A stretch of DNA of 64,000 bases from Bradymonadia bacterium (GCA_046290225.1 JBKAGE010000037.1:288001-352000), one strand, 5' to 3'; counted from the first letter of the stretch, positions 1 through 64,000 are shown. Program-made: numbers and translations. The notes: a model not told the origin generated them from the sequence alone.

Positions 1-517
1 CAAGCTTGCCGATGTTGTCCCCCTCGTGGCCCCGTGATGCAGTGAGCCCACCTCGGTAGACCGGGTGGCCTCCTGCATCGAAGAGCACGGTATGGCCGGA
101 GGTGAGCGCACCGATCGACGCGCCATGTCGCCCGTCGGGATCATCCACGAGAGTGACCTGCTCGATGGCCCTCAGGCGATCCCGCAGCGTCGTCTCAGTC
201 CACGGCGTGTCCATGTAGGCGGGCCGATAGACGAGGGCAAAAATCTGAGGCAGCACTCCGCCCCGTCGCGAGATCTCGCCGAGCAAGCGCTCCAGCTCGC
301 CCGCCGTCGCCTGGGTGCACGGGCAGTGTGGGTGAATGGCGATCAAGAGCGAGAAGCGCTCACCGTCTCCCTGCACACCAGGGATCTCTGGCAACGCCGA
401 GGGCGGGGGGCCCTGGGCGCCTTCAACACCTTGATAATGTCCCAGCGCCGTGAGCCCCCCCAACAATACGAGGGCCCACACCACCACGCCGAGCGTCGCC
501 GTCCGGTTCACTTTCAC
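1..517 (-). CDS. RedB-like thioredoxin-fold membrane-anchored protein (3' end runs off the window; absent from ORF track)
   Basis: Manual translation from GTG at 517 (or 511) gives an N-terminal hydrophobic helix, then IAIHPHCPCTQATAGELERL...GALTSGHTVLFD...YRGGLTASRGHEGDN. The HPxCPC and ASRGHEGDN motifs are what I recall for the myxobacterial RedB family. Confidence 0.75.
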   Translation of the reverse strand, partial: MKVNRTATLGVVVWALVLLGGLTALGHYQGVEGAQGPPPSALPEIPGVQGDGERFSLLIAIHPHCPCTQATAGELERLLGEISRRGGVLPQIFALVYRPAYMDTPWTETTLRDRLRAIEQVTLVDDPDGRHGASIGALTSGHTVLFDAGGHPVYRGGLTASRGHEGDNIGKL

Positions 518-846
518 ACCTGCGTATGTGACTCCACCTCTTCAACGGCTGTCAGGTGCACCAGATAAAGCGGAATCAAGGGCGGGTGAACGCCGACCCA
601 GCTGACTTCATGTACGCCACGGTCACACCGTCTTACACAGCACGACACCCACACCCTCTTTTTCTTCTAAAAGCTGATTAAAATGAACCAACTCATTGCC
701 AATACTGAAGATTTTAAAAAAAAGAGAAGATGTCGCTCTGGTTATCCCGGCGAGAAGCCTGTACCGGCGGGGATTCGCCTTAGACTTATACTCATGGGTG
801 CGATATCGTCTCACCCATCTACCCTGCGTATTTTTGGGAGGATTCG

Positions 847-2787
847 ATGAAGATCGTGCTGCCTTCGATGACCACCCTGGCTCTCGTGAGCGTGTCCAGC
901 GCTGCCCTGGCTCAGGATGTATGCATGGATCGCGATCCGATCCCCGTGCTCGACTGTGCCGACACCGTCGAGGTCCCTCTCGACGAGACGTGTCACTGGC
1001 AAGGCTCGGTTGAGGCGTTCACGCCTGCAGGCTACCCCGTTGACGCCCCAGGTCTCGACTGCGAAGCCTCTGGTGAGGGGTATGGCCCCTTTGAACGTGT
1101 CGGTGCCCTCGTCTGTACCGATACGTGTGATGGTGACTCGGTCGATCGTTGTGATTTTCGAGTACAGCCCGTCGACGTGACACCGCCCACCCTCACCGTG
1201 GCCACGCCAGAGGTGGTGGTCTACCTCGACGAGGCCGGTGGCAGCCAGCGCATCGACATCCAGAGCGCCTGCGGCATCACCTTCGAAGACAACTGCGCCG
1301 ACGGTGGTGGTGCCCCACGCGGCATCAGCAGCATCGCCTCAGATCATCCCGACGAGCGCTTCGACGGCGAGGCCGGTGCCTTCACAGCTCAGGGCGCAAC
1401 GGCAGACTGGTTCGGGGTCCGCGTGCTCCTCGATCCTGACGTCCTCGGCGAGCGCACCTACACCGTGCAGTTCCACATGGACGACGGCCCCAACCGCGAG
1501 ACGGTGGAGTGCCGCATCCGCGTCGAAGAGCCCATCTGCGCTGATCATGTGCCCGCCGAGCTCGTGTGCGAGCCCGAGGTGGAGGTCGAGGTCGACGAGG
1601 CATGCAACTGGCGCCTCACCGATCCCGAGCTGGTGGCGCCTAGTTTCCCTCATGACCGCGATGGCATGAACTGCGAGGTCGAGGGCGAGGGCTACGGCAC
1701 CTGGCCCGGCGTCGGCACCATGAGCTGCACTGACATCTGCGACGACTCGGAGCAAAACTGTGAGGTGGTGGTCGATCCTGTCGACAACATCCCCCCGACA
1801 GTCATCGTCACCGAGCCCGAGGTCACCCTGGAGCAAGCCGAAGGCGTTCAGGAGTGGGCCCGCATCGAAGAGCTGTGTGGCATCACCTTCGAAGACAACT
1901 GCACTGATCCCGGCAGCGCCTGGCGTGGCCTCGATCTCATCATCAGCAGCTGGGCCGGTGAGGTGATCATCGGTGAGCCCGGTGACTTCCGCGGTACGGG
2001 CATCATCGCTGACTGGTTCTCTGCCCGCTTTGATCTCGACCCTGAGTACCCGCCCCGTACGTACACCATCACGTATCACATGACCGACGGTGACGATAAC
2101 CGTGAGGTGGTCGAGTGTCGTGTCCACATCGTGCCGCCTGACGACGGCGAAGGTGGTGCCGGTGGCGGCGGTGGTATGGGCGGTGACGGCGGCGCTGGCG
2201 GCATGGGCGGCGACGGTGGTGCTGGTGGCATGGGTGGTGCTGGTGGCGACGGCGGTGCAGGTGGTGCCGGCGGCGATGGCGGCGCCGGTGGCATGGGCGG
2301 CGCCGGCGGCGCAGCGGGTGCCGGTGGCGGCGAGGGTGGCCACGGCGGTGCCGGCGGCCATGGTGGTGACGAGCCTGGTGACGGCATCGGTGAGCCCGGT
2401 GGCTCTGGTGGTGCCGCAGGTGGCGGCCCCGGTGATGGCATCGGCGATCCCGGCGGCTCCGGTGGTGACGAGCCTGGTGACGGCATCGGTGAGCCCGGTG
2501 GCTCTGGTGGTGCCGCAGGTGGCGGCCCCGGTGACGGCATCGGCGATCCCGGTGGCTCTGGTGACGAGCCCGGTGATGGCATCGGTGACATGAGCGAGGT
2601 GCCCATGAGCACGCCCGGCTCGCTGCTCGCTCGCCCCCGACTCGCCGAGCGGATGGTCTTCGATCTCTCCTGGTTCTCGCAGGCCAACAACGACAACTCT
2701 GCCGCAGGCCGTGAAGAAGAGGCTGAGGGTACCGAAGCGGCCGAAGCGGCCGAGCGCAGCCCCTGGTTCTTCCTCCGCCTCTTCTGA
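847..2787 (+). CDS. Secreted Cys-rich acidic protein with two tandem ~200-aa modules (HYR/Ig-like DxTPP motif) and a Gly-rich repetitive tail
   Basis: GGAGG RBS and a signal peptide (SSAALA/QD). Duplicated motifs CGITFEDNC, ADWF and NRExVECR. Strong coding-type codon bias. Confidence 0.85.
   Translation: MKIVLPSMTTLALVSVSSAALAQDVCMDRDPIPVLDCADTVEVPLDETCHWQGSVEAFTPAGYPVDAPGLDCEASGEGYGPFERVGALVCTDTCDGDSVDRCDFRVQPVDVTPPTLTVATPEVVVYLDEAGGSQRIDIQSACGITFEDNCADGGGAPRGISSIASDHPDERFDGEAGAFTAQGATADWFGVRVLLDPDVLGERTYTVQFHMDDGPNRETVECRIRVEEPICADHVPAELVCEPEVEVEVDEACNWRLTDPELVAPSFPHDRDGMNCEVEGEGYGTWPGVGTMSCTDICDDSEQNCEVVVDPVDNIPPTVIVTEPEVTLEQAEGVQEWARIEELCGITFEDNCTDPGSAWRGLDLIISSWAGEVIIGEPGDFRGTGIIADWFSARFDLDPEYPPRTYTITYHMTDGDDNREVVECRVHIVPPDDGEGGAGGGGGMGGDGGAGGMGGDGGAGGMGGAGGDGGAGGAGGDGGAGGMGGAGGAAGAGGGEGGHGGAGGHGGDEPGDGIGEPGGSGGAAGGGPGDGIGDPGGSGGDEPGDGIGEPGGSGGAAGGGPGDGIGDPGGSGDEPGDGIGDMSEVPMSTPGSLLARPRLAERMVFDLSWFSQANNDNSAAGREEEAEGTEAAEAAERSPWFFLRLF
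2362..2589 (+). repeat. 99-bp tandem repeat (2 copies plus a partial third) encoding GGDEPGDGIGEPGGSGGAAGGGPGDGIGDPGGS
   Basis: Units 2362-2460 and 2461-2559 differ at only three synonymous positions; partial copy at 2560-2589. Confidence 0.95.
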
Positions 2788-2817
2788 GGCCCTGACGCTC
2801 TGACCTAGTTCTCCCCG

Positions 2818-3501
2818 CTATCGGCGCTTGATCAGCGCTGGCTTCTCCTTGCTGTACGCGATGGTGTTCGGTGGCAGGTAGCCCGCAAAGGGCATGCTGA
2901 TCACCACCGCTCGCTTGCCGAGCACACACCCTGGTTGAAGCACACTGTTGCACCCCGCCTCGGCAGCATCTCCCATCAGCGCGCCGAGCTTGCGCATGCC
3001 AGAGCTGGCCCGACTGCCATCTGCCAGAGTGACGGGCACGGGCTTCTGATCGAGCCGCAGGTTGGCGCAGATGACCCCAGCGCCCAGATGGGCGCCATTC
3101 CCCAGTACAGAGTCACCCACATAGTTGAAATGAGGTGCTTGAACCTTGTCGAGGAGCAAGCTGTTCTTGAACTCCGAAGAGTTCCCGATGACACACCCTG
3201 CGCCGATGATCACCTTGCCGCGAATGAACGCACCGGGCCTGATCTCGGTCCCCGGGCCAATCCACGCCGGGCCCTTGATGAAGGCATATGGGGGCAACTT
3301 GACGGTGGGGTCGATGTAGACCGCCCCCTCGATGTGCACCCCGGGCGGGATGTCCGTTCGACCCGGCACGCTGTCGAAGTCGAAGGCGGCGAGGGCGGCC
3401 TCGATTTGAGAGACCCAGGTCCAGGGCGCAGCGTTCAGGTCGAAATGTGCGGCAAAGGGGGCCAGAGACTCGGGCCAGTCGAAGAGATCAGCGGCTTTCA
3501 T
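2818..3501 (-). CDS. Left-handed beta-helix (hexapeptide) acyltransferase, stand-alone GlmU C-terminal-like domain
   Basis: Motifs IRPGAFIRG, IGNSSEFKNS, APHFNYVGDSVLG and RKLGALMGD. No N-terminal nucleotidyltransferase domain. Confidence 0.85.
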   Translation of the reverse strand: MKAADLFDWPESLAPFAAHFDLNAAPWTWVSQIEAALAAFDFDSVPGRTDIPPGVHIEGAVYIDPTVKLPPYAFIKGPAWIGPGTEIRPGAFIRGKVIIGAGCVIGNSSEFKNSLLLDKVQAPHFNYVGDSVLGNGAHLGAGVICANLRLDQKPVPVTLADGSRASSGMRKLGALMGDAAEAGCNSVLQPGCVLGKRAVVISMPFAGYLPPNTIAYSKEKPALIKRR

Positions 3502-3576
3502 GAGGGGCGTGCTCCTCCCGATGGTGGAGGCTCTTTGTTGCCCTCAAATGACACAGCAGTCAAACGCCGCTGATGT

Positions 3577-4911
3577 TCACGGCGCTGCAGGATCCACCCA
3601 AACTTTGATCTGGGACACCTCGATCTGACCGCCCCATGTGTACAGCCCCACCATGGCCCGATCTGCCCTGGGCGTCAGGGGGGGCACGATGTGATCGATC
3701 TGATGGCGGCCGTCGAGACCGAACCGGGCATAGCGCTGACCCCGTACGCCTCTCAGCGTGTAGCTCTGCCCAGCCGTAGGCTTGAGTTTCGGCACCTGGG
3801 CCACCCGCACATCGTCGATGTTGATGGCAGTCCGCGCGCCGCCGTTGGTGCCGAAGCCGTAGTAGATGCCCGTGGCCGCCGGATCTCCACCACTGTGTAC
3901 GACGAGGGCGATCTCGGCCCCGTTGCTCTGGGCGGTGATCTCCACCCTCACCCGGCCAGGTGCGCTCACAGGGAGCGTGAGCCAGGCAGGTCGATCTGCC
4001 CCGGCCTTACCCACCAACTTGCCCTTCTTGAGCGACCACTCACCCTCTCGAGCCTCAAAGCCCTGAGGCAGCTTGCCCTTGCCCCCGGACCACTCGAAGG
4101 CCAGCTTCCACGGCAGGGCCTGCTCCACCTCGATCTTGGGCAACACCTTTGCCCGGCCGGGCCGGAGCACGTGGTGTTCGATGTATTTGTAGAACTTGAT
4201 CCACTCGGTGTTGATGGCCTCGTAGGCGGTCCGGTTGGGGTGCACCCCATCGGGCATGTCCGCTCGAAGGTTCCCGCGATCGACGAGAATCTGGGCGAAG
4301 TCGAAGAGGGGCAGTTTCTTCTGACGAGCGACCTGCCGCACGATCCGGTTCGCCTGCGCTGTGGCGTTCACGCGCCATTGCCATGGTGGCAGGGTCATGA
4401 GCATCGGCAGGGATCCATGAGCCATGCACGTGCTCACCATGGACTCGAGGTTCTGATAGAACTCGCCGGCGTTGAACCGCCGATGGATGTAGTCGTTGGT
4501 GCCGAAGAGCACGGTGATCAGCTCGGGCTTGCCCTGATTGCAGGCGGTGACGGCCCGCTGACGCCCCCAGGACGACAGCTGCCCCGACATGGTGCCCAGA
4601 TCTTTGTTGATGTGTGTGTAGCCTTCTTGATCTGAGATGCCGGTGGGGGTGTATCGGGCCAGCCAGATGAAGGCCTGCGAGTTCGACAGGCTGTCCCCCA
4701 GAGACATGATGGTCTTGGGCCGGGTGGCGGCGTATCGATCGATGTTGGTCTGAAACCACAGCTCGGGAAAAGCGCCATACCGTGTCTGCGCCGGGGGCGG
4801 ACCATTGGCCTCGGCCACAGGCGCGGCAGGCCAGGACAGCTCGTCGGCGTGGACAGCTACAGAGAGCGTGCTCAAGGCAATGCACAATGAGAGTGAGCTG
4901 ATCCAACGCAT
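3577..4911 (-). CDS. Secreted SGNH/GDSL hydrolase with C-terminal beta-sandwich (lectin/DUF1080-like) domain
   Basis: Signal peptide; blocks GDSLS, FGTND and DGVHPN. Confidence 0.85.
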   Translation of the reverse strand: MRWISSLSLCIALSTLSVAVHADELSWPAAPVAEANGPPPAQTRYGAFPELWFQTNIDRYAATRPKTIMSLGDSLSNSQAFIWLARYTPTGISDQEGYTHINKDLGTMSGQLSSWGRQRAVTACNQGKPELITVLFGTNDYIHRRFNAGEFYQNLESMVSTCMAHGSLPMLMTLPPWQWRVNATAQANRIVRQVARQKKLPLFDFAQILVDRGNLRADMPDGVHPNRTAYEAINTEWIKFYKYIEHHVLRPGRAKVLPKIEVEQALPWKLAFEWSGGKGKLPQGFEAREGEWSLKKGKLVGKAGADRPAWLTLPVSAPGRVRVEITAQSNGAEIALVVHSGGDPAATGIYYGFGTNGGARTAINIDDVRVAQVPKLKPTAGQSYTLRGVRGQRYARFGLDGRHQIDHIVPPLTPRADRAMVGLYTWGGQIEVSQIKVWVDPAAP

Positions 4912-4912
4912 C

Positions 4913-5671
4913 TCACACCCCCTCTGAGACGATGGCCACGGAAGATGATGCCCCGAGCCGGTTGGCGCCAGCGGCGATCATCCGCCGAGCGGTCTCTGCA
5001 TTTCGGATGCCTCCAGAGGCTTTGACGCCGATGTCGGGGCCCACCACGTATCGCATCAGCGCCACGTCGGCCTCGGTGGCCCCACCACCGCCGAAGCCCG
5101 TGCTGGTCTTGACGAAGGCGGCCCCGGCGATGACCGAAAGTGCACAACCGAGGATCTTCTCCTCTTCGGTGAGGTGGCACGTCTCCAAGATCACCTTCAC
5201 GGGCTGACCACAGGCGACGACACCAGCGATGCCATCGTGCACCCGACTCAAGGCCCGATCTTTGAGGGCGCCGATGTCGACGACCATGTCGATCTCTCGG
5301 GCACCGTCGGCGACAGCCTGCTCCGCCTCGGCGGCCATGATCCCAGGGTGCATGGCCCCGAGGGGGAAACCTACGACGGCGCAGGCAGGCACGCTGCTGC
5401 CTTCGAGCAGTTGAGCCATCCGCGCCACGTGTACGCCATTGACACAGCACGACGCGAAGCTGTGCTGTCGAGCCTCGCTGGCGAGCTGCTCCAGCTGCCC
5501 TTGCTCGGCGGTGGGCTTGAGCAGGGTGTGATCGATGAAGCCGGCAAGGCCTGCCTCGAGACTCGGCGGCTGCCAGGGCCGCCCCAACTCAGGCAGCTGG
5601 GCGCTCAGGCCGCCTGGGAAGGCGCCCTCGAAACGGGCCAGTGTGTCGTGAACATGCTGTGTTCGATCCAT
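4913..5671 (-). CDS. deoC: Deoxyribose-phosphate aldolase
   Basis: Motifs IDHTLLKP, VVGFPLG, KVILET, FVKTSTGF and VKASGGIR. AGGAG RBS precedes the ATG at 5671. Confidence 0.97.
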   Translation of the reverse strand: MDRTQHVHDTLARFEGAFPGGLSAQLPELGRPWQPPSLEAGLAGFIDHTLLKPTAEQGQLEQLASEARQHSFASCCVNGVHVARMAQLLEGSSVPACAVVGFPLGAMHPGIMAAEAEQAVADGAREIDMVVDIGALKDRALSRVHDGIAGVVACGQPVKVILETCHLTEEEKILGCALSVIAGAAFVKTSTGFGGGGATEADVALMRYVVGPDIGVKASGGIRNAETARRMIAAGANRLGASSSVAIVSEGV

Positions 5672-5832
5672 GCTGTGGCTCCTGGCTCTGGGGGGCATGA
5701 CTCAAAGGCTATGAGGCCTGATATGCCCTACACATTCATGATTTTAAAGGGCGCTCCTCACGACCAAACCAACTCATGGCTGACCCATCATTGGCCGATG
5801 TCTGTCATGAGGTGATGGATCGAGGTCGTTTG

Positions 5833-8800
5833 ATGAACCCCCAGACGCACGCACAAGACAGCGCCCAGTGGCGTGAAGGCGATCACATTGATGGTCGCTA
5901 CTTGCTCCACAAAACCTTGGGGGCTGGCACCGGCGGCACAGTATACCTCGCCACCGATCTCCAGCTGGGCACCGAGGTGGCGCTGAAACTGGTGCCCCGC
6001 AGTGAAGGCGGGCTCGGGGAAGAGTTCCTGCTCGCCCGCAGCCTCCGGCACCCCTTCATCACCTCAGTGTTCGACATCGGTCAGGCCTCATCTGAGCACG
6101 ACTACTTCACCATGGCCCCGGTTCAGGGGGGTGATCTCGCTTCAGTGAAGGATCAAATCGGCGTCGAAGGGGTGATTCAGGTGGCCGCAGACTGCCTGCA
6201 GGCCCTGGCTCATGTGCACAGCCGCGGGTTGATTCACGGTGATCTCAAACCCGACAACATCCTGGTGGCCCTCGACGGCCCTCGACCACGGCCTCAGCTG
6301 ATCGACTTCGGCCTCGCCCACGCCCGTGGTGAGCATGCCCTGCGAGGCACCCCAGCGTACATGGCCCCTGAGCTGCTCGGTGGCCATGCGCCAGATGCAC
6401 TCTCTGATCAATACGCCCTCGGTGTGAGCATTTACGAAGCCCTCTCCGGCGCGAACCCGTTCCTCGCCTCCACGGTCTCCGAGACCCTCGAGCGCCATCG
6501 GGCATATACCCCCGAGGCGTTGTCCGAGATCGGCCAGGGTCTTGCTGATGTGCTCGAGCGCATGATCAAGAAGAACCCTGATGCTCGATACCCCGACGTC
6601 CAGGCAGCATTGCACGCGCTGCAGGACGCGATGCCCTCTGTGAAAACCACAGTGGACACCCAGCTCATGACACGGCCGGTGTTGGGGCCCTTCACGGGGC
6701 GGGAAAGCGTCCTCAACACTCTCATCGACAATCTGTACTGGGACCGACCTCTCGAAGTGGAGCTGATCCTGGGCCTGTCGGGGAGCGGCCGCAGTCGCTT
6801 GCTCGAGGCGCTGATGATCAAGGCGCGCCTCATGGGGTTCCGAGTGATCTCACCGGGGCCTGCTCTCCTCGACTCTCTCCGCTCACAGCTCGCGCTCTAT
6901 CTGAACGATGAAGAGAACACCCTCTCCGACCAGATGAGAGATCCTGAGGAGATCGCCCATCACATCGGCACCCTCGCCGAGCACCAGTCGGTGTTGTTGC
7001 TCATCGACGATCTCGATCATTGTGCCGAAGCAGAGCAGGTGATCCTGGCAGAGGCGCTCTCTCATCTGACCGACGATGCGCCGGTGTACGTGGTGGCGAC
7101 GGCCCACCTCGACGAGCAGGTCACCTTGTTGCGCAGGATCGAAGGTGGCGTACCCTGCGAGCCCCAAATTTTGCACCCGCTGACCTTGGAGGCGTTCTCC
7201 AGAGTGGTGACGGGCACCCTGGGGCAACTCGACCCTGATGGTCGACTCACGGCGATTTATCACGAAGCCGCAGGTGGCTGGCCAGGCCGCCTGGAGACGC
7301 TCGTGAGCCACCACATCGACACCGGCGCGCTCACTTGGCGAGAAGGCAGCTGGCGCGCCTCACCTGATGCTGGCCTGCAAGATCCGGCGAAGCTGATCCG
7401 TGAAGCGCTTGCCCATGTACCCGCACCGGTACAAGAGCAGCCCACGAGGGTGTTGGATCATCACGGCCGTGGCCACGAGACTCTGCTCGCCACAGCAGCC
7501 CTGCTCGGTGATCGCTTCAACCGTACGGATCTGGCTGCGCTCGTCGGGCTCGCGGAGTGCCGCTCCGGGCTCAAGGCCCTCATCAAGTCGGGGGTGTTCA
7601 ACAAACACCACGACCACATCCGCTTCGAAGATCACCGCTTGCGAGATTACCTGCTCCAGCAAATGGGTGAAGAGGCCCGACAGATGGGGCACCGCCGGGT
7701 GGTCTCCTGGTTGCTGCAGAGTCGCCCTGACGACCACCGTGCCCTGGCCGCTCAGCTCGCAGGGGCGGGTGATCTCGGTGCAGCCCGCAGGGCGATGCTG
7801 AAGGCCATCGACGAGAGTACGCAACCCCTCGAACGCGCGGAGATGCACCGCTGGCTCCTGGCCCAGGGCAGCGATCCGACCACGCATCACGAGGGTGCTG
7901 GGGACGCAGAGTCCGAGGGTGGCCGCCTAGCAACGGCCCAAGCACACTACGCTCAGGCTCGACAGTTCGCCGAAGATGACACCACTCGACGTCGACTCGA
8001 CCGAAAGTCGGGCTGGGCTCTGAGCGACGAGGGGCGCTATGCAGAAGCTCAGCCTCTCCTGAGCCGTGCCCTCGAGCTGTGTGATACAGGCACCGCGCAT
8101 CAAAGCGAGCGCGGTGAGATCTGCTTCGCCCTGGGCTGGACGGTGATGATGCTCGGCGACTATGCCGAGGCCCGGCGCCTGTATCAGGCAGGCCTCGAGC
8201 CAGGCACCCAGGCGCTCAACCCCGACACCGCGGCGCGCCTCAAACGCCTGGAAGGTACGATCGCCTGGCACACGGCCCAGGGCAACGCCGAGCAGGCCTT
8301 CAACGAGGCCATCGATCTCGCCCGGGCAGCAGAAGACAAGTCCATCGAAGCCGACTGCCTCATGGGGCTGGCGAGCGCCCTCATCAAAGGCCGAGGGGCG
8401 TTGGAGAAAGCCATCGAGCATCTCGAGCTCGCCGCCCGGCTCAACCGCGAGCTGGGCCGCAGTGGCCAGGAGGGCAAGTGCTGCAACAACCTCGGGATCG
8501 TCTACTACACCGTAGGGCGCTGGTCCGAAGCCGGCATGTCCTGGCAACGCTTCAGGGACATCTGCGCCCTCACCCAGAATCGCAACGACCAGGCTTTGGC
8601 GTGTAACAACCTCGGCTTCCTCTACAAAGATCGCGGAGAATTTGAGCGTGCGGCGGCGATCCTCGACGAGGGTCGCCTCATCGCCGAGCAGGCCAACTTC
8701 TCCATGGGGCGCATGCTGCTCCTCGGCAACCTCGGTGAGGTGCGCACCCAGCTGGGGCAATACGTCGACGCCCGCACCGCGCTGAAGCAGGCCCTCACCC

Positions 8801-10476
8801 TCGCAGAATCCATGGGCAATGCCGACGAGGCCCTCGAGCTGCGTAGGCGGCTCGCCTCTCTCGAATGGGCAGAAGGGCGCACAGAGGCCGCACAACAACG
8901 CATCACCGAAACCCTCGCCGAGGCCCGCAACCGGGGCTCGGCCATCGAAGAAGGGCACTTGCTGCGCTTGCAGAGTCGCCTCTGGGCTCAAACGGGCAAG
9001 ACCAACGACGCCATCGGCGCGTTGCTCATGGCGCGCCGCCGCCTGGAAGACGGCGGCGCCGAGCTGGAAGCCGCCCGAGCCACCATCGAGTGGGCTCAAC
9101 TCAGCGGGCAGCTGCACCCCGATCATTTGATCGAAGATCTCGAGGTGGCCCGAGCGGTCGGCACCCGCCTGGGTACGCCCGACGTCATCGAGGGCGCCAG
9201 CGAGGTGATCCTCGACATCAAGCGCTCCAAGACTGCCATGGCCGACACGCAGCTGGCCATCCTGGCCCGCTCACTGGGGCGCGAGCTCGATCTGGACACC
9301 CTCCTGGGCAAGGTGGCCGACGCAGCCATCGAACTTACGGAAGGCGAGCGCTGCCTCGTGGTGCTCTACGAGCGGGGCGATGTCCTGCGCGTACACACCG
9401 CCCGATGGAATGGCGGTGAGGGAGAGCAGACCAACGCCCTTCAAATCAGCCGCAGCGTCGCCGACCGGGTCTTCAAAGAAGGTCGAGCCCTCGTGGTGGC
9501 CGATGTGCTCGGTGACTCCCACATGCAGGCCCAAGCGAGCATCGCCGCCCTGGGTCTGCGCTCGATCTTGTGCGCGCCGTTGACCTCTGCAGAGGGCCCG
9601 GTGGGGATCCTGTATGTCGACAGTCGCCAGCACGAGCACACGCGCTTCACCGAGAGCGCGCCGGTCCTCGAGCTCCTGGCCCGTCAGGCCGGTGAGGCGG
9701 TCCGCAACGCTCAGCTCTTCGAGGGGGAGCGACATCGCCGCAGGTTGATCAGCACCCTGGCCCACGACTTCCGCACTCCTCTGGCGGCGACAGACAGCGC
9801 CTTGGAGTTCATGGCCGCCGAGGTCGATGATCCGGAGCTGCAACAGATGATGGCCAGCTGTCGCAGTCAGCTGCAGCACCTGCGCCGCCTCAGCGACGAG
9901 ATCGTACAGCTCGAGCGCGTCAACCAGGGACGCATCACCGTGCGCCCCTTCCCCTTCGAGGCGGACGACCTCCTCCACAGCTACGCTGATTCGCTGCGCC
10001 CACTGGCCCGGCAACACAATGCGACGATCACCGTGGAGGCCATGAAGGGCCTGCCCGAAGTCATGGTGGATCCCGATCGCCTGTTCCAGGTGATGAGCAA
10101 CCTCGTGGGCAACGCCATCAAGGGCCTCGTCGACGGCGGCAACATCATCATTCGCGCCACCCTCACGGATACCTCAGGCCCTCAAAAGCAGCCTCAGTTT
10201 CTCGGCATGGGCATCGGCATTCAGGCCACACGTCCTCAGAGCTGGCTGAAGATTCAGATCAGCGACGACGGCTCGGGCATCGATCCCAAGATCCTCGACG
10301 AGAGCCTCGGTGACCGGGACGAGACCACCCCCTCTCCCCGAGGGCGCACCTTCAAGAGCGAGGGTCTGGGGCTCTCCATCGCGCGGGAGCTGGTTCAGCG
10401 TCACGGCGGGCGGCTCTGGCCAGAGCGATCCGACGAAACGGGCACCACGCTGGCCTTCACTCTGCCTGTAGCCTGA
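5833..10476 (+). CDS. Multidomain Ser/Thr kinase - STAND/AAA ATPase - TPR - GAF - histidine kinase
   Basis: Kinase motifs VALK, HGDLKPDN, DFG and GTPAYMAPE. P-loop GLSGSGRS with LLIDD. TPR NNLG repeats, GAF SILCAPL, H-box AHDFRTPL, and NLVGNAIK, DDGSGI, GLGLSI. Start is uncertain (5776-5833). Confidence 0.92.
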   Translation: MNPQTHAQDSAQWREGDHIDGRYLLHKTLGAGTGGTVYLATDLQLGTEVALKLVPRSEGGLGEEFLLARSLRHPFITSVFDIGQASSEHDYFTMAPVQGGDLASVKDQIGVEGVIQVAADCLQALAHVHSRGLIHGDLKPDNILVALDGPRPRPQLIDFGLAHARGEHALRGTPAYMAPELLGGHAPDALSDQYALGVSIYEALSGANPFLASTVSETLERHRAYTPEALSEIGQGLADVLERMIKKNPDARYPDVQAALHALQDAMPSVKTTVDTQLMTRPVLGPFTGRESVLNTLIDNLYWDRPLEVELILGLSGSGRSRLLEALMIKARLMGFRVISPGPALLDSLRSQLALYLNDEENTLSDQMRDPEEIAHHIGTLAEHQSVLLLIDDLDHCAEAEQVILAEALSHLTDDAPVYVVATAHLDEQVTLLRRIEGGVPCEPQILHPLTLEAFSRVVTGTLGQLDPDGRLTAIYHEAAGGWPGRLETLVSHHIDTGALTWREGSWRASPDAGLQDPAKLIREALAHVPAPVQEQPTRVLDHHGRGHETLLATAALLGDRFNRTDLAALVGLAECRSGLKALIKSGVFNKHHDHIRFEDHRLRDYLLQQMGEEARQMGHRRVVSWLLQSRPDDHRALAAQLAGAGDLGAARRAMLKAIDESTQPLERAEMHRWLLAQGSDPTTHHEGAGDAESEGGRLATAQAHYAQARQFAEDDTTRRRLDRKSGWALSDEGRYAEAQPLLSRALELCDTGTAHQSERGEICFALGWTVMMLGDYAEARRLYQAGLEPGTQALNPDTAARLKRLEGTIAWHTAQGNAEQAFNEAIDLARAAEDKSIEADCLMGLASALIKGRGALEKAIEHLELAARLNRELGRSGQEGKCCNNLGIVYYTVGRWSEAGMSWQRFRDICALTQNRNDQALACNNLGFLYKDRGEFERAAAILDEGRLIAEQANFSMGRMLLLGNLGEVRTQLGQYVDARTALKQALTLAESMGNADEALELRRRLASLEWAEGRTEAAQQRITETLAEARNRGSAIEEGHLLRLQSRLWAQTGKTNDAIGALLMARRRLEDGGAELEAARATIEWAQLSGQLHPDHLIEDLEVARAVGTRLGTPDVIEGASEVILDIKRSKTAMADTQLAILARSLGRELDLDTLLGKVADAAIELTEGERCLVVLYERGDVLRVHTARWNGGEGEQTNALQISRSVADRVFKEGRALVVADVLGDSHMQAQASIAALGLRSILCAPLTSAEGPVGILYVDSRQHEHTRFTESAPVLELLARQAGEAVRNAQLFEGERHRRRLISTLAHDFRTPLAATDSALEFMAAEVDDPELQQMMASCRSQLQHLRRLSDEIVQLERVNQGRITVRPFPFEADDLLHSYADSLRPLARQHNATITVEAMKGLPEVMVDPDRLFQVMSNLVGNAIKGLVDGGNIIIRATLTDTSGPQKQPQFLGMGIGIQATRPQSWLKIQISDDGSGIDPKILDESLGDRDETTPSPRGRTFKSEGLGLSIARELVQRHGGRLWPERSDETGTTLAFTLPVA

Positions 10477-10492
10477 TCGGACGCCTCAGACT

Positions 10493-10514
10493 GATCTGAC
10501 AGCCCTGTCAGATC
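10493..10514. terminator. Perfect inverted repeat between convergent genes, likely bidirectional terminator
   Basis: GATCTGACAG-CC-CTGTCAGATC overlapping the thyA stop; no U-tract. Confidence 0.5.
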
Positions 10515-11350
10515 GCCACAGGTGCCTTGATCCGCGGGTACGGATCGTATCCCTCGAGGGTGAAATCTTCGTAGGTGAAGTCCGTGAGCTCGGCCACATC
10601 GGGGTTGAGCTTCATGGTGGGCAGGGAGCGAGGTGCTCGGCTCAGCTGCAGCTGCGCCTGCTCGAGGTGATTGAGATACAAGTGTACATCACCAAAGGTG
10701 TGCACGAAGTCCCCCGGCTGCAGGCCACATACCTGAGCCATCATCATGGTGAGCAGCGCATAGCTGGCGATGTTGAAAGGCACCCCGAGAAACAGATCGG
10801 CGCTGCGCTGGTAGAGCTGACAGCTGAGTCGGCCCCCCTGCACATAGAATTGGAACAATGTATGGCACGGCGGCAGGGCCACTTGATCGGCCTCGCCAGG
10901 GTGCCAGCCGCTGACGATGAGGCGCCGGCTGTGCGGGTTGGCCCTGATCTGATCGACGACGCGCTGGATCTGATCGACGCCATCTCGATTGTAGCTGCCG
11001 TCTGGGTTCCTCGATCCCCCGAAGTTGCGCCACTGGTGTCCATAAATCGGCCCCAGATCGCCTTCAGAACGACCAAACCGGGCGGTCTGCTCTGCCGTGG
11101 ACCACTCGTTCCAGATGGTGACGCCGCGATCGGTGAGCCACTGGTTGTCGGTGCGGCCGTTGAGGAACCACAACAACTCGTAGATGATCGACTTGAGGTG
11201 CACCTTCTTGGTGGTGACCAGTGGAAACCCCGCCTGAAGGTCGAAACGCATCTGATGGCCGAACAGACTCAGGGTGCCGGTGCCGGTACGATCTTCGCGA
11301 CGGCAGCCCTCGTCGAGGATCTTCTGCATCAAATCGAGGTATGCCTGCAT
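10508..11350 (-). CDS. thyA: Thymidylate synthase
   Basis: Motifs [32 protein letters not shown] and [26 protein letters not shown] lies 8 nt before the ATG at 11350. Confidence 0.98.
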
Positions 11351-11407
11351 CTTCATGGCCTCCTGCGCCAACTCCGAGACCGCCGCATCGTGTCAGATGC
11401 TGGCCTG

Positions 11408-12760
11408 ATGGGAAACCCGTTGTTCACCCTGCCTGCCCCCCTCACTGGAGAGATCCTGGCCCACCTCGCAGAAGGTGTGCGCCTCGGTGATCCGATCGCC
11501 CAGGGCCGACTACGACACATGCTCATGGGGCCGCTGCTCGACGCGCTGATGCGTCACTCGACCGAGGTGAGCGCCATCGCCGCGGAGGCCGCCACAGTGG
11601 ATGCGCTGGAGGCCTGGTTCGATGCGTGCGAGGCCCGGGGCACCCTCGACCCGTCCACGCTTGCCGATGACGTGATGCACCTCGCCCTCGAACGCCTCGG
11701 CAAGCACTCGAGCCCGCCCTGGCCCTCTCGCAGGCAACTGCACCCACAACTGCGCAGCGGGCTCGACCCCACCGATCGCCTCGCCTTCGACGCGGTCCAC
11801 GATGCTCAAGGCAACCGTCAGGGCATCGCTGATCGACTCGGCCACGATTTAGAGACGATGGCGGGGCCTCTGGAGCGCATGCGGCAAGCCATCTTGTGGC
11901 AGGCAGCGGAGAGCAGCCCTCCCCTCGCCCGAGCGCTGAACCTCGATCCCCAACGCGACGCCCGCCTGGTGCCCGTCCTTCGCGCCTTCATCGAAGGTGA
12001 CGCGCTCTCGGGTGCTGCAGCGAAGATCGCCTCTCGAGAGCTCGTGGAGGCGCTCGCCGAGCCAGAGGAGCGCCTACGATATGAGGCAGTGGTGCACCTT
12101 GAGCGCACTCTGGAGGGCTGTGAGGGTGCCAGCACAAGCCAGAAGTCTCGCCTGCTGGCCCATCTCGTTCACGGGCCCGCAGAAGAAGGCGCCAGCAAGG
12201 CGCCGCTGATTCTGGGCGTGGGCTTCGCCCTCATCGGGCTGATGTCGGTGTTCTTGTTCCTCGGGCCCTCTGATCCAGTGGGCGCTGCGCTGCCCACGAT
12301 GTCGGTGCTCCGCGCCGGCGTCGGGGAGATGGCCCACCTCGACGACGCCCGCGCCAATGCCCCCGAAGGGCAGGAGGTGGGCGCCGGCGAGACCCTGGCT
12401 CCGGGTGAGGGGCTGTATTTCGCCTATGGCAACCCGCCGGAGAGCCCCTTCCGTCATTGGATGATCGTGGGCCGAGACGCGCGCAGCCAGCTGCACTGGT
12501 ATCACCCGGCCCCAGGGGCGCCAGCGCCTCAAGGCCCTACAGGGGCGTCGACCTTCATGCTCAAAGACATTCGGTGGCGGCCGCTCAAGCGCGTGATCTA
12601 TGCGAAGCACCCACCGGGCAATCTACGCATTTGTGGGCTCTTCTTCGAAGACAAGGGCACTCTGCTCGAGGCCCGAGAGCATCTCGAACGCACAGGCGAC
12701 TGGCCAGAGAGCGGGCACCGGGACTGTCGCACCATCACGGTGATGGGTGAGGGGCCGTAA
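11408..12760 (+). CDS. Putative divergent ECF-sigma-like domain fused to TM helix and extracytoplasmic (DUF4384/anti-sigma-like) domain
   Basis: The true start is likely the ATG at 11408, because the upstream part of the track ORF is a thyA shadow. Contains a sigma4-like HTH pattern, a single TM helix (LILGVGFALIGLMSVFLFL) and a C-terminal LAPGEGLYFAY...LHWYHP segment. Confidence 0.6.
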   Translation: MGNPLFTLPAPLTGEILAHLAEGVRLGDPIAQGRLRHMLMGPLLDALMRHSTEVSAIAAEAATVDALEAWFDACEARGTLDPSTLADDVMHLALERLGKHSSPPWPSRRQLHPQLRSGLDPTDRLAFDAVHDAQGNRQGIADRLGHDLETMAGPLERMRQAILWQAAESSPPLARALNLDPQRDARLVPVLRAFIEGDALSGAAAKIASRELVEALAEPEERLRYEAVVHLERTLEGCEGASTSQKSRLLAHLVHGPAEEGASKAPLILGVGFALIGLMSVFLFLGPSDPVGAALPTMSVLRAGVGEMAHLDDARANAPEGQEVGAGETLAPGEGLYFAYGNPPESPFRHWMIVGRDARSQLHWYHPAPGAPAPQGPTGASTFMLKDIRWRPLKRVIYAKHPPGNLRICGLFFEDKGTLLEAREHLERTGDWPESGHRDCRTITVMGEGP

Positions 12761-12767
12761 GGCGGAC

Positions 12768-13886
12768 TCAGCGCCCGCCGAAGTTCTGGGTCCAGTAGTA
12801 GGGGAAGCGCGCAGTGGCGGCCTGGAAGAAGCCCACGCCAAGCTCGTTGAAGTTGGGGTTCATGATGTTGGCGCAGTGGCCATCGGAGTCCATCCAGCCG
12901 GCGACGACGCTCTGAGGCGTGGGCTGCCCTGCGGCGATGTTTTCCCCCATCCAACCACCGGTGTAGCCCGCAGCCCGCATACGATCGAAGGGGGTGCGAC
13001 CGTCGAGGGAGTCGTGCTCGAAGTAGTTCTGCATGGCCATGTCTTCGCTGTGCAGCCGGGCGGCGCAGCGCAAGGTGGCGTTGAACTCGAGGGGCCCTGC
13101 GGGGCCGAACTCTCCCTGGGTGTCACAGTTGTAACCCTGGGCCCGATATTCGTTGGTGAGGCGCAACACCTCGAACTCGAACTCGGTCCAGTTGTCCTGC
13201 CAGCGGGCTTCGACGTCAGCACAATCGTCGCTCACCGGGCCACCGCCACCAAAGCCACCCTGCCCTTGATCGGGGATGTCGACGACGCCTGCGTCCATCC
13301 CGTCTCCACCACCGGCGCCACCGACCTCGGCGTCGGGCATCGGCGGCTCTGGTGCCCCAAAGGTGCCCACGAACCCTGTGCCCAGACGGGTGATCTCCAC
13401 GATGACGGTGTCACCGTCGACCCGGGCGGGGATCTCGGAGAACGTGACGCCATCGGTGGACCAGAAGAACACAGTGGGCCGAGGCCTGCCGATGTAGACC
13501 ATGCGGATGGTGGCCGGCACCTCGAACTGCACAGTGTCGGGGCCGAATCGAAACACAGGGGAATGGCGGGTGAAGTCGCCCTCGGGATCTTCGAAGGTGG
13601 ATTCGACTGTGAGGGTGACGGGCTCAGCGAGGGCGCCCTCGGGCACAGTGAGTGTTGCCCCAGGCACCCTCACCGTCGTGCCGGTGCTGTCGGCAAGGGC
13701 TTCTGCAGTCTCACCGCTGCCGATGGGGCCCAGAGGCGTCTCGGGGGGCACGAGCGCCCCACCGCCGGCTCCACCAGCGGCCCCTGCACCATCACCGTCT
13801 CCATCACCCCCCGAGTCGTCACAGGCCCACATGCTCAGGGGCACCAGACACGTGAAGATCAGGGCAGCGCGAGAGATGGGGCTCAT
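12768..13886 (-). CDS. Lipoprotein with ZU5-like domain and C-terminal CAP/SCP domain
   Basis: Lipobox MWAC; ZU5-like LTVPEGAL..SPVFRFGP; CAP motifs HSEDM, GENIAAG, WMDSDGHCANIM and YWTQNF. Confidence 0.88.
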   Translation of the reverse strand: MSPISRAALIFTCLVPLSMWACDDSGGDGDGDGAGAAGGAGGGALVPPETPLGPIGSGETAEALADSTGTTVRVPGATLTVPEGALAEPVTLTVESTFEDPEGDFTRHSPVFRFGPDTVQFEVPATIRMVYIGRPRPTVFFWSTDGVTFSEIPARVDGDTVIVEITRLGTGFVGTFGAPEPPMPDAEVGGAGGGDGMDAGVVDIPDQGQGGFGGGGPVSDDCADVEARWQDNWTEFEFEVLRLTNEYRAQGYNCDTQGEFGPAGPLEFNATLRCAARLHSEDMAMQNYFEHDSLDGRTPFDRMRAAGYTGGWMGENIAAGQPTPQSVVAGWMDSDGHCANIMNPNFNELGVGFFQAATARFPYYWTQNFGGR

Positions 13887-13981
13887 CTGGACCTCTACGA
13901 AAATTTCAGGGGAAAGATGATAGCGGGGCAACGCCACCCTATGGAGCGATGGCGGAGAATTTAATCCCCTGTGCAGGGACC

Positions 13982-14638
13982 TCAGTCGATCTCGGGCTCG
14001 GGGCGCAGAAAACCCCACAGCGCGCCCGCGAGGCCACAGGCCACGATGGGGATCAACGTGTGCCACACCATGACGTGACCCGCAGACTCGGCGATGCAGT
14101 GGGTGCTCACCGGTACGAGGCCGAGGAAGCCGGCGCCGAGGCCGAGCAGCAGGCCCGTGGGGGCGTGTCGCCTCAGCACCTTTCGCCCGGCGACGAGGGT
14201 GGTGGCGAGGATGGCCGTAGAGGTGAGGGCACCCCCCTTGAGGCACGAGAAGCCCATGGCCCAGAACTGATCACCGAGGCCCACGTGACTCTGAAAGTCA
14301 GACAATGTGAGCAGGATGATGACGCCGCCGAGGGCAGCGAACAGCAACAACGGCTTGAGACGCCGACCTGCTGGCAACACCAGTCCGAAGGCCAGACCGA
14401 AGAGGGTGAGCCCCACGACCAGCAACACGGCAGAGGTGATCCAGGTGCGGGGTGGGATGGTGGGCGAGAGCCCAAAACCCTGGGCGAGGCCGGCAACGAT
14501 GGCGAGGGCGACGATGGACGACACCGCGCCGAGGTTCCGACGCTTGCGGGCGAGGGCGGCCATGTCTTGAGCCACCATGTCCCGCAGCGCCTGCGGCGGC
14601 AGTAGCTCCTGCTTGTCGCTGTGATGCTCAGGCAACAT
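13982..14638 (-). CDS. NrsF/DUF1109-type multi-TM anti-sigma factor
   Basis: About six TM helices with conserved Cys, HC and HVMVWH motifs; lies directly downstream of an ECF sigma factor. Confidence 0.8.
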   Translation of the reverse strand: MLPEHHSDKQELLPPQALRDMVAQDMAALARKRRNLGAVSSIVALAIVAGLAQGFGLSPTIPPRTWITSAVLLVVGLTLFGLAFGLVLPAGRRLKPLLLFAALGGVIILLTLSDFQSHVGLGDQFWAMGFSCLKGGALTSTAILATTLVAGRKVLRRHAPTGLLLGLGAGFLGLVPVSTHCIAESAGHVMVWHTLIPIVACGLAGALWGFLRPEPEID

Positions 14639-14641
14639 GGT

Positions 14642-15217
14642 TCATTCCCTGCCCCGCTGCAGCATGCCTGCAAGCCGGGCCCTCAAACGATTGTACCCCC
14701 GGTGGGCTCTGACCCGGGCGGCGCCTTCTTTGATGCCCAGTGTAGCGGCAACTTCTGCAAGTGGCCGCCCCTCGAGCTTGTGCATGGCCACCACGGCGCG
14801 CTGCCCTTCTGGCAGCTCGTTGATGGCCTGCTTCAGCGCCTCGATCAACTCCGTGGGGGTCTCCTCTTCTTCGGGGGCGGTCTGCATTTCTGGCAGCTCG
14901 CCCTCTCGGGTCAGCACATCTTTCCGGCTGCCCCTCTTGCGCAAAGCGTCGATGGACAGTCGCCGGGCGATGGTGAGCACCCAGGGGCCCACCGGGGCAC
15001 CTGGCCGATATCGGTCACGGGCCTTGTGTACTCTGAGGAACGTCTGCTGCGTCAGATCTTCAGCAAGGGTGCGATCCCCCACCCACCTGATTTGACACCG
15101 CAGGACCACCGGCGAGAGCACACGGTAGACCTCGTCGAACGCTCGGGCGTCACCATCAGCATAACGCCCCATGGCGTCGATGAGCTGGCTCTCATCCCGG
15201 GTTTTCGAAGTGCTCAT
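14642..15217 (-). CDS. ECF RNA polymerase sigma factor
   Basis: Motifs GDARAFDEVY, AEDLTQQTFL, WVLTIARR and LPEGQR...EVAATLG...RAHRG. Confidence 0.95.
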   Translation of the reverse strand: MSTSKTRDESQLIDAMGRYADGDARAFDEVYRVLSPVVLRCQIRWVGDRTLAEDLTQQTFLRVHKARDRYRPGAPVGPWVLTIARRLSIDALRKRGSRKDVLTREGELPEMQTAPEEEETPTELIEALKQAINELPEGQRAVVAMHKLEGRPLAEVAATLGIKEGAARVRAHRGYNRLRARLAGMLQRGRE

Positions 15218-15275
15218 GTAGACGTGGCTCGGTCAGAGTGGACAAACGCTTGAGCGAACCCGTCTTTCATCAGGC

Positions 15276-15303
15276 TATACGTGCCCGAAACAATCAGGTT
15301 ACA
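15276..15303 (-). promoter_or_regulatory. ECF-type promoter (TGTAAC-N16-CGTATA), probable autoregulation
   Basis: The minus strand reads TGTAAC ctgattgtttcgggca CGTATA about 60 nt upstream of the sigma gene, matching the AAC/CGT ECF consensus. Confidence 0.75.
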
Positions 15304-15396
15304 CACAGAGCGTGCTCATGGTGAACAAGGCTCGAAGGGTGCCCTTTTCTGTCATCTGGAGCAAGCTTGTCCGACCTACATGTGTGGGTACCCGCC

Positions 15397-15933
15397 TCAG
15401 GGCTGCACAGGGGCGGGTGCTGGTGGGGGCGGCGCGTCTTCGTCTCCACCGCCAGGGGGTGCCTCTTCCGGTACACCTGCGTCCGGCGGCAGGGGTTTCT
15501 TGTAGCCGTACAAGGTGTTGGCCTTGCTCGCCGGCGTGAGGGTGACCGAGACGTCATCGTCCCGAAACGTGTAGATGCGGGTGTTCACGGGGATGTACCC
15601 CCCCGCCACGACCTTGACATCGATGGGCCCGGAATCGCGCTGGCGCTTCAGCGTGAGGGGGGTGACACCCAGCTTCTCCTTGCCCCAGTACACCGAGGCC
15701 CGCACCTTGGGCCGAGTGGTCAGCCTCAAGGTCACCGTCTTGGGCGCCGCCTTGCGCTTCGCCTTGGCCTTTTGCTCCTGATCGAGCGTGCGCTGGGCCT
15801 GCTTCTGCATTTCTTTTTGGGCGTCGAGCTTGCGCTCGGCATCTTTCACCACCGCAGGCTTGTCCTGGGCAGAGGCCAGAGCACAGACCCCGATCACTGT
15901 GAGGGCGGCCGCGAGGGCCAGCGCCGATCTCAT
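15397..15933 (-). CDS. Secreted PEGA-like domain protein
   Basis: Signal peptide; LTTRP..ASV...LGVTPL...GY pattern; 4-nt overlap with the upstream gene. Confidence 0.75.
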   Translation of the reverse strand: MRSALALAAALTVIGVCALASAQDKPAVVKDAERKLDAQKEMQKQAQRTLDQEQKAKAKRKAAPKTVTLRLTTRPKVRASVYWGKEKLGVTPLTLKRQRDSGPIDVKVVAGGYIPVNTRIYTFRDDDVSVTLTPASKANTLYGYKKPLPPDAGVPEEAPPGGGDEDAPPPPAPAPVQP

Positions 15934-18062
15934 CCTGCTTTGCCTTTCTCGATCTGGGGCAGGGCCCCGGTCTCACCGCTCTCAGCGTCACCCTCTTCCT
16001 CGTCAGCGGGGTAGAGCGTGTTGGGCTTGGGCACGAGGCCCTCGATGGGCTTCTTGTGCCGGCCGACGATGTTGCCCTCGTTCACCATGATGGGCATGGG
16101 CGGCTCGAGGATGTACCGGTAACCCCGCGAGGGGATGCGCATCTCGTAGACCTCTTCGCCTTTGAGGAACTGTCGGTGGTAGTTCACCATCTGCTCCCCC
16201 TTCACCTTCATGTGCCGGTGCTGAAGGATGAAGCCGTAGAGCCGCACGGCGAGGTGGTTGAGCAGGCGGTGGCAGCCGTGTGAGTAGCCCCGGCGGCTGT
16301 AGATCGACATGTAATCAGACGAGCCGTGGGCCCGGATGCCCTGATCCCAGTCGGCCTTGCCGTTGCGGCCGGGCATGACGAAGTAGCCCGCCACCAGACC
16401 GTAGGCGGACTCGTAGCCAGGGCCGGTCTCGCTGTAGTTCACGATCCCGCTGCCCTTACCGTTGATCCACTTGCGACGCACCAAGCCGCGGATCGGCGTG
16501 GTCACTGGCGGGATCCAGGCGGGTCCCGCCACCACCTTGCGCATCACCCGGGGGCCCACCTCGGACTTCTTGTACTTGTAGTACTCATAGCCATTCTTGG
16601 CCTGCTCCGCCCGCCAGCCGCCGATGGTGGAAGGCCACCGCGCCAACGGGATCTTCTGGCCTTCCCACTTCACGTGTAGCCAGAGCTTGGGCTTGCGCTT
16701 GCGGCTGGGGTAGCTCCACTTGTCGTTCTCGTCCCAGGGCGGGTCGTAGGTGACGTCGCCCCGATCGATGAACATGTGCAGATCCATGTGCTCGCTGTAG
16801 TACGGCGGCTTCTCGGGGAACTTCACCCCGAAGCGCAGCCACTGGAGATCCTGGTCGCTGTACTGCTCGAAGAGCTCGGCGAGCTGCTCCGGAGTCTCGA
16901 CACCGATTTGCTGCTTGGCCGCGGCGGTGAAGTCGGCGACGAGGTTGGGCACCTCGTGGGTCTCACCGTCAGGCGTCTTGTACGTGCGCTTCTTCTTGCC
17001 CACGTGCACCGAGCCGTCTTCCAAAATGCCCGTGGCGGCCACGACGCGCTCGGTGAGGGCGCGCTCGAAAGACAGGAAGTTCCCCTCGGCAGGGTTCATG
17101 GCCATGCGCTGCATGGTCTCGGCCTTGAGGGCGGGATACTCGTAGAGCATGTGCTTCTGCTGGAACTTCTTGAGCCCCAGCTTGAAGCCTCGATCCCACT
17201 TGCCCCGCTTGTGCTTGTAACGCTTGGGCAACATGCCCTCGCACTTGAGGCGCAGCTCGGCCTGCTGGAACGCCTTCCGGTTCACGGCGTTGCTGGTGTA
17301 GAGCCGCACGTTCTCCGCGGACTCCGGGTTGGCCTCGATGAGGGCCTCCCAGGTGTCGACCCCGGCCTCCTTCTTGAGCTTGAGCAGCTTCTTCTCAAGC
17401 TTGGCGGCCTTCCGGCGCCGGCGGCGATCCCGGCGCCCGTTGGGCTCGTAGATGGCATCGGTCTGTTTCAACAGATCGAAATCTACGGTGGCCATGCACT
17501 TGCTTTCTTCGTCTTTCACGAAGCGCTTGCGCACGACGCCGAAGCTCGGCGGGATCCCATAAGGCTCGAGGTAGTTGTGCTCCCCAGGTTCAAGGGGCTG
17601 ACCATCAGCGTCGCCGGTGTCGTTGGCGAGGCCGAGGAACACCGAGCGATAGCGGTGCACCTGCAACACGCCCTCCTCGTCTTCCTGATCGACGAAGATG
17701 TACGGGGTCCAGTCGTTGCGGAAGTCCACGAGGGTGTACCCCGCGGCGACAGCGGCAGAGGCCTCCACCACTCGGCGCTTGCCGTCGACGACGATCACGG
17801 CGCGCTCTTCTGGAGGCAGATCGTCCCGGGGGCGCAGCGGATCAGGCGGCGGTTGTGATGGCTTCTCTTTCACCATCTTCGCCGGCGTGTCGGCACCCTT
17901 CAGGGTGTCTTGCTGAGCTGAGCCCTCAGACGCTTTTTTCTGCTCAGAGGCCTTCTGCGTCGCAGCGGGTGTATCCCCCTTGCCGTCTTTCTTGGAGGTC
18001 TCGGGGCCACCACACGCGGTGATGGTCAACATCAGACAGGACAAGCTCAGTAGACGGTTCAT
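15930..18062 (-). CDS. Large L,D-transpeptidase (YkuD) family lipoprotein with PG-binding-like segment
   Basis: Lipobox ITAC; motifs GPAWIPP and IRAHGS...SHGCHRL (Hxx14-17SHGC); LKKFQQKH PG-binding-like motif. Confidence 0.85.
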   Translation of the reverse strand: MNRLLSLSCLMLTITACGGPETSKKDGKGDTPAATQKASEQKKASEGSAQQDTLKGADTPAKMVKEKPSQPPPDPLRPRDDLPPEERAVIVVDGKRRVVEASAAVAAGYTLVDFRNDWTPYIFVDQEDEEGVLQVHRYRSVFLGLANDTGDADGQPLEPGEHNYLEPYGIPPSFGVVRKRFVKDEESKCMATVDFDLLKQTDAIYEPNGRRDRRRRRKAAKLEKKLLKLKKEAGVDTWEALIEANPESAENVRLYTSNAVNRKAFQQAELRLKCEGMLPKRYKHKRGKWDRGFKLGLKKFQQKHMLYEYPALKAETMQRMAMNPAEGNFLSFERALTERVVAATGILEDGSVHVGKKKRTYKTPDGETHEVPNLVADFTAAAKQQIGVETPEQLAELFEQYSDQDLQWLRFGVKFPEKPPYYSEHMDLHMFIDRGDVTYDPPWDENDKWSYPSRKRKPKLWLHVKWEGQKIPLARWPSTIGGWRAEQAKNGYEYYKYKKSEVGPRVMRKVVAGPAWIPPVTTPIRGLVRRKWINGKGSGIVNYSETGPGYESAYGLVAGYFVMPGRNGKADWDQGIRAHGSSDYMSIYSRRGYSHGCHRLLNHLAVRLYGFILQHRHMKVKGEQMVNYHRQFLKGEEVYEMRIPSRGYRYILEPPMPIMVNEGNIVGRHKKPIEGLVPKPNTLYPADEEEGDAESGETGALPQIEKGKAG

Positions 18063-18170
18063 GGGCTTCCTCAGCGTCGGCTCGACAATGTGCGAAGATC
18101 CGGAGATGTTCTAGATGACCCCCTGGTTTTCACCTGGGGGCTTCCAAATCGAGAAACAGGATCGCGCATC

Positions 18171-20462
18171 GTGGCCGAGTCTACAAAGACATCAATGGAG
18201 CGCTATGCCGTCGAGGCGTCTCGGGGTCAAGGGTCTTGTGCCCGGATCATCGACGCACACGACTGTCTCCTTGACCGACCAGTGACACTCTGGCGGCCCG
18301 CGGTGGGGTGTACGGACGAGGCCCGCGAAAGGTTCACCGCACGCCTCGAAGCCTGGGCGCGCATCGCCAGCCCTCACGTACAACCGGTGTATTTGGTGAC
18401 CCACGATCACGAGGGCCCCTTTGCTGTGACGCCGCGCCCGATCTCGGGCCTGCGTGTAGATGCCTGGGCCCTCAAGGTGGACCAGCGGCAGCCCAGCGCA
18501 GCTGATCATGTCAAGCTGCGCATGATCGCCTGGCTGGTGGAGGCGGTCTCCCGAGGGCACACCCTCGGACTGGCCCATGGCGACCTGCTGAGCCCACACC
18601 TGACCATCATCTCTGATGGCACACCACGCCTCACGGCCTTCGGTGTACGTGAAGGTGATGCCGCCGACGACGTACGCGCCCTCGGCGCCCTGGCCTTGTC
18701 TCTGCTCACGGGAGAATCACCGTCTACAGTGCTCCATGGCACCCACGGCACCTGGCTCGACGCCACTGAGTCTCTCGATTTGCCTCTCGAGGCGCTGTTC
18801 TTGATCGAAAAGATGACCGAGGCCGAGCCCGAGAGCAGGCCTACTGCAGCAGCCCTCGCCCCTCAGTGGGCCGATCTCGCCGGCTCACTGGTGCCCACCC
18901 CCCGTCGCTGGTCCGCTCCTTCAGGGCCCACGGCTCACCAAGTGCACATCGTCGACGCTGCCTTGCAGCACGGTCCGATCACCGATCGACCCTCAGCGAC
19001 GATGTTCGAGCAGTGCCATCAAGCAGCCTCGTCCATCCTCGAGCAGCGCCCGGAGCTCCGCGATCACGTCGAGGCGGTCTATCTGGGCACCATGGGCCTC
19101 TCTCAGGGCAGCCCCCTGCACGCCACCCACATCCCCAACGCCTTGCGGGCCCGGCTGGGGCTCACCGGTATCCGCGGCGATGGCTACCACACCCACATGA
19201 GCACCTCCGAGTCCGGCGCCGTCGCGCTGCTCAAGGCGGTGCGCGACCTGCAATCGGGCCGCCGGACCACGGTGCTCGTAGTGGCCGCCGAGGCCATGTT
19301 CAGTGGTGATCCCGAGCACCGCCGAGCAGAGCGGGCGGAGATCAGCGCCTGGATCAAATCGGTGGTCGATCCCGGCGAGGGGGCCTACGACCTGAGCATG
19401 CTCAACATCGGTGATCTGATCATGGATCACCTGATCTGGGCCTCGGGTCTGCCGCCTGAGGACTGGCGTGAGGTGCTTCGAGATCTGACTCTGGGCAAAT
19501 ACGCTCGGGCGAGTGTGTATCCACAGGCGATGGAGGCCGCCAAAGCCCGTCGTCGCGGCCCGATCACCCCCGAGACGTACGCAGATGCTCGACAGAACCG
19601 GCCCGTGACGCCCCACTACCGCCTGCACGACGTCTGCCCCAACGCCAACGGCGCCACAGCGCTGGTGCTCAGCACAGATCCGGCCCTCGCCTCTGGGGTG
19701 CAGATTCTGGGCATGGGCGAAGGCCACACCAAGGTGGCTCTCACGGAGCGGACTGACCCCCTCGGCCGCCCGGCAGCAATGCGTCGCGCCCTGCGGCAGC
19801 TGTGCCACGACGCCGAGGTCGATCCTGCGCTGCTGCTCGACGCGGGTCACACCGTGGGCATCTTCCACGACGCCTTCCCCGCCATCGAGGCCTCGGCCCT
19901 GGCAGAGCTGGATCCCACAGCATCATGGTCCTGGCGCCTCGATCGTCTGAAGGCAGGCTGGACGAACGCCCTCGGCGGCCTCTCGGCGGCGGGCCACGCC
20001 CTGGGCAACTCGGGGCTCTTGCAGATCGCTCAAGCGTTCCACCTGCTCACGGACGATCCACGCTACCTCGAGGCGTTGCCAGAGGTCGCTCAGGGGCGCA
20101 GCTTCGTGCTGACGACGAGCGTGGGCGCGGCATTGACGAATGTGGTGAGTACGCTGGTGGGCCGCCTCGATGATGGCGCACAGACGCAACTGTCACGTGC
20201 GCGCGCGGCCTACGACAAGGGGACGATCAACGCACGCTGGCGACGCCCTGCCGGGGATCCGATGGTGGACGACCTGCTCGCCGCGTGCGGCCCTGGGGAA
20301 GGGATCGTGATCGCACGCACCCACGTACCCCACGATGATCGCTGGGTGCACCTGGTGCGTACGACTCAGGAGACGGTGCTGGCGATTTGTGACGCAGGAG
20401 TGCTGCCCTGCGGAGCACGGGTGAAAGTGTTCGAAGGGACGCCCCGACGCATCTCGCTCTGA
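18171..20462 (+). CDS. Pseudokinase - thiolase-like (SCP2/Ltp2 type, Cys absent) - OB-fold fusion protein
   Basis: Kinase remnants RY..GQG, HGDL, AFG, DVRALG and P..RP. Thiolase motifs VLVVAAEAM, CPNANGATALVL, HDAF and NALGGLSAAGHALGNSG. Start is GTG 18171 or ATG 18195. Confidence 0.75.
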   Translation: MAESTKTSMERYAVEASRGQGSCARIIDAHDCLLDRPVTLWRPAVGCTDEARERFTARLEAWARIASPHVQPVYLVTHDHEGPFAVTPRPISGLRVDAWALKVDQRQPSAADHVKLRMIAWLVEAVSRGHTLGLAHGDLLSPHLTIISDGTPRLTAFGVREGDAADDVRALGALALSLLTGESPSTVLHGTHGTWLDATESLDLPLEALFLIEKMTEAEPESRPTAAALAPQWADLAGSLVPTPRRWSAPSGPTAHQVHIVDAALQHGPITDRPSATMFEQCHQAASSILEQRPELRDHVEAVYLGTMGLSQGSPLHATHIPNALRARLGLTGIRGDGYHTHMSTSESGAVALLKAVRDLQSGRRTTVLVVAAEAMFSGDPEHRRAERAEISAWIKSVVDPGEGAYDLSMLNIGDLIMDHLIWASGLPPEDWREVLRDLTLGKYARASVYPQAMEAAKARRRGPITPETYADARQNRPVTPHYRLHDVCPNANGATALVLSTDPALASGVQILGMGEGHTKVALTERTDPLGRPAAMRRALRQLCHDAEVDPALLLDAGHTVGIFHDAFPAIEASALAELDPTASWSWRLDRLKAGWTNALGGLSAAGHALGNSGLLQIAQAFHLLTDDPRYLEALPEVAQGRSFVLTTSVGAALTNVVSTLVGRLDDGAQTQLSRARAAYDKGTINARWRRPAGDPMVDDLLAACGPGEGIVIARTHVPHDDRWVHLVRTTQETVLAICDAGVLPCGARVKVFEGTPRRISL

Positions 20463-20484
20463 ATCCGCAGCGATTCAGCGATAC

Positions 20485-21234
20485 TCAGAACCCGATCTTG
20501 CGCATCACGAATCGCGGCAGGCGCTTGATCACGAACATCACCCACCGCCACATCCCTGGGGTGTAGATCAACGGCTTGCCTTTGGTGATCGCCTTGATCA
20601 CGTCGTTGGCCACCTGCTCCGGCTCCCCTGCGAAGGGGGGCGGTGAGAGCCCCGCCGTCATCCCCGTCTTCACGAAGCCCGGCTTCACGCAAATCGTGTT
20701 CAGCCCATCAGCGCGGTGCTTGTGGTCGAGAGACTCGAGGTAGTGGCTCAGCCCCGCCTTGGTGCTGCCGTACAGCGCCACGGGCTTGCGACCGCGATCA
20801 CCGGCCACCGAGGAGAACACACACAATGTACCCCCACCGGGGTTGCTCAACAGATGGCGGCGCGCCAGCTCGCAAAACTCCACCGTGCCCGTGAAGTTCA
20901 CGAAGAGCATCTTGCGGCGCAGCGCCTCGTCGGCTTCGAGGGCGTCCTGGGTGCCGAACATGGCTGCCGTGATCACCACCGTGTCGAGACCCCCCATCTG
21001 CTCGATGGCGGACTCGAGGGCCGGGGCCAGGGTGTCGAAGTCATTGAGATCACAGTGAGCCGTGAACACGTCCCCGTCGCCGGCTCGGGCCCGGAGATCA
21101 GTGGCGCTCTTCTCCAGCTCTTCGGGGCGGCGACCCAGAATGCACAGCGTGTCGCCACGGGCGGCCATCTTGCGGGAGAGCGCGCGGCCCATGCCCCCCG
21201 TGGCGCCGAGGAACGCCACCTTCAGCCCGCTCAT
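20485..21234 (-). CDS. SDR oxidoreductase, DprE2-like
   Basis: Motifs GATGGMG, SSVAGDRGR, YGSTK and VKPGFVKTGMT; translationally coupled to the DprE1-like gene. Confidence 0.9.
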   Translation of the reverse strand: MSGLKVAFLGATGGMGRALSRKMAARGDTLCILGRRPEELEKSATDLRARAGDGDVFTAHCDLNDFDTLAPALESAIEQMGGLDTVVITAAMFGTQDALEADEALRRKMLFVNFTGTVEFCELARRHLLSNPGGGTLCVFSSVAGDRGRKPVALYGSTKAGLSHYLESLDHKHRADGLNTICVKPGFVKTGMTAGLSPPPFAGEPEQVANDVIKAITKGKPLIYTPGMWRWVMFVIKRLPRFVMRKIGF

Positions 21235-22586
21235 GAGACCTCCTCGTCGATCAAGCGTCGGGCCATGGCGCTGCTCAGGCGGCCTTCAGGATCCCAGGTG
21301 CGGCGGATCGCGTTGAACTGCTTCAGGTTCGGGTACATGGCTTGGAAATGCTCGCGGCGGGTGAAGGCGTCTTTCGCCAGATAGATGCGACCGTCGTGCT
21401 TGAGCACGTACTCGTTCAGGGCGTCCACGAGGGCCTGAGTCTTTGCCCGCACTGGGATGTCGAGGGCGATCGACGTACCCCGCTTGGGGAACGACATCAG
21501 CCCTTCACCTGCGGGGCCGCAGTCTTTGAACACCGTCACGAACGACGCCCCGCCCATCTTCTGGAACAGCTCGAGGAACTCCCGGAACAGCTTCGCGTCG
21601 GTGGGCATCACGCATTGATACTGGGTGAAGCCCTTGGGGCCATACCCCTTGTTCCACTTCGAGATGGCGTCGAGGGGGTAGAAGTAGCCCTGTGGGTGGG
21701 CGATGTGTTTGACGTGCTTGCTGCCGTGCTTGGTGTACCAGGCGGTGTTGGCCAGCCCCAGGGTGAAGTTGCTCACTAGGCCGTGGGGCATGGTGAAGGG
21801 CACGGCGATCTCGAACTTCTCCGGGGGCATGGCGGGTTTGCCGGCGGCCTCTTCTTTCGTGGCCCATCGGCCGGCCATCACGATGCCCCGGCCGAGCTTC
21901 TTGCCCTTGCTCGAAGTGTCGATCCAGGCCACCGTCATGGGCCACTCTTTGCTCGTCGTGCCCAGACGCTCAAGGACCTGCTCGATGTCGGGCAAGCGCT
22001 CGCTCTCTTCGTAGATCCAGGGGCTGCTGATGGCCTCGAGCTGGAACTCCACCTCGAGGATGTGGCCCGTGAGGCCCATGCCGCCGAGGGTGGCCACGAA
22101 GAGCTCAGGCTCGCTCTCCCGCGTCACCTCGAGGATGCGCCCGTCGGCCACCCGCATCCGCAGCGCGCTCACGTGCCGACCGAAGGTGCCCGCCACGTGG
22201 TGGTTCTTTCCGTGTACGTCACTGGCCACCATGCCGCCGAGGGTGACGAACTGCGTGCCCGTGGTCACCGGCGTGAACCAGCCATGGGGCATGGTGATGC
22301 GGTTGAGGGTGTGGAGCGACAGACCCGCCTCCGCCCGGAAACGCCCTGTCTCCGTGTTGAAGCACAGCACCCGATCGGCGAGGGGCGTGATCGCCACCAC
22401 GCCATCGCTCGATCCGGGCAGCGCTGCGTCGCCGTAGGCCCTGCCGAGGCCACGACAGAGGGTGGCGCCATCGGTGATGGCGGGCAGATTCTCAGATTCG
22501 AGGGCTGGAGCTTCTACCCGTGGGTAGCGGCCCCAGCCTTCCAGGATCTGAGCGGCGGGCTTCGGTGGGGTGGGCCGGCTGTTCAT
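21231..22586 (-). CDS. FAD-binding oxidoreductase, DprE1-like
   Basis: Motifs GWGR, RGLGRAYGD, GTQFVTLGG, DVHGKNHH, GGMGLTG, QYQ and GRIYLAKD. Confidence 0.92.
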   Translation of the reverse strand: MNSRPTPPKPAAQILEGWGRYPRVEAPALESENLPAITDGATLCRGLGRAYGDAALPGSSDGVVAITPLADRVLCFNTETGRFRAEAGLSLHTLNRITMPHGWFTPVTTGTQFVTLGGMVASDVHGKNHHVAGTFGRHVSALRMRVADGRILEVTRESEPELFVATLGGMGLTGHILEVEFQLEAISSPWIYEESERLPDIEQVLERLGTTSKEWPMTVAWIDTSSKGKKLGRGIVMAGRWATKEEAAGKPAMPPEKFEIAVPFTMPHGLVSNFTLGLANTAWYTKHGSKHVKHIAHPQGYFYPLDAISKWNKGYGPKGFTQYQCVMPTDAKLFREFLELFQKMGGASFVTVFKDCGPAGEGLMSFPKRGTSIALDIPVRAKTQALVDALNEYVLKHDGRIYLAKDAFTRREHFQAMYPNLKQFNAIRRTWDPEGRLSSAMARRLIDEEVS

Positions 22587-22769
22587 GGCGTGAATATGAC
22601 GATGGGGGGGGTCGAGTTCAAGCTTCAAGGTCTGGGTACAGGCCGCCGAAAGACCAGTGCGACACACCCCGTATCGGGGGATGATGACGACATCCTCTTG
22701 TAAAGCGTTGCATCTTCATCTATCCCCCCGCCATCAAAGTCGAAGCACAGGCCAGAGGCAGAGGAACAC

Positions 22770-23144
22770 ATGGCGTACGACTACACCTTCAAGGGCACTC
22801 TCCAGTTCCCCACCCCGGAGCTGCTGACGTCCAACCTCGAGCAGCTCAAGGAGCAGCTCGAAGACGAAGACGAAAATGTGCAGGAGCTTGCTGCAGAAGA
22901 ATGGGAAAACTGGTTCAGCATCGACGAAGAGGACACAGTCACCCTCAACGTCATCATCGAGGCCCACGGCCCCGGTGACTGGTGGTTCGTGCTCGAGGGC
23001 CTCATCGAGAGCCTCGTAGAAGAGGCCGAGGATGGCCACATCGACGCCCACCACGAGTCTGGTGACACCACCACCCGCTATCACGCCGGCGGTGAGACCT
23101 CGGAGCTCGACGAAGAAGAGCTCGAAGACGACGAAGACGAATGA
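22770..23144 (+). CDS. Small highly acidic hypothetical protein
   Basis: GAGGA RBS and good codon bias; 40 of 124 residues are D/E versus 3 K/R. Confidence 0.85.
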   Translation: MAYDYTFKGTLQFPTPELLTSNLEQLKEQLEDEDENVQELAAEEWENWFSIDEEDTVTLNVIIEAHGPGDWWFVLEGLIESLVEEAEDGHIDAHHESGDTTTRYHAGGETSELDEEELEDDEDE

Positions 23145-23160
23145 GGTGATCGGGGGCGGC

Positions 23161-23808
23161 TCAGACCGCTGCTGGGGCAGCTCCAGCGCTCGAATTGCCC
23201 TGGGGGCGGGTGTTCTGACGCGCTTGCTCACGCGCCTCGGCGTCGAGCTTTGCCTCGGCGAGGGCCACGCCGGCCTTCATGGCCGCCCTCGCCGCCCGAC
23301 GCGCCTTGACCGCGAGCCGACGCTCGCGATCTCGCTTCTCCCGCTCAGTCCCCACATAGGGCTTGCGGGTCCCCATGATGTGATCAAACCAGGGTTTGGT
23401 GACACACCAGTTGGCTTCCTGATCGGGGGCCATGTGGTGATCGTAGTGCCACGGCAGGTTCTCCCGGGCCCAGTCTTCGTCGAGGTGCGCCTTGCGGTGC
23501 ACGTAGTGGTAGCGAAAGGCGCTGTAGACCAGCGTGCTCACGAAGAACGGGGCGATGGGGAACAAGGGCAGGTGCGTCGAGGTGAGCAGCGCCAGGCTCA
23601 ACGCCTCTTTGCCCTGTGAGTGCCAGCCGAAGAGCGATCGCTGGTAGCCGGGATCGATGTGATCGTTCCGCCGGGCGGCCTTGTGATGATCGTGCCAGTG
23701 AAAGTTGAAGAAGTGTCCCTTCTTCTTCCCTGCACCGTGGAGGACGTGCTTGTGAATCGCCCACTCTGCGGCGTTGGCATAGAGCAGGCCGATGGGGATG
23801 CCGATCAT
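23161..23808 (-). CDS. Fatty acid hydroxylase / sterol desaturase family protein
   Basis: His boxes EWAIHKHVLH, HWHDHH, YVHRKAH and WHYDHH; AGGAGG RBS before the ATG at 23808. Confidence 0.88.
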   Translation of the reverse strand: MIGIPIGLLYANAAEWAIHKHVLHGAGKKKGHFFNFHWHDHHKAARRNDHIDPGYQRSLFGWHSQGKEALSLALLTSTHLPLFPIAPFFVSTLVYSAFRYHYVHRKAHLDEDWARENLPWHYDHHMAPDQEANWCVTKPWFDHIMGTRKPYVGTEREKRDRERRLAVKARRAARAAMKAGVALAEAKLDAEAREQARQNTRPQGNSSAGAAPAAV

Positions 23809-23897
23809 GGGTGCCTCCTGTGAAGTGTCGGTGCGCAGTGTTTCATTTGCGTAGAGCCCACGATCTGAGCAGACTCCATGTTCACGGCCACCAATTG

Positions 23898-23914
23898 GTG
23901 ACCACGCAGTCACA
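23898..23914. promoter_or_regulatory. Putative TetR operator 1 (TGAC-N6-GTCA)
   Basis: Palindromic GTGACCACGCAGTCAC in the divergent intergenic region; a second copy is nearby. Confidence 0.65.
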
Positions 23915-23936
23915 CTATCTTAAAAAGAGGTCGGTC

Positions 23937-24665
23937 TTGTCCAGCGACCACTCAACAAAAAATGACCAGGCGGTCACAAATGACCCACTCAAGCCCCAAC
24001 CTCCACGGGTGCCTGAGCAGCGCCCGGGTCCCGAGGGGGGGCGCCGGGCCCGAAACCGTCAATTGAAGACCGAGGCCTTGTGTCACGCGGCCCTCGAGCT
24101 GTTCCTCAAGAGCGGGATCGAGAGCGTCACCATCGAGCAGATCGCCAGCAATGCGGGGGTGGCCAAGGGCAGCTTCTATCGCTACTTCAAGGACAAGACC
24201 GAGCTGGTGGAGACCCTGCTGCGATCGCTCCAGAGCGCCTTCACCGAAGCCATGAACCAGTGCCGCCAGGATCTCGAGCAGGTGGAGAATCGGATACAGC
24301 TCTTCGAGGCCTATCGCACCCTGGGGCAGACCCTCGCAGAGCCGATGATCACCCAAGCGGGCTTGGTGCAGCTCTACCTGCAAGAGAGCCGCGCCCCTGG
24401 CGTGGGCGCCCGGGCGCCGGTCCGCACCCTGGCCCTCGAGATCGGCCGTCAGGCCATCGAGCTGGGTTGGGTGGCCCACGATCGCGGGCTGCTGCGTCCC
24501 ATCGATCCCCGGGTGGCAGCCCTCACCGTGGTAGGCGCCGTGGAGCGCCTGCTCTTCGGGTTCCTCGCAGGCGAAGATGTGGGACCACCGCTCGCCGCTC
24601 CAGAGGCCCTCGTGTCCATCATCCTCGACGGCTTGAACCTCCGAGGGGTAGATTCCGGGTCATGA
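23937..24665 (+). CDS. TetR/AcrR family regulator
   Basis: HTH AALELF..GIESVTIEQIASNAGVAKGSFYRYFKDK. Start inferred as TTG 23937 with an AGAGG RBS; uncertain. Confidence 0.93.
   Translation: MSSDHSTKNDQAVTNDPLKPQPPRVPEQRPGPEGGRRARNRQLKTEALCHAALELFLKSGIESVTIEQIASNAGVAKGSFYRYFKDKTELVETLLRSLQSAFTEAMNQCRQDLEQVENRIQLFEAYRTLGQTLAEPMITQAGLVQLYLQESRAPGVGARAPVRTLALEIGRQAIELGWVAHDRGLLRPIDPRVAALTVVGAVERLLFGFLAGEDVGPPLAAPEALVSIILDGLNLRGVDSGS
23963..23978. promoter_or_regulatory. Putative TetR operator 2 (TGAC-N6-GTCA)
   Basis: TGACCAGGCGGTCACA; shares TGACCAnGCnGTCACA with operator 1. Confidence 0.65.
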
Positions 24666-25816
24666 CCCGCGCCGTCGAGAGAGAGCTCGAGCACTTCATC
24701 CCGATCCCCCGAGCCCGGATCGTCGACGAGCTGTGCGCTCGGGACGATCTGTCCGAGGGCGAGCGCCGCGCCTTCGCCCAGTTCACGCGCATCGTCACTC
24801 AGCTGACCCACTACCAGTTCCACCACACACGAGAGCGACTCAAAGATCGCTACCTGCCCCTGGCCCCCGAGGGTGACTTGCTGGTGGAGCGCTTCGACGA
24901 GCCCGCGGTACGTCAGGCCCGAGAGGCAGAGTTCCTCGAGACCCTCGACCGGCTCTTGATTCAGGCCAACTACGTGCACCTCGAGGGTGAGGCTCTCGAT
25001 CGCATCTTCTCGTTGCCTTCACCCTTCCGCGTGCAGCTGAAGGTGAGCCTCAAAGAGTACGAAGTGCTCAAGGTCTACTATCGAGGCCAGGGGGAAGAGG
25101 TCGAACGCACCCGCAGCTGGCGCACATTTTTCCGAGTGAACGAGCGTCGATATGCCGTCTTCTCCCGTGTGGCCCTCGTGGTCCGCGAGAAGGGTGAAGA
25201 TCGGTTGCTGCTCAAGCTCTTCACCGACGTGCCTCAGGCGGGTCTCGAGATGCTGATGCCCCGTACCAGGGTGAGCATCGCCAAATCGGATCGCTGGCAA
25301 CTGCTGATCCTGGTGCTCAGCATCGCCGCCGGTGGCTTCGGGGTGGTGCAGGCCCTGCTCAACGGCATCAAATCGGTGCTGTTCCTGGCGCTGATCCTGG
25401 GTTTGTGGGCCTTCAAGGTCGCCGTGGGCATTCGCGTGGCCCGGGATCGCTTCACAGCATTCCTCGTGAAGAAACTCTACTACGCCAACCTCACCAACAA
25501 CCTCGGGGTGATCCACGAGCTGATCGACCTCGCTGAAGAGGAAGAGGTGAAGGAGACGATCCTGGCGTACTACTTCCTACGTCAGGCGGGGGGTCGACTC
25601 GACGAGCAAACCCTCGATGAGCGGGTGGAGGCGTACCTGTTCGACACCTTCGGCGCGCGCTGTGACTTCGAGGTGGATGACGGGGTGCGCAAGCTGGTGG
25701 ATCTGGGTTTGGTCGAGACTCAGGGCGACACGCTGGTGAGCGTGCACCCGCTGGAAGCCTGCCGCGCTCTGGACGCCCGATGGGACGGTATCTTCGTGGG
25801 CCCGGGGCAGACCTGA
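24662..25816 (+). CDS. TMEM143/DUF3754 family membrane protein
   Basis: Motifs EHFIP, LKLFTDVP, two TM helices, AEEEEVKETILAYYFL and DFEVDDG; ATGA overlap with tetR. Confidence 0.82.
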   Translation: MTRAVERELEHFIPIPRARIVDELCARDDLSEGERRAFAQFTRIVTQLTHYQFHHTRERLKDRYLPLAPEGDLLVERFDEPAVRQAREAEFLETLDRLLIQANYVHLEGEALDRIFSLPSPFRVQLKVSLKEYEVLKVYYRGQGEEVERTRSWRTFFRVNERRYAVFSRVALVVREKGEDRLLLKLFTDVPQAGLEMLMPRTRVSIAKSDRWQLLILVLSIAAGGFGVVQALLNGIKSVLFLALILGLWAFKVAVGIRVARDRFTAFLVKKLYYANLTNNLGVIHELIDLAEEEEVKETILAYYFLRQAGGRLDEQTLDERVEAYLFDTFGARCDFEVDDGVRKLVDLGLVETQGDTLVSVHPLEACRALDARWDGIFVGPGQT

Positions 25817-25822
25817 ATCTCT

Positions 25823-27820
25823 CTACAGCTGCTGCACGGCGTTGAGGTAATCACCGATCTGCGCCTCGAGTCGGGCGGTGCGGGTGGCCAGCTCGTCGGC
25901 TGCAGATTCTACAGCACGGGCCTCCCGGCTCGACGTATCAGCGCCTTCTTCCACCGATACGATGGCCTCACCCACCTGCTGGGCGCCATCGCTCACCTGA
26001 CACATGCTGGCGGTGATCTCCCGAGTGGAGACGGCCTGCTCTTCTACGGTGCTGGCGATGGCGCTGGCAGCCTCGGTGGCCATACGCACGGCGTCGGTGA
26101 TCTCGTCGATGGCGGCCACCATGTGCCGCACCTCACCCTGCACCTCGTCGATCTGACGGGAGATGTCCTCGGTGGCCTTGGCGGTCTGGTTGGCGAGGTT
26201 CTTCACCTCGTCGGCCACCACGGCAAAGCCCTTACCTGCTTCACCGGCCCGGGCAGCCTCGATGGTGGCGTTGAGGGCCAACAGGTTCGTCTGATCGGCG
26301 ATCTCGTTGATGAGATCGGTGAATTGCCCGATGCGCTCGGTGGAGCTGGCGAGGGCAGCGATGACCTCGGTGGTGCTGTTGGCCTTACCCTCGGCGGTCT
26401 GGCACACAGCCTGGGACTCCTGTACCCGGGCGCTGATGTCTTCTACAGCGGAGGCGAGCTGCTGTGCCGCTGCGGCCACGGCGCCCACGCTCTGCTGAGC
26501 GACATCAGATGCACCCACGGCGCTCTGAGCGCCCTGCCGGGTTTCGTCGGCGATCCGGGTCATGACGGTGGAGTTCTGTCGCAAGCCTTCTGATCCCTGG
26601 CGCAGGGCGTTCATGGTGTCGGTGACCTGATCTCGGAACTGCTTGCTCATCTCGCCGAGGGCCTCGGCGCGCTCTGCCTGCCGCCGACTCTCCGCCGCGC
26701 TCCGGGCGGCGAGCTCTTCCACCTGCATCATGCTGTGCTTGAAGACCTCTACGGTGCGGGCCATGGCGCCCACCTCGTCTGTGCGCTCGGTCCCCGGCAC
26801 GACAGCCTGGAAATGCTTGTTGGCGATCTCACCCATGGCCTCGGTGAGGGCGCTCAGAGGGCCAGTGATGCTCCGGCCGATCCGCCACCCGGCGATGCCG
26901 CCGATGAGCACCACCAGACACGCCAGGGCGATGGTGGTGTAGATGGTGCCCTCCATGTGCTCACCAGCGGTCTGGCCCAGGCTCTTCTGGCTCTGTGCCG
27001 ATGCCGCTTCGAGGGTTTTGATCTGCGTGGCGATGGACTGGCCCGCGCCCTCGAGCGTGCCCTCGATGAGCTCAACTCGGCGCTTCATCATCTGTTCGAA
27101 GGTGTCGAGGGTGGTGAGGTAACCCTGGGCGGCCTTGAAGCCCGCGGCGAGGCTCTTGCGCTGGCCATCGGTCTTGATCGCGTTCTCGAGCAGTCCCTTG
27201 GCCTTGAAGGCCCGTTCGTAGTGGCTGCGGGCCTCCTCGAGGCCATCGCTCTGGCCCACCATGTAGCGCGTCACCTGGCTGCGCCCGCGGGTCCATGACC
27301 GCAGGATGACCACGGCGGGTAGGGCGATGTCGAAGTCCTCGGTATAAACCGCCGCGTCAGTGACCGACTCAAAGTGGCCAAATGCCGTGTCTCCCTGACT
27401 GATGAGGCTCGCTTTGACCTGCTCAAGCTCTCCTGTGAGCTTCACTGCCTCGTCGAAGGTGCTCCGGTAGCCCTCGAGGCCATTGATCAGAGACTTGAGG
27501 TCCGCCTTGATCTGCTCATCCTGGATCATCCCCCGGCTCTGCTCCACCTGCGCCACCGCCTGATCGATGAGCCCATGGGTCATCTCGACACGGGCTGGCG
27601 TGGATTGGATCAGATAGTCCTTCACCTCAGTGCGTGCCGAGAGCAGGTGAGTCTGTACGTGGCTCAAGCCCTTTGAAGCGTCTGCCTGGCCTTGATAGGC
27701 CTCGAAGACGTCGCAAGCCTCGGTGAGACTGATCGTGGCCCAGGCGGCCATGAGCACGGCGAGGGCACTGAGCATGCCAAAGCCGAGGTTCATGCGCTGT
27801 TTGATGTTCAGATGGGTCAT
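25823..27820 (-). CDS. Methyl-accepting chemotaxis protein (periplasmic helical sensor, HAMP)
   Basis: Motif [34 protein letters not shown]; two TM helices; [12 protein letters not shown]. Confidence 0.97.
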
Positions 27821-28021
27821 GGGGGCTCCTGTATTGCCCGATGAGCAGGGCATTGCGTGCCCATCGGGGTGCGGGCTCTCCGGTCAGGACAGATGTCGTC
27901 CCATGACCACATCGGCATGCAACGCCTCAAAGCTGAGCCGTGGCCATCTGTGGGCCCATTGCACCTGATGCATCTTCCGGTCCACCATGCCCACCGACCA
28001 ACATCACGTGTGGAGCTGAGA

Positions 28022-29992
28022 ATGCGGCGTGTGACCATGCTCTTGGGGGGGTTGGCCCTGGTGGGCTCTTGGGGCTGTGACGATGACGATGGCACTTCGA
28101 CACCTGCATCTGATGCTCTGGCGCCTGATGCCGCCATGGCCGACGCCGATGTGTCGATGCGTGATGCTGATGTGGCTGACAGCTCAGTGCAGGCTGACGC
28201 TGAGCCGGACGCTGAGATCACCCCTGACGCCGCGTGTACCTTCGAGCCCGAAGTCCTCGATGACGTCGAGGCGCCGCCGATCTACACCCCGCGGTGGGCC
28301 TTCAGCCCCTGGATCTCCAAAGACATCTCTGATCGTGACGACACCTTCGCCTTCGTGGCGGGGTTCCGCGAGCGCGACATCCCCGTGGGGGTGGTGGTCC
28401 TCGATTCACCGTGGGAGACCCACTACAACACCTTCGTGCCCAACCCGAGCCGCTACCCCGACTTCGAGCAGATGGTGGCGGACCTGCGCGCAGACGACAT
28501 CCGCACGGTCTTGTGGATCACCCAGATGATCAACTCGGTGAGCCTGGATCTCGAGGTGGGAGGCGATCGCTACATGGGGCCCTCGCCCAACCTCGCCGAG
28601 GCCGAGCTGTGCGATTTTTTGGTGGAAGACGGCGAGGTCTTCACGTGGTGGAAGGGCCGTGGCGCGGGACTCGACTTCTTCAATCCCCAGGCCCGCACAT
28701 GGTGGCATCGTCAGCAAGACGACCTCTACGACATGGGCATTGCTGGCTGGAAGCTGGACTTCGGCGAGCAGTACATCGAAGCGGATCCGATGATGACTGC
28801 TGAAGGGCCACAGAGTCTGCAGGCCTACTCTGAAGCCTACTACGAAGACTTCTACGCCTATGGCGCCTCCCGCCTGGGCACCGACGAGTTCGTCACCATG
28901 GTGCGGCCTTACGACAAGTCGTATCAGTTCGAGGGGCGCTTCTACGCCCGACCAGAGCACGCGCCGGTGGCCTGGGTGGGCGACAACCGCCGCGACTGGG
29001 TGGGCCTCGTCGACGCCCTCGATCACACCTTCCGCTCTGCTCAAGCGGGCTATGTGGTGGTGGGCTCCGACGTGGGTGGCTACCTCGACTTCGAAGATGT
29101 GGGCTTCACCCCCGGCCCACCGGTGCCCTTCATCTGGGAGACCTTTGTCCGCTGGGTGGCCATGGGGGCCATGACGCCCTTCATGCAGCTGCACGGCCGA
29201 GCCAACCTCGAGCCCTGGAACCTGCCCGAGCGCTCTGAAGAGGCACTGGCAGTCTATCGCTACTGGGCCTGGCTACACGAAGCCATGGTGCCCTTCTGGT
29301 ACAGCCTCGCGGAGCAGGCCTATGCGGGCGGTGACAACATCATCCGACCCATCGGCGACACCCCTGAGGCCTGGGCCGATGACTGGCGCTATCAGCTTGG
29401 TGACGCCCTCCTGGTGGCGCCCATCATCGAGCCCGGCGGCGTACGCAATGTAACGCTGCCAGAAGGGGCGCGCTGGATCGACTGGTGGCGCCAGGACGAA
29501 GATCCCCTCGAAGGGGGCCAGACGCTGGCAGACTACGATGCTGCTGATCCACTGGTGATGCCGCTGTTCATCCGCGAAGGGGCCATCATCCCCATGGTGG
29601 TGCGCAACGAGGTGAACGGCCTCGGCGACGGCAGCTCGGCCGATCACTGGACGATGGTGATGTTCCCCGGCACAGAGCTGTCGTCGTTCACGCTCATCGA
29701 AGATGACGAGATGCCCAGCACGATCACCCTCGACCCCAATGGGGATGATCAACGCATCGAGATCTCCCGCAGTCTGAAGCCGCTCCGCCTGCGCGTGCGC
29801 CAGGAGGAAGCCCCTGGCGAGGTGCTCCTCGACGGCGCCCCTCTGGAGCAGGTCGACGGCGCAGGGGTGGGCGATCTGGCAGGGGTGGCCTCTGGCTGGC
29901 TCTACGAAGCGGCGACCCGCTCACTCTGGGTCGAGCTGCCCGCCTCTGAAGATGGCTGGTCGATCACCCTATCCCCAGCCCGCGTCGAGTAG
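28022..29992 (+). CDS. Glycoside hydrolase family 31 lipoprotein
   Basis: Lipobox SWGC; motifs PRWAF, LDSPW, WKLDFGE (nucleophile), WVGD, GSDVGG and GDALLVAP. Confidence 0.9.
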   Translation: MRRVTMLLGGLALVGSWGCDDDDGTSTPASDALAPDAAMADADVSMRDADVADSSVQADAEPDAEITPDAACTFEPEVLDDVEAPPIYTPRWAFSPWISKDISDRDDTFAFVAGFRERDIPVGVVVLDSPWETHYNTFVPNPSRYPDFEQMVADLRADDIRTVLWITQMINSVSLDLEVGGDRYMGPSPNLAEAELCDFLVEDGEVFTWWKGRGAGLDFFNPQARTWWHRQQDDLYDMGIAGWKLDFGEQYIEADPMMTAEGPQSLQAYSEAYYEDFYAYGASRLGTDEFVTMVRPYDKSYQFEGRFYARPEHAPVAWVGDNRRDWVGLVDALDHTFRSAQAGYVVVGSDVGGYLDFEDVGFTPGPPVPFIWETFVRWVAMGAMTPFMQLHGRANLEPWNLPERSEEALAVYRYWAWLHEAMVPFWYSLAEQAYAGGDNIIRPIGDTPEAWADDWRYQLGDALLVAPIIEPGGVRNVTLPEGARWIDWWRQDEDPLEGGQTLADYDAADPLVMPLFIREGAIIPMVVRNEVNGLGDGSSADHWTMVMFPGTELSSFTLIEDDEMPSTITLDPNGDDQRIEISRSLKPLRLRVRQEEAPGEVLLDGAPLEQVDGAGVGDLAGVASGWLYEAATRSLWVELPASEDGWSITLSPARVE

Positions 29993-30044
29993 AGCTTGGG
30001 GCACCCCACCCTCGACCCGCTGATGGCCGAAGCGTGGCGCTGGC

Positions 30045-33000
30045 TCAGCGCCGCCGGCGGGGCTTGAGCAGAGGCAAGCCCAACAGCAACAGCCAGAAGC
30101 TGCTGCCTGGGCCCTGACGGCCGCCAACGTCACAGGAACAGCCCACCTCTTCCGGTGCGCCACCCTCTGCAGCGCCGACGTTGCCGCCTTCACCGCCCGC
30201 GCCCATGTCGGTGGCCGCGTCGGGGGGATCAATGCCGATGCCCATGTCGTCTTCACCGCCGACCTCGCCACCGACGCCACCGGCACCGCCTTCGCCGCCC
30301 ATGCCGCCTTCGCCGCCCATGCCGCCGGCACCACCGGCAACGTCGCCGCCCATGCCACCGGCGCCGCCGGCCATCTCGCCGCCCATGCCACCTTCACCGC
30401 CCATACCACCTTCGCCGCCCATGCCGCCGGCACCGCCCTCACCACCGATGGGCTCCTGGGGCCAGTCGCCGATGCACTGAGCACGGCCCGCAGCATCGAG
30501 CTCGCAACGCTGGTTCGGGGGACACACGATGGAGAAGCAAGGATCGTCCACGCACTGGCCATCACGGCAAAGACGACCCTGACCGCAGTCTTCCGGGCAG
30601 CCCACAGGGCCTTCAGGGGCCACACAGGCCCCCTCGCGGCAGATCTGACCGTCTGGGCAGTCAACCTGAGCGCAGGGGCCGAGCTCGACGCAGACCCCCG
30701 CCTCGCAGCGTTGATCACCGGCACAGGCCACGTCGGCGCAACTGTCGATGCACTCGCCCTCGCGGCAGAACTCGCCTGCAGCGCACTCGGCCTCGTGGCA
30801 GGGATCAGCCTCACAGGCACCCTCGATGCAGCGCAAACCCGGGGCACAGCCGTTGACGTAACAGTCGTCGACCACACACTCGCCCATCACGCAGATGTCG
30901 CTGCCGTTGCAGCCCTGGCCTTCGCAGGGGTTCACGCAGATGCCTTCTTCACAGCGCAGGCCCCAGGGGCAAACCACCGCGTCGCAGGGATCCTCTGCAC
31001 ATACGTTGCCGTCGGCGCAGACGAGGTTGCCGTCGCACTCACCAAAGACACATGGGTCGAAGCAGCGGCCTGCCTGACAGAGCTCGCCCTCGGGGCAGTT
31101 GGGATCTTCGTCGATCTCGCCGTCGCAGTCCTCGTCTTCGCCGTTGCAGACGTCGAGTCGATCCATGGCCTGTCGGGCCGGATCAGCGTCACATTCGCCG
31201 CAGCGGTTGCGCAGATTCTCGTCGATGGTGCCGTCGCAGTTGTTGTCCCAGCCATCGCACACCTCGTCGCTCGGGGCGAAGTTGGGCATACAGATGATCT
31301 GGCCGCCGTCACACATGGTCTGGCCCAGCGCGCAGAGGCCCAGCTGGCCGGTCACGCAGCGCTCGCCAGCGCCGGGGACCTCTTCGTCGACGTTGCCGTC
31401 ACAGTCGTTGTCCAAGCCGTCGCAGAGCTCGGGGGTCGCCGCGATCTCCGGGGCGCAGATGAGCGCGCCGGCATCACAGACATAGATGCCAGGACCACAC
31501 ACGCCGGGCAGATCGGAGACACAGTCTGACGACAGCAGCGGATCGGTCTCGTCGAGCAGGCCGTTGCAGTCGTTGTCGGCGCCGTCGCACACCTCGTTGG
31601 TGGGCAGCACCTGGTTCTCGCAGCCACCCCACTCACCGGCCTCACAGGTGCTGGTGCCCTCGCGGCACTGACCCTGACCGGCGGTGCCATCGGGGCCCTC
31701 ATAACACCCCCGGACCAGATCCTCGTCGATGGTGCCGTCGCAGTCGTTGTCGAGACCGTCACACACCTCGTCATTGGGCAGCGCCTGACCGACACAGTCG
31801 GCCCACTCCCCGAAGCCACATGCCTGAGTACCGGTGACGCACTCGCCGACATCGGCGGTGCCTTCAGGGCCGTCGTAGCAGCCACGAGTGACGTTCTCGT
31901 CGGCCTCGCCATCACAGTCGTCGTCTCGGGCGTTGCAGGTCTCGGCCACCTGGTCAGGCAAGGCGTCGGGCTCGCACGCGATGCCCTCTTCGCCGTTGCA
32001 CACGGTGACGCCACGGCCACAGGCGCCGGCCAGCTCGGTCTCACAGCGGGCGCCTACACCGGGTACACCGTCGTCAGTGGCGCCGTTGCAGTTGTTGTCC
32101 ACCCCGTCACAGACCTCGTCGCTGGGCAGCACCTGGCCTTCACAGGCACCCCACTCACCGGCCACACAGGCCTGAGAGCCGCGGACACACACACCGACCC
32201 CGACCAGCTCGGCTTCGCCGTCGAAGCAGGCTCGAGCGAGGCCCTCGTCCACCTGACCGTCACAGTCGTTGTCGAGGCCGTCGCAGACCTCTGCCTGCAC
32301 ATCGGGCTGCACCACGGGCTCGCACCGGAGACCCGCGGGGCCAGCACACACCTGGCGGCCCTCACCACAGATGCCCTGCAGCTCGGTCTGGCAGGCATCG
32401 CCGGCACCCTGAGGCGTCTCGTCGGTGGTGCCGTCACAATCGTTGTCGAGGCCGTCGCACAGCTCGGCGGCAGGCAACACCTGACCGGCACATGCGCCCC
32501 AGTTCCCGGCATTGCAAGTGAGCACGCCGCCGGCGCACAGGCCCACGCCAGCTGTGCCCTCAGGGCCCTCGTAGCACCCTTGGAGCAGTGCCTCGTCGAT
32601 GGCGCCGTCACAATCTTCGTCGCGGTTGTCACAGGTCTCTTCGATCTGACCGGGGCCCACCTCGCCACGGCAGCTCAAGCCGCCGGCGCCCTCACAAATC
32701 TGAATGCCCGGCGCGCAGACACCCGGCTGCCCGGTGTTGCATGCCGCGCCGGCGCCTGCAGGGGCATCATCAGCGACCCCATCGCAATCGTTGTCGAGGC
32801 CGTCACAGATCTCGGCGCTGGGCAGCACCTGACCCTCGCAGGCACCCCACTCACCGGCGCCACAGGCCTGAGTGCCCCCTGCACACACGCCCACTCCGGC
32901 GGTGCCATCAGGGCCGTCGTAGCAGCCCCGGTCGAGGTTCTCGTCGACGACGGCGTCGCAGTCTTCGTCACGGTTGTCGCAGGTTTCGGCGCGCTGGCCG

Positions 33001-34760
33001 GGCTGGCTCGTGGGCTGACAGGACATGCCCGCAGCGCCACGGCACCGCATCACCCCGTCATCGCAGATGCCCGGCAGCTGAGTGCGGCAGTCGTCACCCT
33101 CACCGATGATGTTCTCGTCGATGTCGCCATCACAGTCGTTGTCGATGCCGTCGCACAGCTCTGCCTCGGCGGTGATGGCGCAGATGTAGTCGTCACAGGC
33201 GTCGCCGATGCCATCGCCATCCGCGTCGATCTGATCTGCGTTGGCTACAGCGGGGCAGTTGTCACAGGGATCACCCACGCCATCGCCGTCGCCGTCCGGG
33301 ACCTCACCAGCAATGTTCGGGCAGAGATCGCAGGCGTCGCCGACCCCATCGCCATCTGCGTCTGCTTGATCAGGGTTGGGGATCGGGCAGTTGTCACACT
33401 GATCACCTGCGCCATCGCCGTCCGCGTCGGCCTGATCCGGGTTGGGGATACCAGGGCAGACGTCGATGTCGTCACAGATGTCGTCGCGATCGGCGTCGAT
33501 GCAGGCGGCGCCGATGGAGCGCTGCATGATCAACAGCGCATAGGCCTGCTCGGCGTAAGTGTTCCAGCGAGGGTTGCCTCCATGGTTGAAGAGGCCGTTG
33601 GCGCCCTGCTGGCTCATCAGTGTGTAGGCATAGTCGTAGTACCAGCCCGGCTCTTCACCAGAGTAGTAGCCAGCGCCTTCAGCGCCCCGGCTGGGCACTC
33701 GCGGATCAGCCTCGGGGTTCCGGCGGGCCAGGCGGCTGCCCTGGGCGGCGAGGGCACCGATGTCGGCCGGCGTGATGCTGCCCGCGTTGGGCGCCACCCC
33801 ACCATCTTCGAGGATGCTGTACCCCTTCGCCGTGGCCCACATGTAGTAGTAGTAAGCTTGACGCCAGCTGTTATAGGCGGCGTCGATGCTCGTGTAGTTG
33901 TAGATGTTCTGTTGCCAGCCCAGACCCCCCTGGATGGTGGGGTGGTTCAGGTCGAAGTCACCGAGCAGCGAACACCACAACAGCGAGCCGGTCTGCTGAT
34001 AGCTCGATCCGTAGCTGCCCGCGCGATAGCCGAACCCGCCGTCTGCGTTCTGGTAGCGGCTGTACATCGCCGCGGTGCGACCCAGAGCGGTGACGATGTT
34101 GGCGAGGCGCCCACCCCGATCGCCCAGGCGGCTGTAGTAGCCACGTGCAGCGGCGAGGCCTGCAGCAGCGAACTGGGTGGTGGAGGAGTCCGTCTTGGGG
34201 CTGGTGTTGGGGTTGTAGCCCCAGAAACCATCGTAGTTGCCGCCGATTTGCTGAGCGGCGAGGGTCTCGTCCACCAGCTTGTCGATGGCGCCACTCACCG
34301 TGTAGTTGGCCCCGACGTCATCAGGGCCGCCGGTCTCGGCGAAGAGGGACAGGGTCATGAGGGCCTGCCCATGGCAATATGCGTAGAAAGACCGACTGAC
34401 ACCGCAGCTGTTGTTGTTGATCATGCTGCGCAGGCCCGTGATCACCAGGGCCTGGTCATCAGGGCTCAACACATTGTAGCCCTGCTCTCCGTTGGCGCCT
34501 GATTGCTCCATGAGGGCCAGCAGCGCCAACCCTCGACCCCGCTGACGATCGCTCGTCTCCTGGGTGAAGGCGTTGGTGTCGCGCAGATATTGAATACCCG
34601 CCTCGATGGAGGCGTTCACATCTTGCTCGAAGGGTGAGAGCACTTGACCGAAGGACGGCCCGGTGCCCAAGACGGTCAACCCGAAGATCAACCCGGTGAG
34701 GGTGAACCCTCGGAAACGACCAACAAAACGACCGGTCTTGTGCTGCACGTTCATCCCCAT
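30045..34760 (-). CDS. Giant Cys-rich surface protein: prenyltransferase-like alpha/alpha domain, TSP3 repeats, 13 CDGxDNDCDG repeats, EGF-like repeats, Gly/Met linker, MYXO-CTERM-type tail
   Basis: GGAGGT RBS at 34760 and a signal peptide. Motifs QNADGGFGY and [15 protein letters not shown] repeats. C-terminus GCSC...[16 protein letters not shown]. Confidence 0.9.
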
Positions 34761-35002
34761 GAGTCGGCACCTCCCAGCCAGAGAGGTTAGCCTGCGCTCA
34801 TGCTCGGCAGCAACGGTCACATCATGCGCAAGGGTAGTCTCAATGGGTAGTTCTCACGACACCCCATTGTGCTCAACAACACACATCAAACACCACAAGC
34901 ATCTGAATTTATTCCACTTCGAGTCACCACCGCCCAATTCCCCACTGTGCTCATTTGAAGCAATGGAACCAGACCGGTTGTTCAAATGGCCCACTCTGAA
35001 CC

Positions 35003-35026
35003 GCGGGGGGTCATTTTTGACCCCGC
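35003..35026 (-). terminator. Hairpin just downstream of the 35040 stop
   Basis: GCGGGGTCA-AAAA-TGACCCC(CC)GC on the minus strand; no long U-tract. Confidence 0.45.
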
Positions 35027-35039
35027 TGCCCGTAAAGCT

Positions 35040-35900
35040 TCAGCGGTGTCCGGGGAAGGGTGAAGGCGAGCCGGGAGGCGGAGGCGCGAAGGCTGTGGGG
35101 CGCCTGATCTGCACACCACGGGCGATGAGGCCTTCTCGATCGTCGTAGTACACCGCCAGCAGGGCCTCCGGGCGCTGGGCGTCAGCGCGCACAAAGGGCA
35201 CCTCTACGGCATGATCGACCACGCCGTGGCCATACTGTGTGCCGATGTTCTGGCGACGACGGGCGGGCATCGGCTCCGCAGCTGCGACATCTTCAGCTTC
35301 CTGAGCCATATCGCCGAAGCCTGGCGTCGGTGCGGGGGCGATCTTGTGGGCCATGGGCTGCACCTTCTCTCTGAAGATCGCCGCGCCGATGACCCCGATG
35401 TGCTGGGGAGAGCCCATCCGACCGGCATAGCTGTCACCAGGGGCGGTGAAGCGGAAACTGGCCACCTCGCTCCAGTTCTTTCTGAAGCCGCGCACATCGA
35501 CGTGGCCATATGGCTCGATGATGTAGCCCCGCTGGGCGGCGAAGTCGCCGACCTGCCCGCTGATCACGTCTCGACCATCGACGGTGATGACCGCCTCGAC
35601 GCGCTGAGCCGTGGGGTTGCTGATGCGCACACTGTAGCCCTGGCCCGACATGCCCTCGACATAGGTCACACCTTGATGCTGGTAAGTGGGCAGAGCACCC
35701 CCGCCATTGTGGTTCACGCTGAGAGACCACGGTCCCACCTGGCTCGGGGCGCCATGGCCGCTGCTCGGGGGCTGAATCAGCGGCTGGCTGCTGTCGATGG
35801 TGCAGCCTGTCGCGAGCGTCAGCGCGAGGCTGAGGGAGAGCAGGCCCTTGATCGAAAGGCCTGTACCGAGGGTGGATGAGCGGGGATGTGTGTCGTGCAT
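35040..35900 (-). CDS. Conserved hypothetical lipoprotein
   Basis: Lipobox ATGC. Motifs VITVDGRDVISG, RGYII, FRFT..DSYA and IGVIGAAIFRE resemble an uncharacterised family I recall from myxobacteria and xanthomonads. Confidence 0.8.
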   Translation of the reverse strand: MHDTHPRSSTLGTGLSIKGLLSLSLALTLATGCTIDSSQPLIQPPSSGHGAPSQVGPWSLSVNHNGGGALPTYQHQGVTYVEGMSGQGYSVRISNPTAQRVEAVITVDGRDVISGQVGDFAAQRGYIIEPYGHVDVRGFRKNWSEVASFRFTAPGDSYAGRMGSPQHIGVIGAAIFREKVQPMAHKIAPAPTPGFGDMAQEAEDVAAAEPMPARRRQNIGTQYGHGVVDHAVEVPFVRADAQRPEALLAVYYDDREGLIARGVQIRRPTAFAPPPPGSPSPFPGHR

Positions 35901-35932
35901 GCAGTGACCTCCAGTGGAAGAGGTCTACGACG

Positions 35933-35968
35933 AAGCTGCCTGGAGGATCTCTTGAGGCGGCTTTTTTT
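35933..35968 (+). terminator. Intrinsic terminator oriented on the + strand (antisense to both flanking genes)
   Basis: Stem AAGCTGCCT/AGGCGGCTT with a T7 tract at 35962-35968; the G-U pair forms only on the + strand. Confidence 0.6.
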
Positions 35969-35992
35969 GTTCCAGGTTTTTCTTCCAGCGGC

Positions 35993-37936
35993 TTACCGGG
36001 CCACCCGAAAGCCGAGGCCCACCACTCGATCCCGTGGCCCCTCGGGGTTGCGGTAGGTGATCTGTCGCTGGCTCGCTTCGCTGGTGCCGATGGCACCGCC
36101 TCTGCTGAGGCCGAGCAAATTGTGCCGATCGGGCCACAGCCCCTCGCTCAGCTCCGTCCGCCATCGCCTCAATGCAGGGGTCCATTGAGGCACGTAGATG
36201 GGGTACGGCACGTGTGCTGCCCCTGCACGCCACCCCGTGTCGACTACGCCGGGGAAGAACACGCGTCGAGCCCCTGCGGCGATGAACGTGTGAAACACTT
36301 CGGCCATGACGATGGGATGAAAGCTGGCTTTTCGCGGATCGAGGTAGACATAGACCTCGCCGGTCTTGGCAGCGTCGGCCTTGAACCCCAGGCGGGTGCG
36401 CCCATAGGTGGCCTTCTTGGCGAAGGCGAGGGACTTGAAGTGCACACGGACACGCTCGGCGAACCCGTCGGGCATGGCCGCGGGGATCTCGATGGGCTGA
36501 AGCACATAGCGCTTCTGTCCGAGTCGGGGCATGGCGGTGTAGCTCAACCGTACGGGCCGCAGCGGGCCTCGATCGATGGCCCCTCCAGCGTCTGGCCACC
36601 AGGGCTGCTGATCCGTCGGCGCGCCGGTGTAGCTCGATGTGTAGGCGCCGAGCACCCGCTCCCAGGCGTTGCCACTCATGTCACACAGCCCCAAGGGGTT
36701 TTGAGGCGTGCTGCACACTGGCCCGGCAACTGAAAGCGCTGCCGCCCCAGGAGGGATCTTCCCCCCGGCGCCGCGGGCTGCATAGGCCCACTCTGCCTCG
36801 CTGGGCAGTCGCCCCCCGACCCATCGGGCGAAGTCTCGCGACTCTGCCAGGGTCACACAATCCATGGGCCAGTCTGCCTGACCAGCCTGCTGAAAGGCGC
36901 AGCCCTCCGGTAGAGGGTGCGGATCGGCCGGATCTGTCCCAGGCAGCGTGCACGCCCCCTCATCCACACATGCTTGATATTGGCCCACGGTGGTCTCGGT
37001 GCGGGCGAGCTGAAAAGACGCGATGGACACTGCATGTACAGGCCGCTCGTCGAGCTGGCCGTCAGATCGCCCCATGGAGAAGCGGCCGCCTGGGATCGTG
37101 AGCCAGACCACCCCGCCTTTCCCCGCCTCTTCGACCCCCTGCCCACCGAGCATACGCGCCAGCAAGGCCTTGGCTTCCATGGCTCGATGATTGCCGAGGG
37201 GGTGATCGGCATACTGCTTGAGGAACAGCTTCACCGCCTGACGACCCTCAGGGCCACCGGCCCGACCCAGAGGCGCCACTTGCCGCCACTGGGCTTCGAG
37301 GGTTTTTCGGTGGGCCTCAAGGGCCTCGGCTCGGAGGGCTTCTTCTGCAGCCTCGGCGGCACGTCGGGCCGCCTGAAGCCTGCTGAGCTCTGCGAGACGA
37401 TCCCCCATGGTGTCCCGGGTTTCGGGATCTCGCAGGCGATGGCCACCAGGCAGCCCCCTCAAGATCGAGGCGGCGGCACGCTCCAGCGGTACTTCGAGCG
37501 TGTCGACGGTCTTCGCCGATGCTCGAGAAGAGGCCAGCAAGCGCCCCTTCTCGGTCTCGTGGGCCTTCAAGGTAATACGCACAGCACCGCCGAGCCGAAC
37601 CAGCTCGCCAGAGATCACCACATGGGCGCCGACGTTTCGGCCAGTCTCCACCTCGCAGTCTCCCTCACAGGCCGAGAGCTCGGTCCCTGGGGGCAGTGAC
37701 TGCAAGATGTTCTCTCGAGTGAGCACGAACCACTGGGCCCGAGGGAGCCTGAGGGAGGCGCCCCGCACCACGTCGGTGAGATAGGCCCGGGCATCGGCGG
37801 AGAACTCCGGGCCCGCCTTCAGCTCGAGGACCGCCAGCCGTTTGGCCCCTTCGGGAGACGCCTGAGCGACGGACACGGCGCCTGTCACCCACGCCACCAT
37901 GCAAAGGTTCACTGTCCAGAAGAGCTGTCTCCTCAT
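35993..37936 (-). CDS. Secreted SUMF1/FGE-sulfatase (C-type lectin fold) protein with N-terminal CsgG/TolB-like domain, coiled coil and internal insertion
   Basis: Motifs IPGGRFSMG, ERPVH, TETTVGQY, RLPSEAEWAYAARG, NPLGLCDMSGNAWE and GFRVAR; N-terminal CEGDCEVETGRNVGA. Confidence 0.85.
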   Translation of the reverse strand: MRRQLFWTVNLCMVAWVTGAVSVAQASPEGAKRLAVLELKAGPEFSADARAYLTDVVRGASLRLPRAQWFVLTRENILQSLPPGTELSACEGDCEVETGRNVGAHVVISGELVRLGGAVRITLKAHETEKGRLLASSRASAKTVDTLEVPLERAAASILRGLPGGHRLRDPETRDTMGDRLAELSRLQAARRAAEAAEEALRAEALEAHRKTLEAQWRQVAPLGRAGGPEGRQAVKLFLKQYADHPLGNHRAMEAKALLARMLGGQGVEEAGKGGVVWLTIPGGRFSMGRSDGQLDERPVHAVSIASFQLARTETTVGQYQACVDEGACTLPGTDPADPHPLPEGCAFQQAGQADWPMDCVTLAESRDFARWVGGRLPSEAEWAYAARGAGGKIPPGAAALSVAGPVCSTPQNPLGLCDMSGNAWERVLGAYTSSYTGAPTDQQPWWPDAGGAIDRGPLRPVRLSYTAMPRLGQKRYVLQPIEIPAAMPDGFAERVRVHFKSLAFAKKATYGRTRLGFKADAAKTGEVYVYLDPRKASFHPIVMAEVFHTFIAAGARRVFFPGVVDTGWRAGAAHVPYPIYVPQWTPALRRWRTELSEGLWPDRHNLLGLSRGGAIGTSEASQRQITYRNPEGPRDRVVGLGFRVAR

Positions 37937-38181
37937 CCTTCTCCGTCTTCCTCCCGTGTGCGACTGCAGGGCGCCCTGCAAAGGGCAGGCCTGGCAGCAT
38001 CATCAGGATGATCCTCGAAGGGGTCGTCGACGAAGTGTGTCGATTTCGCCACATCTGTCTCAGAATCACTACGGTCCCTTGGATACACAGGCCGATTCAT
38101 GGAAACATCTGCGCATCTCGAGAGAGTACATCGCATGATCAAACGTATGCGCGAGCTGTCCATCTCAGAAGAGTCGAGAGA

Positions 38182-41100
38182 TTGATCGAGATCCTCCAGT
38201 ACGACATCCCACTGTTCGGGGCCATCATCACCCTGGCTCTGGGCTGTGGTCATCTCGTTTTTCGGGAAGCCCGCGGCGCCAGTCGCCTCGCGGGCGGCCT
38301 CGCTCTCGGTGTGTCGTTTACGCTGTTCATCACACACCGCATGGTGAACACCCCGGTCTCGAGCCCTGAAGAGGCGAAGATGTGGGCACAGCTCGGGGGA
38401 CTGATGTTCCCTGTCATGGCCCTGGGTTTTCACTTTGTGTGGCGCTGGACCCGACACACAGCTCGGGCAGGCATCGATTGGGTGCTCGTGGCGGTGTACG
38501 GCGCCGCCTCTGCCCTGATGGTGTTCCACGGGCAGCGTTTGCTGGGCACCTTGTATCTCCTCGACGGACACTGGCGCCTCGGCCTCACGGGCCAGTGGAC
38601 CGACATCCTGTTCCTGGGCTGGATGCTGGGCCTGCCCGCAGCCTGGACCTTCATCATCGCCCGAGCGCACTTTGACGACAGGGCTCAGAAGGGTTTCGAT
38701 CGCACCGCGGTCCTGCTCTGCAGCACGATCACCCCCGCCCTCGTGTTGGGCATGGACGCCATCCCTGCCCTCCTCGGCCACCATCAAGTGTGGGCCGCAC
38801 CCGTCATCGTCACGCTGGGGGCCTCTTGTTTGCTCTTCGCAGTCGGTGAAGGCGCCTCTCCGGAGGATGCCCTCGTGCATCAGCACAACGCCCGTCGAAC
38901 CTTGGATGCCCTCTCAGAGGGGGTGATCACCACCACGCCCAACGGCACGATCACCTATGTGAACCCGGCGCTGTGCCGTCTCACGGGCCGCAGCGGCCGA
39001 CACCACGTGGGCCAGCACATCAACACCCTGTTCGATCCCAATGCCCCGGTACATCGCGCCGATCTCGCTCGACAGGCGAACGGCGGCGAGAGCCAGATGT
39101 TCAGCGCCTATCGGCTGCTGGCCCCTGGGGGCATGCGAGAGGTCCAGCTGAGCTGGTCTGCCCTCGGCGAGGGCGAAGAAGGCCTCATCTTCAGCATCAC
39201 GCCGCTCTCGAGCGCCCGCCAGGGCCTGCTCACCCTCATGGGGCACGTCCCCGTGGGCGTGGCGCTCTCCTCAGGTGACAGCATTCAGTTCGCCAACCAG
39301 GCCTTCGCCCAGCTGACGGGCATTGATCGAGATGCCTTGCTGGGGCTCAACCCGCGGGCGCTGATCTACCCCCCGGATCTGAAACTCTTCGACGAAGAGG
39401 GCCAGGAAGACACCATCAACAACGCGCGCCATTACGCCCTGAGAGTTCAACGGGCCAACGGAGAGCTGCGATGGGTCGACTTGATGGTGAGCGATCTGTT
39501 CTTCGATGGTGATCTCATCCGCATCCTCACCTTCGTCGACATCAACCGTCGCGCCCTGGCAGAGCAGGAGCGCGCGCAGTCCGAGGCGAAGGTCAGAGCG
39601 CTCATCGAGAACACCAGTGACGCCATCTGGTCCGTCGACCGGGATATGCGTGTGGTGACGTACAACACCGCCTGTGAGCGCCTCTTCAGCCACCTCTACC
39701 CTCACCGCATCGAGACGGGTCGGGATCTCGTGAGCATCGCCCCCGAGAGCGATCAACACATGATGCGCGTGGTCTATACGCGAGTCTTGAGCGGAGAGCG
39801 CCTGACCCTGCAACACGAGTGGCTCATCGAAGGCGAAACGGCGTACTACCAATGTGCCTTCAACCCGATCTTGAACGATCAGGGCGAGGTGGTGGGGGTC
39901 ACGGTCTTCGCTCGCGATCACACCGACGCCTGGCAACGCGAAGAAGAGCTGCGCCGCGCCCGGGACACGGCGGAGAAGGCCACAGAAGCCAAGAGCATGT
40001 TCCTGGCCACCATGAGCCACGAGATCAGGACCCCCCTCAACGGGGTCATCGGCATCGCCTCTCTCCTCGAGGACACCCTCGCCCCTCGGGGTACGCCTCT
40101 GCCCGAAGCCCCTGCTCTCGGCGCAGAGCAGCGTGACTATGTGGAGATCATCCGCCGAAGTGGTGAAACGCTGCTGGCGTTGATCAACGACATCCTCGAC
40201 TTTTCCAAGATCGAAGCCCAGGCGGTGGAGCTCGAGGCTCAACCCTTCACCCTCGAGACCTGCATCAACGATGGCCTCGACCTGCTGGCGCCCCAAGCAC
40301 GGGCCCGTGGGGTGGAGCTCATGTCGTGTGTCGACTATGGGGTGCCCCAGCGGGTCGTCGGCGACGTCACGCGCCTTCGGCAAGTGCTGGTGAATCTGCT
40401 GAGCAATGCGGTGAAGTTCACGGAGCAGGGGGCGGTGACGGTGCGGGTCACCGAACTGGACGCCAACCGGCTCCGCTTTGCGGTGGAAGATACGGGCATC
40501 GGCATCCCCGCCGATCGCCTCGATCGGCTCTTTCAGCCCTTCAGCCAGGTCGACACCTCAACCACTCGACGATTTGGAGGTACAGGCCTGGGCCTCGCCA
40601 TTTGCGATCACCTCGTCTCGCTCATGGGGGGCAAGCTGCAGGTCCGCAGTGTCGAAGGCCAGGGCTCGTGCTTCTTCTTCGACGCCGATCTACCCCCAGT
40701 ACAGAAGACACCTCGCCCTTCAGGGGCGCATACCTCAGGCGAGTATGCACCGTCGTCTTTGATCCGGGGTCGACTCGTCGCGGTCCATCACCCCAACGCG
40801 CTGGTTCAGCAACTGCTCATCGACCAGATCCACGCCTGGGGCATGGTGGGCGGGCCATTGGGCACCTTCCCCACGGGACCCGACGTGGTCCTCACCTCCG
40901 ACCAGCATGCTCTGCCCCCATCTGCCACCCGGTATCCCACGCTGACCATCGTGGATCCCACGCCGGGTAAACGCACCACGACGCGCCAGATCGTGCGGCC
41001 CCTGAAGCCCCAGGGCCTGCTCGACGGGCTGACCACGGTGCTCCTCGGCGACGCCCTCGCCGGGCCGAGCATGGCCTCTGCTGCACCCAGGCGGAGCTCG

Positions 41101-41523
41101 GCTCACCTCCCCACTCACCTGAAGGTGCTGCTGGTGGAGGACAACGCCGTGAACCAGAAGGTCGCGATCCGCCATCTCGCCCGCTGGGGTTTGAATGCCG
41201 ATCTCGCCGCCGACGGCGTCGAAGCGCTCGAGGCGATGTCGCTGCGCCGCTACGACGTGGTGCTGATGGATGTTCAGATGCCCCACATGGACGGCCTGGA
41301 AGCCACCCAGAGGATCCGCGCCCGTGGGGGCCACCAGCCATACATCATCGCCATGACCGCCAACGCCCTCGATGGTGATCGGGAGCGCTGCCTCGCTGTG
41401 GGCATGAACGACTACCTCAGCAAGCCAGTGCGACCTGCGATCCTGTTGCGGGCCCTGACTCAAGGGGCCAGGCAAGCGCTGCATCGGCAAGCGGCCACCA
41501 GCACCCCTCCGGACGTCACCTGA
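38182..41523 (+). CDS. Membrane hybrid sensor histidine kinase (multi-TM, 3 PAS, HisKA, HATPase, receiver)
   Basis: Motifs [45 protein letters not shown] and LMDVQMP. Start is uncertain (TTG 38182 preferred). Confidence 0.95.
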
Positions 41524-42761
41524 TGCCCCACGCTCTGCAGAGAACCTCTCCCCTGCTGTTTCGCTCGATGTCTCTTCGCCTCGCTGTGTGGGCGATGTGC
41601 CTCACAGCCTGTGGCGGCACCAGAACCAAAGACGCCCCGAGCACATCGTCCACAGTGGTGATTTTGTCTCTCGACGGGTTCCGCTACGACTACCCCGAAA
41701 AGACTGAGACCCCTCACATCGACCGCATCGCCGCCGAGGGTGTGCGCGTGGGGCGCCTGGTGCCGCCCTTCCCCAGTCAGACCTTCGTGGGCCACGCCAC
41801 TCTGGCCACTGGGGTCTCTCCGGATCGACACGGCATTTTGAACAACAAGTTCAAGAGTCGCCAGCGGGGGCCCTACATGATGGCCGACGACGTCACCTGG
41901 TACGATCAGGTGCCTCTCTGGATATATGCGCAGAGCAAGGGGGTGCGCAGCCATGTCTATCATTGGGTGGGCAGCGCCGGCAGCTATCACGGCGTAGAGC
42001 CTGCCTTCTGGCGTCACTTCGACAAATCGATCACCGATGACGAGAAGATCGACACCATCATCGGCTGGCTCGAAGGCCCTGAAGCGGCCCGACCGGGGCT
42101 GGTCATGAGCTATCTGCACGGGTGTGATCACGCCGGCCACGTGCACGGCCCCGACAGCGCTGAAGTCACCGCATGTGTCGCCGAAGTCGACGCCCGCCTC
42201 GGACGCCTCATGGCCACCATCGAAGGGCGAAGCGAGCCCATCACCCTCATGGTGGTCTCCGATCACGGCATGATGAAGACCCGGGGCATCATCGACGTGG
42301 CGGCTCACTTCAAGTCGGCCATGGGCGATGCCGCCGAGGTCATCGCCGTGGGCCCTGTGGCCCATGTCTATCTGAAGCGCCCCGAAGATCTCGCCACCGC
42401 TGAAACTGCAGCCTCTGGCCTCGAGCATGTCACCGTCCACCGCCGTGGCGCCGTGCCGAAGGCGCTGCGCTACGATCATCCGGACCGCACGGGTGATCTC
42501 GTGCTGGTGGCCCCCTTTGGGCACCGCTTCAGCCACAAGCCGCTGCCCGGCCACCATGGCCACCACCCCGATCATCCGGAGATGAGCGCCATCTTCTTTG
42601 CCTGGGGCCATGGTGTCGCCAGAGGCGCTGAGGTCCCTCTGGCGAAATCACTCGATCTGTTCCCCACTGCATGTGCCCTCATGGGCTTGCAGCCACCTGC
42701 CGAAGTCGAAGGCAAGGTCCCGGAAGGCATGCTCGAGTTGCCTGCGGGAATATCGAACTGA
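41523..42761 (+). CDS. Nucleotide pyrophosphatase/phosphodiesterase (alkaline phosphatase superfamily) lipoprotein
   Basis: Motifs SLDGFRYDY, FPSQTF, DHAGH, VSDHGM and GHHG. Confidence 0.92.
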   Translation: MPHALQRTSPLLFRSMSLRLAVWAMCLTACGGTRTKDAPSTSSTVVILSLDGFRYDYPEKTETPHIDRIAAEGVRVGRLVPPFPSQTFVGHATLATGVSPDRHGILNNKFKSRQRGPYMMADDVTWYDQVPLWIYAQSKGVRSHVYHWVGSAGSYHGVEPAFWRHFDKSITDDEKIDTIIGWLEGPEAARPGLVMSYLHGCDHAGHVHGPDSAEVTACVAEVDARLGRLMATIEGRSEPITLMVVSDHGMMKTRGIIDVAAHFKSAMGDAAEVIAVGPVAHVYLKRPEDLATAETAASGLEHVTVHRRGAVPKALRYDHPDRTGDLVLVAPFGHRFSHKPLPGHHGHHPDHPEMSAIFFAWGHGVARGAEVPLAKSLDLFPTACALMGLQPPAEVEGKVPEGMLELPAGISN

Positions 42762-42842
42762 CAGAGGCGTCTTGATCATCAGGCCGCGTGTCACCATGCT
42801 TCTCAGGACGCCCTGATCGGGCACTTCAGGAGGAAGAGGGTC

Positions 42843-43289
42843 GTGTTCACAGTGCGTGGGCTCAATGGAACGATGTTGGGGATGGTTTTGCTCTCGCTGT
42901 TCACCCTCACCGGATGTGGTGGCGGTCAGCAGGTGATCATGGGTCGAGTCGTGAACCCTCAGGGCGCCCCCGTGACGCGGGCCGAGGTGAGCACCGAGCC
43001 GCCGACCGACATCGTGCTCACCAACACCAAGGGCATCTTCAGCATTCGTCAGATCATCATGGACGATGGCGGCGTCGAGCCCCTCGAGACGGGCCGATAT
43101 GTGGTGACGGTCCGCCAGCTGGGTTTCGATGATCTGGAGGTCGAGGTGGATTATGACGGCGGCACGGTGAAACTGCCGGAGCTCGAGCTCATCCCCAAGG
43201 GTATGGATATTTCGCCGACGGCGCCTGATCCCACCCAGGAGTTCAGGGTCGACCCCGACAACCCCGCCCCCCCCGTGCAAGGCACTTGA
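42843..43289 (+). CDS. Lipoprotein with carboxypeptidase-regulatory-like (CnaB) domain
   Basis: Lipobox LTGC; GRVV..QGAPV..A.V...TNTKGIF...GRY pattern. Confidence 0.75.
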   Translation: MFTVRGLNGTMLGMVLLSLFTLTGCGGGQQVIMGRVVNPQGAPVTRAEVSTEPPTDIVLTNTKGIFSIRQIIMDDGGVEPLETGRYVVTVRQLGFDDLEVEVDYDGGTVKLPELELIPKGMDISPTAPDPTQEFRVDPDNPAPPVQGT

Positions 43290-44464
43290 TGGCCTTCAGC
43301 CCCACCAGAGCGTCCACAGCGGTGGGGCTGTGTGTCTTCCTCGGGTCGCTCTGCGCCCTCGCCAACCCTCAAGAGAAGTCACCTCAAGAGACGCCTCCAC
43401 GAGAGCAGCTCGCTCAAAACAAAGATCGCACGCTCAAACATGCTGAAGTCACGGTGACCGAGGCACCCCCAGAGGGTGATCCCGACAGCAACCGCTTCAT
43501 GGCGATCCCCTTTGCTTCTTATGGCCCGGAGACAGGCTGGCTCGGCGGAGCAGCGATGCTCTACCTGTTCCACCTCGACAGCGAGCGGAACTCCCAGGTG
43601 GCCACCTCGGTGCGCTACACCGAGAAGAAGCAGCTGCTGCTGCGCCTCAAGCCCGAGCTGTGGTGGGGCAACAACCACGTCAAGCTCGACGTGGAGTACG
43701 ACCGGTTCCCTGATTATGTCTGGGGCGTAGGCCGGGGTACCGCCGCAAGCGCCGAAGAGAAGTTCCTGCCTGTGTCGACCCGCCTGGAGCTCGATCTCGA
43801 CCGACGAGTGTGGCGTCGCTGGTTCGTGGGCATGCGCTCGGAGCAGGTGTTCACCAGCATCAAAGAGTCGGAGTCGGACGGCTTCATCGCCAATGGTGCC
43901 ACCGGAGCGACTGGGGGCTTCCTCAACGGTTTGGGCCTTCAGGCCTTGTGGGATGATCGGGACAACGCCAATGCCACCACCCAGGGCAGCTACCTCAAGG
44001 TGGGCGCCCTGCACTTCAACAAGGCGTGGGGCAGTGATTTCTCGTTCACCCGCTACCTGCTCGATGCGCGCCACTTCTTCGATCTGGGTGGTGAGCAGGT
44101 GATCGGCGTACAAGCCATCAGCCTCTATGTCGCCGGCAACGCGCCCTTTTACGAGCTGCCACGCATCGGCGGCAAAAAGGTGATGCGGGGGTACTACAAC
44201 GGGCGCTACCGCGATCAGACCATGGCTGCGTTTCAGGTGGAGTACCGCCGACCCCTCTTCTGGCGCCTGGGCATGGTGGCCTTCGGTGGGGTGGCCGACG
44301 TGGCCGACAGCCCCGGCGATTTGAGCTTCGGCGCCCCCAAGTGGTCCGCAGGCGGTGGCATCCGCATCGCCATCAGCCGCAAGAGTCGCCTCAACGCCCG
44401 CCTTGACATCGGCTACGCCGAAGGTGAGACATCCACCTATCTGAACTTCGGCGAGGCGTTCTGA
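43289..44464 (+). CDS. Omp85/BamA-TamA family barrel-only outer membrane protein
   Basis: Motifs YGPETG, DDRDN, MRGY, AGGGIR and terminal GEAF; no POTRA domains. Confidence 0.88.
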   Translation: MAFSPTRASTAVGLCVFLGSLCALANPQEKSPQETPPREQLAQNKDRTLKHAEVTVTEAPPEGDPDSNRFMAIPFASYGPETGWLGGAAMLYLFHLDSERNSQVATSVRYTEKKQLLLRLKPELWWGNNHVKLDVEYDRFPDYVWGVGRGTAASAEEKFLPVSTRLELDLDRRVWRRWFVGMRSEQVFTSIKESESDGFIANGATGATGGFLNGLGLQALWDDRDNANATTQGSYLKVGALHFNKAWGSDFSFTRYLLDARHFFDLGGEQVIGVQAISLYVAGNAPFYELPRIGGKKVMRGYYNGRYRDQTMAAFQVEYRRPLFWRLGMVAFGGVADVADSPGDLSFGAPKWSAGGGIRIAISRKSRLNARLDIGYAEGETSTYLNFGEAF

Positions 44465-44467
44465 GCA

Positions 44468-45346
44468 GTGCAGACATTCGAGCAGGCCACTGAAGAGAGC
44501 CGCCGCATGGCGCGGCTCTACGCATTGATCCATCGCGGCAACCCCGGCGACGTCGAGTGCTATGTCGCGGCGTGTGATGGCGCCACCCGGGTATTGGAGT
44601 TGGGTTGTGGTGAAGGCCGGGTCCTCGAAGCCCTCGTGACGCATCACCCATCGCTCGAGATCTCAGGCCTCGATCTCGACCCTGGAGCCCTCGCCGAAGC
44701 ATGCACCCGAGAGCCCCTTGCCCAGGCCATGGAAGCCGGTCGCGTGCAGTTGCATCAAGCAGACATGCGCGACTTCGAACTCGAAGGCAGCTTCGACCGC
44801 ATCATCATCCCCTACAACGGCCTCTACACCCTGGGCAGCCTCGACGGCGTGCGCCAATGCCTTGCCACCGCTGCACGGCACCTCACCCCTGATGGCGCGT
44901 TGATCTTCGATGGCTACGCCGTAGACGACGACGCAGCTGACGCCGAGCTGTGGGTGGATCCACCAGATCCCAACGAGGTCGCCGAGGACCCGTGGTGTGA
45001 AGGGGGCTTCAGTTATCTGATCACAGTGCTCGACCTGCAGCAGCGGGTTGATGTGTACGAGCGAGAGATCGCCGTCGGCGAGCCGCGGCGGCTCAACGTC
45101 CGCTATCGATTCGTGATCCGCTCGGGCAGCCCCTTCGAGCCGCCCACAGGTGAGCCCGAGGTCATCGAGCAAGTGGTGGGGCACCACTTCATCACCCCAG
45201 GCATGGTGCCGGCGCTGATCCGCGATGCGGGTTTGAAGCTGGTGTCGATGTGGGGTGAGTTCGACGGCCGGCCCTTCGACGACGAGTCGGAGCGGCTGGT
45301 GGTGACCGCCCGCAAAACCAACGACACGGGCGAATCATCTCGCTGA
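44468..45346 (+). CDS. Class I SAM-dependent methyltransferase
   Basis: Motifs VLELGCGEGR, GLDLD, ADMRDF and HLTPDG. Confidence 0.92.
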   Translation: MQTFEQATEESRRMARLYALIHRGNPGDVECYVAACDGATRVLELGCGEGRVLEALVTHHPSLEISGLDLDPGALAEACTREPLAQAMEAGRVQLHQADMRDFELEGSFDRIIIPYNGLYTLGSLDGVRQCLATAARHLTPDGALIFDGYAVDDDAADAELWVDPPDPNEVAEDPWCEGGFSYLITVLDLQQRVDVYEREIAVGEPRRLNVRYRFVIRSGSPFEPPTGEPEVIEQVVGHHFITPGMVPALIRDAGLKLVSMWGEFDGRPFDDESERLVVTARKTNDTGESSR

Positions 45347-45925
45347 TCAGCCCTGCTCGCCCTGGCTCTGTTGTCTCGCGGAGTGCATCAACATCTCGTC
45401 GAGCAAATCGCTCATCCACGACAGGCGCGCCTCGGCGCCGGGATCGAGGGGCCCTTCGAACTCCCGGTGCACCACCCGGCCCTCAGGCGAGACGAGACAC
45501 ACCCGAGGGCGATGCGTGCCCCCATAGAGCTGCCCAACTCTGCCAGTGGGATCGAGGAGTACGGGGTAAGGCAGGCTCGGCGTGGGTGGGTTGCTCCGCG
45601 TGTAGTGCGCACACACGACCAGCCACCCCACCTGAAGGCGCGTGGACTGCATCAACGCCAGCAACGGCTCCCGCTCCAGGCCTCCGGGGCTGCTCCAGGG
45701 CTGCCCGGCCCGGGTCCACAAAATCACCGTGGGTCGGCCGCGGTGATGGCTCAGGGTGATGGGCACCCCAAGGTGATCTCTCAATGTGAAATCAGGGGCC
45801 TCAGTGCCTGGACCCGCGCCACCCACTGCAGGCTGGGCACTGCGCAATACGGGCAACATGCCTTGGAGCACCCGGACGAAAGCGTCTCGAGCCCACTGGC
45901 CGATTCGGGGTTGGGTTTGAGGCAC
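45347..45925 (-). CDS. Redoxin/AhpC-TSA-fold protein lacking the usual CxxC
   Basis: Motifs APDFTLRD..G...LS..RGRP, YPVLLDPTG.VG.LYG and P...LVSPEG. Confidence 0.65.
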   Translation of the reverse strand: MPQTQPRIGQWARDAFVRVLQGMLPVLRSAQPAVGGAGPGTEAPDFTLRDHLGVPITLSHHRGRPTVILWTRAGQPWSSPGGLEREPLLALMQSTRLQVGWLVVCAHYTRSNPPTPSLPYPVLLDPTGRVGQLYGGTHRPRVCLVSPEGRVVHREFEGPLDPGAEARLSWMSDLLDEMLMHSARQQSQGEQG

Positions 45926-46166
45926 AAGGACTCACGGCGCTCACGACCACAGGTCACGAGGCATCAGATTCGTCGACACACATCTACGCATGTAGATTCG
46001 GCCTCTCTAAAGAGGCCATGGCCCTGCAAAAGGTTGTTCTGGATTCGAAATAGATCTCTCGACGTGCCCACACGTCTGAGAGCACGGGCCCGGACCCACC
46101 ACACATGCATTCAACGTTCACGGCCCGACAAATCTTCACCTGCACCCACGCCATGGGGATCACACA

Positions 46167-49100
46167 GTGTTCAGACCACCTTGGGCCCTCTTCCTCGCGA
46201 CCGCCTGCGCTTTCACTGGCTGCAGAGATCAGGTCGACCTCTCACCTGACCAGCCACAGACCTCACGGGCAGACTCCGAGCCGGAGTCCGCCCCCGAAAG
46301 CAAAGCCCTGGCACAGCCTGCCGATCCGGATGCACCGAAGGGCGCCCGGGTGGTTCAGCCCCCGATGAAGCCCGAGCCTGCCCCCAAAGCGGCAAAGCGC
46401 ATCGAGCAGTTGCCAGCCCTCGACACCCTCACCCAGAAGATCGGGAGCGTCTTCGGCGCCCATCAAGGACGACGGATACACATTCAGACCGACAAGCCGC
46501 TCTACACACCCGGTGAGACCATCTGGATCAAGAGCCTCGATCTGAAGGATCGCGATCTCAGCGACAGCCCCGCCGCAGGCATTCATTACAGACTGGTCAG
46601 CCCCCGAGGCTCGACGGTGGTGCAGCAGCGGGTGGTGCAGACACGCGGACGCGCGGCGAACGGCATCGAGATCCCCGAGGGCTCTGTGGGGGGTCTCTAC
46701 ACCCTCAAAGCCACAGCCTTCGACGGCGTCACCGCCGAGCGACCCGTCGTGATCAGCAATTATCAGCCACCGAGGGTGCAGAAGAAGCTCGAGTTCGTGC
46801 GCAAGGCCTATGGCGCCGGCGATACCGTCAAAGCCACATTGACCCTCAAAGGGCCCACGGGTGATCCGCTGGGCAATCACCCGGTCAAGGCACAGATCAC
46901 CGTCGATGGCGCGCCTCTCAAAGCGCAGGCCACCACCGACGCCCACGGCAACGCCCTGATCAAATTCACCCTGCCTGGAGAGATCAGCCGCGGCGACGGT
47001 CTGCTCACCGTGCTCGTGGAGCAGGGTGGCATCACTGAGTCGATCAGCCGGCCCATCCCCATCGTGGTGAAAGCGGTTCAACTGTCGTTCTTCCCCGAAG
47101 GTGGGCAGATGGTCGGCGGCCTGCCGACGCGGCTCTACTTTGAAGCCCGCACCCCCCTGGACAAACCTGCTGACGTCAAGGGGCGCATCGTCGACGATCA
47201 AGGGGCTGTGGTGGCCACCTTCGAGACCTTCGATCGGGGTCGGGGCCGCGTGGGCTTCACGCCGTCGCCTGGCCGCAGCTACCACGGCGAGATCATCCGC
47301 CCTGCGGGGATCTCGGCCCGCTACCCTCTGCCTCTGGCAGCGGCGGAGGGGTGCGTGATCCGCACCTATGATGATCCCGACGGTCAACGGTCAGAGATCC
47401 CCGTCGCCGTGCGCTGTACCGATGCACAGACGGTCATCGTCGCCGCCACTCAGCGTCATCTGCTCCTCGATGCTGCGGCGGTGGAAGCACGGTCCGACGT
47501 ACCCATCGCCGTGCACCTGAAGCCCGGTGCACTGGAGAAAGCCGATGGTGCCCGAGAAGGGCTGATACATGCTCAGGGTCCTGCCCGCATCACCCTCTTC
47601 GATGCAGATCTGCGCCCCATCGCCGAGCGGCTGGTCTTTCGCAACCGGCGAGGGGGCCTCAAGGTGGAGATCACCCCTGACCAGGATGGCTACTCTCCCC
47701 GTGAGCAGGTGGCCCTCAAGCTGAAGACCACGGGCCCCTCGGGTGAGCCGGTCCCTGCGGAGCTGGCCCTCTCCGTCGTGGACGACAAGGTGCTCAGCTT
47801 CGCCGACGACAAGACCGGTCACTTGCTCAGCGCCATGCTGCTGGCGCCGGAGATCCCCGGCACCGTGGCGGAGCCCAATGTGTACTTCGACCTCACGGAG
47901 CCCAAGGGCGCCATGGGGCTCGAACTGCTCATGGGCACCCGAGGCTGGCGCCGCTTCGACTGGCAGCCGGTCCTCGCGCCCAACCCCCGCACAGGCACCG
48001 CCACCACGGTATCCCTCGACGGCTCCACCCGGGCCCCTCGAGATCGCGGGGCTGATGCCGACGAGTTCGAGAAAGCCGGTGAGCTGGGCGGCTTCAAAGA
48101 GGAGAAGCGTCTCGCGGGCAAGAAGGCGGGCCTGAAGAGGCCTCTTGCTCGCCGAAAGCGCGCCGAGGCTGCACAGCCGATGGCTCAGGCTGAGGCGATG
48201 CCCGATCCAAAACCAGATGCCGAAGACGCAAACCGACGCGCCGACGTCGCTCTGGCAGGGCACAAAGCCCTCAAGGGCAAGGGGCGCGGCGGTGGTGGGA
48301 TCGAGCGTGGCCCGAGACAGCGGAACCTCGAGCCGATGCCAGCGGCGAAGCCGGTGCCGATGGGCCGGGTCGCCGGAGGGTTCTTCGAAGACGACCTGCG
48401 CATGCCCGCAGAGGCGATGCCCGACGTACCCCCGCCGCCGCCTCAGTGGGCGCCCGTTCGAGTGTTCCCCACGCCGGACTACAGCGGAGGCTTCACCGGC
48501 GCCCGGACCGACTTCAGAGAGACCATTCACTGGGCCCCCATGGTGAAGACTGGCCGCGACGGCGAGGCCACGGTGACCTTCTGGATGTCGGACGCCGTGA
48601 CCGCGTTCCGGGTCACCGCTGAAGGTGCAGGCCTCGAAGGCGGGGTCATCGGCCGCGCCGAGAAGGTGATCAGCGCCCGCCTGCCCTTCAACCTCGACGT
48701 CAAGCTCCCTGTAGAGGTGAGCGCCGGTGACACCGTGCAATTGCCCATCACCCTGAGCAACGAGACCGAGGGCACTCAGCCAGTGAATCTCGTGGCACAC
48801 TTCGGCGATCTCGTAGAAGCTGGCACGCCTGAAGGACTCACCGAGGGCAAGCTGCAGCTGCCGCCCAAGGCCAGCCAGTCGGTGTGGTACCCCCTCACGG
48901 TGAAGGGACAGCGAGGTGAGAGCACGATCACCCTCTCTGCTCAGGCGGACGGCCTCGACGACGAGATGGTGCGCACCCTCAGAGTGGCCCCTCGGGGGTT
49001 CCCCCAGGTGGCCGAGCGCAGTGGCACCCTCAAGGGCGACGTCACCGTGACCGAGACCGTCGATCTCGGCGAGGTGGCCCCAGGGAGCGTGGCGGCGAGC

Positions 49101-50597
49101 TTGAAGCTCTACCCCAGCCCGGTGGCCACCCTGCTCAGTGGCCTCGATGGCCTGGTAAGAGAGCCCCATGGCTGCTTCGAGCAGACCTCGAGCAGCAACT
49201 ACCCCAACGTGATGGTGCTGCAGTACCTCGAAGCGAACGATGTCGCCGACCCCAAGCTCATCGCTCGAACTCGCAAGCTCGTCGACAAGGGCTACAAGCG
49301 GCTCGTGGGCTTCGAGACCAAAAAGAAGGGCTACGAGTGGTTCGGCCGCGCACCGGCCCACGAGGCCCTTACCGCGTACGGCGTGCTGGAGTTCACCGAC
49401 ATGCGCTCGATCTACGGCGAGGTGGACGAGGCCATGCTGGCACGCACCGCGAAGTGGCTCGCGAAACGCCGCGATGGCAAGGGGGGCTTCAAGCGCGACA
49501 AGAAAGCCCTGGACAGCTTCGGCCGCGCGGCGCCGGAGATCACCGATGCCTACATCGTCTACAGCCTCGCGGAGGCTGGCCTTGTCGATGGCTTCGATCT
49601 CGAGCTGGACACCCTCGGCAAGCGCGCGGAAAAGACGCAGGACGACTATATGCTCGCCCTCGCAGCGAACGCCCTGCTCAGCGTGCCTGCCCGCCGACAG
49701 GCGGGCCTCGCCCTGCTCAAGACTCTGAAGAGCCGCCAGGGCAAGGACGGCGCCTGGAAGAAGGCCAAGCACAGCATCACCCGGTCTTCGGGCAAGAACC
49801 TGCACATCGAGACCACGGCCCTGGCCATGCTGGCGCTGATGAAAGATCCGGAGGGCGGCCACTTCGACGCGCTGCGCTCAGGGGCGAAGTGGCTCACTGA
49901 TCACCGCGGCGGCTATGGGCAGTGGGGGGCCACTCAGGCCACCGTGCTCGCACTCAAGGCCATGACCGCCTACAGCAGCGCCAGCGCCACCACCAAACAC
50001 CCGGGCACCGTCATCGTGAAGATCAACGGGGTGCAAGTGGGCGAGATGGCCTATGAGGCCGGCCGCCGGGACCCCCTTGAGTTCCACGCCATCGGCGGCC
50101 ACTTCAAGGCCGGCGAGAACACCATCGAGATCACTCACAAGGGTCAGGGGCAGCTGCCCTTCAGCTTCGCCGCCGACTACCGCTCCACCACCCCGGCCAC
50201 CGATCCCGAAGCTGCGGTGTCGGTGACCACCTCACTGGCCCGCGACACCGTGCCCATGGGCGAGACCGTGCGACTCACCGCCACGGTGGAGAACCGCCTC
50301 GACGCTGGCCAGCCGATGACGCTGGCCCGTCTGGGCCTGCCCGGCGGCCTGGTCTGGCAGCAGTGGCAGCTCAAAGCGCTCAAAGAAAAGGGAGAAGTGG
50401 ACTTCGTGGAGACGCGGCCTCGAGAGGTCATCGTCTACTTCCGGCAGATGAAGCCCAAGGAGAAGCGAGAGATCAGTCTTGACCTCGTGGCGCAGGTGCC
50501 CGGCGAGTTCACCGGGCCGGCCTCGTCGGCCTACCTCTACTACACCAACGACAAGAAGTTCTGGACGAAGGGGTTGCCCGTCTCGATCACCCGCTGA
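46167..50597 (+). CDS. Alpha-2-macroglobulin family thioester lipoprotein
   Basis: Lipobox FTGC; MG2 motif TDKPLYTPGE; LALSVVD; RTDFRETIHW; thioester GCFEQ at 49170-49184; SSAYLYY. Confidence 0.93.
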   Translation: MFRPPWALFLATACAFTGCRDQVDLSPDQPQTSRADSEPESAPESKALAQPADPDAPKGARVVQPPMKPEPAPKAAKRIEQLPALDTLTQKIGSVFGAHQGRRIHIQTDKPLYTPGETIWIKSLDLKDRDLSDSPAAGIHYRLVSPRGSTVVQQRVVQTRGRAANGIEIPEGSVGGLYTLKATAFDGVTAERPVVISNYQPPRVQKKLEFVRKAYGAGDTVKATLTLKGPTGDPLGNHPVKAQITVDGAPLKAQATTDAHGNALIKFTLPGEISRGDGLLTVLVEQGGITESISRPIPIVVKAVQLSFFPEGGQMVGGLPTRLYFEARTPLDKPADVKGRIVDDQGAVVATFETFDRGRGRVGFTPSPGRSYHGEIIRPAGISARYPLPLAAAEGCVIRTYDDPDGQRSEIPVAVRCTDAQTVIVAATQRHLLLDAAAVEARSDVPIAVHLKPGALEKADGAREGLIHAQGPARITLFDADLRPIAERLVFRNRRGGLKVEITPDQDGYSPREQVALKLKTTGPSGEPVPAELALSVVDDKVLSFADDKTGHLLSAMLLAPEIPGTVAEPNVYFDLTEPKGAMGLELLMGTRGWRRFDWQPVLAPNPRTGTATTVSLDGSTRAPRDRGADADEFEKAGELGGFKEEKRLAGKKAGLKRPLARRKRAEAAQPMAQAEAMPDPKPDAEDANRRADVALAGHKALKGKGRGGGGIERGPRQRNLEPMPAAKPVPMGRVAGGFFEDDLRMPAEAMPDVPPPPPQWAPVRVFPTPDYSGGFTGARTDFRETIHWAPMVKTGRDGEATVTFWMSDAVTAFRVTAEGAGLEGGVIGRAEKVISARLPFNLDVKLPVEVSAGDTVQLPITLSNETEGTQPVNLVAHFGDLVEAGTPEGLTEGKLQLPPKASQSVWYPLTVKGQRGESTITLSAQADGLDDEMVRTLRVAPRGFPQVAERSGTLKGDVTVTETVDLGEVAPGSVAASLKLYPSPVATLLSGLDGLVREPHGCFEQTSSSNYPNVMVLQYLEANDVADPKLIARTRKLVDKGYKRLVGFETKKKGYEWFGRAPAHEALTAYGVLEFTDMRSIYGEVDEAMLARTAKWLAKRRDGKGGFKRDKKALDSFGRAAPEITDAYIVYSLAEAGLVDGFDLELDTLGKRAEKTQDDYMLALAANALLSVPARRQAGLALLKTLKSRQGKDGAWKKAKHSITRSSGKNLHIETTALAMLALMKDPEGGHFDALRSGAKWLTDHRGGYGQWGATQATVLALKAMTAYSSASATTKHPGTVIVKINGVQVGEMAYEAGRRDPLEFHAIGGHFKAGENTIEITHKGQGQLPFSFAADYRSTTPATDPEAAVSVTTSLARDTVPMGETVRLTATVENRLDAGQPMTLARLGLPGGLVWQQWQLKALKEKGEVDFVETRPREVIVYFRQMKPKEKREISLDLVAQVPGEFTGPASSAYLYYTNDKKFWTKGLPVSITR

Positions 50598-50615
50598 GGC
50601 GCGGGCGCTGATCCA

Positions 50616-51197
50616 TCAGACGTTGATGGCGACGAACTGGGTAGCTTCGAGGCACAGCTCCATGTGGAACCGGGCGTGGCCGGGGGTGGTGTAGACGATG
50701 CGCACGCACGGATCGTTCTGGCGCATCACCGCCCGCAACTCGAGCCGATAGAGACCTGTGAGGGGCACCACCGCGGGGATCGACGCGTCGGCGCTCACGT
50801 CGTAGCGCTTCTGCATGGCGATGCGCGACATGCCGATGCAGTGGTTGGTCAACTCGCCGATGGCGTTGCGCACGTCCTCGGCCTCGTGGTGCTGGGGGAT
50901 CTCGTCTTCATCCATGCCCATCTGGCGGAGCGAGGAGGAGACGATCTCCAAGGCCGCAGGGCCCTGGAAGTTCATGACCATCAAGCCGCTGTAGTTGCCG
51001 AAGAAGCTGACGAAGGAGCCGATGTCCTCAGCGAGCCGGATCGTGGGCACGAGCTGAGCCGAGCGAGACATCTGAATCTCGAGGCCCGTAGAGCGCGAGA
51101 TCACGTCGCGGACGGTCTCGCCAAAGAGCTGAGCCATCTCCAACACCGAGGAGTTGACTCGCAATTCCTGGATCCGATTATGGATGCCTGATTCCAT
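50616..51197 (-). CDS. CheX/CheC-like phosphatase (DUF3334-like)
   Basis: Motifs DIGSFVSFFGNYSGLMVMNF and AIGELTN (ExxN). Confidence 0.75.
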   Translation of the reverse strand: MESGIHNRIQELRVNSSVLEMAQLFGETVRDVISRSTGLEIQMSRSAQLVPTIRLAEDIGSFVSFFGNYSGLMVMNFQGPAALEIVSSSLRQMGMDEDEIPQHHEAEDVRNAIGELTNHCIGMSRIAMQKRYDVSADASIPAVVPLTGLYRLELRAVMRQNDPCVRIVYTTPGHARFHMELCLEATQFVAINV

Positions 51198-51340
51198 GAG
51201 AACACCACCCTCGTTGATGCTTTTGTGCAATGATTGGGAGCTTGCGCCGCCGGCAAGAGCCGAGGCCTTTTCCCTTGTTCGGCACGAGACACTTGTGACC
51301 CAAATCTTTTTTTACATCCGCACCGTAACAGTGTGAGCCC

Positions 51341-52015
51341 ATGCGAGAGACTGATCCTGGAGACCGCCCGGAAGGCGGCAGCTCCAAGGCCCGCAAACGG
51401 AAAAAGCCACGCACTCAGGTGAGCGGCCCGTGGCTCGAGCGGGTAGCACTGGCCCACCTTCAGCGCTTCAGCTCTTCCAGAGAGAACCTGCGTCGCGTAC
51501 TCAGCCGACGGGTGTCGAAGGTGGCTCGGGCCGCCGCCTATGCTGCAGAGCAGGACGAGCCAGGCACCGGCGAGGCCATCAAGGAAGAGCGGCTCGCCGC
51601 CGGCGCGGAGATCATCGAGCCCTTGCTCGACCGATTCGTCGAAGCAGGCCTGCTCAACGATCGTGTCTATGCCGAGGGCCGGGTCAGGGCGCTGCATCGT
51701 CAGGGACACCCCGCCCGAGCCATCAGAGCCCGCCTCAGGGCCAAGGGGGTACCTGCTGAGCTCGTCGACGAGGTGCTCGAATTGCTCGCCGAAGAAGATG
51801 ACGGAGGCCTCTCCCCTGATCTCGAAGCTGCCATCCTCCGGGCGCGCCGCAAACGCTTGGGGCCCTATCGAGATGAAGCGAGCAGGGCCGACCGGCGACA
51901 GCGGGATCTCGGCGCGCTGGCCCGGGCCGGATTCTCCTTCGACGTCGCTCGTCAGGTGATAGATGCACCGGACAAAGAACATTTGGAAGACATGCTCTAT
52001 GGCGCTGGTCGTTGA
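51341..52015 (+). CDS. recX: RecX family regulator
   Basis: Motifs ALAHLQRFSSSRENLRRVL, GLLNDRVYA, IRARLRAKGV and LARAGFS. Confidence 0.88.
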   Translation: MRETDPGDRPEGGSSKARKRKKPRTQVSGPWLERVALAHLQRFSSSRENLRRVLSRRVSKVARAAAYAAEQDEPGTGEAIKEERLAAGAEIIEPLLDRFVEAGLLNDRVYAEGRVRALHRQGHPARAIRARLRAKGVPAELVDEVLELLAEEDDGGLSPDLEAAILRARRKRLGPYRDEASRADRRQRDLGALARAGFSFDVARQVIDAPDKEHLEDMLYGAGR

Positions 52016-52164
52016 GGGTGAAACACAGCCGGTGCTCCGGCTCAAAATGCACTGGATCATGCCTGTGATTCAGGCTAAGAGGCGCCTCGCTCAACGCCCT
52101 CGCGCAATTCCAATGTGTGGCTTGCTTCAGGCATCTCCACGAGGTGCCGAGATTAGATGACGTG

Positions 52165-53550
52165 ATGAACACCCCCGATACTCCGGCCCTCGAGGCCCTG
52201 AGCGCAGCGGGCCTCGCCGCGGCCTGGCTCGATCCTCAGTTGAACGTGGTGACCTGCACTGAGCAGTTCGAGCGATTGCTCCACCGCGCTCAGTCGGATG
52301 AGGGAGACATCCCATGGCACTTCCTCGGCGCATTCGACCAGGTGAGCCCTGAGATTTCTCTCCCGTTGCGGGCGCCAGAATCTCGCAGGTTGCACATCGA
52401 CGAGGGCGGGCTGCGGCGTACGTTCCACCTGAAGCTCACGCCCCAGCAAGGCTGTGTGCTGGCGATCCTCACTGACTTGACCGAGGCCGAGTCTCTGGTC
52501 AAAGACGAGCGCCACCTCGACACCCTCTCGGTGATGGGGCGCTTCGCCGCCCAGATCGCCCACGAGCTCAACAACATGCTGGTGGTGATCTCCGGCCGGG
52601 GTCAGCTGCTGCAGATGGGCTTGCCACCGAGCCCCAGACTGCAAGAAGACATCCGCGAGATCCTGCTCGCAGGCAACCGGGCGCAGCACCTCGCCAAACG
52701 GCTGATGCTCCTCCGACCCACTGCGCGGCAGGATCCTGCTGTCATCTGTGTCGATGAGGCTGTGGAGAGCAGCTTCAAGTTGATGAGTCGCCTGCTCCCT
52801 CACGGCGCCGAGCTGAAGCTCGACATCGAGCAGCGTCAGCTGCGCACGCGTATGGATCCTTCAGGCCTCGAGCGGGCGATTCTCTGTCTCATGGTCGGTG
52901 TTCAGCGCCATCTGGGGCCCGACGATCAGGTGCGCTTGCGGGTAAGCGCCAGAGGGCACGACATCGCCCTCACTTTGAGCACCACCGCAACGGTGGGGCC
53001 TCACCTCTATCTCTATCTCGACCTCGCCCAGTCACTCATCGGGCATCCCATCGCCGGCAGTCAGGTCATCGACCCACATCAGCTCGAGCTGCGTTTGTCG
53101 CCCCTGACCCCGACCCCCACCCCCCTTGGGGCCAACTGGCGTCCGGTGAAGGCAGCAACGGCCCTCAAGCTCTTGCTGGTGGACGATCGCCCCGACACCC
53201 TCGAAGCGGTGCAGCGCCAGCTCGACGTACTCGGCCACAGCGTCACGGCAGTGGGTCGGCCCCACGAAGCCCTGTCGGTCTTTCAGAGCGCCCCTGATCA
53301 CTTCGACATGCTCGTCACCGATGTGCTGATGCCGGTGATGAACGGTGTAGAGCTGGCGCGGCAGCTTCAAAAGACCGCCCTGGGGCTCCCGATCCTGTTC
53401 ATCTCGGGCTTCACAGCAGAAGTCTGGCGACAACATGGGGTCGAGAGTCTCGACGACGCCCGAGTGCACTTGCTGCACAAGCCCTTCGACCTGAACACCC
53501 TCGCTCAGGCCATCGAACGCGCCTACCGCTCCCCGGGCCCTCTGCTCTGA
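52165..53550 (+). CDS. Hybrid histidine kinase-receiver with degenerate ATPase domain
   Basis: H-box IAHELNN; receiver LLVDD, TDVLMP, ISG and KPF. N/G1/G2 boxes are not recognisable. Confidence 0.8.
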   Translation: MNTPDTPALEALSAAGLAAAWLDPQLNVVTCTEQFERLLHRAQSDEGDIPWHFLGAFDQVSPEISLPLRAPESRRLHIDEGGLRRTFHLKLTPQQGCVLAILTDLTEAESLVKDERHLDTLSVMGRFAAQIAHELNNMLVVISGRGQLLQMGLPPSPRLQEDIREILLAGNRAQHLAKRLMLLRPTARQDPAVICVDEAVESSFKLMSRLLPHGAELKLDIEQRQLRTRMDPSGLERAILCLMVGVQRHLGPDDQVRLRVSARGHDIALTLSTTATVGPHLYLYLDLAQSLIGHPIAGSQVIDPHQLELRLSPLTPTPTPLGANWRPVKAATALKLLLVDDRPDTLEAVQRQLDVLGHSVTAVGRPHEALSVFQSAPDHFDMLVTDVLMPVMNGVELARQLQKTALGLPILFISGFTAEVWRQHGVESLDDARVHLLHKPFDLNTLAQAIERAYRSPGPLL

Positions 53551-53636
53551 TCAGGTCATGACCGGGGTCAACGCGGCCCCAGCGCTCACCTCCCCCTTCT
53601 GTATGTCCGATCTTCCCCTCAGAGGAAGGTTGCATC

Positions 53637-55097
53637 ATGGCGGATCACGCAGACATTGGATCTCTGGGCTCTCTCGGCGACGTGAGCCGACTGCTCGGCG
53701 GACGATATGTGCTGGAGTCGCGCATCGGCAGCGGGGGCCACGGTGACGTCTATTTGTCACATCAGCCTGTGGTGGACCGCCCGGTGGCCATCAAGCTGAT
53801 TCGCCCGCCGAAGCGGGCCGGCTCCGTTAAGAGTTACAGCCGTATGCAGGCCCGCTTTCTGCGAGAAGCCCGCCTGCACGCCAGCATCGGCCACCCTAGC
53901 GTGGTCACCTTGTACGACTTCGGCTCTGAAGACGACGGCACACTCTTCATCGTGATGGAGTACCTCGAAGGTCGCTCCATGTACGAGCACCTCGGCAGCA
54001 TGCCGGTGCGTCATGTGGCCCATGTGTGCGTTCAGGTCCTGGAGGCGCTGCACGCCGCTCATCAACAGGGCTTGATCCATCGAGACATCAAGCCCGAAAA
54101 CATCATGATCCTCGATGCCCCTGACGCTCGGGGCCTGCCCCAGGCACGGCTTCTGGACTTCGGCATCGCCCGTTCGATCACCAACCACGCCGCCCTCACC
54201 CAACAAGGCGAGGTCTTTGGCACCCCCTGGTACATGGCCCCGGAGCAAGCCCTCGGCCTGGACAACCTCGATGGCAAGGTGGATCAGTACGCAGTCGGTG
54301 TCATTTTGTACGAAGCCATCAGCGGACGCCTCCCCTTCGATGGGGACGATCCGCAGCGTGTACTGGATCAGCTCGCCAGCAGAGCTGCACCCAAGCTGCG
54401 CCCAACCCAGGGTGTCCCCAGCGAGCTGGTGAGGCTGGTCAACCGCGCGATGGCCCGCAAGGCCGAGGACCGCTTCGCCTCTGCAGCGGAGATGGCCAAG
54501 GAGATCAAGCGGCTGCCGTGGTTCAGCGCTGGGATCCTGACCTCGACGAGCAGCCTCAAGGTCTTCAAGCGTGAGCAGTTTCCTTCGGACTCTTTCGAAG
54601 GCCTGGGCACCATCGTCGATGCCCACCCCTCGATAGACGACATGGCCCAGGCGGTGAGCCTCACGCCTCCCCCAGATACCCAGCAGGTCGCCTCACCAGC
54701 CTTCAAGGCCTCCCCTGAGGTCTCAGAAGAGGGCAAAGACAGGCATCACCTCGACAGGCAGACAGAGCCGGCTCCGCGCACACAGCGCGCATCACCACAG
54801 GTGACCTTCGAAGAACGGCCTACGATCCAACCGCCGACAAAGAGCCGGCGGTCGACGACGGAGCGGGTCGCCGAGACACCTCGTGCACGCACCAGAGCCC
54901 CCATCCCCTGGCGGGCTCTGGGCGTCGCCGCTGCTGTGCTGGTCTTGTTGCTGACATTTGTATTGATGCCGGATGATCACGCGGTGCCCCAGCCTCGTAC
55001 TGAGAGCACCGACAAGACAGCCCCGGTCGTCATCAAACTCTCAGTAGAGCCCACCTCAGGGCAGCTTCAAGTTGCCCCGGCAAAGCCATCGCGATGA
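53637..55097 (+). CDS. Membrane Ser/Thr protein kinase
   Basis: Motifs GSGGHG, VAIK, HRDIKPEN, DFG and GTPWYMAPE; C-terminal TM helix. Confidence 0.95.
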   Translation: MADHADIGSLGSLGDVSRLLGGRYVLESRIGSGGHGDVYLSHQPVVDRPVAIKLIRPPKRAGSVKSYSRMQARFLREARLHASIGHPSVVTLYDFGSEDDGTLFIVMEYLEGRSMYEHLGSMPVRHVAHVCVQVLEALHAAHQQGLIHRDIKPENIMILDAPDARGLPQARLLDFGIARSITNHAALTQQGEVFGTPWYMAPEQALGLDNLDGKVDQYAVGVILYEAISGRLPFDGDDPQRVLDQLASRAAPKLRPTQGVPSELVRLVNRAMARKAEDRFASAAEMAKEIKRLPWFSAGILTSTSSLKVFKREQFPSDSFEGLGTIVDAHPSIDDMAQAVSLTPPPDTQQVASPAFKASPEVSEEGKDRHHLDRQTEPAPRTQRASPQVTFEERPTIQPPTKSRRSTTERVAETPRARTRAPIPWRALGVAAAVLVLLLTFVLMPDDHAVPQPRTESTDKTAPVVIKLSVEPTSGQLQVAPAKPSR

Positions 55098-55323
55098 GTT
55101 CCTCACTCGATCAAGGGGCAGACATTTCTTTACACGTGTTGACATCTTTACCGGTATCCCACACACAATAGGGTCATATGCAGGAGCGGTCAGGCAGACA
55201 CCACTCCATGCTGACCAGGGGCCTCTCCCCAGGCCACCTGCCTCAGACCGTCGGCGCGTGACGGGCAGACGCGTCGGCGGTCACTCTCAGAGCCGCTCGG
55301 GCGCCCACCAGACTCGCCCTCCA

Positions 55324-55773
55324 TCAGTGGCCTCCAAAGCCCCAAATCAACACAGCATATCGTGCAACTCGGGTGCCCAGGCCCAGTCCGATCCAGGACC
55401 ACGCAGGCACACGCACAATGCCCGCCACCACCATCAACGGATCACCCACGATGGGCAGCCACGAGCCCACGAGGGCCACAGGGCCCCAACGCTCGCTCCA
55501 CCGAAGTGCCCGCCGCCCGCCTGCACTGGCCTTCAGTCGAGAGACCACAGCAGGGCCCATCCATCGACCGAGCAGATAATCAGTCCCCGCGCCAGCGCAA
55601 TTGCCCACGCTGGCCCACAGCAACACCTCGCCCGAGGATGCGCCCCCAGCGAGGGCCAGGACCACCGCCAGCTCTGAAGAAAAAGGTAGGAGTGTCGCAG
55701 CGATGAAACAGATCGGCGCCAGAGCCCATACACCCTCGGCGAGCCAGGCCCCCCACCACGCCGCGTGCTCCAC
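55324..55773 (-). CDS. YqaA/DedA family membrane protein
   Basis: Motifs FIAATLLPFSSE, ASVGN..G, SWLPIVGDP and RY. Confidence 0.9.
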   Translation of the reverse strand: MEHAAWWGAWLAEGVWALAPICFIAATLLPFSSELAVVLALAGGASSGEVLLWASVGNCAGAGTDYLLGRWMGPAVVSRLKASAGGRRALRWSERWGPVALVGSWLPIVGDPLMVVAGIVRVPAWSWIGLGLGTRVARYAVLIWGFGGH

Positions 55774-55911
55774 CCCCGTACTCCACGCGTCCACGCGATC
55801 CCTCGATGACCTTCGATCTTCAGAAGGGCATACTCTGCAGAGACGTCGAAGGCCAGAGCCAGTCTGAACCTGGGAACACCCGGAGACCCTCGACACAACT
55901 GAGGAAGACTC

Positions 55912-56364
55912 ATGCACACCCCGCTCATCTCACGCTTTGTTGTTGCGCTGCTCGTCGCGGTGAGCCTGCTGGCATGCTCCAGCAAGCAACGCCCGCAGCC
56001 AGTACCGGAGATCCCATTTCACGAGAGCTTCAAGGGCGAGCGACGCTTGCTGGTGGTCTTCGATGCAGCCCCAGGTGAGGCGCTGGAAGCCCAGCGACAA
56101 CTCATCAAGGCCGAAAAGCCGCGCTGGCGCGATGCCGATCTGCTGCTCCTCGAGGTGGTGGAGGGGCAGCCCATCGTGCTCGCAGGCCAGAAGATGCAGG
56201 TCCCTCAGGGGGCAGATCTACGCACTGCCCTCCATGCCCCCTCCGGGCGCTTTACCGCGGTCCTGGTGGGCCTCGACGGCACCGAGAAGCTCAGAGAAGA
56301 TGCCCCGATCTCCGTAGAGACCCTGATCACCGCAGATCCGCTTGCCCGGCAAGACACCCCGTGA
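55912..56364 (+). CDS. DUF4174-like lipoprotein
   Basis: Lipobox LLAC; motifs RLLVVF and FTAVLVGLDGTEKLR. Confidence 0.75.
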   Translation: MHTPLISRFVVALLVAVSLLACSSKQRPQPVPEIPFHESFKGERRLLVVFDAAPGEALEAQRQLIKAEKPRWRDADLLLLEVVEGQPIVLAGQKMQVPQGADLRTALHAPSGRFTAVLVGLDGTEKLREDAPISVETLITADPLARQDTP

Positions 56365-56410
56365 CACAACTTCATGGTGTCTCTCACTTTGATCGTGCTC
56401 TGGAGTCTGC

Positions 56411-57004
56411 ATGCGATCTCTCACTGCTCTGTTGCTCCTCGGCCTCTCTGGCTGTGGTGGCACGCCCAAGCAGCAGGTCATCCCCGAGTTCCCTCTGAAG
56501 GCCATGCGCAGCCCTCACGCCCGTGGTGTGAAGCTCTATGTCTCACCGCAAGGCATGGTGGACAAAGTCGCCGTCGCCGTGGCCCGAGAAGCTCTGCCAG
56601 ACTGGACCTTCGCCCTCGCTGATGCACAGCTCGGCGCCGGGACCGACATCGAGTTCGAGATCGAGCAGTACGCCAATGGCGACGAGATCTACGAGATCAC
56701 CCGACTCGTGGAGGGCAAGCCGAAAGAGATCGCGATCCGCGGCACGGATCGCAAAGTGGTGTACTTCGAAGACAAGGGCCTCGATGTCGGCGACTTGCCT
56801 GAGGCAGTGCGCACCGCCCTCGACACCCCACCAGGTGGCCTCGAGGTCATGGGCATTCAACATCAGAGGCGAGCAGACGGCACGGACCGCTACACGATCA
56901 AAGGCCGTCGGCAGGGCGTGCCGGTCTCAGTCACATTCAGCGCCAAAGGGCAGAAGCTCTCAGAGCGGCATGTGCTCCCTGGCGATCTGGCTCTCGATCG
57001 CTGA
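56411..57004 (+). CDS. Lipoprotein with PepSY/BLIP-like repeats
   Basis: Lipobox LSGC; two repeats of LP..V...YEI...G. Confidence 0.65.
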   Translation: MRSLTALLLLGLSGCGGTPKQQVIPEFPLKAMRSPHARGVKLYVSPQGMVDKVAVAVAREALPDWTFALADAQLGAGTDIEFEIEQYANGDEIYEITRLVEGKPKEIAIRGTDRKVVYFEDKGLDVGDLPEAVRTALDTPPGGLEVMGIQHQRRADGTDRYTIKGRRQGVPVSVTFSAKGQKLSERHVLPGDLALDR

Positions 57005-57008
57005 CGCC

Positions 57009-57812
57009 TCACCCCCACAACTGGTGAAAGTGATGTACGGGGCCATGTCCGTGGCCCACCTGTAGATCGTCGGCAGACTTGATCGCCCCGCCGAGCCAGC
57101 GTGTGGCCTCGCGGACGGCCTCGGGCAACGCCATCCCGTGGGCCAGCGCCGCGGCGATGGCCGAGGAGAGGCTGCAACCGGTGCCATGGGTGTTTTCGGT
57201 GTGGATTCGAGTGCTGGCGTAACGCGTCACCCCGCCCTCATCGACGAGCAGGTCGACACAGATCTCCCCCGTGAGGTGCCCACCCTTCATCAGGACCGCT
57301 GACGCCCCGAGATCTCTCAACGCCTCGGCGGCCTGGACCATGCTGTCTTCGTCCGCAGGTGCCTGAGCGCCGAGAAGTACACCCGCTTCAGGCAGGTTGG
57401 GGGTGATCACGGTGGCCATGGGCAACAGCCGATGTTTGAGGGTGTCCACAGCTTCGGGCTGCAGCAGATCATCGCCGCTCTTGGCCACCATGACCGGGTC
57501 GAGCACGATCGTACGCACCGCGTGACGCTCCAGAGCCGAGGCCACCACTTCGATGACCTCGGGCTGGCTGAGCATGCCGATCTTCACCGCAGCGATGTCC
57601 AGATCGCTCAACACCGCATCGAGCTGAGCGGTGATGAAGGCCGGTGGCACATCGTGTACCCCAGTCACCGCCTGCGTGTTCTGGGCGGTGAGGGCGGTGA
57701 TGACCGAGGCGCCATACACCTTCATGGCCGAGAACGCTTTGAGATCTGCCTGAATCCCAGCGCCGCCGCTGGGATCAGAGCCGGCGATGGTGAGCACGTT
57801 GGGAATCGTCAT
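57009..57812 (-). CDS. thiD: Hydroxymethylpyrimidine/phosphomethylpyrimidine kinase
   Basis: Motifs [29 protein letters not shown] and THGTGC. Confidence 0.97.
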
Positions 57813-58492
57813 GGGTTTGCCTTCTCGCTGGAGGCCCCTGCAGACGCCGAGAGGGCCAGGTCGATGCGCGCCCGGAGCGCGCGCGCTGATTCAGTGACTT
57901 CGCTCAACGCGGTCTTCGGGCCGCCGAAGACCGCAGAGACCACGGCGATGCTGTGCGCTCCGGCCTCGATGACCGAGGTGAGGTTGTGGGCCTTGAGGCC
58001 ACCGATGGCCACGAGGGGCAGGGCCGTGGCCTCAGAGATGGCCGAGACACCCTCGAGGCCCAGCGGAGGTGCGGTGTCTGTCTTGGTGGGGGTACCGAAG
58101 ACCGGGCTCGCTGCCACATAGTCCACTGCAGCGCTCACCGTCTTCAGATCGTCGAGGCGCTCCAGGGACAGCCCGATGATGGCCTCTGTCCCCAGAAGGC
58201 GACGCGCCTCGTCAGGGGGCAGATCTGACTGCCCAAGGTGGACTCCATCGGCGCCGATGGCCCACGCCACGTCTGCCCGGTCGTTCACGATCAGAGGCAC
58301 CCCGGTGCCCTCGAGCGCCGACATCAAAGCGCGACCGTGGGACAACATGCGACCCACATCGCCCTTGTCTCGCAGTTGAACCAGGGTGACGCCACCCTCC
58401 ACTGCAGCGAGGACCACCTGAACCAGATCGCGCTCGCCGAGCAGATCGGGATCAGTGACGAGATACAGGCGCGGATCGAAAGCCGCGCTCAC
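57809..58492 (-). CDS. thiE: Thiamine-phosphate synthase
   Basis: Motifs LYLVTD, QLRDK, NDRAD, GVHLGQSD, TPTK and VAIGG. Confidence 0.97.
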   Translation of the reverse strand: MSAAFDPRLYLVTDPDLLGERDLVQVVLAAVEGGVTLVQLRDKGDVGRMLSHGRALMSALEGTGVPLIVNDRADVAWAIGADGVHLGQSDLPPDEARRLLGTEAIIGLSLERLDDLKTVSAAVDYVAASPVFGTPTKTDTAPPLGLEGVSAISEATALPLVAIGGLKAHNLTSVIEAGAHSIAVVSAVFGGPKTALSEVTESARALRARIDLALSASAGASSEKANP

Positions 58493-59304
58493 TGCAGCTT
58501 CACGCCATGCAGGGTGGCCTCTTCGTCGAGGGTGTACAGGCTGTCGAGCAAGTGCGCCTTGAAGGTGCCCGGCCCCTGGCCCTTCTGAGCGGCGATCTCC
58601 CCGGCGAGGCCGTACACGGCGAAGGCGCTGGTGACGGCCTTGAGCGCATCGGACTCCACGGCAAGGAAAGCCCCGAGCACGCCACTCAGAGAGCAGCCCA
58701 TGGCAGTGACTCGGGTGAAGAGCACGTGGCCGTTGTGCACCTGGGCCACCCGCTCACCATCCGTGATGACGTCCACCTCACCGCTCACGGCGACCACGAG
58801 GCCGAGGGTCCTCGCCATGGCCGTGGCCGCGCCGAGGGCCTGGGCCGAGCTGTGGGTGGAATCCACGCCCTTCCCCGAGGCGGCCTCGGCGGTGATGCCC
58901 GCGGCCCCGGCGAGGGCCATGATCTCGGAGGCGTTCCCTCGCACCACCGTCGGCCCGAGACGCAACAATTTCACCGCCACATCGGTGCGGTAGGGCGTAG
59001 CGCCGACCCCCACAGGATCAAGCACCACGGGCGTGCCTTTGGCCCTGGCGGTCTGCATGGAGGCCTCCATGGCTTCGACCCAACGCGGGCTCAGGGTGCC
59101 GATGTTCACCACCAGCGCGCTGGCGATGCCGGCGAAGTCACTGGCCTCTTCCACGGCGTGGATCATCGCTGGCGATGCGCCCACGGCGAGCAGGGCGTTG
59201 GCGCTGATCTGCATGGCAACATAGTTGGTGATGTTGTGTACCAGGGGACCCTGGTCACGGACGGCCTTGAGGGTCTGCCAGACGTCGGCGGGGGTGAAAC
59301 TCAT
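58489..59304 (-). CDS. thiM: Hydroxyethylthiazole kinase
   Basis: Motifs PLVHNITNYV, GASPAM, LDPVGVGAT, RGNASEI and TAMGC. Confidence 0.97.
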   Translation of the reverse strand: MSFTPADVWQTLKAVRDQGPLVHNITNYVAMQISANALLAVGASPAMIHAVEEASDFAGIASALVVNIGTLSPRWVEAMEASMQTARAKGTPVVLDPVGVGATPYRTDVAVKLLRLGPTVVRGNASEIMALAGAAGITAEAASGKGVDSTHSSAQALGAATAMARTLGLVVAVSGEVDVITDGERVAQVHNGHVLFTRVTAMGCSLSGVLGAFLAVESDALKAVTSAFAVYGLAGEIAAQKGQGPGTFKAHLLDSLYTLDEEATLHGVKLQ

Positions 59305-59380
59305 CGAGAAGCTCCGGGCACATGGGGTGGCGCCGGGCAGGGAGGGCCCATGGGCGCACGCATGCACGCCCATGTGCGGT

Positions 59381-59473
59381 ATCGACTCCCTCCGCCGGCA
59401 TCATCCGGTTCAGGTTCGACGGGTCTACTCTCAGCACAGAGCCCCTGAGTGAGGCCCGGCGCACCCCGGCGAT
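59381..59473 (-). ncRNA. TPP riboswitch
   Basis: The minus strand reads GGGGTGC...GCTGAGA.TAGACCC...GAACCTGAACCGGATGATGCCGGCGGAGGGA, upstream of thiMED. Confidence 0.95.
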
Positions 59474-59580
59474 ACATGGGCTGGCATTTGGGGCGAGGGC
59501 CGGCGCCCTGTCAAGAGACAGCGAGACGCAGCTGGTACAGCGGTTGCTCTGGTGATGGGCAACCCCCTGACCAGGAGCAC

Positions 59581-60864
59581 ATGATGAACCCCACCACACA
59601 TCTGTCCATTCGAGAGAGCACGTTGTTGATCTGCCCCCGGTGTGGCGCCCGGAACGTCGGCCTCGTCGGTCGAGGCTGCCCCATCTGTCCGAGCGCCATG
59701 GTGGCCTGCCAGGTCGCGAACACATTGTCCGGTGATCCGGATCTCGGCCGTGTGCTCGACGGACAATATGCACTCGTCGACCGGCTCAGCACCGGCGGTC
59801 TGTCGGTGATGTACTGTGGCGTGCGGGTGCCTCAGCACCGGCCCGTGGTGGTGAAGATCGAGCAACGTGTCGAGAGCGAATCACTCAAACAGGCCCTGAG
59901 CCGATGCCTCACCCGTGAGATCGAACTGTTACAGAGCCTTGAGCATCATGCCCTGCCTCGATTGCTCGACGTGTTCTACGACAAAGAGCGCATTTGCATG
60001 GTGGTGGATCACCCCGAAGAGACCACCCTCGAGCATCACCTGCTCGATCTGGGCCCCAGGCTCACCCCACAAGAAGCGCTGCGCATCACCAGCGCACTCC
60101 TGGAGATCGTCGACGGTTTGCACAATTTGGGGCTGGTGCACCGCAACCTCTCCGCCAGCGGGATCAGCATTGGGGGCACCCATGAGAAGCCACGCCTACG
60201 TTTGCTCGACCTGGGACGGGCCTGCTTCAACGATGCCGCCGAGCTGAGCCACACACGGCACGAAACCCTCGTCCAGACTCAGCGCGGGCTGCTTCTGGGC
60301 ACGCTGCAATACTTCTCACCAGAGCAGCTGCTCGGCGAGCGTGGGGATCATCGCGCCGACATCTATGCCATCGGGGTCCTGCTCCACCGCATGCTCACGG
60401 GCGGGTTCCCCTTCAAAGCCAGTGTCAGGCTCTCCGACCTGCAGCATCGGGTCTCGTCACCTCCGCCGAGCCTCCCGAGCCCACTCTCCAGGCATCACCC
60501 CCTCAACGCCCTCGTGATGCAGGCCCTTGCACTCAACCCTGAGGATCGTTTTCAGAGCGCCGCCGAAATGGCTGAAGTCACTGACCGTGTGCTGTCGCGC
60601 CTCACCCACCCCCCGCGGCATGCGCAAGAGACGAACGAAGTGCACATGTCGAAGGTGATGGACCAGCTGCGGGCCCAGGGCATCGAACTGAATGGGCAGG
60701 CAGCACACAGCGAGCAACGCCACACAGACGGCGACGGGATCGCCCAGCTGGTGGCCAGCCTGGACGAGAATACTCAGACCTGCCTTCAGCCCCACCATCA
60801 ACCCCCCCACCAGCCACTAATGAGTCGAGCCATGCGCTGGCTCAACACCCGACTGGGATCTTGA
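59581..60864 (+). CDS. Ser/Thr kinase-like protein with N-terminal Zn-ribbon; probable pseudokinase
   Basis: AGGAG RBS; CPRC/CPIC; VVVK; HRNLSASG in place of HRDxKxxN; DLG; GTLQYFSPE. Confidence 0.85.
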   Translation: MMNPTTHLSIRESTLLICPRCGARNVGLVGRGCPICPSAMVACQVANTLSGDPDLGRVLDGQYALVDRLSTGGLSVMYCGVRVPQHRPVVVKIEQRVESESLKQALSRCLTREIELLQSLEHHALPRLLDVFYDKERICMVVDHPEETTLEHHLLDLGPRLTPQEALRITSALLEIVDGLHNLGLVHRNLSASGISIGGTHEKPRLRLLDLGRACFNDAAELSHTRHETLVQTQRGLLLGTLQYFSPEQLLGERGDHRADIYAIGVLLHRMLTGGFPFKASVRLSDLQHRVSSPPPSLPSPLSRHHPLNALVMQALALNPEDRFQSAAEMAEVTDRVLSRLTHPPRHAQETNEVHMSKVMDQLRAQGIELNGQAAHSEQRHTDGDGIAQLVASLDENTQTCLQPHHQPPHQPLMSRAMRWLNTRLGS

Positions 60865-60924
60865 ATCTCCCGCGCGGCTCAGGTCCAATGTGCGCCCTCA
60901 CCCACATCACTTCATGAGGGCCTC

Positions 60925-62472
60925 ATGCGTCACTCGCTCTCCATCGCCTTGCTGAGCCTCTGTGGTGCTGTCGCCTGCAATGATGACAGCCCAAAACCCA
61001 CATCGCCCCCACCTGCGCCCGTAGACGAGCTGCTCGACGACGATCCCACTGGGGGGCTGGACGGCAAGACCGACAACACGGCAAGCCGCGCGCGTCGCAT
61101 CCAAGTCCTCGGCCGACTCACACTCGACGCAGGTGAGTGGGTGTCTGTGTCCACGCCAGAGGGCATCGCCACGGCCTACACCTTTCATGCGCCAGCAGGC
61201 ATGACGTTGAGCCTGAGCGCGGAGGGTGCCTCGGCTCTACGTGTCTACGCCCCCCGCCCTGTGGGCAATGACTGGGGCGAGCCCATCTGGGCCCATCTGA
61301 GCGATACCCCTGAAGGGGATCCCGAAGTGCTCGACGTCGTGCTCGACGAGGCGGGCCTCTATGCAGTGGAGGTGGTGCCCGAAGCCGGGCACACGCCAAA
61401 GCTGACCGCGCGCTGCAGCAGCGTGCAATGCACCCGCCCGAGCTGGCCACTCCCCACCGTGGAGGGTGCCCTGTCGCTCACGGCCGTGGGCGATCTGGGC
61501 CTCACGGTGAGCCGCGCGCCGATCGACAGCGAAGGTGGGTACAAATATGGCGAGTTCCATTACTGGCACGAGATGCTTGAGGGCTTCGATCACTTCATCA
61601 ACGCAGATCTCAACCTTGTGAATCTCGAGACCGCAGTGACCACGCGTGGTGAGGCCGCCGAGAAGACCTACACCTTCCGGATGCCCGCTGAAGCCCTGGA
61701 GGCCACTCTGGACGCTGGCTTCAACGTGATGTCCCTGGCGAACAACCACACAGGCGACTACGGCGCCATCGGGGTCGAGGACACCCTGGAGCACTTGAAG
61801 CAAGCCGCAGAGCAGCGCCCTCTGCTGGCGTGGGCAGGTGCGGGGATGACCTTTGACGACGCCGTGGCCCCACGGATCTTCGAGCACGAAGGTGTCACCG
61901 TCGCCCTGAGCAGCATCGGCATCGGCAGAGGGGCTCGATGGAGCGGCGGCGTCGGCGTCGCCCACATCTACGATGATGACGCAGCCATCGAGCGCCTGAT
62001 GGCCGCAGAAGCTGACATCCACATCCTGGCGGTGCACGGGGGCACAGAGCGCAAGCTCGAACCCACTGCGCAGATTCAGGGCATCGCCCACAAGGCCGTC
62101 GACGCTGGCGTCGATCTCGTCTGGGGACACCACCCCCACGTGACTCAGGGCATCGAGCGCCGAGGCGAAGGACTGATCATGTACAGCCTGGGCAACTACG
62201 CTCTTCGTGGCGCCCGAAACATGGGCACCCTCGCCGTCGATCTCGACTACGGCCTTGCGGTCCGGCTGATGTACGACCGCGAAGCGAAGCGCTTTAGCCG
62301 CCTCGAAGCAGCCCCCATCTTCGACATGCACCGCGTGGTGCGCCCATTGCGCACGGTAGAGCGCACCGCCGAGCGGATTCGTCGCCTGAACAATCGCGGC
62401 GAGGCTCTGGGTGAAGGCGGGATGAAGTTCGAGATCGACGAGGCGACGGGGATGGGCTGGGTCGAGCTCTGA
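60925..62472 (+). CDS. CapA/poly-gamma-glutamate synthesis family metallophosphatase lipoprotein
   Basis: Lipobox AVAC; motifs VGD, NLET, SLANNHTGDYG, HGGTE, GHHPHV and YSLGN. Confidence 0.9.
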   Translation: MRHSLSIALLSLCGAVACNDDSPKPTSPPPAPVDELLDDDPTGGLDGKTDNTASRARRIQVLGRLTLDAGEWVSVSTPEGIATAYTFHAPAGMTLSLSAEGASALRVYAPRPVGNDWGEPIWAHLSDTPEGDPEVLDVVLDEAGLYAVEVVPEAGHTPKLTARCSSVQCTRPSWPLPTVEGALSLTAVGDLGLTVSRAPIDSEGGYKYGEFHYWHEMLEGFDHFINADLNLVNLETAVTTRGEAAEKTYTFRMPAEALEATLDAGFNVMSLANNHTGDYGAIGVEDTLEHLKQAAEQRPLLAWAGAGMTFDDAVAPRIFEHEGVTVALSSIGIGRGARWSGGVGVAHIYDDDAAIERLMAAEADIHILAVHGGTERKLEPTAQIQGIAHKAVDAGVDLVWGHHPHVTQGIERRGEGLIMYSLGNYALRGARNMGTLAVDLDYGLAVRLMYDREAKRFSRLEAAPIFDMHRVVRPLRTVERTAERIRRLNNRGEALGEGGMKFEIDEATGMGWVEL

Positions 62473-62485
62473 GTCCAGACTGGGC

Positions 62486-63571
62486 TCAGGCCACCTCGAC
62501 GTCGAAGCCCGTCACATAACGCAGCTCCGTGGGATCTCCAGCCTCTTCCCAACGATAACGCGCGTTCCGCAGCACCTCACCCTGCTCGTTGATCGCCAGC
62601 AGCCCGAAGCTCAGATCTGTGTCGTAGCGGCCGTCGATGGTCACCTGGATCACCTCGTCGGCCACGGCGATGCCCCGGCACCAGTTGGGCTCCCGGCCCA
62701 ACGAGGTCTCTTCGAGGCGGATCAGCTTCGAGACCATGTCCCGCAGGTACACTCCGGGGGCCTCGACACGATCGAGCTCCTGGTGGGTGTGGTGCTGGTC
62801 GAGATGTGGCGAGGCGATGATCACCTTGCCATCGATGCTGGTGAAGAAGAAGCGTGACCCGACCTTGCGGCCGTCGTGCAGCAGCGCCGGCGTGCAGAGG
62901 TTCATGAGCTTCAGCCGCGCCGTGCGCTTCACAGGGTCGACCACCACGAAGCAGTTGGCATTGCGGCTGGTGAGCCACAGCTCACCATCGATGCGCTGCA
63001 CATAATTGAAGTGCCAGTACCCCGTGCTCCCCCGAAACTGCTTGCCCACGAAGCGCCAGTCCACGCCTTCGGCCCCGCTGTCGGTGGTGATCGACAAATC
63101 AGAGTGCACGCGGAAGTGTTCGACGACGTTGCCGTCGAGATCGGTGATCACCACCGTGTCACGGGGGGTGAGCACGGTGACCACGTGATCCTCCTCGGCC
63201 CAGATTCCGTGCATGTCGGACATCATCTCGTGGCTGATGATGCCCTCGAGGCTCAAGTCATCGCGGTTGATGACGTACACCCCGTTCCAGCTGCCGGCGT
63301 ACACACGATCACCAGCAACTGAGAGCCCAGTGAGGCCAAAGCGCGGCAAACGCTTGAACGAGGGCTGCTCGGCCCCGGGCTGCGTACCTCGGATCACGTC
63401 ACCGAGCTCGGCGAAGTCTTCCGGCGCCCTGGGGAATGGGTAGCTGTGGGCCACTCGAACATCGCCCTGCACGGACCACAGCGCTGGCCGCGGCCCGTTG
63501 CCCAGGGTGATGTCGAGGTTCTGATAACCGTGGACGAAGCTGACGAGGGTGCGCTGGTCGAGGGGGTGCAT
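62486..63571 (-). CDS. Hypothetical beta-propeller protein
   Basis: GGAG RBS and strong codon bias; repeated beta blades with DMHGI, HFN, LHDG and WCRGIA. Confidence 0.7.
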   Translation of the reverse strand: MHPLDQRTLVSFVHGYQNLDITLGNGPRPALWSVQGDVRVAHSYPFPRAPEDFAELGDVIRGTQPGAEQPSFKRLPRFGLTGLSVAGDRVYAGSWNGVYVINRDDLSLEGIISHEMMSDMHGIWAEEDHVVTVLTPRDTVVITDLDGNVVEHFRVHSDLSITTDSGAEGVDWRFVGKQFRGSTGYWHFNYVQRIDGELWLTSRNANCFVVVDPVKRTARLKLMNLCTPALLHDGRKVGSRFFFTSIDGKVIIASPHLDQHHTHQELDRVEAPGVYLRDMVSKLIRLEETSLGREPNWCRGIAVADEVIQVTIDGRYDTDLSFGLLAINEQGEVLRNARYRWEEAGDPTELRYVTGFDVEVA

Positions 63572-63640
63572 GCGATCTCCGAGTGAAGCTCTCGATGATC
63601 ATGCATCGGCAAACGCGCGTGGCCAGTTTATGCGGCATAC

Positions 63641-63935
63641 TCAGCGGCGGCGCTTCCAGTCATCTGGGTGACGCGCCACATGCAATATCGCGAAGACTAC
63701 GATCGCGTTCAGGCTCTGCTCGAGGCTGTAGTAAACCGCATAGGGGAACTTGGACAAGAGCGCGCGGCGAGTGCCGGAGTCGTCGATGGTTGAATACAAC
63801 TCGGGATGCTGTACGACAGTGTTCAGGGTGTGCTCGACCTCTGCTCGGAACTCGTGCACCAACTCTGGCACCTGGCGTTGATACCAGAGGCAGGCAGACA
63901 TCAACTCATTTTCAGCAGGAGGAGCGCCCGCTCAC
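63641..63935 (-). pseudogene. RelE/ParE family toxin with apparently frameshifted 5' end
   Basis: Motifs AENEL..A.LWY, RRALLSKFPYAVYY and VFAILHVARHP. The coupled GTG at 63935 is out of frame; a TTG at 63904 could still give a truncated product. Confidence 0.65.
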
Positions 63936-64000
63936 CCACCACTCAGCTCATCATTGAGGCGTGACCGCACAGCGCTCCAAGCCTTCAACTTCGCGGGCTC
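63932..64000 (-). CDS. C-terminus of putative addiction-module antitoxin (partial)
   Basis: Reads EPAKLKAWSAVRSRLNDELSGG*; a WxxVxxR ending directly upstream of a ParE-like toxin. Confidence 0.55.
   Translation of the reverse strand, partial: EPAKLKAWSAVRSRLNDELSGG

Follow-up and report, generated by a model that had tools for sequence, protein, structure and literature searches.

A serine-bearing thiolase–OB-barrel core repeatedly joined to mostly degenerate signalling modules in Myxococcota

The protein P0001, encoded in a 64,000-nucleotide stretch of DNA from a Bradymonadia bacterium (the window), represents a real and undescribed variant of the thiolase superfamily, whose clade comes mostly from Myxococcota. 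Its conserved unit is a thiolase–OB core with a predicted active site composed of Ser-Asp/Glu, HDAF, GHA and TSVG, and in Myxococcota this core has repeatedly gained signalling modules, most of them catalytically degenerate. The family-wide pattern outweighs in importance the rare pseudokinase fusion that P0001 itself displays. Relatives join the same core to other, mostly broken, signalling domains, a pattern that hints at an unstudied family of enzymes connected to bacterial signalling or defence. The reading that we prefer, albeit at somewhat less than even confidence, is a serine-dependent enzyme of acyl-CoA acyl transfer or hydrolysis, gated by a swappable pseudo-enzyme module.

P0001 is specified by one uninterrupted + strand open reading frame, from a GTG at 18171 to a TGA at 20462 (18171..20462; 763 aa), which covers a pseudokinase, a serine-bearing thiolase domain, a linker and an OB-like barrel. 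The first-pass annotation had described a single frame with three parts, and this description holds: a degenerate kinase, a thiolase fold and a C-terminal OB-like barrel devoid of a zinc ribbon follow one another, and every motif that it quoted is found at the position given. Alternative starts are available at GTG 18090 and ATG 18195; a close strain carries an ATG at position 18171, which supports the start chosen here, and the homologue P0003 has the same organization. The gene is solitary, since it reads away from a 710-aa lipoprotein-like gene on one side and towards an SDR/FAD-oxidase pair, and a scan of 17950-18300 found no promoter or terminator. No Pfam family matches P0001 above threshold, and the same is true of the cyclase-like domain of its relatives, so that standard annotation hides the family.

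The central part of the chain (residues 254-666; 18930..20168, + strand) is an archaeal/SCP2-type thiolase-fold domain. It matches the NCBIfam model PRK06064 (E 6.8e-13), is modelled mostly at pLDDT >90, finds a thiolase-fold match in Foldseek at E 4e-21 and displays, in the predicted model, the five layers of the thiolase fold. The closest structural target is the P. furiosus thiolase 7yvy (Z 43.9, rmsd 2.3, 353 residues aligned), followed by 4yzo (Z 42.5), PhlC (Z 40.9), Sal (9myr; Z 37.1) and Ltp2 (6ok1; Z 36.5). Archaeal and SCP2-type thiolases, including those of P. furiosus (7YVY) and M. thermolithotrophicus (6ESQ/6ET9) and the Leishmania and zebrafish SCP2-thiolases, are the best matches in both sequence and structure. 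They share the HDxF and GHx loops with P0001, whose barrel is of the type found in their DUF35 partner. Unlike them, P0001 has a serine as its nucleophile residue and an alanine for the HDCF cysteine, carries its barrel fused and without a zinc ribbon, and has an added kinase-like domain.

The nucleophile elbow reads TSESG (19203..19217, + strand, as are all features below). Profile alignment sets it over ACASG, hence S346 occupies the site of the catalytic cysteine; the nucleophilic Cys of the CxS motif of SCP2/archaeal thiolases is absent, and the adjacent E347 is an acid specific to the clade. The HDCF loop provides the acid/base cysteine in SCP2-thiolases, according to the available part of PMC7682436. 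Its counterpart in P0001 is HDAF (19866..19877), which lacks this cysteine and is neither YDHF nor YDCY. A GHP-type histidine, H609, is found in the GHA motif (19992..20000), and the last catalytic loop is TTSVG (20112..20126), with S650. Across the 129 rows of the clade, many of which are only ~30-35% identical to P0001, S346 is conserved in 126, Asp or Glu at position 347 in 126, H566 and D567 in 128 each, H609 in 127 and S650 in 123, and the HDCF cysteine position is Ala in 126; once the sister clade is added, Ser stands at the nucleophile site in 153 of 160 rows. The first-pass annotation had recognized a thiolase-type domain from HDAF, GHALG and TSESG, and the PRK06064 match, the fold match and the alignment register bear it out. 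It had also noticed the change of nucleophile, and missed that Ser followed by Asp/Glu is fixed across the clade. Its term ‘cysteine-less’ is right for the catalytic positions and wrong for the domain overall, which contains C282, C489 and C545.

With both thiolase cysteines gone, the core is unlikely to carry out ordinary thiolysis or Claisen condensation. It would instead bind acyl-CoA and form an acyl-O-Ser346, assisted by His566, His609 and E347, and the acyl group would then be handed from Ser346 to water or to an acceptor; the role of E347 as activator is a guess. A precedent is DpsC, whose serine nucleophile in a thiolase fold self-acylates via S118-H297-D302 (PMC12664062, in the part available). 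The likeness of P0001 to such KAS III-like Ser-His-Asp enzymes is a positional match of the serine in the thiolase fold: P0001 comes from another branch of the superfamily, is not accompanied by a polyketide cluster and has S614 at the His+5 position, which is Asp in DpsC and PhlC by a spacing derived from published residue numbers and Ser in 126 of the 129 clade rows. S. tokodaii ST0096 (4YZO; Z 42.5), a thiolase-like protein, likewise has Ser at the equivalent position in the profile alignment; it differs in being a stand-alone chain of 373 aa, and no function for it was found in the literature searched. CurH was considered for comparison and set aside as irrelevant, being a Cys enzyme in the available text of PMC11407993.

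The thiolase domain is followed by a helical linker (20169..20294), situated where the zinc ribbon of a DUF35 protein could be expected and containing no CxxC, and by an OB-like beta-barrel of the DUF35-OB or TLP1 C-terminal type (20295..20459), an assignment based on the model, the TLP1 superposition and profile alignments. Residues 709-763 are modelled as a beta-barrel at pLDDT >90 and match no Pfam family and no PDB sequence; direct sequence searches of PDB with the barrel and with the tail of the cyclase clade gave nothing significant. Residues 256-763 of the model superpose on the TLP1 chain 4egv (5-506) with 397 residues aligned at rmsd 3.1. The barrel profile aligns with the DUF35-like tails of sister Ser-thiolases (hhalign P 43%, E 2.4e-4) and is collinear with these tails in a full-length profile comparison (P 100%), and sub-threshold PF01796 matches are found in 5 of 16 sister Ser-thiolases. 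Atlas leads point to PF18313 at 0.83-0.85, short of the 0.9 mark. A CxxC pair after the thiolase domain occurs in none of 139 rows, the four-Cys zinc ribbon of DUF35 being absent, and no DUF35 chain is among the matches listed in whole-model fold searches, which are dominated by the thiolase domain. The DUF35-like OB fold proposed in the first-pass annotation is thus supported as a barrel, through the TLP1 superposition, and only moderately as DUF35-OB, given the sub-threshold matches and the hhalign value.

The fusion of thiolase and barrel is real, old and of an already known architecture. M. smegmatis TLP1 (4EGV; PF18313 C-terminal domain) is likewise a Cys-less thiolase, a linker and a barrel in one chain, its barrel being six-stranded, and it is monomeric in solution, binds CoA and has no thiolase activity in the available sections of its report (PMC3406046). 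The same sections give it a YSCF motif and no thiolase fingerprints; P0001 has the fused C-terminal beta-barrel and lacks YSCF, its family being characterized by HDAF, GHA and Ser-Asp/Glu. The two proteins are 18% identical, and TLP1 has no described signalling modules. In the first-pass claim of a novel architecture, the thiolase–barrel part is therefore already represented by TLP1, and it is the addition of the kinase for which no published description was found.

The first-pass annotation had proposed, as one of two options, a self-contained aldolase-like enzyme on the precedent of Ltp2-ChsH2; a retro-aldolase of the Ltp2/Sal kind is one that we now consider highly improbable. The Ltp2-ChsH2(DUF35) and Sal-Shy(DUF35) aldolases (6OK1, 9MYR) do combine a thiolase fold devoid of the nucleophilic Cys with a DUF35 barrel, of the type that P0001 carries in fused form, and both are among its structural matches (Z 36.5 and 37.1, respectively). 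However, Ltp2 depends on YDHF together with a second Tyr, and Sal on YDCY, with Gly at its nucleophile site, as far as the available text of PMC12329534 goes. The P0001 family has Ser in place of this Gly; the position of the catalytic Tyr is His in 128 of 129 rows and that of the following His/Cys is Ala, the Tyr-Cys pair of the Sal/SLP motifs YDCY/YDCF being absent from P0001, and His609 is not replaced by a conserved Tyr. The structural match to archaeal thiolases is better (Z 43.9), the neighbours scanned include no steroid or hydratase genes, and there is no zinc ribbon. Since it has none of the fingerprints YDHF, YDCY and YSCF, P0001 is, judged by its motifs, outside the Ltp2, Sal and TLP1 families.

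A search of 1.84 billion representatives returned 70 matches at E <=1e-10 and 134 at 1e-3. From GTDB, 80 of 85 confirmed loci were retained, with titles mostly from Myxococcota or Deltaproteobacteria, and from metagenomes 80 of 161. In a FastTree phylogeny of 186 domains rooted on a Cys thiolase, whose rows omit metagenome loci and domains <300 aa and are not independent, some proteins being present twice, the order runs from Cys thiolases through Ser thiolases with a fused barrel to a derived clade of 139 rows (support 1.0). Nested in the latter is the 129-row clade, with Asp/Glu after the Ser (support 0.995). Members of the derived family are found in 15 of 301 genomes of the phylum and a more thiolase-like match in 22 of 301; HDAF, GHP and a barrel-like tail were present in 17/17 sampled of those 22, and a SETASS motif in 15. 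A weak search for longer homologues, confined to lengths of 1989-5000 aa, found none. By homology and structure, the functional unit would be an old one-chain combination of an archaeal/SCP2-type thiolase and a DUF35-type OB barrel.

The N-terminal part of P0001 (residues 9-240; 18195..18890) is a degenerate Hanks-type kinase domain. It matches StkP (E 2e-5) and PknE (E 3.7e-4) by phmmer and the NCBIfam PknB model (E 1.4e-5), and the homology spans both N- and C-lobe. Of 40 related genomes, 23 encode kinases matched at E <=1e-8, with a best value of 2.6e-16, and six kinase proteins were matched in a further search; the Pfam kinase match of these residues alone is weak (E 0.2). The region is modelled at pLDDT <65, the alignment having only three kinase-bearing rows. 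The beta3 strand reads RPVTLW and has no Lys, its VTLW motif (18282..18293) placing a Trp at the site of the ATP-anchoring Lys, as in P0003, and the alphaC Glu is replaced by Arg. The catalytic loop HGDLLSPH (18576..18599) retains the Asp of HRDxKxxN and has lost its Lys and Asn, and AFG stands at the DFG site (18636..18644), with ~30 residues of the activation segment missing ahead of DDVRALG. Of the residues of an active Hanks kinase, all are absent except the HRD Asp and the Gly-rich loop. From established kinase knowledge, the loss of the beta3 Lys, the alphaC Glu, the catalytic Lys and Asn, the DFG Asp and the activation segment makes phosphotransfer by this domain very unlikely. The dead kinase of the first-pass annotation, deduced from VAIK to VTLW, HRDxKxxN to HGDLLSPH, DFG to AFG and the missing activation segment, is therefore confirmed, with StkP and PknB matches in addition.

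The pseudokinase fusion is rare, being confined to two 90% clusters. P0003 nevertheless shows that it is genuine: its architecture is that of P0001 at 56% identity and 99% coverage, dead kinase included, and the possibility of an assembly chimera or a singleton, raised with the original description, is thereby ruled out, even if no public contig aligned to the gene bridges the kinase-thiolase junction. One of the three members of the P0003 cluster, P0141, lacks the kinase as recorded, its entry starting at an internal Met. Between P0001 and P0003, the thiolase domains are 74% identical, the barrels 48% and the kinase regions 41%. Close strains point in the same direction. Among 38 in-gene differences listed, with 27 more besides and a contig depth of 2-6, the thiolase, linker and OB part has 24 synonymous versus 5 replacement codons and the kinase 2 versus 4, an excess of replacements in the kinase with a Fisher p of 0.027 for these low-depth contigs and listed differences. 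The core is thus under purifying selection, given its 74% versus 41% identity and its 24:5 ratio, and the pseudokinase is evolving fast.

Such rapid change would be expected if the core worked alone and the kinase were a tolerated recombination relic, slowly decaying and roleless. The low pLDDT of the kinase, the 117 kinase matches in the genome of P0001 and the kinase-less record of P0141 also fit this explanation, and the kinase is dispensable for the core, since many family members have no signalling module. We nevertheless regard a mere passenger as rather unlikely: at 41% kinase identity, P0001 and P0003 still agree in reading frame and length, in having Trp where the Lys should be and in lacking the activation segment, and elsewhere in the family a cyclase-like module, confidently modelled, is kept in 82 of 96 rows.

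The kinase is one of several interchangeable modules on the thiolase–OB core; the first-pass annotation had seen the kinase fusion and overlooked this wider pattern. The core occurs without any signalling module in P0004-P0006, P0008 and P0011-P0014, among others. An N-terminal kinase is found in P0001 and P0003, where it is dead, and in P0007, the only kinase fusion with intact motifs. C-terminal kinase-like tails are present in P0028 (Pfam match), P0019 (weak custom-profile match) and P0023 (motifs only), and the HRD and DFG Asp are missing in all three. P0009 has an N-terminal EAD5 (E 9e-9), and among 22 proteins scanned, TIR domains are found in four (P0059, P0064, P0067 and P0073) and an EAD1-like fusion in one, P0071, at an E of 1.3e-4, below the cut-off. 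In one subclade, a class III cyclase-fold domain is detected in those 82 of 96 rows, the other 14 being mostly shorter or cut sequences. It is modelled at pLDDT 92 and resembles CyaB (Z 14.6, rmsd 3.4, 160 residues aligned; Foldseek E 8e-6), and only 9 of 54 aligned copies retain the two metal-binding Asp. A 39-row tree places the N-kinase, C-kinase and cyclase forms apart from one another with good support, which indicates several independent gains.

Most of the modules are catalytically dead and so cannot be the output; the reading that we favour makes them docking or allosteric inputs by which the core would be gated, and the pseudokinase would tie it to a network of >100 kinases in the genome of P0001. 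That the pseudokinase evolves fast and models poorly speaks against a gating role. Dimerization is the usual switch of kinases, class III cyclases and TIR domains. The core could also be a pseudo-thiolase sensor or scaffold, which would bind acyl-CoA without turnover and control, through binding or dimerization, a kinase, cyclase or TIR domain acting by itself, as the intact kinase of P0007 might, or through live partners. Both catalytic Cys are absent, the Cys-to-Ser variant C88S of PhlC is inactive (PMC6392133, in the part available), and TLP1 binds CoA and shows no activity. Yet the invariant Ser, acid and two His are not obviously needed by a pure binder, the attached enzymes are mostly dead and offer no direct output, and many members have no module at all; overall, a sensor is a serious contender that we hold to be unlikely. 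For the serine enzyme that we prefer, the near-invariant active site, the DpsC precedent and the degeneracy of the appended domains count in favour; the dead Cys-to-Ser PhlC, the serine in place of the His+5 Asp, the inactivity of TLP1 and neighbours that point to no substrate count against.

These neighbours offer no conserved operon or substrate hint, and no conserved lipid operon was found that would back the putative link to lipid metabolism of the first-pass annotation. Those that recur at the 80 genome loci (ABC transporter, MFS, ETF and antiporter genes) track lineage synteny, as do SppA, alpha/beta-hydrolase and sigma factor genes in the sister clade. An isoprenoid link, raised by one basal member in a MEP-pathway cluster, was dropped, as no relative occurs in 60 neighbouring genomes.

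EADs are effector adaptors in the available part of Kaur et al. 2020 (PMC7159879), which lists inactive kinases and cyclases as typical cargo, and the inactive kinases, cyclases, TIR, EAD1 and EAD5 of the P0001 relatives recall the EAD-linked effectors of MoxR-vWA/GAP1 ternary conflict systems. The family might accordingly supply effectors or decoys of multicellular-type conflict systems, in which the core, together with such modules, would act against phage or other invaders. The EAD5 fusion of P0009, the EAD1-like P0071, the four TIR proteins, a TIR-fused member placed head to head with another TIR gene (locus L068), and the patchy distribution (15/301 genomes) fit a role of this kind. Unlike in the ternary systems, no core operon was found among the neighbours scanned: MoxR, vWA, VMAP and GAP1 families are missing from the recurring and nearest ones. 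The gene is usually single-copy in stable housekeeping synteny, few members carry EAD or TIR fusions, and PADLOC matches to P0001 are limited to the kinase region. An EAD1/EAD5 search of the genome of P0001 was blank, as were its controls. Taken with these objections, a conflict role appears improbable, though less so than the aldolase.

A bolder form of the serine-enzyme reading, to which we give little credence for the moment, would make the family an undescribed Ser-dependent acyltransferase, the output enzyme of Myxococcota signalling or immunity. Pseudokinase, pseudo-cyclase, TIR, EAD1 and EAD5 would be interchangeable adaptors plugging it into phosphorylation, cyclic-nucleotide and conflict-system networks, and the response might consist of target acylation or a drain on acyl-CoA. 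Aldolases, a Friedel-Crafts acylase and DpsC are earlier instances of a thiolase scaffold put to new use; if true, Ser-Asp/Glu chemistry fixed in a natural clade, with a DUF35-type barrel in the same chain, would add a further active-site type. That a fold of lipid metabolism should have been fused time and again to kinase, cyclase, TIR and EAD domains is unexpected, and it offers a possible, testable route from the large kinase networks of Myxococcota to acyl-CoA chemistry. The core, as a single chain, should be easily expressed and assayed. In keeping with the first-pass annotation, no described protein with the full architecture was found, nor any publication on the Ser clade or on a thiolase joined to kinase, cyclase, TIR or EAD domains, in a literature search whose coverage took in few subscription journals or bioRxiv supplements; thiolases are unmentioned in the text and two supplements of Kaur et al. 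2020 (PMC7159879) and in the main text of its 2021 sequel.

The genome of P0001 (99% complete) has no PF01796 match and encodes, besides P0001, a separate SCP2 thiolase that retains its Cys. It carries the kinase form only; within its own family the core is matched in 10 of 24 genomes, and where the whole protein is available it is the long form of the cyclase clade. Grouping of the three N-kinase rows, as a single origin would predict, has a support of 56 in a quick tree.

Upstream of the pseudokinase-thiolase gene (window 18171-20462, + strand) and on the same strand, a 1566 aa protein (5776-10476) combines an intact Ser/Thr kinase with an AAA/STAND-like ATPase, TPRs, a GAF domain and a histidine kinase. 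The minus strand at 13982-15217 carries an ECF sigma factor and then an NrsF-type anti-sigma factor. Divergent from the pseudokinase-thiolase gene is a lipoprotein-like gene of 710 aa (15930-18062, minus strand), whose only match, a very weak one, is YkuD L,D-transpeptidase-like (E 0.46). Convergent with it is a pair identified by Pfam matches as an FAD-linked oxidase and a short-chain dehydrogenase (20485-22667, minus strand), which resembles DprE1/DprE2.

Among relatives sharing the Ser-thiolase-OB core, a basal, core-only member is enclosed, in shared orientation, by an MEP isoprenoid cluster (L032:4849-13851), in the order ispG, dxr, an unknown gene, ispDF, the family member, ispE and ispH, with uppS opposite; this is a single case. 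The title of its contig describes an archaeal MAG, and an archaeon carrying MEP genes is unusual in itself. At another locus (L068:8059-13048), a TIR-fused member, its TIR degenerate-looking, and a second, separate gene with a TIR domain are arranged head to head, possibly as a homotypic pair. In the 96-row subclade bearing a cyclase-fold domain, which had no match in a Pfam scan, a helical insert of ~100 residues apparently interrupts the barrel past its first strand (e.g. L076:11123-12421).

Outside this derived clade, the sister Ser-thiolase-OB genes (17 loci, L205-L221) encode proteins of ~530 aa; an SppA peptidase gene adjoins them or lies head to head in 15 loci, and an alpha/beta-hydrolase is close by in 14. 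Profile alignment likewise places Ser at the thiolase nucleophile position of S. tokodaii ST0096 (PDB 4YZO), so natural Ser-variant thiolases may extend past this clade.
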